This document shows positions 1 through 64,000 of a DNA stretch of 64,000 nucleotides, piece by piece (position 1 is the stretch's first letter; every line of letters begins with the position of its first letter). Origin of the DNA: Eledone cirrhosa (Eukaryota); the NCBI GenBank assembly GCA_964016885.1, contig OZ024746.1, positions 101,866,001-101,930,000 on the forward strand, written 5' to 3'. Under the pieces are notes generated by a model that saw only the letters and a list, made by a program, of their open reading frames with translations, made no database searches and had not been told where the DNA came from. Position numbers and translations under genes: made by a program.

Positions 1-927
1 CACCAACACTACCACTTTACAGAGTGTACTGGGTGTATTTTATCATGGCACCAACACTACCACTTTACAGAGTGTACTGGGTGTATTTTATCATGGCACC
101 AACACTACCACTTTACAGAGTGTATTGGGTGTATTTTATCATGGCACCAACACTACCACTTTACAGAGTGTATTGGGTGTATTTTATCATGGCACCAACA
201 CTACCCCTTTACAGAGTGTATTGGGTGTATTTTATCATGGCACCAACACTACCCCTTTACAGAGTGTATTGGGTGTATTTTATCATGGCACCAACACTAC
301 CCCTTTACAGAGTGTATTGGGTGTATTTTATCATGGCACCAACATTACCACTTTACAGAGTGTACTGGGTGTATTTTATCATGGCACCAACACTACCACT
401 TTACAGAGTGTATTGGGTGTATTTTATCATGGCACCAACACTACCACTTTACAGAGTGTATTGGGTGTATTTTATCATGGCACCAACACTACCCCTTTAC
501 AGAGTGTATTGGGTGTATTTTATCATGGCACCAACACTACCCCTTTACAGAGTGTATTGGGTGTATTTTATCATGGCACCAACACTACCCCTTTACAGAG
601 TGTATTGGGTGTATTTTATCATGGCACCAACATTACCACTTTACAGAGTGTACTGGGTGTATTTTATCATGGCACCAACACTACCACTTTACAGAGTGTA
701 TTGGGTGTATTTTATCATGGCACCAACACTACCACTTTACAGAGTGTATTGGGTGTATTTTATCATGGCAGCAACACTACCCCTTTACAGAGTGTATTGG
801 GTGTATTTTATCATGGCACCAACACTACCACTTTACAGAGTGTACTGAGTGTATTTTATCATGGCACCAACACTACCCCTTTACAGAGTGTACTGGGTGT
901 ATTTTATCATGGCACCAACATTACCAC
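1..927. repeat. 48-bp minisatellite, ~19 copies, runs off the window start
   Basis: Unit CACCAACACTACCACTTTACAGAGTGTATTGGGTGTATTTTATCATGG with near-identical copies. It explains the 16-aa periodic ORFs. Confidence 0.97.
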
Positions 928-1239
928 TCATTGTATCCTCATCTAGACTGGGAAATGACATGAGTGCAGGAGATAGCGATATACATGTTGCTTGCTGAGA
1001 AGTGGTCTTAAAGAGAGTGACATCTTATAGTACTGGTATGGCTGGACCAGGGACCGAGAATGTGGGAGGGAGAGTACGTGTTGTGATCTTCAAGAAAGGG
1101 AGTGAATGATCAACATTTGGCAATACATTGCAAAGTTGCATCTGTGCTTCCATAGTTACATGAGTTGGCTGGGGGAAATAGGGGGTTCGGTAGGTGGAGG
1201 TTAGCTAGTGAGTGAGGTACCTTTCTGCTTCTACCATGC

Positions 1240-1660
1240 TTCCAATGTGTGTTTCATCCTGATCATGTTGGAACATAAATCACCAGTCATCTTCATAAGG
1301 TTAACCTTTACCATATCATTCCAATTCTACCTCTTCCACATCATCCATCATATGTATCACATATCCATAGCAACAGTTTTTCTATATTCGGTGCATCTAG
1401 TCCTCTCTTATACTCAGTTTTTCTATTTGATAGTTCATCTTTTACGTACACTGCTATTGCACATCCATGGAAACATGTCTCATTTCTTTCCAAACTTCAC
1501 TGATCTTCTGCATTCAAGGCCCCTCACTTTCATACAACATCACAATTTTTACTCAGGTATCATACAATCTGCTTATCTTCATGAGAGAGGAGCTTTTTCC
1601 ACCTGATTCTCCCTCTATGACATTCATCAATTTGAGGTGACAATAGAAAGCATTTGCCAT
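1240..1660 (-). mobile_element. Highly decayed RTE LINE 3' fragment
   Basis: Patchy similarity to the 3' ORF part of the RTE copies at 5480-5790 and 19850-20200. Boundaries are approximate. Confidence 0.45.
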
Positions 1661-1739
1661 AAAGGACCAAACCTGAAACCATGATTATAAAAGAAATTAT
1701 TGAAAACTGAAAATTTCTTTCATAAAAACTTATGTGTAT

Positions 1740-1802
1740 TTTATTGATTTTACTTTTTAAAAACAAAACAAAAAGATCATCTTTTATTTGGAATGTTTTA
1801 TT
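1740..1802 (-). promoter_or_regulatory. Candidate TSN polyadenylation signals
   Basis: Minus-strand AATAAA at 1797-1802, 1783-1788 and 1740-1745, 60-120 nt after the stop codon. The context is AT-rich, so chance matches are possible. Confidence 0.45.
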
Positions 1803-1859
1803 AAATACAAATCATAGAAATAAAAAGAAAAAAAGTTTTTGTATCTTACACATCCAAAC

Positions 1860-2081
1860 TCATTCATTTTCTGTGTTTTTATTGAGTCCACGAATTGATA
1901 AATCATAAACTATTTCTTCAATCTTTTTCAAGTCATATTTCAAAACATCATATCGTTTGCGTAAAGAATCATTTTTCAAATTTAACAACCTAAATCCAGC
2001 ATCCAGCTGTGTGACAGATTTCCTAATCAGCAATGGTTTTTGATAGTCTCCAGCAGTAACAGAGTTGACAGCCAAACGAGT
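1860..2081 (-). CDS. TSN: Translin exon 6 (last coding exon)
   Basis: AG acceptor at 2082-2083. Encodes TRLAVNSVTAGDYQKPLLIRKSVTQLDAGFRLLNLKNDSLRKRYDVLKYDLKKIEEIVYDLSIRGL, the translin C-terminus. TGA at 1860-1862. Confidence 0.97.
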   Translation of the reverse strand, partial: TRLAVNSVTAGDYQKPLLIRKSVTQLDAGFRLLNLKNDSLRKRYDVLKYDLKKIEEIVYDLSIRGLNKNTENE

Positions 2082-2444
2082 CTAAAAATGGAACTAATAT
2101 ACATCAGATATCTGTTAGAAAAACAAAGATCTTATAAAAATAAATAAACTTAGTTTGATGTATCATGTATATATGGAGAGGTTTCTAGCCCCTCAATTCA
2201 ACCTGTCTTCATTTCTGCAGAGAGGGACATGAGAAATTGTTCCCTGTAACCTTTCTCAAGGAGCAATATAGCTAATTCCAAAAGAAGGTGGGGGATGACT
2301 TGACCCCTAGTAATTGACTGGAGAGAAAGAGGTTTATTATAAGAATTATTTGATAGGGCATGAAAATGAATGAAGAATTTTAAGCTTTTTTAATTCAGAC
2401 ATATTAGAAAAAAATATAATGTACAAACTAAACAACACCCTCTC

Positions 2445-2628
2445 TGGATTGGCAGTATCGGTAGAGGGTCGGACGTCATGCTTTCCAGCATAGTTACGTC
2501 CCTTTACGATCTGAGTTCAAATCCCGCCGAGGTTGACTTTGCCTTTTATCCTTACGAGGTCGATAAAATAAAGTACCAGTAATGCACTGGGTAATTGCTG
2601 GCCTTGTGCCTAAAGTAGAAACAATTAT
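2445..2628 (+). mobile_element. tRNA-derived SINE (Meta-domain-like centre)
   Basis: A box TGGCAGTATCGG, B box GAGTTCAAATC, centre GACTTTGCCTTT.ATCCTT.CGAGGTCGATAAAATAAAGTACCAG. Near-identical copy at 34631. Confidence 0.85.
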
Positions 2629-3217
2629 TTTATGTCCACTTTCCATGCTGGTATTAAGTCAGACAGGGTAATTTATTGCTCTCCTAGATGAATCAGAAGA
2701 TGTCTTGCTCATATGTTCCATTTTTGGCTTAGATGCTCTTTAGGGTAAACTGGTTGTATTGACAACAACACTAGACAGGATGTCCTTTCTATCCTACATT
2801 CTCTCTATTCAATCACCAGCCACTTAGAGTGTTCTGGGTCTATTTTATTGTGGCATCAACACACCAACACTACAAAGGATACCTTGTCCATTGCATAGAT
2901 AAAAAGTTTTCTCCTCTCTACACAGTCTCTGTTCTCTCAAAGCAAATGTCCGGAGAATGAGATTAGAAGAGGAGTGATGGTCAAGAGCTTGATAGAGGAG
3001 TTTGAATTTAAATGTGAAGAAAGAAATATAAAAAAAATGTTAGGTGTTGGAGGCTGTACAAAGAAAGTGATAGCTACATGTTAGCTGTCAGTGTTTGGAA
3101 TAGAAACCAGCATGAGCAATGTAATAGGATAGCAATAGGGATATGTCAAGGGAACAGAGAGGTAGTAATGTTATAAATATATTTTATTATAAAGAATCTG
3201 ATAGGATGATCACTTAC

Positions 3218-3297
3218 AAGTTCTGTTGCCAACTGTAAAAGGCCAATAAGGAAATCTTCAAGATCCAAATGGAAACCATCATTTCTATCGCCTTTTA
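3218..3297 (-). CDS. TSN: Translin exon 5 (80 nt)
   Basis: AG...GTAAG boundaries. Encodes KGDRNDGFHLDLEDFLIGLLQLATEL, in phase with exons 4 and 6. Confidence 0.95.
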
Positions 3298-3566
3298 CTA
3301 AGAAAAAAAAACAATACAAAAATAAACTGTTTCATAGAAAAACAACACAGCCTCTTACCAATATGGTTTTAAAATCTGTTCCTATTTGAAACATATTTTT
3401 ATGTTAATAGCTTCTTATTAAATTCATTTTTCTATGAGTTCTACCTCACCTGTGTCACAACTACCATATTTATTCATGTATAATCCGAATATTATAGGTG
3501 AAAAATATAAATGGTAGAATAAGGATATTGAAAACAAAAGATAAGGATAGAAAGAATGACAACTAC

Positions 3567-3676
3567 TGATCACACCTGTCTTACAGACATAGTTGATCAC
3601 ACCTGTCTTACACATAGTTGATCACACCTGTCTTACACAGATATAGTTGATCACACCTGTCTTACATAGACATAGT
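3567..3676. repeat. Short tandem repeat, 25-29 bp x4
   Basis: TGATCACACCTGTCTTAC occurs four times. Confidence 0.9.
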
Positions 3677-3849
3677 AAAACCACTTAACCTTCAGCACTG
3701 CTGGTATAGTCACTGACTCCCCATCTCTCACTATTATAAGCAAATGGGGCCCCACACACTGGCCACCCCTTGACCCCAGCAGACAGAATAGAGGAGGCGT
3801 TTTCTTGGAGAATGGTGAGGGAGAGCCATTCCATCTCACAAGGCTAAGT

Positions 3850-4520
3850 TGGGGGGTGATCCTAGGGCCAAGGATACCAGAAGTCTCCACTGCTAGGGGC
3901 TCGACAGCAAACATGTCCGAGAGCGACCATTATTTGCATTTTTTACCCTCCTTAGCCTGAAGCACAGCAGAGCCTGGACTAGTTGCAGACTGCAACAGTT
4001 TCTGCTGGAGAATGCGTCCCTGCATGTGTCATTCCAGATGAGTGGTTTAGCATCACAGAATGGGAAGATGCTTATGCCATTTGGCCTTTTGTCATCCTCT
4101 CGGTCCAACCCTTCCGGCTCAAGCTGGGAGGGGAAGCCGGCAGCATCCAAGCCATGCTTTATGAACATTGAGAGCAGCATGGCATGGAAGGTGGCAGGCA
4201 ATGTAGCAACAGGACAGCAGGTGGAGGCCAAAAGAGTCTACGGTGGATCCACAACATTTGTGTGGCTCGCATATCCAAAAGGAATGCCAGCAAAGCCAGC
4301 AAGACCAGAGACCAAGGCCATTTCTAACAGTTAAGGTGGCCTGTTGCCATCCAAAGTCATCAAACCTGATGTTGCATATCTTCTCAGCTGCCACTTGGCT
4401 ACAATTGTCAAGATCAGAGCAGAGAGATGCAAGGCTGTAGTAAGGAGCGTTACAAAATGTGTAGAGGAGCTTCAGCATAGCGAAGCATTTCCTCAACAAA
4501 TACAGGAGTACACAGTTTCA
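3850..4520 (-). mobile_element. Decayed CRE-like (restriction-like endonuclease) non-LTR retrotransposon 3' part
   Basis: Frameshifted pieces CEPHKCCGSTVDSFGLHLLSC (zinc knuckle), EPEGLDREDDKRPNG...LIWNDTC (RPDG-type RLE motif) and PLAVETSGILG. Confidence 0.75.
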
Positions 4521-4904
4521 GACATTTTTACTTAGCTTAAAAATACTCATTTGAAATGGTAGGATTACAAATAGTCTCAGTGGTGTAATCTATATTATAA
4601 TACTATAAGAGAGAAGGAAATAATACTCCACCTCCCTCTAACTAAAATGTAACATCCAAACAAACAAAAAGAATATTTTGGGGACCCAGCCGGATCAGTT
4701 AAAGACGGTTGCTCCTGACAGGATCCAGTGGAAAGGGTGTTGGAGGACTCTTCCCCCACAAGAAGAAAAAACATATTCAAGTCGTATTACTCACAAAAGA
4801 ATATGGTGCCTATTTTACCATAAGCAAAAGAGTGAATAAGTTATTGAACATAACCAACTTTCGTATTGTGAGTTAAAATCAACAACTCTTTTCTTGTTAC
4901 TCAT

Positions 4905-5790
4905 GATCATCACCATTTTATGTCCGTTCTTCCATGCTAGCATGGGTTAGACCGGTTGTCCTGTTGTGGGCAGTGTCCAGTCGGCTGACCTTGTCTTGCT
5001 CATACAGGAAGGAACTGATTCTGGCTTGATTTCTACAGCTGGATGTCCTTCCTAACACCAACCTCATTTACAGTGTGGGCTGGGTGCTTTTTTGCCGTGG
5101 CACCTCCACAACCACTTTGCAGTGGGAGAGGGTGGGGGCATATTGTCTATCCACCCCCATCTACACCCCCCCCCCTTTCTCTGTAAAGATATGTTGGTGC
5201 CACAACATCCAGTCCTAAATAAATGAGATCGTGTAGGTGTCAGGAGAAAAAAAAAACACACACAGTCCACGCTGTAATGTGGCCGTGTAGGTAACACGGT
5301 AAAAACCTCCCAGTCCACACTTTAAACGTAATTGGTGTTAGGAAGGGCATCCAGCTGGAGAAAACCCGCCAGACAGTCCTATACAAGCAAGACAACCAAT
5401 CTTGCCTCACATGGGACAATTCCCGTCTAACCCATGCTAGCGTGGAAGATAAACGTTAAACAATGATGATGATGATGCTTCGGATTGTTCCTGTTGGAAA
5501 TCAAGTCTTCTGTATTACTGTGTGACGCCGGAGGTCACGGTCGTGTGTCATTGCCCTTGAGAGGGTAAGGTCGGCCTTCATCACCTCATCCCAGGTCTTC
5601 CTGGGTCTCCCCACTCCGCGGCTTCCAACGACTTCTAGTGCTCTGCACCTTTTTATGCAGCTGTCATCCTTCATACGCATCACATGTCCATACCAACGTA
5701 ACCTCCTCTCCTGCACACAGCATTTGATTCCTATTATGCTCAGTCTCTCTCTCAATTCGTTTATGCTTTGCCGTATATTACTATTACTGG
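4905..5790. mobile_element. Cluster of RTE-family 3' ends in both orientations
   Basis: Minus-strand tail CATCAC...CCATGCTAGCATGGGTTAGAC at 4905. Plus-strand piece ending GTCTAACCCATGCTAGC...(GAT)n at 5476. Minus-strand ORF end RLRWYGHV at 5501-5755. Confidence 0.8.
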
Positions 5791-5896
5791 AAATGATATT
5801 TCTTATATTCCTCCACTGGCTTCGGTCATTTCACTGTAGCCATACCTTGCTACCACTTTCGAAATTTTTCGTTGATTACAAGAATTCAATATTTTT

Positions 5897-6106
5897 GGTG
5901 GATTGGCAGTATCAGTGGAGCCTCAGACAACAGGCTTTATGGCATAGAGTTATACCCCTTTACGATCTGAGTTCAAATCCTGCAGAGGTTGACTTTGCCT
6001 TTCATCCTTATCGGGTCGATAAAATAAAGTACCAGTAATGCACTGATGTCGATTTAATCGAATTTCCCTCCCCAAAATTGTTGGCCTTGTGCCTAAATCA
6101 GAAACC
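5897..6106 (+). mobile_element. tRNA-derived SINE, same family as 2445
   Basis: A and B boxes plus the same centre. Flanked by a candidate target-site duplication CAATATTTTTT. Confidence 0.85.
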
Positions 6107-6112
6107 AATATT

Positions 6113-6180
6113 TTTTTACTTCCGATTAAATTACCTCCCTTCATACGTTTGAAGGGAGGTAACTCAATCAGAAGTAAAAA
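6113..6180 (-). other. 31-bp stem hairpin
   Basis: Arms TTTTTACTTCCGATTAAATTACCTCCCTTCA and TGAAGGGAGGTAACTCAATCAGAAGTAAAAA with a 6-nt loop and 3 non-Watson-Crick positions. Confidence 0.85.
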
Positions 6181-6606
6181 TACCTGGAAATATTTTGTTT
6201 ACCATAAAATTTATATCAGCTAGCGATATACCGTCATCTTCGTTTGAATGCCTTTTCTCTTGTTTTTTTCTATGTTGGTAGGATGTGGACAAACAGAAAA
6301 TATGATGATGTTTTGCTGTAGGCGAACCTTAATTGAGAGACCTGTGATAAAAGCTCGTCTAACATCCCAGGTTTCTTTCCTAAACAATTTACTCATCAAA
6401 ATGGTGTGATCCAAGGGAAATTTCACTGACATTTCTAGTAGGTTAAGTGACTACATAGATAGACATTACTTGCAGTGAAGGATATAGGATAGAAACGAAA
6501 GTAGATATATATTATTCATGCCATGAAAATAATCATCATCGTTTTTACGTCCGTAAAATATATATACATATATGTATATCATAGAGATATATATACATAT
6601 ATATCA

Positions 6607-7240
6607 TAGAGATATGTGTTCAATCATAGGGTATCAAAACTCACCAGAGTGACGAACATATTACCTATGATCCCCTATAATTGAACACATATCTCTATAT
6701 GTACTTCTCTCTATATGCTGATTTATAAAGAGCCCGGAATCTATTCCTTGAGCTCATTAAATTATAGGGGATTAATGTGAGTCTTTAACTCAGTTTTTTA
6801 AGTTGATATATTGGCTCCTAATTCCTTTCTATATGTAAATAGAGCTTCTTAAGTTGAATGATTCAGAGCTGCTATTTTTAGCGGTCTTTTGGTCTATTCA
6901 CACCACCATGGGCTATAAAACATGTCTTTTCTCTATACCATATGTGTTTTCTTAGTTATCTGATATATTTTTATAGAAGTGTTGTTCATATTGCTAGGGC
7001 ACCCGCCGATGAGTTACATCTACAATATGTATTCTTCACTTTTTATAGTGAAACACACACCTATTTGAGCATGTCCAGGTGTTATTGTTATAATCGAATG
7101 GTTAGTACACTTTAATATATTCTTTTTATGATTTATATTCACCATTCCTTCCGTAGGTAATATGTTTGTCACTCTGATAGTTTTTGACCCCCTATGATTG
7201 AACACATATCTCTGTGTGTACTTCTCTCAATATGTTGATT
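6607..7240. mobile_element. TA-flanked element with inverted plus direct terminal repeats (Penelope pLTR-like)
   Basis: ~60-bp inverted repeat 6607-6667 versus 7153-7213, and direct repeat 6669-6725 versus 7187-7243. Confidence 0.6.
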
Positions 7241-7949
7241 TATATATATCTGTGTGTGTGTATGTGTATCCCAGGTTCAATCGGGGGTAACCACAGTAAA
7301 TAAGGAACTCAATACATAGTAGAGTATATACAATATTTAATATAGAAATATATTCAAAGGAAATCATCAGGAAAGCCCTAATTTCCTTCGAATGAAACAG
7401 TTCTAGTCCTGTAGAAGCCATTTATATATATATACAAATATAGTTTGGAACTAGCTGTTGAAACGGCAAGAGCTCAGCCATCGGGGTCCCAGCTCTTTCT
7501 TATAACCATACTCTACTAAGTATCAAGTACTCTGGTGAGTAATGGTCTAAACAGGTTTTTACTGTATCCATATAATAGTTATAAGAGTAAGAAATAGGTT
7601 TTACTCATTTACCAGGTGGATTGCATGGATTAAGTTATACATCTTTGAAAAATTAATATTATTTCAAAAAATTATTTTAAGCATCATCATCATTTAACAT
7701 CCATCTTCCACACTGGCATGGTAAACACATTTGACATATACTATAAACTGACTATACACACTACATCTTATCCATTAGCCTTATTCAATAAGTATCATAT
7801 GTTTAAATGCCTTTTTTGGAGAATTATTTTAGAGATTTGTCAAGATATTTTGTTGATGGTTTATAGATTTAATAAACTCTGATGATTCCTATGGTTTGTA
7901 CTGACTAACAACAGATTGTTGAATAAAATAATTTGCTGTTAAATGTGTA

Positions 7950-8700
7950 TTCTTATAGGAAGAAACAATTGTTAGTAATTAAATGTCTTAAACTTTTAAC
8001 ATTGGTTAGTCATATCAATGATATTAATAAATGGAAACTATCTTTATAAAACCATATTTATTTTATTATATATATTTCAAGGGTACCAAAATTTTGGTAC
8101 GCTCTCATCAGATAAAATACAAAAGTTGTTTTATAAAAAGTGACATATCCAAAAAACAAGAACTTTTCGATTTAAGTTCAGTTTGGATAGTGAAAGAAAT
8201 TTCAAATCTTAGGATGAATATGTTAATGAGGCTAACGTAAAGTTGAAAAAGATTGTTAAATTTAGACGCTAGGTAAATTTAAATAATTATTAGGATAATT
8301 TTTTAAGGGAAGAAGAGACAGAGGTTAATATTAATATTAGGGTGTAAGAAAATTTAAAGAATGAGTATAAGAAAAAAAAAGTATATTATAGTTAGAAATA
8401 CGCTATTATTATTAAAATATAATTGTATGGATGATATCAGCTAAATAAGCCTTGTGCCTAAAGTAGAAACAATTATTGTCTTTTAAGTACCAAATTAGAT
8501 GTGAAAGTGATGTTGAAAATTTTTTGTCTTGATCTATTAAATGTATGTTTGTGATTATACCAGCGTTCCTTAAATTTTGTAGAAGTGGCTCCTATATAAT
8601 TATATATTTTATCTCTAGTTTTTACAATGCATTTATATACTAAGTTTTTATCTAGACAATTATTCTGTAAAGGGCAATTTAATTCGTTTCTACAGTTGGG
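7950..8700 (-). mobile_element. Penelope-like element remnant (GIY-YIG endonuclease plus 3' terminal repeat)
   Basis: NCRNELNCPLQNNCLDKNLVYKCIV...YNYIGATSTKFKERWYNH in ORF 8473-8772, followed by an HHR at 8061-8117. Confidence 0.85.
8061..8117 (-). ncRNA. Minimal type I hammerhead ribozyme, sense to TSN
   Basis: UUUUAU-CUGAUGA-GAGC GUACCAA AAUU UUGGUAC CCUU-GAA AUAUAUAU A-AUAAAA. 6-bp stem I, long stem II, palindromic stem III, AUA cleavage triplet. Confidence 0.75.
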
Positions 8701-9000
8701 GGACATCATCAGGACAGTGCCTTCCCTGCTCTCTGCTGGAATTTGAAACAGGCAAAAATATAGTTTTTTCACCTATGTAGATGGGCTGATTAACCTCATT
8801 AGCATATGGAGCTGTATAAGCTGGCTCAGATTAAAAGTAGAATTAAAAGTTTAGCTCTGACATAGCTGTATACATATAAGTATGTGAATTTCGTATATCT
8901 AATGATATATGGTATGTTTAATAAATAAACATTTGGAAAGTCTTCCAGCTATAAATATTGAAAGACTGATGTCTAGCGCCATCTAGTGGGTTCCAGCATA
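8700..9000 (-). mobile_element. Dispersed copy of the ~334-bp HHR repeat family
   Basis: The reverse complement aligns by eye with 32150-32445. The HHR is deleted after CTGATGA. Confidence 0.7.
8974..8989 (-). promoter_or_regulatory. CTCF-like motif
   Basis: CCACTAGATGGCGCTA matches the bilaterian CTCF core consensus. Binding is not shown. Confidence 0.5.
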
Positions 9001-9009
9001 TATTCTGGT

Positions 9010-10050
9010 GGTCCCTAAGGAAACTAAGTGTAGAGGAATGGCTTGTGAGGACAGTGCAAGCTATGTACAGAGGTACTGTCAGTAAAGTGAGAGTATGAAT
9101 GGAGTTTAGTGAGGAATTCCAGATACAAGTAGGAGTACATCAGGGTTCGGTCCTCAGCCTGCTCTTGTTCATTATAGTCCTCCAAGCCATAACAGAGGAG
9201 TTTAAGACTGGATGCCCATGGGAACTTCTCTATGCTGATGATCTGGTTCTTATAGCAGAATCAGTAGAGGAGCTAGAGAATAAATTCTGGCTATGGAAAC
9301 AACAGTTGGAATCAAGAAGACTGAGAGTGAACCTAGCTAAGACTAAAGTGTTGATAAGTAGAAGAGAAGACAAAACTCTGATTCCGTCATGGAAATGGCC
9401 ATGTTCGATATGTAGGAAAGGAACTGTCATAAATTCCATAAAATGTACGCAATGCAGATCTTGGGTACACAAGAGATGTAGTGGGATAGCAGGCAAACTA
9501 ACAGGTAGGGAGAAATACGTATGCAGAAGATGTACAGGGAAATTAGACAGTAGAAGTCGCAGTGATAGACACATTTTTCAAATGCAGGCGAGTGCTATAA
9601 AAGTGGTGGATAGCTTCCGATGCCTAGGTGATCAGATTAGCATGGGAGGGGGTGTTCCGAGGCCATATTATCTAGAATAAGGACGGGCTGTAAGAAGTTT
9701 AGGGAGATGCTTCCTCTGTTGACAAAGAAGGGTTTCTCCCTGTATACGAAAGGCCAGTTATATGATGCCTGTGTAAGGAGCGCGATGTTGCATGGTAGTG
9801 AGACATGGGCAGCAACTACAGAGGATATGCGATGACTGGAGAGAAATGAAGCAACCATGCTCCGTTGGATGTGTAATGTCAATGTGCGTGAACAACTAAG
9901 CATAGACGAGTTGAGAGAGAAACTGTGTATAAGAGGGATAAGCTGTAGTGTGCAGGAGAGAAGACTGAGATGGTATGGATATGTGATGTGCATGGAGGAT
10001 GACCGCTGGGTAAAAAAGTGCCAAGAAATCCCTGTAGAGGAAGACCACGA
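9010..10050 (+). mobile_element. RTE LINE fragment (RT C-terminal half), decayed
   Basis: GVHQGSVLS, ELLYADDL, Cys-rich WPCSICRK...WVHKRC and RLRWYG, with stops and frameshifts. Confidence 0.92.
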
Positions 10051-10204
10051 TGATTCACACAATTTATTTTGCTTTAACTAAGGTCTTTACAAACTTCTAT
10101 TTCCTCACTAGTCTCCATTACCAATCCTCATTAAATTTGGAGTTGGCAACAAATAGAAAGAGAGTAAACATTGCTATAAAAGAAAGAGAAAAGTAACAAC
10201 TTAC

Positions 10205-10320
10205 AGCCTAACATCTCAGCAGTGTCTTCATAACATATCAAACTATCAGTTTGAAGATAGAACAAAAATGCAGCCAAAAATGAAAGCCTTTGTGTGACAA
10301 ACCTCCAATGATCATGGAAT
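10205..10320 (-). CDS. TSN: Translin exon 4 (116 nt)
   Basis: TTTTTCAG acceptor and GTAAG donor. Encodes FHDHWRFVTQRLSFLAAFLFYLQTDSLICYEDTAEMLG, including the translin FHxHWRF basic motif. Confidence 0.96.
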
Positions 10321-10351
10321 CTGAAAAACAATATTTAAATGAAACATTTAA

Positions 10352-10745
10352 ATATATGACTATATATATATTCATATATAAATATATAACTATATATATA
10401 TATTCACATATAAATATATAACTATATATATATTCACATATAAATATATTACTATATATATGACTATACATAGTAATATATATATATATGACTATATATA
10501 TATTACTATATATATTATTGTATATATAACTATATATATATGACTATATATATATAACTATATATATATGATTATATATATATAACTATATATATATGAT
10601 TATATATATATAACTATATATATATAACTATATATATATATAACTATATATATATGACTATATATATATAACTATATATATATGACTATATATATATGAC
10701 TATATATATATGACTATATATATGTGACTATATATATATTCACAT
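10352..10745. repeat. (GAC/AAC)(TA)n compound microsatellite
   Basis: Units of about 14-16 bp, next to the exon 4 acceptor. Confidence 0.9.
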
Positions 10746-11560
10746 ATAATTCACATTTTGTGTTCAACCTTTGAGCTGCAGCTAAAGTCACACATCCTAA
10801 TTATTACCTATGTCTTATGTTGACAGAAATTGTAATGTATTGTTAGAGTTATTGGCTAGAATAGATCAGTACTTTTAAATTGTTGGTTCACTGATGATAT
10901 TTCATATTTTATGTCCAGTTTCCTAATTTGCAACATCTAATCAGCATTGGGATTACAACCAGATATCATCGTTGTTTGATGTCTATTTTCCATGGCTTAG
11001 ACAAGTTGTTATCAGACCACATCAGGTGATCATGTCTTACTTATATGAGACTGGTTTCAAGAGCTGGGTGCCCATCATAATGCCAGCTATGTGGAGGACA
11101 TCATTTAACGTCTATGTTTCCATGCTTGTTTGGAGTTTGGGTTTGGAGACCATGTCTTACTCATACAGGTCTGTATTTTGGGTTGGTTTCTAGAGCTGGA
11201 TACGCTTCCTAAGGCCAATCATGTTACATGTATATATAAATTCATGAGACTGTGTATAATCGCTGGCATGTATATTTAGTAGCATAATCAAATTTTACTA
11301 AAGAATTTGTTTTTGTTTTCATGACAGCATCAACACTGACATTCTTATAGACTGGGTAATGACAACCAAACTAGCCACATAATCATGTGAGGGGAATGTA
11401 GCATGCAGGAGAGATGGTCGCACTGGGATAGATATACAATGAATATAGAAGAAATGCCAGGAGTTGCAAGTGGAAGGAAGCTGTGAAAGAAGACCAAAAA
11501 ATGAGCTGAAGTGGTGAAAGATAATCAGATGACAAAGAAAAGAGACGGTGGGGTGATGTT

Positions 11561-14500
11561 GTACTGGAGAGGACTGGTCTAACCGCTGATGTACTGGGGA
11601 GGACTGGTCTAACCCCTGCTGTACTGGAGAGGACTGGTCTAACCCATGCTGTACTAGAGAGGACTGGTCTAACCCCTGATGTACTAGAGAGGACTGGGCT
11701 AACCCCTGATGTACTGGGGAGGACTGGTCTAACCGCTGATGTACTGGAGAGGACTGGTCTAACCCCTGATGTACTGGGGAGGACTGGTCTAACTCCTGAT
11801 GTACTGGGAAGGACTGGTCTAACCCCTGATGTACTGGGGAAGACTGGTCTAACCCCTGATGTACTGGGGAGGACTGGTCTAACCCCTGATGTACTGGGGA
11901 AGACTGGTCTAACCCATGCTGTACTGGGGAGGACTGGTCTAAACCCTGATGTACTGGTCTAACCCCTTATGTACTGGAGAGGACTGGTCTAACCCATGCT
12001 GTACTGGGGAGGACTGGTCTAAACCCTGATGTACTGGTCTAACCCCTTATGTACTGGAGAGGACTGGTCTAACCCCTGATGTACTGGGGAGGACTGGTCT
12101 AACCCCTTATGTACTGGAGAGGACTGGTCTAACCCCTTATGTACTGGAGAGGACTGGTCTAACCCATGCTGTACTGGGGAGGACTGGTCTAATCCCTGAT
12201 GTACTGGGGAGGACTGGTCTAACCCCTTATGTACTGGAGAGGACTGGTCTAACCCCTTATGTACTGGAGAGGACTGGTCTAACCCATGCTGTACTGGGGA
12301 GGACTGGTCTAACCCCTGATGTACTGGTCTAACCCCTTATGTACTGGAGAGGATTGGTCTAACCCATGCTGTACTAGAGAGGACTGGTCTAACCCCTGAT
12401 GTACTGGGGAAGACTGGTCTAACCCCTGTTGTACTGGGGAAGACTGGTCTAACCCCCGATGTACTGGGGAGGACTGGTCTAACCCCTGCTGTACTGGAGA
12501 GGACTGGTCTAACCCATGCTGTACTGGGGAGGACTGGTCTAAACCCTGATGTACTGGTCTAACCCCTTATGTACTGGAGAGGACTGGTCTAACCCCTGAT
12601 GTACTGGGGAGGACTGGTCTAACCCCTGATGTACTGGGGAGGACTGGTCTAACCCCTGATGTACTGGGGAAGACTGGTCTAACCCCTGATGTACTGGGGA
12701 GGACTGGTCTAACCCCTGCTGTACTGGAGAGGACTGGTCTAACCCCTGATGTACTGGGGAGGACTGGTCTAACCCCTGATGTACTGGGGAAGACTGGTCT
12801 AACCCCTGATGTACTGGGGAGGACTGGTCTAACCCCTGCTGTACTGGAGAGGACTGGTCTAACCCCTGATGTACTGGGGGGACTGGTCTAACCCCTGATG
12901 TACTGGGGAAGACTGGTCTAACCCCTGATGTACTGGGGAGGACTGGTCTAACCCATGCTGTACTAGAGAGGACTGGTCTAACCCCTGATGTACTGGGGAG
13001 GACTGGTCTAACCCCTGATGTACTGGGGAGGACTGGTCTAACCCATGCTGTACTGGGGAGGACTGTTCTAACCCCTGCTGTACTGGAGAGGACTGGTCTA
13101 ACCCCTGATGTACTGGGGAGGACTGGTCTAACCCCTGATGTACTGGGGAAGACTGGTCTAACCCCTGATGTACTGGGGAGGACTGGTCTAACCCATGCTG
13201 TACTGAGGAGGACTGGTCTAACCCCTTATGTACTGGAGAGGACTGGTCTAACCCCTGCTGTACTGAGGAGGACTGGTCTAACCCCTTATGTACTGGAGAG
13301 GACTGGTCTAACCCCTGCTGTACTGGAGAGGACTGGTCTAACCCCTGATGTACTGGGGAAGACTGGTCTAACCCCTGATGTACTGGGGAGGACTGGTCTA
13401 ACCCATGCTGTACTAGAGAGGACTGGTCTAACCCCTGATGTACTGGAGAGGACTGTTCTAACCCCTGCTGTACTGGAGAGGACTGGTCTAACCCATGCTG
13501 TATTAGAGAGGACTGGTCTAACCCCTGATGTACTGGGGAGGACTGGTCTAACCCCTGATGTACTGGGGAAGACTGGTCTAACCCCTGATGTACTGGAGAG
13601 GACTGGTCTAACCCCTGATGTACTGGGGAGGACTGGTCTAACCCCTGATGTACTGGGGAAGACTGGTCTAACCCCTGATGTACTGGGGAGGACTGGTCTA
13701 ACCCATGCTGTACTAGAGAGGACTGGTCTAACCCCTGATGTACTGGGGAGGACTGGTCTAACCTCTGATGTACTGGGGAGGACTGTTCTAACCCCTGATG
13801 TACTGGAGAGGACTGGTCTAACCCCTGATGTACTGGGGAGGACTGGTCTAACCCATGCTGTACTGGGGAGGACTGGTCTAAACCCTGATGTACTGGTCTA
13901 ACCCCTTATGTACTGGAGAGGACTGGTCTAACCCCTGATGTACTGGGGAGGACTGGTCTAACCCCTTATGTACTGGAGAGGACTGGTCTAACCCATGCTG
14001 TACTGGGGAGGACTGGTCTAACCCCTGATGTACTGGTCTAACCCCTTATGTACTGGAGAGGACTGGTCTAACCCATGCTGTACTAGGGAGGACTGGTCTA
14101 ACCCCTGATGTACTGGGGAGGACTGGTCTAACCCCTGATGTACTGGGGAGGACTGGTCTAACTTCTGATGTACTGGGGAGGACTGTTCTAACCCCTGCTG
14201 TACTGGAGAGGACTGGTCTAACCCCTGATGTACTGGGGAGGACTGGTCTAACTTCTGATGTACTGGGGAGGACTGGTCTAACCCCTGCTGTACTGGAGAG
14301 GACTGGTCTAACCCATGCTGTACTAGAGAGGACTGGTCTAACCCCTGATGTACTGGGGAGGACTGGTCTAACCGCTGATGTACTGGAGAGGACTGGTCTA
14401 ACCCCTGATGTACTAGAGAGGACTGGTCTAACCCCTGATGTACTGGGGAGGACTGGTCTAACCCCTGATGTACTAGAGAGGACTGGTCTAACCCCTGATG

Positions 14501-17500
14501 TACTGGAGAGGACTGGTCTAACCCCTGATGTACTGGGGAGGACTGGTCTAACTCCTGATGTACTGGGAAGGACTGGTCTAACCCCTGATGTACTGGGGAA
14601 GACTGGTCTAACCCCTGATGTACTGGGGAGGACTGGTCTAACCCCTGCTGTACTGGGGAGGACTGGTCTAAACCCTGATGTACTGGTCTAACCCCTTATG
14701 TACTGGAGAGGACTGGTCTAACCCATGCTGTACTGGGGAGGACTGGTCTAAACCCTGATGTACTGGTCTAACCCCTTATGTACTGGAGAGGACTGGTCTA
14801 ACCCCTGATGTACTGGGGAGGACTGGTCTAACCCATGCTGTACTGGGGAGGACTGGTCTAAACCCTGATGTACTGGTCTAACCCCTTATGTACTGGAGAG
14901 GACTGGTCTAACCCCTGATGTACTGGGGAGGACTGGTCTAACCCCTTATGTACTGGAGAGGACTGGTCTAAGCCCTTATGTACTGGAGAGGACTGGTCTA
15001 ACCCATGCTGTACTGGGGAGGACTGGTCTAACCCCTGATGTACTGGTCTAACCCCTTATGTACTGGTGAGGATTGGTCTAACCCATGCTGTACTAGAGAG
15101 GACTGGTCTAACCCCTGATGTACTGGGGAAGACTGGTCTAACCCCTGATGTACTGGGGAGGACTGGTCTAACCCCTGTTGTACTGGGGAAGACTGGTCTA
15201 ACCCCTGATGTACTGGGGAGGACTGGTCTAATCCCTGATGTACTGGGGAGGACTGGTCTAACCCCTGATGTACTGGGGAGGACTGTTCTAACCCCTGCTG
15301 TACTGGAGAGGACTGGTCTAACCCCTGATGTACTGGGGAGGACTGGTCTAACCCCTGATGTACTGGGGAAGACTGGTCTAACCCCTGATGTACTGGGGAG
15401 GACTGGTCTAACCCATGCTGTACTAGAGAGGACTGGTCTAACCCCTGATGTACTGGGGAAGACTGGTCTAACCCCTGATGTACTGGGGAGGACTGGTCTA
15501 ACCCATGCTGTACTAGAGAGGACTGGTCTAACCCCTGATGTACTGGGGAAGACTGGTCTAACCCCTGATGTACTGGGGAGGACTGGTCTAACCCATGCTG
15601 TACTGGGGAGGACTGGTCTAACCCCTGATGTACTGGAGAGGACTGGTCTAACCCATGCTGTACTAGAGAGGACTGGTCTAACCCCTGATGTACTGGGGAA
15701 GACTGGTCTAACCCCTGATGTACTGGGGAGGACTGGTCTAACCCCTGTTGTACTGGGGAGGACTGGTCTAACCCCTGATGTACTAGGGAGGACTGTTCTA
15801 ACCACTGCTGTACTGGAGAGGACTGGTCTAACCCCTGATGTACTGGGGAGGACTGGTCTAACTCCTGATGTACTGGGGAGGACTGGTCTAACCCATGCTG
15901 TACTGGGGAGGACTGGTCTAAACCCTGATGTCCTGGTCTAACCCCTTATGTACTGGAGAGGACTGGTCTAACCCCTGATGTACTGGGGAGGACTGGTCTA
16001 ACCCCTGATGTACTGGAGAGGACTGGTCTAACCCCTGATGTACTGGGGAGGACTGGTCTAACCCCTGATGTAATGAGGAGGACTGGTCTAATCCCTGATG
16101 TACTGGGGAGGACTGGTCTAACCCCTGATGTACTGGGGAGGACTGGTCTAACCCCTGATGTACTGGGGAAGACTGGTCTAACCCCTGATGTACTGGGGAG
16201 GACTTGTCTAACCCATGCTGTACTAGAGAGGACTGGTCTAACCCCTGATGTACTGGGGAAGACTGGTCTAACCCCTGATGTACTGGGGAGGACTGGTCTA
16301 ACCCATGCTGTACTAGAGAGGACTGGTCTAACCCCTGATGTACTGGAGAGGACTGGTCTAACCCCTGATGTACTGGGGAGGACTGGTCTAAACCCTGATG
16401 TACTGGTCTAACCCCTGATGTACTGGGGAGGACTGGTCTAACCCCTTATGTACTGGAGAGGACTGGTCTAACCCCTTATGTACTGGAGAGGACTGGTCTA
16501 ACCCATGCTGTACTGAGGAGGACTGGTCTAACCCCTTATGTACTGGAGAGGACTGGTCTAACCCATGCTGTACTAGAGAGGAATGGTCTAACCCCTGATG
16601 TACTGGGGAAGACTGGTCTAACCCCTGTTGTACTGGGGAGGTCTGGTCTAACCCCTGATGTACTGGGGAAGACTGGTCTAACTCCTGATGTACTGGGGTG
16701 GACTGGTCTAACCCCTGATGTACTGGGGAAGACTGGTCTAACCCATGCTGTACTAGATAGGACTGGTCTAACCCCTGATGTACTAGAGAGGACTGGTCTA
16801 ACCCCTTATGTACTGGAGAGGACTGGTCTAACCCCTGATGTACTAGAGAGGACTGGTCTAACCCCTGATGTACAGGGGAGGACTGGTCTAACCCCTGATG
16901 TACTGGGGGGGACTGGTCTAACCCCTTATGTACTGGACAGAACTGGTCTAACCCCTTATGTACTGGGGAGGACTGGTCTAACCGCTTATGTACTGGGGAG
17001 GACTGGTCTAACCCCTGATGTACTGGGGAAGACTGGTCTAACCCCTGATGTACTGGGGGGGACTGGTCTAACCCCTTATGTACTGGACAGAACTGGTCTA
17101 ACCCCTTATGTACTGGGGAGGACTGGTCTAACCCCTGATGTACTGGGGGGGACTGGTCTAACCCCTTATGTACTGGACAGAACTGGTCTAACCCCTTATG
17201 TACTGGGGAGGACTGGTCTAACCCCTGATGTACTGGGGGGGACTGGTCTAACCCCTTATGTACTGGACAGAACTGGTCTAACCCCTTATGTACTGGGGAG
17301 GACTGGTCTAACCGCTTATGTACTGGGGAGGACTGGTCTAACCCCTGATGTACTGGGGAAGACTGGTCTAACCCCTGATGTACTGGGGGGGACTGGTCTA
17401 ACCCCTTATGTACTGGACAGAACTGGTCTAACCCCTTATGTACTGGGGAGGACTGGTCTAACCCCTGATGTACTGGAGAGGACTGGTCTAACCCCTGATG

Positions 17501-19350
17501 TACTAGAGATGACTGGTCTAACCCCTGATGTACTAGAGAGGACTGCTCTAACCCCTTATGTACTAGAGAGGACTGGTCTAACCCATGCTGTACTAGAGAG
17601 GACTGGTCTACACCTGATGTACTGGAGAGGACTGGTCTAACCCCTGATGTATGGGGAGGACTGGTCTAACCCCTTATGTACTGGAGAGGACTGGTCTAAC
17701 CCCTTATATACTGGAGAGGACTGGTCTAACCCATGCTGTACTGGGGAGGACTGGTCTAACCCCTTATGTACTGGAGAGGACTGGTCTAACCCATGCTGTA
17801 CTAGAGAGGACCGGTCTAACCCTAGATGTACTGGGGAGGACTGGTCTAACCCCTGTTGTAGTGGGGAGGACTGGTCTAACCCCTTATGTACTGGAGAGGA
17901 CTGGTCTAACCCATGCTGTACTGGGGAGGACTGGTCTAACACCTGATGTACTGGGGAAGATTGGTCTAACCCCTGATGTACTGGGGAGGACTGGTCTAAC
18001 CCCTGTTGTACTGGGGAGGACTGGTCTAACCCCTGATGTACTGGGGAGGACTGATCTAACCCCTGCTGTACTGGAGAGGACTGGTCTAACCCCTGATGTA
18101 CTGGGGAAGACTGGTCTAACCCCTGATGTACTGGGGAGGACTGGTCTAACCCATGCTGTACTAGAGAGGACTGGTCTAACTCCTGATGTACTGGGGAGGA
18201 CTGGTCTAACCCCTGATGTACTGGGGAAGACTGGTCTAACCCCTGCTGTACTGGAGAGGGCTGGTCTAACCCATGCTGTACTAGAGAGAACTGGTCTAAC
18301 CCCTGATGTACTAGAGAGGACTGGTCTAACCCCTTATGTACTGGAGAGGACTGGTCTAACCCCTGATGTACTAGAGAGGACTGGTCTAACCCCTGATGTA
18401 CTAGAGAGGACTGGTCTAACCCCTGATGTACTGGGGAGGACTGGTCTAACCCCTTATGTACTGGAGAGGACTGGTCTAACCCCTTATGTACTGGGGAGGA
18501 CTGGTCTAACCCCTTATGTACTGGGGAGGACTGGTCTAACCGCTTATGTACTGGGGAGGACTGGTCTAACCCCTTATGTACTAGAGAGGACTGGTCTAAC
18601 CCATGCTGTACTAGAGAGGACTGGTCTAACACCTGATGTACTGGAGAGGACTGGTCTAACCCCTGATGTACTGGAGAGGACTGGTCTAACCCATGCTGTA
18701 CTAGAGAGGACTGGTCTAACCCATGCTGTACTAGAGAGGACTGGTCTAACCCATGCTGTACTAGAGAGGACTGGTCTAACCCCTGATGTACTAGTGAGGA
18801 CTGGTCTAACCCCTGATGTACTGGTCTAACCCCTGATGTACTGGTCTAACCCCTGATGTACTGGGGAGGACTGGTCTAACCCCTGCTGTACTGGAGAGGA
18901 CTGGTCTAACCCATGCTGTACTAGAGAGGACTGGTCTAACCCCTGATGTACTGGGGAGGACTGGTCTAACCTCTCCTGTACTGGAGAGGACTGGTCTAAC
19001 CCATGCTGTACTAGAGAGGACTGGTCTAACCCCTGATGTACTGGGGAGGACTGGTCTAACCCCTGATGTACTGGGGTGGACTGGTCTAACCCCTGCTGTA
19101 CTGGAGAGGACTGGTCTAACCCATGCTGTACTAGAGAGGACTGGTCTAACCCCTGATGTACTGTGGAAGACTGGTCTAACCCCTGATGTACTGGGGAGGA
19201 CTGGTCTAACCCCTGCTGTACTGGAGAGGACTGGTCTAACCCATGCTGTACTAGAGAGGACTGGTCTAACCCCTGATGTACTGGGGAGGACTGGTCTAAC
19301 CCCTGATGTACTGGGGAGGACTGGTCTAACCCCTGCTGTACTGGAGAGGA
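11561..19350. repeat. 30-bp minisatellite, ~260 copies (TSN intron 3)
   Basis: Unit GTACTGGGGAGGACTGGTCTAACCCCTGAT, with recurring 20-bp deletion variants. Confidence 0.98.
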
Positions 19351-19449
19351 AAAATTGACCCCATATAGAACAGAAAAAATTGTAAGTATTGTATATACAG
19401 TATATTGGATGACTGTTAATGTGGTGGTATATATATTGGATGACTTAAT

Positions 19450-22400
19450 CATCATCACCATTTTACGTCCGTTCTTCCACGTTAGCATGGGTTAGACGGG
19501 TTGACCTGTTGTGGGCAGTGTCCAGTCGACAGACTTTGTCTTGCTCATACGGGAACTGATTCTGGCTTGATTTCTACACTTGGATGCCCTTCCTAACACC
19601 AACCTCATTTACAGTGAGTGCTGGGTGATTTTTTTCCGTGGGGCCTACACGTCCACTTTACAGTGTGGGCTGGGTGCTTTTTTGCCATGGCCCCTCCACA
19701 ACCACTTTGCAGTGAAAGGGGGTGGGGGCATATTGTCTATATGCTTCAGCTTCGGCTTGTACCCGTGGGAAGTCAGGTCTTCTGTATTACTGCATAACGC
19801 CAAAGGTCACGGTCGTGTGTCATCGCCCTTGGGAGGTGTAATTGGGTAAGGTCGGCTTTTATCACCTCATCCCAGGTTTTCTTGGGTCTCCCCTACTCTG
19901 CAGCTTCTATCAACTTCTAGTGCTCTGCACCTTTTTATGCAGCTGTCATCCTTCATACGTATCACATGTCCATACCAACGCAACCTCCTCTCCTGCACAC
20001 ATTTGATTCCTCTTATTTTCAGTCTCTCTATGCAAGTCTTCCACAGACAGCGCCCAGGTCTCACTACCATGTAACATTGCTGTTCGTATACACGTATCAT
20101 ACAGTCTGCCTTTCATTTTGAGGTGAAAGCCTTTTGCAGCTAGCAGTAGCAGAAGCTCCCTGAACTTCTTCCATCCCGTTCTTACCCTAGTTATTGTACT
20201 TTCTGAACACCCGCTGCTAATTCGGTCACCTAGGTAGCAGAAGCTGTCTACTGTTTCTACAGAGCCCTCCCGGAGTTTGGTAGTGCTTGTTTCCTGTGGC
20301 CGTTTGCCGATTGCTGTTCCAGCGCAGCTGCTACATGTGAGGCCTACATTCTTAGTTAAGCTTCCTGAGATCCCACTTCATCTCTTGTGTACCCATTGTT
20401 TGCATTTGGGGCAGAGGATGAGTTCCTACCTACACCTTTCCTACATACTGAGCAAGGCCATTTCCCTGAGGGGATCTGGGTTCTGTTTTCTCGTCTACTT
20501 ACAAGGACCTTAGTCTTTGTCATGTTGACTTTGAGACCCCTTCTTTCTAGTCCCTGCTTCCATGTTTGGAATTTCTTCTCTCGTTGTACCATAGATTCAG
20601 CTATAAGTGAGAGGTCATCTGCATACAGAAGTTGCCATGGGCATCCGGTCTTAAACTCCTCCGTTATTGCCTGCAAAACTATGATGAACAAGAGAGGGCT
20701 AAGAACAGAGCCCTGGTGGACACCGACCTGTATGCTAAATTTCTCGCTATAGTCATTGCTAATCCTAACTTTGCTGACTGCTCCCCTATACATGGCTTGT
20801 ACAGCTTTCACAAGCCATTCCTCTACTCCTAGTTTTCTAAGAGCCCACCAGATTATAGCACGGGGTCTCTGTCAAAGGCTTTCTCCAGATCGACGAATGC
20901 CAAGTAGAGTGGCTTTCTTTTAGCTAAGTATTTTTCTTGTAACTGCCTCACAAGGAAGACGGCATCAGTGGTGCCTTTTCTTGGTACAAACCCAAATTGC
21001 ATCTCATCTAATTTCACCCGGTCCCTAATCAACTGTGCTATAACTCTTTCCGTTACTTTCATGACCTGGTCCATCAGCTTTATACCTCTATAGTTTCCTC
21101 TATCTAGTGCATCACCTTTACCTTTGTAACAGTTGACAATGATGTTGCTGCACTAATCCTTTGGTATGACACCCTTTAGTATTACCTTGTTAACAATGCA
21201 TGTGGTTATGGTGTGACCTACCGACCCAGATGCCTTCAGCATCTCGGCAGCTATACCTGATGGACCAATTGCCTTCACATCTTTGATTACCTGACTTACT
21301 ACGCTGCTGCTGACTTGTACTGCTGGCCCCTCTATAGGGTCGACTTGGGGTAGGGTCTTTTCCTATGCATTCTCCTCATTTAGTAATCTTTCATAATGGC
21401 TCTTCCACGCATCTTTCTTCTCAGCACTTGTGAGGGCAAGCTCACCTTTATCATTCCGGATACACTTCTCTCCAATGACATCACAATTCTCTCTGACACA
21501 CTGCCTTGCAATCTTGAACACCTCCTGTTTCTGGTCCTCCCGTTGCAAAACATACTTGAGTTTTCTATCCTCCGCTTCCCTTCTAGCTAAGTATACGTGT
21601 CGCCTAGCTTCCCTCCTGGTCTCTATGTAACGTACCCTGCTACCCCCGTTCTTCCATTCTTTCCATGCCTATCTATTAGCCTTAACTGCCTCATCTAACT
21701 TATTGTTCCACCACCAAGTCACTCTCCTCCTCCCTGTGGTCTTGCTCCAACCACAGCTCTCGTCCGTCGCCTTTAGTAAGTTTTTTTTAGGAACTCCCAG
21801 TGTTCTACATTGAATGTCTCTATCTGTTCTTCGTTACTGTCATAGGTGTCGAGTAAGATATCTTTAAATCTGTTACTGGCTGAGGGGTCTTTCGGCTTCC
21901 AGATCTTTCTTCTCCAGGTTGCCTTCTGTTTCCAAGTTCATCTAGTTTTGACAGTGAGGTTGCTGACAACTAAGTTATGGTGGGTGGTACATTCATCACT
22001 AGGGAAGGCTTTTGTGTTTACAACGGTCCGTCTATCACGCCCTCTGATAAGGATAAAATCTATCTGACTAGATTAGGAAGTCATTGTCGTTTGTTAGGGC
22101 AGTAGTGTGCATTAGGGACTCGTAAAACCTATCCTTAAGTTCGTCTGGCAACCCCGATTGGGGTGCGTAAGCTGATATTATTGTGGCAATTGTTTTATTC
22201 AGGAGTAGTCTGAGTTTAATGATTCTTGCATTCGCCCTGTTCACTGAGATTACTTTATCTACCCACTTGTCAGCTAATAGTATACCTACACCACCCATCC
22301 CATCGTCATTTCCCACCCAGAAAAATTTGTAGCACTGACTTTTGCCTACGATTTCTCTAGCGGACTCTCCTCTCCATCTAGTCTCTTGCACACAGCATAC

Positions 22401-22606
22401 AGCAATTTCCTTTCGCTCTAACATCTCTACAATTTCTCTTGCCCTTCTTTTCATTGTGCTTACATTGATGGTTCCAACTCGGAGTTTTTGACATTTGCCA
22501 TCACTCGTAGGATGGGGTGAATTTTTGCAGGGGGTGTGTATGCTTCCTGTCTCTGGATTAAAGCTTTGCATGGGTACTTGGTAAGTCGCGGATTCATATT
22601 CATTAA
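19450..22606 (-). mobile_element. Near full-length decayed RTE LINE
   Basis: APE (GTINVSTM, VQETRW, SAYAPQ), RT (DLEKAFD, QGSVLSP, YADD) and a (GAT)n tail. Has internal deletions. TTAAT occurs on both sides. Confidence 0.93.
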
Positions 22607-25600
22607 TTAATATGGAGGTATATATATTGGATGACTTAATATGGAGGTATATATATTGGATGACTTAATATGGAGGTATATATATTGGATGACTTAATAT
22701 GGAGGTATATATATTGGATGACTTAATATGGTTGTATATATATTGGATGACTTAATATGGTTGTATATATATTGGATGACTTAATATGGTTGTATATATA
22801 TTGGATGACTTAATATGGTTGTATATATATTGGATGACTTAATATGGAGGTATATATATTGGATGACTTAATATGGAGGTATATATATTGGATGACTTAA
22901 TATGGAGGTATATATATTGGATGACTTAATATGGTTGTATATATATTGGATGACTTAATATGGTTGTATATATATTGGATGACTTAATATGGTGGTATAT
23001 ATATTGGATGACTTAATATGGTTGTATATATATTGGATGACTTAATATGGAGGTATATATATTGGATGACTTAATATGGAGGTATATATATTGGATGACT
23101 TAATATGGAGGTATATATATTGGATGACTTAATATGGAGGTATATATATTGGATGACTTAATATGGAGGTATATATATTGGATGACTTAATATGGTTGTA
23201 TATATATTGGATGACTTAATATGGTTGTATATATATTGGATGACTTAATATGGTGGTATATATATTGGATGACTTAATATGGAGGTATATATATTGGATG
23301 ACTTAATATGGAGGTATATATATTGGATGACTTAATATGGTGGTATATATATTGGATGACTTAATATGGTTGTATATATATTGGATGACTTAATATGGAG
23401 GTATATATATTGGATGACTTAATATGGAGGTATATATATTGGATGACTTAATATGGTGGTATATATATTGGATGACTTAATATGGTGGTATATATATTGG
23501 ATGACTTAATATGGTTGTATATATATTGGATGACTTAATATGGTTGTATATATATTAGATGACTTAATATGGAGGTATAATATTGGATGACTTAATATGG
23601 TGGTATATATATTGGATGACTTAATATGGTTGTATATATATTGGATGACTTAATATGGTTGTATATATATTGGATGACTTAATATGGAGGTATATATATT
23701 GGATGACTTAATATGGTGGTATATATATTGGATGACTTAATATGGAGGTATATATATTGGATGACTTAATATGGAGGTATATATATTGGATGACTTAATA
23801 TGGAGGTATATATATTGGATGACTTAATATGGTTGTATATATATTGGATGACTTAATATGGAGGTATATATATTGGATGACTTAATATGGTGGTATATAT
23901 ATTGGATGACTTAATATGGAGGTATATATATTGGATGACTTAATATGGAGGTATATATATTGGATGACTTAATATGGAGGTATATATATTGGATGACTTA
24001 ATATGGTTGTATATATATTGGATGACTTAATATGGAGGTATATATATTGGATGACTTAATATGGTGGTATATATATTGGATGACTTAATATGGTGGTATA
24101 TATATTGGATGACTTAATATGGAAGTATATATATTGGATGACTGTTAATGTGGTTGTATATATATATTGGATGACTTAATATGGAGGTATATATATTGGA
24201 TGACTTAATATGGAGGTATATATATTGGATGACTTAATATGGAAGTATATATATTGGATGACTGTTAATGTGGTTGTATATATATATTGGATGACTTAAT
24301 ATGGAGGTATATATATTGGATGACTTAATATGGAGGTATATATATTGGATGACTTAATATGGAGGTATATATATTGGATGACTTAATATGGTGGTATATA
24401 TATTGGATGACTTAATATGGTTGTATATATATTGGATGACTTAATATGGAGGTATATATATTGGATGATTTAATATGGAGGTATATATATTGGATGACTG
24501 TTAATGTGGTTGTATATATATATTGGATGACTTAATATGGAGGTATATATATTGGATGACTTAATATGGAGGTATATATATTGGATGACTTAATATGGAG
24601 GTATATACTGGTGTTAGGAAGGGCATCAAACCAGTGTATCAATGCCAAAACGCTTATCAGCACAGCAACAAATAGGAACAAATATATTGGATGACTTAAT
24701 ATGGTTGTATATATATTGGATGACTTAATATGGAGGTATATATATTGGATGACTTAATATGGAGGTATATATATATTGGATGACTTAATATGGAGGTATA
24801 TATATTGGATGACTTAATATGGAGGTATATATATTGGATGACTTAATATGGAGGTATATATATTGGATGACTTAATATGGTTGTATATATATTGGATGAC
24901 TTAATATGGTTGTATATATATTGGATGACTTAATATGGTGGTATATATATTGGATGACTTAATATGGAGGTATATATATTGGATGACTTAATATGGAGGT
25001 ATATATATTGGATGACTTAATATGGTGGTATATATATTGGATGACTTAATATGGTTGTATATATATTGGATGACTTAATATGGAGGTATATATATTGGAT
25101 GACTTAATATGGAGGTATATATATTGGATGACTTAATATGGTGGTATATATATTGGATGACTTAATATGGTGGTATATATATTGGATGACTTAATATGGT
25201 TGTATATATATTGGATGACTTAATATGGTTGTATATATATTAGATGACTTAATATGGAGGTATAATATTGGATGACTTAATATGGTGGTATATATATTGG
25301 ATGACTTAATATGGTTGTATATATATTGGATGACTTAATATGGTTGTATATATATTGGATGACTTAATATGGGGGTATATATATTGGATGACTTAATATG
25401 GTGGTATATATATTGGATGACTTAATATGGAGGTATATATATTGGATGACTTAATATGGAGGTATATATATTGGATGACTTAATATGGAGGTATATATAT
25501 TGGATGACTTAATATGGTTGTATATATATTGGATGACTTAATATGGAGGTATATATATTGGATGACTTAATATGGTGGTATATATATTGGATGACTTAAT

Positions 25601-28392
25601 ATGGAGGTATATATATTGGATGACTTAATATGGAGGTATATATATTGGATGACTTAATATGGAGGTATATATATTGGATGACTTAATATGGTTGTATATA
25701 TATTGGATGACTTAATATGGAGGTATATATATTGGATGACTTAATATGGTGGTATATATATTGGATGACTTAATATGGTGGTATATATATTGGATGACTT
25801 AATATGGAAGTATATATATTGGATGACTGTTAATGTGGTTGTATATATATATTGGATGACTTAATATGGAGGTATATATATTGGATGACTTAATATGGAG
25901 GTATATATATTGGATGACTTAATATGGAAGTATATATATTGGATGACTGTTAATGTGGTTGTATATATATATTGGATGACTTAATATGGAGGTATATATA
26001 TTGGATGACTTAATATGGAGGTATATATATTGGATGACTTAATATGGAGGTATATATATTGGATGACTTAATATGGTGGTATATATATTGGATGACTTAA
26101 TATGGTTGTATATATATTGGATGACTTAATATGGAGGTATATATATTGGATGATTTAATATGGAGGTATATATATTGGATGACTGTTAATGTGGTTGTAT
26201 ATATATATTGGATGACTTAATATGGAGGTATATATATTGGATGACTTAATATGGAGGTATATATATTGGATGACTTAATATGGAGGTATATACTGGTGTT
26301 AGGAAGGGCATCAAACCAGTGTATCAATGCCAAAACGCTTATCAGCACAGCAACAAATAGGAACAAATATATTGGATGACTTAATATGGTGGTATATATA
26401 TTGGATGACTTAATATGGTGGTATATATATTGGATGACTTAATATGGTGGTATATATATTGGATGACTTAATATGGAGGTATATATATTGGATGACTTAA
26501 TATGGTGGTATATATATTGGATGACTTAATATGGAGGTATATATATTGGATGACTTAATATGGAGGTATATATATTGGATGACTTAATATGGTTGTATAT
26601 ATATTGGATGACTTAATATGGAGGTATATATATTGGATGACTGTTAATGTGGTTGTATATATATTGGATGACTTAATATGGTGGTATATATATTGGATGA
26701 CTTAATATGGTTGTATATATATTGGATGACTTAATATGGAGGTATATATATTGGATGACTTAATATGGTGGTATATATATTGGATGACTTAATATGGAGG
26801 TATATATATTGGATGACTTAATATGGAGGTATATATATTGGATGACTTAATATGGAGGTATATATATTGGATGACTTAATATGGTTGTATATATATTGGA
26901 TGACTTAATATGGAGGTATATATATTGGATGACTTAATATGGTGGTATATATATTGGATGACTTAATATGGAGGTATATATATTGGATGACTTAATATGG
27001 AGGTATATATATTGGATGACTTAATATGGAGGTATATATATTGGATGACTTAATATGGTTGTATATATATTGGATGACTTAATATGGAGGTATATATATT
27101 GGATGACTTAATATGGTGGTATATATATTGGATGACTTAATATGGTGGTATATATATTGGATGACTTAATATGGAAGTATATATATTGGATGACTGTTAA
27201 TGTGGTTGTATATATATATTGGATGACTTAATATGGAGGTATATATATTGGATGACTTAATATGGAGGTATATATATTGGATGACTTAATATGGAAGTAT
27301 ATATATTGGATGACTGTTAATGTGGTTGTATATATATATTGGATGACTTAATATGGAGGTATATATATTGGATGACTTAATATGGAGGTATATATATTGG
27401 ATGACTTAATATGGAGGTATATATATTGGATGACTTAATATGGTGGTATATATATTGGATGACTTAATATGGTTGTATATATATTGGATGACTTAATATG
27501 GAGGTATATATATTGGATGATTTAATATGGAGGTATATATATTGGATGACTGTTAATGTGGTTGTATATATATATTGGATGACTTAATATGGAGGTATAT
27601 ATATTGGATGACTTAATATGGAGGTATATATATTGGATGACTTAATATGGAGGTATATACTGGTGTTAGGAAGGGCATCAAACCAGTGTATCAATGCCAA
27701 AACGCTTATCAGCACAGCAACAAATAGGAACAACAAATATATTGGATGACTTAATATGGTGGTATATATATTGGATGACTTAATATGGTGGTATATATAT
27801 TGGATGACTTAATATGGTGGTATATATATTGGATGACTTAATATGGTGGTATATATATTGGATGACTTAATATGGAGGTATATATATTGGATGACTTAAT
27901 ATGGTGGTATATATATTGGATGACTTAATATGGAGGTATATATATTGGATGACTTAATATGGAGGTATATATATTGGATGACTTAATATGGTTGTATATA
28001 TATTGGATGACTTAATATGGAGGTATATATATTGGATGACTGTTAATGTGGTTGTATATATATTGGATGACTTAATATGGAAGTATATATATTGGATGAC
28101 TGTTAATGTGGTTGTATATATATTGGATGACTTAATATGGAGGTATATATATTGGATGACTTAATATGGAGGTATATATATTGGATGACTTAATATGGAG
28201 GTATATATATTGGATGACTTAATATGGAGGTATATATATTGGATGACTTAATATGGTGGTATATATATTGGATGACTTAATATGGTGGTATATATATTGG
28301 ATGACTTAATATGGTGGTATATATATTGGATGACTTAATATGGTGGTATATATATTGGATGACTTAATATGGAGGTATATATATTGGATGAC
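22607..28392. repeat. 29-bp minisatellite, ~190 copies, with higher-order structure
   Basis: Unit TAATATGGAGGTATATATATTGGATGACT. A ~74-bp insert occurs at 24608, 26293 and 27660. Confidence 0.98.
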
Positions 28393-28518
28393 AACGATTG
28401 ACATAAAAACAATGAACAATTATAATATAAAACATTTTAAAAAGTTTTTAATTTTCCAAATGAAATGTTGAAAAAAATCAAGATACAAAAAATATGTATT
28501 TAAAAAAGTTAACGTTAC

Positions 28519-28615
28519 CTATAAAATTGATTATCAGGCACTTTATTTTCAATGTTTGCATAATGTTCCTTAATTTTGTTAAAATATTCTTTGGCTTTTA
28601 CACAAATTTCTGGGA
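28519..28615 (-). CDS. TSN: Translin exon 3 (97 nt)
   Basis: TTCAG acceptor and GTAAC donor. Encodes PEICVKAKEYFNKIKEHYANIENKVPDNQFYR. Confidence 0.93.
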
Positions 28616-29408
28616 CTGAAATAGAATCAGTAAAACGGTAAGGCAATGCTAAATTATATCATTTGTGTAATTTTTACTGAACATTGATTCAAAAACTCAG
28701 TTATTAGCTATAATCAACTATCACCTATCATCTATAATCACTTATCACCTTCCCTAAATTTGTGTCTAGGATAGAAAATAATATTATACTAAAATATAAA
28801 CAAAAATAACTGTCAGAGAAACTTTTTCTTTTGTGTTTGAAATATATTTTACCATGCAGGCGAAAGGATTTTTACAAATTTAGAACAATTGTTAAAGCTG
28901 GCTATCTTTCACACTAGTAACTAGTCACAAGTGGAACCGACTGGCAGCTAAATATGCTAAGTCAATTAATATTTACTATAGAAAATTTGAACATACAGTC
29001 CTGAGATCTGTTTTAACCTCTCAACCACTCCAGCTCAATCTTGTAAACCCACATGAAAAAAATAACCAGGAATAAAATAATTACAATAAAAGTAATCAAA
29101 CTTTATTTACACTTATTATAAACTGTATCTAAACATGTTTCTTTTTGGTAGTTTTAGATAATTAAAGACTCTATATAAAAAGTCTTAACCCAATTACACA
29201 ACTACTACATCAGATATTTCCTTTTAGCCTAAGATATCACATCTTCTATCTAGTTCTTTAGTAAGTGTAAACCATTATGGCCATAGTGTAAATATGCTTC
29301 CAAGAGCACAAAGGTTTAGGTATAGTTAGGCCTAAACCTCACTACAGACAAGATATGGGGGTAGAATATGTAAATTAACATATATAAAAGAAATATGTGA
29401 TAACCTAC

Positions 29409-29502
29409 CTCGTTCATGGTTCTCAGCTTGATGAACTGTTTGTAATAATGTCAATAGTTCTCGAGCTGTGTCTTCTAGTTCAGTAACAGCTTCACGGATC
29501 TT
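29409..29502 (-). CDS. TSN: Translin exon 2 (94 nt)
   Basis: CTGCAG acceptor and GTAGG donor. Encodes KIREAVTELEDTARELLTLLQTVHQAENHER. Confidence 0.95.
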
Positions 29503-29744
29503 CTGCAGAAATCAATGATAAACATTTTAATTACAACTTTTTATAATCATTTGATTGAATTCATAATGAAATATTTATATTGCACACTTTTATATCACTT
29601 AGAGAAAGGGGAAGTACCCTTGACGTTTTTCAGAGCCTCTAAACAAGTGAGAGGAAGGGATAGAAAGAAGAAATTATCTTCAATCTATGAATCCTTACAA
29701 CAGACTCAGCTAAATGTATCCAAATACCACATGGTGATATTAAA

Positions 29745-31255
29745 TTAGGTGACAAACATTCTGTTTTTGTTAAGAGAAGCAGAAGATAAAAAGTTTAAGC
29801 ATGTTCTGCAATGCGAGGACCAGAGGTGTGAGGTGTTCAGGATTGTGAGACAATATGTCAAGGAAAATTGTGATGTTGGTGGGGAGAAGTGTGTCAGAGA
29901 TGATAATGGTGTACTTGCCCTCACTGAGGCTGAAAAGAAGGTAACATGGAAGTGTCACTATGAAAGACTACTAAATAAGGAGAATTAATGGGATAAAGAT
30001 AGTTTGCCACAAGTTGACCCAACAGAGGGACAAGCTGTACAAGTCAGCAGTAGTATAGTATGTAAAGCAATCAAAGATAATTAGACAGGAAAGGGAGCTG
30101 GACCTTCGGGGATAGTTGCTAAGATGCTGAAAGCATCTGAGATGTTGGGACACACCATGGTCACCCGTTAGTAAACCAAGTAATACAAAATGGTGTCATA
30201 CCCAATGACTGGTGTAGCAGCATCATTGTCAACTGCTACAAGGGCAAACGAGACGTTTGAGACAGAAAAAACTATAGAGACACTAGGTCATGAAGGTCAC
30301 AGAAAGTTATTGTGCAGCTCATTATGGATCAAATTAAACTTGATGAAATGCAGTTTGGGTTTGTGCCAGGTAAAAGTACCACGGATGCTCTCTTCTTCGT
30401 AAGGCAACTGCAAGAAGTACCTAGCTAAAAGTAAACCCCTCTACTTAGCTTTTCTTGACTTGGAGAAATTCTTCGACAGAATCCCCCATTCCATTATCAG
30501 GAAGCCTCTTAGAAAACTAGATGAGTGGCTTGTGAAAGTTGTACAAGTTATGTATAGAGGAACAGTCAGCAAGGTTAGAATTAACACTGACTATAGTGAA
30601 GAATTTAGCATAAAATTAGGTGTTCGTCAGGGCTCAATTCTTAGCCCTCTCCTGTTTATAACAGCCCTACAGGCTATAACAGAAAAGTTTAAGACTGGCT
30701 GCAAATCTATGGCACAACTAGAGAAGAATTTCCAAACCTGGAAGCATGGCTTAGAATCAAAAGGTCTTAAAGTTAACTTGTCAAAGACTAAAGTTCTAGT
30801 ATGTAGAAAGGAAAATAGGACCCAGATTCCCACTGGAAATGGCCTTGTTCAGTGTTCAGGAAAGGAGTAGGTAAAAATTCCATTCTATGTCCCAAATGCA
30901 AGCTATGGCTACATAAAAGATGTAGTGGGATCACAGGCAGGCTATCAAAGAACGTAGGCTTTATATGTGGCCAATGCTCAGGTGCAGTAAGTAGCAAATG
31001 CCCACAGGATACTTGCTCCTTCAAATGCCCAGACAGTTCTAAAAAAAATAGTCAACACTGTTACCTGGGTGATGAAATCAGCAGTGGAGGATGTTCTAAA
31101 AGTACAGTAGCCAGAGTAAGAATGGGATGGAAGAAGTTCAAAGAGCTACTATCGCTGTTAGCTACAAAAGGTTTTTCTCTTAAAATGAAGGGCAAATTGT
31201 ACGATGCATGTATATGAACAGCAAAATTAAATGGTAGTGAGACCTGGGCACTTCC
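29745..31255 (+). mobile_element. RTE LINE fragment, decayed
   Basis: Same family as 19450-22606 (HYERLLN, DEMQFGF, QGSILSP, Cys-rich region). Confidence 0.92.
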
Positions 31256-31381
31256 ACAAGTTATTGACGCACTAGAGTTAGACATATTGTCTTTAATGCG
31301 TTGAAATGTCCATGATCTCCAGCAGACAGCTGAAGGGATTGTCCCCCCCGCTTGTGCTTTCCTTTTATTTTTATATATATA

Positions 31382-31515
31382 GGCAAGTGGCTGATTGGTT
31401 AGAGAACTGGATTCGTAATCATGAGGTTGTCAGTTCAATTCCTGGACCGGTTGATGCGTTATGTCCTTGAGAAAGACACTTTATTTCACGTTGCTCCTTC
31501 TACCTGGAGTTGCAA
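31382..31515 (+). mobile_element. tRNA-derived CORE-like SINE
   Basis: A box TGGCTGATTGG, B box AGTTCAATTCC, CORE-like TGTCCTTGAGAAAGACACTT. Confidence 0.7.
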
Positions 31516-31835
31516 CCGATAGATAGTATTAGCAATAATACCAATGCAATAATAACACTGAACATAATTCTGTGGTGACAGAATTGTGTTCTCAAAGTCA
31601 GACTGTACTTCAAACCTGTTGGATAGAATTGTGTACCCACGTTTAGCTGAAGCATACTATATAGGAGAAAAAACATGTGATTGTGATATGATTGACTGTT
31701 GGTAAACAATTGAACAATTACACACAGCACTTGTAAGATAACACTCAATACGAATTCAATACATAACATATATGTGTGTGTGTCGTGTTTTTGTGTGTAG
31801 GACAGAACAAAGGAAAGACACAAAATAAGAAATCA

Positions 31836-31882
31836 GTCACTGAGGAAGTCACAGAATGTGTGTGTGACGAAAGAGCTTTGAC
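31836..31882 (+). ncRNA. Minimal type I hammerhead ribozyme (antisense to TSN)
   Basis: GUCA-CUGAGGA-A-GUCACA..UGUGAC-GAA AGAGCU U-UGAC. Stems I and II pair perfectly. Confidence 0.7.
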
Positions 31883-32069
31883 AATATGTAAACAACTATC
31901 CAGTTATTAAACCAACCAACTGGAAATTTATAATAAATTAAATGAAACCCAACAGGTGCGTGTGTTTTTATTGTCAGCATGACCCTCCCAAAATATAACA
32001 ATATCTGTTTCAACATACGTTTTCAGATAAAAAAAAATCTTGCAAAACAAATTCAAAAACGAAGACTAC

Positions 32070-32630
32070 AAGTCCAGCAGTCGCAAGTGTGGGAGGGATC
32101 ATCCTGATGAAGCCAAGTTAAGTTCGAAATGCATCGACGTCCCCCTTGCTTCTGCTGGACACCACCAGAGTGTGTTAGCCCCGGTGATTTGCATAGCTGT
32201 GGCTTTCTAAATGTTTACCTGTAAACATACCGTGTTTCTTTAGAAATACGAAATTTCTATATATAACTGTATACAACTATGCCTGAAGCTAAATCCTAAT
32301 TCTATTCTATTATAGTTGAGCCAACTTAAGCAGCTTCATATGCAAATGAGATTAATCACCTCATTTATACAGATGAGAAAATTATATATTCTCGCCTGTT
32401 TTCAAGTCCTGCAGTTGTAAGAGTGGGAGGGCTCATCCTGATGAGACCAGTTAAGTTCGAAATGCATTGACAATTGTCCCCCTTGCTTCTGTTGTACACC
32501 ACCAGAGGGCGTTAGCCCCGGCTTTCTAAATGTTTATCTGTAAACATACAGTATTTCTTTAGAAATACAAAATTCTAATACATATCTGTATACAGCTATA
32601 CATGAAGCTAAATCCTAATTCGATCTATAT
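32070..32630 (+). mobile_element. Tandem ~334-bp HHR-containing repeat (1.7 copies), retrozyme-like or Penelope pLTR-like
   Basis: CTGATGA...TTCGAAATGCAT at 32104 and 32438. In copy 1 the motif is enclosed by GTCCAGCAG/CTGCTGGAC and GCAAG/CTTGC stems. Confidence 0.75.
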
Positions 32631-32709
32631 ATATTACCTTCAATATCTAAAAGCATTTTTTCCAATTCCACCCCGCCAGTCCCCTCTATCTATCTTATTT
32701 CTCATTCTT

Positions 32710-32745
32710 TCTTCTGATGAAGGACTAGCGTCCGAAACGTTAAGA
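32710..32745 (+). ncRNA. Minimal type I hammerhead ribozyme (antisense to TSN)
   Basis: UCUU-CUGAUGA-A-GGAC UAGC GUCC-GAA ACGU U-AAGA. Stems I and II are perfect and stem III is the palindrome ACGU. Confidence 0.8.
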
Positions 32746-32826
32746 CCCTCTTCGTGCTATATCAAGCGTTAACCTAATATATCCCTTCCATATACTGTAT
32801 CGATTGTGTTATTTCTGTTTACCTTT

Positions 32827-32864
<38 letters not shown>

Positions 32865-33029
32865 CATTTTCTTTTCATGTATAAATAACATTACAAATTG
32901 TTTATAATTCTTTCAGAATGAAAATATAAAGACATATAATAAATACAATTTATTATTGCTAGGAAGCTCATAAATTTAAACATATCTAAATATATGATCA
33001 AAGTGAGAGAAAGAAAAAAAAAACAACCG

Positions 33030-33199
33030 TCAATTCACCAACTGAGGTTAACTTTGCCTTTCATCCTTACCGTGTCAATAAAATATAGTACCAGTAATGC
33101 ACTGGCCACATACAACAGACAAGCAGGTAATACGTATATCTAGGACCACATACAACACACAAGCAGGTAATACACACATCTAGGACCACATACAACAGG
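33030..33199 (+). repeat. SINE fragment followed by a 40-bp tandem repeat (~2.4 copies)
   Basis: ACTTTGCCTTTCATCCTT..AGTACCAGTAATGCACTGG, then the CCACATACAACA..AAGCAGGTAATAC period. Confidence 0.75.
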
Positions 33200-33588
33200 A
33201 GGAGGCGAAAGGGGTGGAGAAACGAACAGCTGCCAGAGCAAAAGGTAATATAGCGAGGAGCACTGGGAAACCTCTCTAATAATTTTTGAACCCAGCCAAC
33301 ACACTCGCAGCGAAACCTCGGGTGATGGCAAGGCTGAGGTGTTAAAACAACCAAGCGCCTTCACGAACACCACCAGTTACCTCTGTTAGGAAAGCCTCCG
33401 GTGAAGATAAGAACCTCACAGTCAGAGGCCCGACTCCCTCAAACGTCTCCAACCACAGACGCTGGAAAAGCTAGTTAACAGATATCGGTATTTCAGAAAG
33501 TGATAAGGTTTATATAAATAAATATATCTCACAAATGTACACTAATATATGCGTTAGTGAAAAAAATTAATTTCATTCGTTAATTTAC

Positions 33589-33666
33589 CTCGCGAATCTC
33601 ACGTTCAGAATCCAAATATTTTTGGAAAGATGAAAACATAATCGTCAAATCATATTGTTGAGACAT
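33589..33666 (-). CDS. TSN: Translin exon 1 (78 coding nt)
   Basis: CAAAATG start, MSQQYDLTIMFSSFQKYLDSEREIRE, GTAAA donor. The six exons join to a stop-free 228-aa ORF. Confidence 0.93.
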
Positions 33667-34144
33667 TTTGAAGACTGAGAAGTACAGAGGTAAAACCTTT
33701 AGTTTCGTATCCTACAGTATTTCACTATAACAATTGAATTGCTGATAGTTGCAGTGTTGTTATTATAATAACATAGTATTTGGTGGAGTATTAATAAATT
33801 GATGGCATTTTAGAATCACAGGTTGATTTTAGATTACATATTGAAATTAACTTTCAGAATTGATATTTTTATTCTAGTTTCTGTAGATTCGTATTTTCTT
33901 ATTCCAGCACCTGCTGGCATTCTACGTTGGGAAGATTTTGTTATATATCGGCAATGTTTTAGGGGAGGGGGGGGGGGGTAGTAAATTTATAGAAAAGGGC
34001 CCAGTGAGAAATTGTTTTTGTTTTTTAGGGTTTTTTTTTTTGTTCGTGTTTTCAACGAACTTGACCTCCGACTCACAAACGACTCATTTTTTGCGAAAAC
34101 GGAGAGGACCCTCGGAGTTAAAGACCTCGCTGTCATTCGGTTCT

Positions 34145-35050
34145 TGGTAATTTACTATTTTACGTTCACAAACTCAAATAAACATTATCGCTAGTTATGC
34201 CTGGAGGTCGAAAGTGAAACTGTTAAGCGGTGAACCACAAGTAAAATTACTGACTAGCTGTTAGGGTTATGTTATTTATTGAAAAAGAGAGAAAAATTAT
34301 TAGATACGAAAAGAGACAGAATTAAAAGTGATATTTTCGATGAAAAAATTTTGTTTCATCCATTTCCACCGTCATTGGTTCTCCATCCTCATTAATCCCA
34401 CCTATTTATTGGGGGTTTTGCTCAAACCACATCTCACATGCCTCGCGACAAAAATTACACCAATCTACTGCAATACCATATTTTGCCATCAGATATATCA
34501 CCTCTATTAATTAGGAAGCATTCAACATTACAGGAGTCACAAATCAAAGTATTGCGTAAAAGCCGTCTACCTGCACACCACTGTATACAGCTCCAAGTAC
34601 AGTTACATCTCTTGCAAGTTTGGTTATATTCGGTGGATTGGCAGTATCGGTAGAGGGTCGGACGCTATGCTTTCCAGCATAGTTACGTCCCTTTACGATC
34701 TGAGTTCAAATCCCGCCGAGGTTGACTTTGCCTTTCATCCTTACGGGGTCGATGAAATAAAGTACCAGTAACGCACTGGGTAATTGCTGACCTTGTGCCT
34801 AAAGTAGAAACAATTATATTTCTCAGCCAAAATTTGAGTGCTATTCATTACTTCATCTGGTGGAACAATATATTTTGGCGCAGTAACAGGTCGACCTCCA
34901 GGCATAATTTTCTCTGTCAGAAGTGAAAGTAATTTTCAAAAGTGAAACTTTTAAGCTTAATTCACCGCTTAACAGTTTCACTTTCGACCTCCACACAGAA
35001 CTAGCGATAATGTTTATTTGAGTTTGTGAACGTAAAATAGTAAATTACCA
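34145..35050. mobile_element. ~900-bp element bounded by 90-bp inverted repeats (MITE or inverted Penelope pLTR)
   Basis: 34145-34234 is the reverse complement of 34961-35050 with about 4 mismatches. Confidence 0.7.
34631..34813 (+). mobile_element. tRNA-derived SINE nested in the inverted-repeat element
   Basis: Near-identical to 2445-2628. Candidate target-site duplication TTATATT. Confidence 0.88.
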
Positions 35051-35384
35051 TATATATATATATATATATATAGGAAAATGTTTAACCCGACGGCAGATAT
35101 ATATATATATACATATATATATATGATGATTTCTAAAGAATGAAACAGTTCTAGTCCTGTAGAATCTCATCTATATTAAAACTATATATATATATATATA
35201 TGAAATATATATATATTATGAAATGCTGTTCGCTTTTCGCTGCAGTGTTTTCTATACCTTTCATTTATATATATATGTATACGTACATACATATATGTAT
35301 ACAGACGTACAGTAGTATGTATATATATATACATACATGCACACATATATATATGTACGTATGGATTCACCGAACATTTATTAT

Positions 35385-37512
35385 AAGATTGTCAAAGATA
35401 GAACGACTGTGACTATTATATCAGCTTATGCACTATATTCAGGACTACCAGATGGACTACAAGATGACTTTTATGAATCCCTAATACAGACTACTTCTCT
35501 AGTGGGTAACAAGAAACTATTAATCATAGCAGGAGATGTTAATGGACATGTTGGACAACACAATGATGGCTTCTATGGGATACATAGTGGGTATGGGTTT
35601 GGTGCTAGAAATAAAGAAGGATTCAGACTCCTGGAATTCTATGACGCGAATGAACTATATGTAACATTAACTTCAAACAACTTGACAACCACTTGATTAC
35701 CTATAGATCAGGTGTGCACACCAATCAAATAGATTTCATCCTCACCAGAAAGCAAAATAGGATGATGGTTGTAAACACTAAGTCCCTTCTGGGTAAGGAA
35801 TGCGCCTCCTAGCATAACCTTGTAGTTAGTGACTTATTAATTAGAGCTAGATTTACTCGGAGATGGAGGGCAACCTAGAGAAGGATTTGGAAGTTGAAAG
35901 AGCCCTCAGCCAGCAACAAATTTAGGAATATCTTAATGCTTTTGAAAATAAGAAAGAAGAGATAGAGACATACAACATTGAGGAGCAGTAGGAGTTCCTG
36001 AGAGATAATCTACTGAAGGCCACAAATGAGGTATGTGGCTGGAGCAGGGGTCCAGCAAGTAGGAGAATGATTTGGTGGTGGAATAGTAGTGCAGATGAAA
36101 CAATTAAGGCCAAGAGACAGGCATAGAAGAAATAACAAAATGGGGGTAGTAGAGAGCTTTACCAAGTGGCAAGGAGAGAGGCTATAAAACAAGTATACTT
36201 TGCAAGGAGGGAAGCAGAAAGTAGAAAATGTATGCATGTTATGCAGTGTGATGTGCGAGGTGTTTAGGATTGCAAGGCAGTGTGCCAGGGAAAATAATGA
36301 TGTGAGAGAGAAGTGGGTTTGTGATGACAATGATACACATGCCCTCATCGAAACCAAAAAGAAGGCAGTACAGAAGTGACATTATGAGAGACTGATGAAT
36401 GAGGAAAATGTGTGGGAAGAAGATAGTCTGCTCCGGGTGGACCCTACAGAAGGACCAGATGTACAGGTCAGCAGCAGCATAGTAAGGCAATAAAAGACAT
36501 CGGGAATAGTTGCTGGGATGCTAAAAGTATCTAGGATGGCAGGACACACCGATATTGTAAACCAATTTATACAAAATGGTACTGTACCCAATAACTGGTG
36601 TAGCAGCATCATTATCTACTGCTACATGGGCAAAGATGATGCACAAACGGGGAACTATTGTGGCATCAAACTGATGGACCAGATCATGAAAGTTACAGAA
36701 AGTGTCATTGTACAACTGACTAGGGATCGAATTAACTTAGATGAGATGCAGTTTGGATGTGTGCCAGGTAAAAGTACCATGGATGCCCTCTTCTTTGTGA
36801 GGCAACTGCAGAAGTACCTAGCTAAAAGCAAACCTCTCTTCTTAGCATTTGTCGACCTAGAGAAAGATTTTGACAGGGTCCCCTATTCTGTAATCTGGTA
36901 GGCACTTAGGAAACTAGGAGTAGAAAAGTAGCTAGTGAGGGCAGTACAAGCCATATATAGAGGTGGTGCCAGTAAAGTTAAAGTTAATAATGACTATAGT
37001 GAGGAGTTTAGTGTGCAAGTTGGGGTCCACCAAGGTTTCGTCCTTAGCCCTCTCCTGTTTATTATCGTCCTCCAGGCTATAACAGATGAATTTAAAACAG
37101 GATTCCCATAAGAACTCATGTATGCTGATGATCTAACTCTCATAGAACTAAAGAAAAAATTCCTGACCTGGAATCAAAAGGTCTTAAAGTCAACTTGGCA
37201 AAGACCAAAGTTCTGTGGTTAGGAAAATAAAGCCACTGATCCCTTCTGGGAAATGGCTCTGCTTAGTGTGTAGGAAAGGAGTGGGTAGAAATTCCATCCT
37301 CTATCTCAAATGCAAGCTATGGGTACACAAGAGATGTAGTGGGTCTCAGGTAGGTTAGCTAAGAATGTAGGTTTTACTTGTTGCGTTGGTAGGGACATGT
37401 TATGTGTATGAAAGATGACAGCTGCATAAAAAGGTGCAGAACACTAAAAGTCGATGGAAGCCTTGGAGCGGAGAGACCCAAGAAGACCTGGGATGAGGTG
37501 ATAAAAGCTGAC
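35385..37512 (+). mobile_element. RTE LINE, long decayed fragment
   Basis: APE (SAYA, AGDVNGHVG) through RT (DLEKDFD, YADD) with many stops. Confidence 0.92.
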
Positions 37513-63600: not shown

Positions 63601-64000
63601 AAGGATTCTAGAATACCAAAACAACTCTTCTATGGAGAGTTGGTTAAAGGAAAACGACCGCCACATAAACCAAAAAAGAGGTATAAGGATTCCTTGAAGG
63701 CCTCTCTGAAAGACGCTAACATCTCTGCTGATACATGGGAAAATATTGCTGCTGATCGTAATAAATGGAGAAAGACTGTATATGAGGGAAAAGTTGCCTT
63801 TGAGGCATCTCGAATCGCACACGAGAAAGTAAAGCGGGACGTGAGGAAGGGTATTGCTGTTGCACTTCCAGACGGCGAGGGTCCTCCTATGTTTCTGACA
63901 TGCAGCGTCTGTGCGAGACTCTGCCTAAGCAAAGCCGGACTCGAAAGTCATCTTCGCAGTCATAAAGTAAGACCAGTGGTTGACTACCAGGCTGCTGTTG
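60272..64000 (+). mobile_element. Apparently intact RTE LINE of a second family (runs off the window)
   Basis: GC-rich 5' region after a T31 tract, followed by one uninterrupted ORF. Confidence 0.9.
60652..64000 (+). CDS. RTE polyprotein APE-RT-C2H2, at least 1116 aa, no stop in the window
   Basis: Hand translation from ATG 60652: WNVRTL, ALSETR, GDFNARVG, TDH, NYRGISLL, DLTKAFD, YADD (63016-63027), RLRWSGH, CSVCARLCLSKAGLESHLRSH. Confidence 0.93.
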   Translation, partial: MMFQNNVNEIIANLGSGTKKIIGNKGRGPKLSQPGPARHRAIVIEPNRAFSLGCWNVRTLLDRDSLERPERRTALVAKELRRYDLDIVALSETRLAGDGHLTEFCGEYTFFWKGRDEGTRREAGVGFAVKTVLVNKLEEFPVGISERLMSMRVPLDKGRYATLVSVYAPTMNSVDEEKLSFYHALKGVLRNIPQADKVIVLGDFNARVGRDFNTWNVIGRHGVGKCNSNGMLLLQMCEELDLCVTNTMFQQKNKFKTTWMHPASKEWHLLDYVLVRMRDRQDVQCVRVLRGAECWTDHRLVRAKVNLITKRKIRAPGVTLPKRLNAARLKDKNVKRTLEEEMQAADLGEDWPTLKKSVYDVGRRVLGLVQRKHQDWFNEKDVHIDDLLADKRRALSRYLTAKPQERNTLHEELRDVKSRVRRSLSQMKDQWWSEKAGEIQTASDCNNTKLLYSLLREVYGPSSSLVTPIRSRDGKELLRDSQGILRRWREHFDDLLNQPSVVSEDFLNLIPESPVKVALAEPPTLVEVAVAISKLNSGRSPGMDGIHAELLQYGGERLLQHLHSLFGRIWANESVPEDWRDAVMVVLYKGKGNRNDCGNYRGISLLSVVGKVLCRVLLDRLLTHIADCVLPESQSGFRVGRGTTDMIFSARQLQEKCIEQGLDLYQVFVDLTKAFDTVNRDALWKVLQKLGCPDKFLALVRSFHDDMKAWVNVGGNMSEPISVKNGVKQGDIPAPTLFAIYFAMVFCIAFRNCEHGVYIRYRTSGSIFNIRRFAAKTKVFTSVIRDLLYADDCDLVAHTESDMQHILNVFSDACTALGLTVSLKKTVIMYQPAPGRQYTEPNIYVYGKRLGVVDQFVYLGSTVNRYGNLDSEISLRIRKASDAFGKLERRLWGRRDICRRTKVKVYRACVLSCLLYACETWVTYRRHLKQLERFHQMCLRRIHGVHWRDHISDVEILESSMCDSIEALVLKQRLRWSGHLARMKDSRIPKQLFYGELVKGKRPPHKPKKRYKDSLKASLKDANISADTWENIAADRNKWRKTVYEGKVAFEASRIAHEKVKRDVRKGIAVALPDGEGPPMFLTCSVCARLCLSKAGLESHLRSHKVRPVVDYQAAV

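Follow-up and report, generated by a model that had tools for sequence, protein, structure and literature searches.

The window analysed here is a stretch of 64,000 nucleotides from contig OZ024746.1 of Eledone cirrhosa, and it contains, at 32070-32633, a tandem of two hammerhead-like cores accompanied by an octamer and a CTCF-like motif, raising the question of what kind of element this locus represents, how it would be transcribed and how it would be copied. The original prediction was a non-coding ribozyme retroelement with its own promoter, mobilised by Penelope-like elements. We consider it probable that the locus is a decayed 1.7-unit copy of a protein-free 339-nt hammerhead retrozyme, with a U6/U6atac-like box and a TATA element as its likely promoter, which was likely copied by Penelope-like machinery into TA-rich microsatellites from an RNA that was likely circular or an uncut multimer.

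The motifs of the original prediction lie where it had placed them, with CTGATGA at 32104 and 32438, ATTTGCAT at 32187, ATGCAAAT at 32340, CCACCAGAGGGCGTTA at 32499 and the palindromic ATGCAT after each GAAA (Table 1). The two cores are 334 nt apart and in head-to-tail orientation, as proposed, with the correction that the insertion spans 1.7 units rather than two. The first core does sit on a long hairpin (z = -4.15, with 0 of 200 shuffles as good), and the second does not (z = -1.30). In the predicted fold, stems I and II are mispaired in both copies, which agrees with the suspicion that these copies are inactive, and both hammerheads are likely inactive as modelled. A search with the Rfam hammerhead models, suggested as a check, gave no match for the window copies, and a scan of the whole window returned microsatellite noise alone among the matches listed. 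Further hammerhead-like cores, belonging to other repeats, occur in the window at 31840 (plus strand) and 8111 (minus strand), and long satellites occupy 11560-19350 (30-nt period), 22607-28392 (29-nt period) and 42904-54551 (2-nt period).

Table 1. Coordinates, within the window, of the insertion, its parts and related repeats.
Feature	Position	Strand	Description
Family A retrozyme insertion	32070..32633	+	1.74 units, head to tail; 3' end runs into short (TA)n
Unit 1, 334 nt	32070..32403	+	90.9% identity to family A majority sequence
Partial unit 2	32404..32633	+	family positions 1-249; 85.6% identity to family A majority sequence
Long rod (extended stem I) bearing hammerhead 1	32072..32161	+	outer helices intact; 4-nt deletion damages inner stem I
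Hammerhead 1 core	32104..32135	+	CUGAUGA 32104-10; stem II mispaired; GAAA 32126-29; palindromic AUGCAU 32129-34; cut predicted after 32135
Hammerhead 2 core	32438..32468	+	stem II minus one base; C17 to U; stem I mispaired; cut predicted after 32468
Octamer box TATGCAAATGAG	32339..32350	+	motif shared with host U6/U6atac genes, there at -76 to -78
TATA-like element	32383..32390	+	43 nt from octamer start; in loop of small hairpin
CTCF-like motif	32499..32511	+	motif match; overlaps small hairpin
ATTTGCAT	32187..32194	+	private mutation of window copy; in 1/97 copies
Subfamily B copy	8706..8998	-	0.87 unit; 92.6% identity to B majority; hammerhead lost after CUGAUGA
Box of subfamily B copy	8795..8806		pattern match
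CTCF-like motif of subfamily B copy	8977..8989		pattern match
Separate, younger Penelope-like repeat, 3' end	32644..32830	+	minimal hammerhead at 32714; adjoins retrozyme TA tail; not in unit

Searching the 3.0-Gb genome with unit 1 yielded 3,847 first-look candidates for a repeat family, termed here family A, 40 of which were scored, and a strict 25-base pattern of the family core matched 185 times against 0 for its control. Very roughly, and assuming about 90% identity per base, some 2,600 family A copies would span the core. The majority sequence, derived from 61 fragments with a mean identity of 90%, is 339 nt long, and the unit period of 339-340 nt and GC content of 0.40-0.41 lie within the bounds of retrozymes (about 170-400 nt, GC below 50%). 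Family A is dispersed, in loci that are mostly 0.6-1.7 units long, and old, as its copies have about 90% identity to the majority sequence; the 32070-32633 locus is likely a dead member of it. The third, diverged copy that had been noticed on the minus strand is present at 8706-8998 and does retain ATGCTAAT and the CTCF-like motif, yet it has lost its hammerhead and belongs to a sister subfamily, B (2,456 genome candidates, 340-nt period, 76% identity to A).

To establish whether the decayed stems of the window copies are restored at the family level, as the original prediction had proposed to check, we aligned 53 of 63 rod-length copies, the other 10 being excluded because they nearly duplicated a sister copy or contained indels. 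The alignment supports a type I hammerhead with an extended stem I, in which 91.9% of cells pair, compared to 34.7-46.3% with slid partners, about half of the 53 rows having been selected by a pattern that fixes the hammerhead core. Stem II covaries, with all four of its pairs changing on both sides and a covariation score reached by 0 of 500 shuffles, a score that counts sequences rather than events and is underlain by approximately four independent compensatory changes. These comprise the stem II variants GAAC/GUUC, GGAC/GUCC, AGAC/GUCU and AGGC/GCCU, together with one stem I pair. The pairable stems were thus recovered in the family, stem II by covariation, even though the particular stem II that had been predicted, GACC/GGTC, gave way to GAAC/GUUC with the other three pairs as variants.

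A type I core with pairable stems I to III is therefore found in the family and in neither window copy, and two intact family A copies fold with z values of -5.9 and -4.6. Since the AUGCAU palindrome is unable to close a 2-nt loop, stem III would pair between two motifs, an arrangement reported for axolotl hammerhead repeats (PMC7229834). Against the Rfam hammerhead models, an intact family A copy scored only 13.7 bits and none of seven loci reached gathering score, whereas the core of a sister family matched HH9 at E 1.4e-8, its 37.8 bits falling short of the gathering score (52). That family A carries a hammerhead is nonetheless close to certain. With the fold restored and no ORF attached, the prediction of a non-coding, retrozyme-like hammerhead element is supported, and the 32070-32633 locus is a decayed member of a non-LTR retrozyme superfamily.

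The ends of family A insertions carry information on how they were made. Among 88 loci picked by pattern, the 3' end runs into a microsatellite in 62 and an inverted piece stands at the 5' side in 44, hallmarks of the Penelope-type mobilisation that had been proposed; a second, BLAST-mapped set of 56 loci gave 41 and 26, respectively, with a microsatellite background of 17.9% in the flanks. Partial tandems, inverted 5' copies and microsatellite targets are hence all present, and mobilisation by Penelope-like elements appears quite probable. The 3' ends fall in two AU-rich patches of the unit, at positions 189-216 and 226-256, in 81/88 pattern-picked loci, and the 5' ends are scattered: the insertion starts upstream of the rod in 73/88, reaches at least one unit in 37/88 and at least 1.5 units in 4/88. 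Several internal 3' ends combined with an intact cut site would imply a template without a fixed end, that is, a circle or an uncut multimer. No A-to-G strand bias, as scars of RNA editing would give, was detected in family A (99 vs 100) or in family B (99 vs 82, p 0.5). One of 29 family A insertions picked by similarity (L014) starts exactly at the first base past the predicted cut.

Arrays of related families provide a second view of the template. A pattern requiring the octamer, a gap of 76-96 nt and the hammerhead core matched the genome 22,275 times against 3 for its control, and the first 100 of these matches, inspected by eye, comprised 57 members of a family E, 31 of D, 5 of F, 4 of A, 1 of G and 2 without family assignment. 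Families D and E consist of ORF-free units of 456-502 nt in arrays of up to 30 units that end in (TA)n. Several arrays are young (30 units at 99.3%, 14 at 99.2%, 4 at 100%, 3 at 98.8% and 6 at 95.4% identity), and D and E are likely the active families. A family E unit was present in the sequencing runs of four organisms, and none of the runs listed for it was of RNA, which bears on expression neither way. The contigs of four runs gave 3,903, 9, 0 and 1 matching records, figures to be read as presence only. Two long family E arrays are mosaic, with 14/20 and 7/12 variable columns shared among units. An origin of the long arrays from a single circle was considered and rejected, as such mosaic variants do not fit one pass round one circle.

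We lean moderately towards a circular template. An alternative, which we regard as rather unlikely, is that tandem source arrays give linear multimeric transcripts that stay uncut and serve as the template, long arrays then growing by unequal crossing-over. It is favoured by the scarcity of insertions reaching 1.5 units, by the repeated sub-patterns of the mosaic arrays and by the 2-nt-loop stem III, which suggests slow single-motif cutting as in the axolotl repeats (PMC7229834), but it does not lead one to expect 5' ends without a pile at the transcription start or the want of a single 3' end. Furthermore, where two copies share a locus they are closer to each other than the between-locus mean in 15/15 cases, although closer than every other copy in only 1/15. 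The current data do not separate circular from linear templates well.

How such units would be transcribed is suggested by the octamer. The sequence ATGCAAAT is found in 43/54 family A copies covering the position, and the arrangement of octamer followed by hammerhead spans at least six families. The extended box TATGC(A/T)AATNAG and a TATA element are kept in six families that barely align elsewhere, in short patches only; because families D to G were found with a pattern requiring the octamer, the octamer itself is there by construction, whereas its flanking bases and the TATA were free to vary. Families A, B, D, E, F and G space the box and TATA by an offset of 40-43. Within the window, the box alone has two matches, a number reached by 10/100 shuffles and hence non-significant, so that its significance derives from the genome-wide and U6 comparisons and not from the window count. 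The inverted octamer ATTTGCAT, which had been put forward alongside it, is not a family feature, occurring in 1/97 copies covering the position.

The same box lies upstream of the host's own small nuclear RNA genes. It is positioned at -76 to -78 in 4/7 U6 loci (three distinct promoters), the remaining three having the box displaced by an array insertion, an octamer at -275 and no box. The best of six U6atac loci has a one-base variant of the box at -77, and the remaining five, which resemble retrocopies, are without it. Upstream of U1 and U2 the box is absent (0/10 and 0/5 loci), so that it is common to U6/U6atac and missing at U1/U2, as a U6-type promoter would have it. The match with the genome's own U6/U6atac box makes the predicted internal promoter of snRNA-gene type likely, and the box at 32339-32350 is a likely candidate promoter element for the unit that follows it; judged from sequence, we think it reasonably probable that the box functions as a promoter. 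The promoter of newt satellite 2 is reported to include an octamer as well.

The correspondence is incomplete. The TATA offset is 46-48 in host U6/U6atac, placing the retrozyme TATA 3-8 nt closer to the box than U6 spacing would have it, and every unit examined contains runs of four to nine T, at which RNA polymerase III would be expected to stop. A YCAS motif 16 nt after the octamer start, noticed post hoc, resembles the TCAGT box of U1/U2. Insertion 5' ends show no excess at the predicted transcription start (11/88). The idea that they mark the start had come from loci picked by similarity, which seemed to begin at the rod start; only these 11 of the pattern-picked loci do so, no denser than upstream, and the apparent clustering is a selection bias.

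These discrepancies lend some weight to a different reading, in which octamer and TATA are kept for RNA hairpins or as an enhancer site for POU factors, and promoters nearby transcribe the units by read-through. Both motifs do lie in or beside predicted hairpins, and the unlike spacing, the T-runs and the unpiled 5' ends would fit. Against it, the box is constant across families whose hairpin sequences vary, and it has the bases of the host U6/U6atac element (in the best U6atac locus, as a one-base variant) at a like distance from TATA. We therefore consider this reading improbable, and retain the putative snRNA-type promoter. Several further observations concern the host genes and family F. 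A distal element whose core reads CTCCCTT or TTCCCTT is common to the host snRNA genes, some 250-280 nt upstream (L171, L172, L186-L210, L246); closer in, TCAGT stands near -57 and a TATA-like run near -30 in U1/U2, and the octamer box near -77 in U6/U6atac, elements that would be useful for U6-driven expression tools in Eledone cirrhosa. In family F, the segment bearing the octamer is repeated in tandem about three times before the TATA (L153, L230, L231, L233), and a U6atac retrocopy adjoins an inverted family F piece (L250:1500).

The original prediction also counted a CTCF-like site among the parts of the system. Scored against the CTCF consensus, the motif is exact in 31/93 family A copies, the variants AG, GT and AT at its variable positions all stay within the motif, and the window has 2 matches to the pattern vs 0.04 expected. 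These figures would also suit a role of family A in spreading CTCF-binding sites genome-wide, its copies acting as insulators. The motif, however, is missing from one representative each of families C, D, E, F and G, the subfamily B majority has up to 2 mismatches and a disfavoured base, and the motif overlaps a hairpin, so that such a role, as read from the motif, seems quite improbable. Being confined to A and B, the motif is in sequence terms a subfamily feature, and its place in the wider system is not upheld.

The genome is rich in GIY-YIG elements (10,596 candidates), and we compared the unit with them. Using eight Penelope-like protein pieces from the same genome, protein matches were obtained at 1/90 A/B loci and 1/88 pattern-picked A loci (28 loci being shared), both downstream of the unit, which speaks against an ordinary pLTR. 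What precedes the hammerhead in 30 loci picked by pattern is no ORF but the tail of the unit itself or a truncation; no flanking LTR structure was seen at the family A loci inspected, and Pfam searches of two flank ORFs returned nothing useful. The unit accordingly has neither coding capacity nor an attached reverse transcriptase ORF, and no repeat pair flanking an RT and GIY-YIG ORF was found at these loci. In the first of the two ORF-linked cases (L252:2521-6370), a family A copy with a 5' inversion adjoins, in the same orientation, a near full-length Penelope-like ORF whose 5' truncation falls at the junction; 0/24 other copies of that Penelope element carry the unit upstream, and a template switch explains this one junction no better than insertion of the Penelope element into the TA tail does.

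Among 50 GIY-YIG loci, none proved to be an autonomous partner with sequence in common with the unit, and the 3' regions of 48 GIY-YIG loci contain other sequences. Profile matches in about 5/50 of these loci were set aside, those inspected (L092, L096, L132) being nested insertions past the Penelope element's own end. Several Penelope-like families at L121-L140 have 3' regions of 0.7-1.5 kb with a hammerhead core departing from CUGANGA and a palindromic stem III, ACCGGT. The repeat at 32644-32830 has 2,296 genome candidates that are about 95% identical, with a Penelope ORF upstream in 1/11 other copies. The family A element is very probably non-autonomous. That the unit is instead the ordinary pLTR of an unsampled, ORF-bearing Penelope family, its short copies being 5'-truncated 3' ends, is very unlikely, and largely refuted for the present copies. 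In its favour, Penelope elements characteristically show partial tandems, 5' inversions and (TA)n targets, one copy adjoins a same-strand Penelope ORF and retrozyme-pLTR homology is described in frogs (bioRxiv 10.64898/2026.07.22.740005). Against it, the unit's own tail or a truncation precedes the hammerhead, the sole abutting ORF is 5'-truncated there with 24 other copies lacking the unit, sampled Penelope 3' regions are unrelated and sister families form ORF-free arrays of up to 30 units; an origin from an extinct pLTR is possible.

Returning to the retrozyme reading, its life cycle can be outlined from the arrangement of the parts. The tail of a unit contains the box and TATA, 60-90 nt before the hammerhead rod of its successor. 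Transcription would start from this tail and traverse the next unit, and two hammerheads, probably paired through an AUGCAU stem III, would cut out a monomer that a host ligase may close. As the 3' and 5' ends of insertions suggest, a Penelope reverse transcriptase-endonuclease would then copy it by target-primed reverse transcription with internal priming, and copying past the cut site into the unit tail would restore box and TATA upstream of the hammerhead. Because they would be regained in each insertion, an external promoter could survive the RNA stage. A broader proposal, which we put forward tentatively and at somewhat less than even odds, is that of a retrozyme superfamily of more than 20,000 units that captured the host U6/U6atac box and keeps it through the RNA stage inside a circle, the shifted TATA and a U1/U2-like YCAG perhaps recruiting a polymerase that reads through T-runs; this would constitute a SINE-like, self-transcribing class with an external snRNA-gene promoter and Penelope-type mobilisation.

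Metazoan non-LTR retrozymes are established, including those of mussels with units of 350-390 bp (Cervera and de la Pena 2020, PMC7229834), and Penelope-like elements have been proposed as their helpers (PMC7229834; bioRxiv 10.64898/2026.07.22.740005). The invertebrates of the preprint by Li, Clavereau and Pollet are three insects and one coral (bioRxiv 10.64898/2026.07.22.740005), and the available portions of these two sources neither name octopus or other cephalopods nor describe a promoter of retrozymes. Searches of published papers brought up neither retrozymes of cephalopods nor a retrozyme with a box of U6 type. An octopus repeat annotation from 2026, in whose main text the word "ribozyme" is absent, lists 893 unclassified recently active SINE families (PMC13282606), which may include such retrozyme units. 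Family A resembles the metazoan retrozymes in its type I hammerhead and its short, low-GC (40%), ORF-free head-to-tail unit; unlike those published, it shows a box common to host U6/U6atac together with Penelope-type junctions, both known here from sequence.

Newt satellite 2 (Coats et al. 1994) has a tandem hammerhead unit of about 330 bp with a short palindromic stem III and an internal snRNA-type promoter, reported as polymerase II (PMC2220036, PMC6765202). The present unit, likened to it by description rather than by sequence, shares the tandem hammerhead, the palindromic stem III and, as a candidate, the unit-internal snRNA-type promoter, but its box is that of U6/U6atac and not of U1/U2. 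The snRNA genes read by polymerase III in insects are marked by a proximal element together with a TATA, and small sequence differences set the polymerase (PMC1761439). The SM-alpha repeats of Schistosoma (Ferbeyre et al. 1998) are described as SINE-like and carry their polymerase III promoter 3'-terminally in the cut unit (PMC6765202); the candidate promoter here likewise lies at the unit 3' end, so that one unit would drive the next, and differs in consisting of an upstream U6-like box and TATA. Penelope-like EN+ clades exhibit partial tandems, an inverted 5'-truncated copy, a (TA)n bias and a hammerhead in their terminal repeats (Craig et al. 2021, PMC8557442). Partial tandems, inverted 5'-truncated copies, microsatellite targets and a hammerhead recur here, in contrast with the absence of a linked ORF and with the different sequence and hammerhead variant of the sampled Penelope 3' ends.

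Taken together, the window copies, as likely dead members of an old subfamily, matter only as a pointer. The promoter and the copying enzyme of animal retrozymes are open questions in published work, and the Eledone cirrhosa genome offers a promoter candidate that can be matched to host U6 genes, Penelope-type junctions and young, near-identical families. If the box works, it would show how a circular or tandem template lets an element keep the upstream promoter that retrocopying normally loses.
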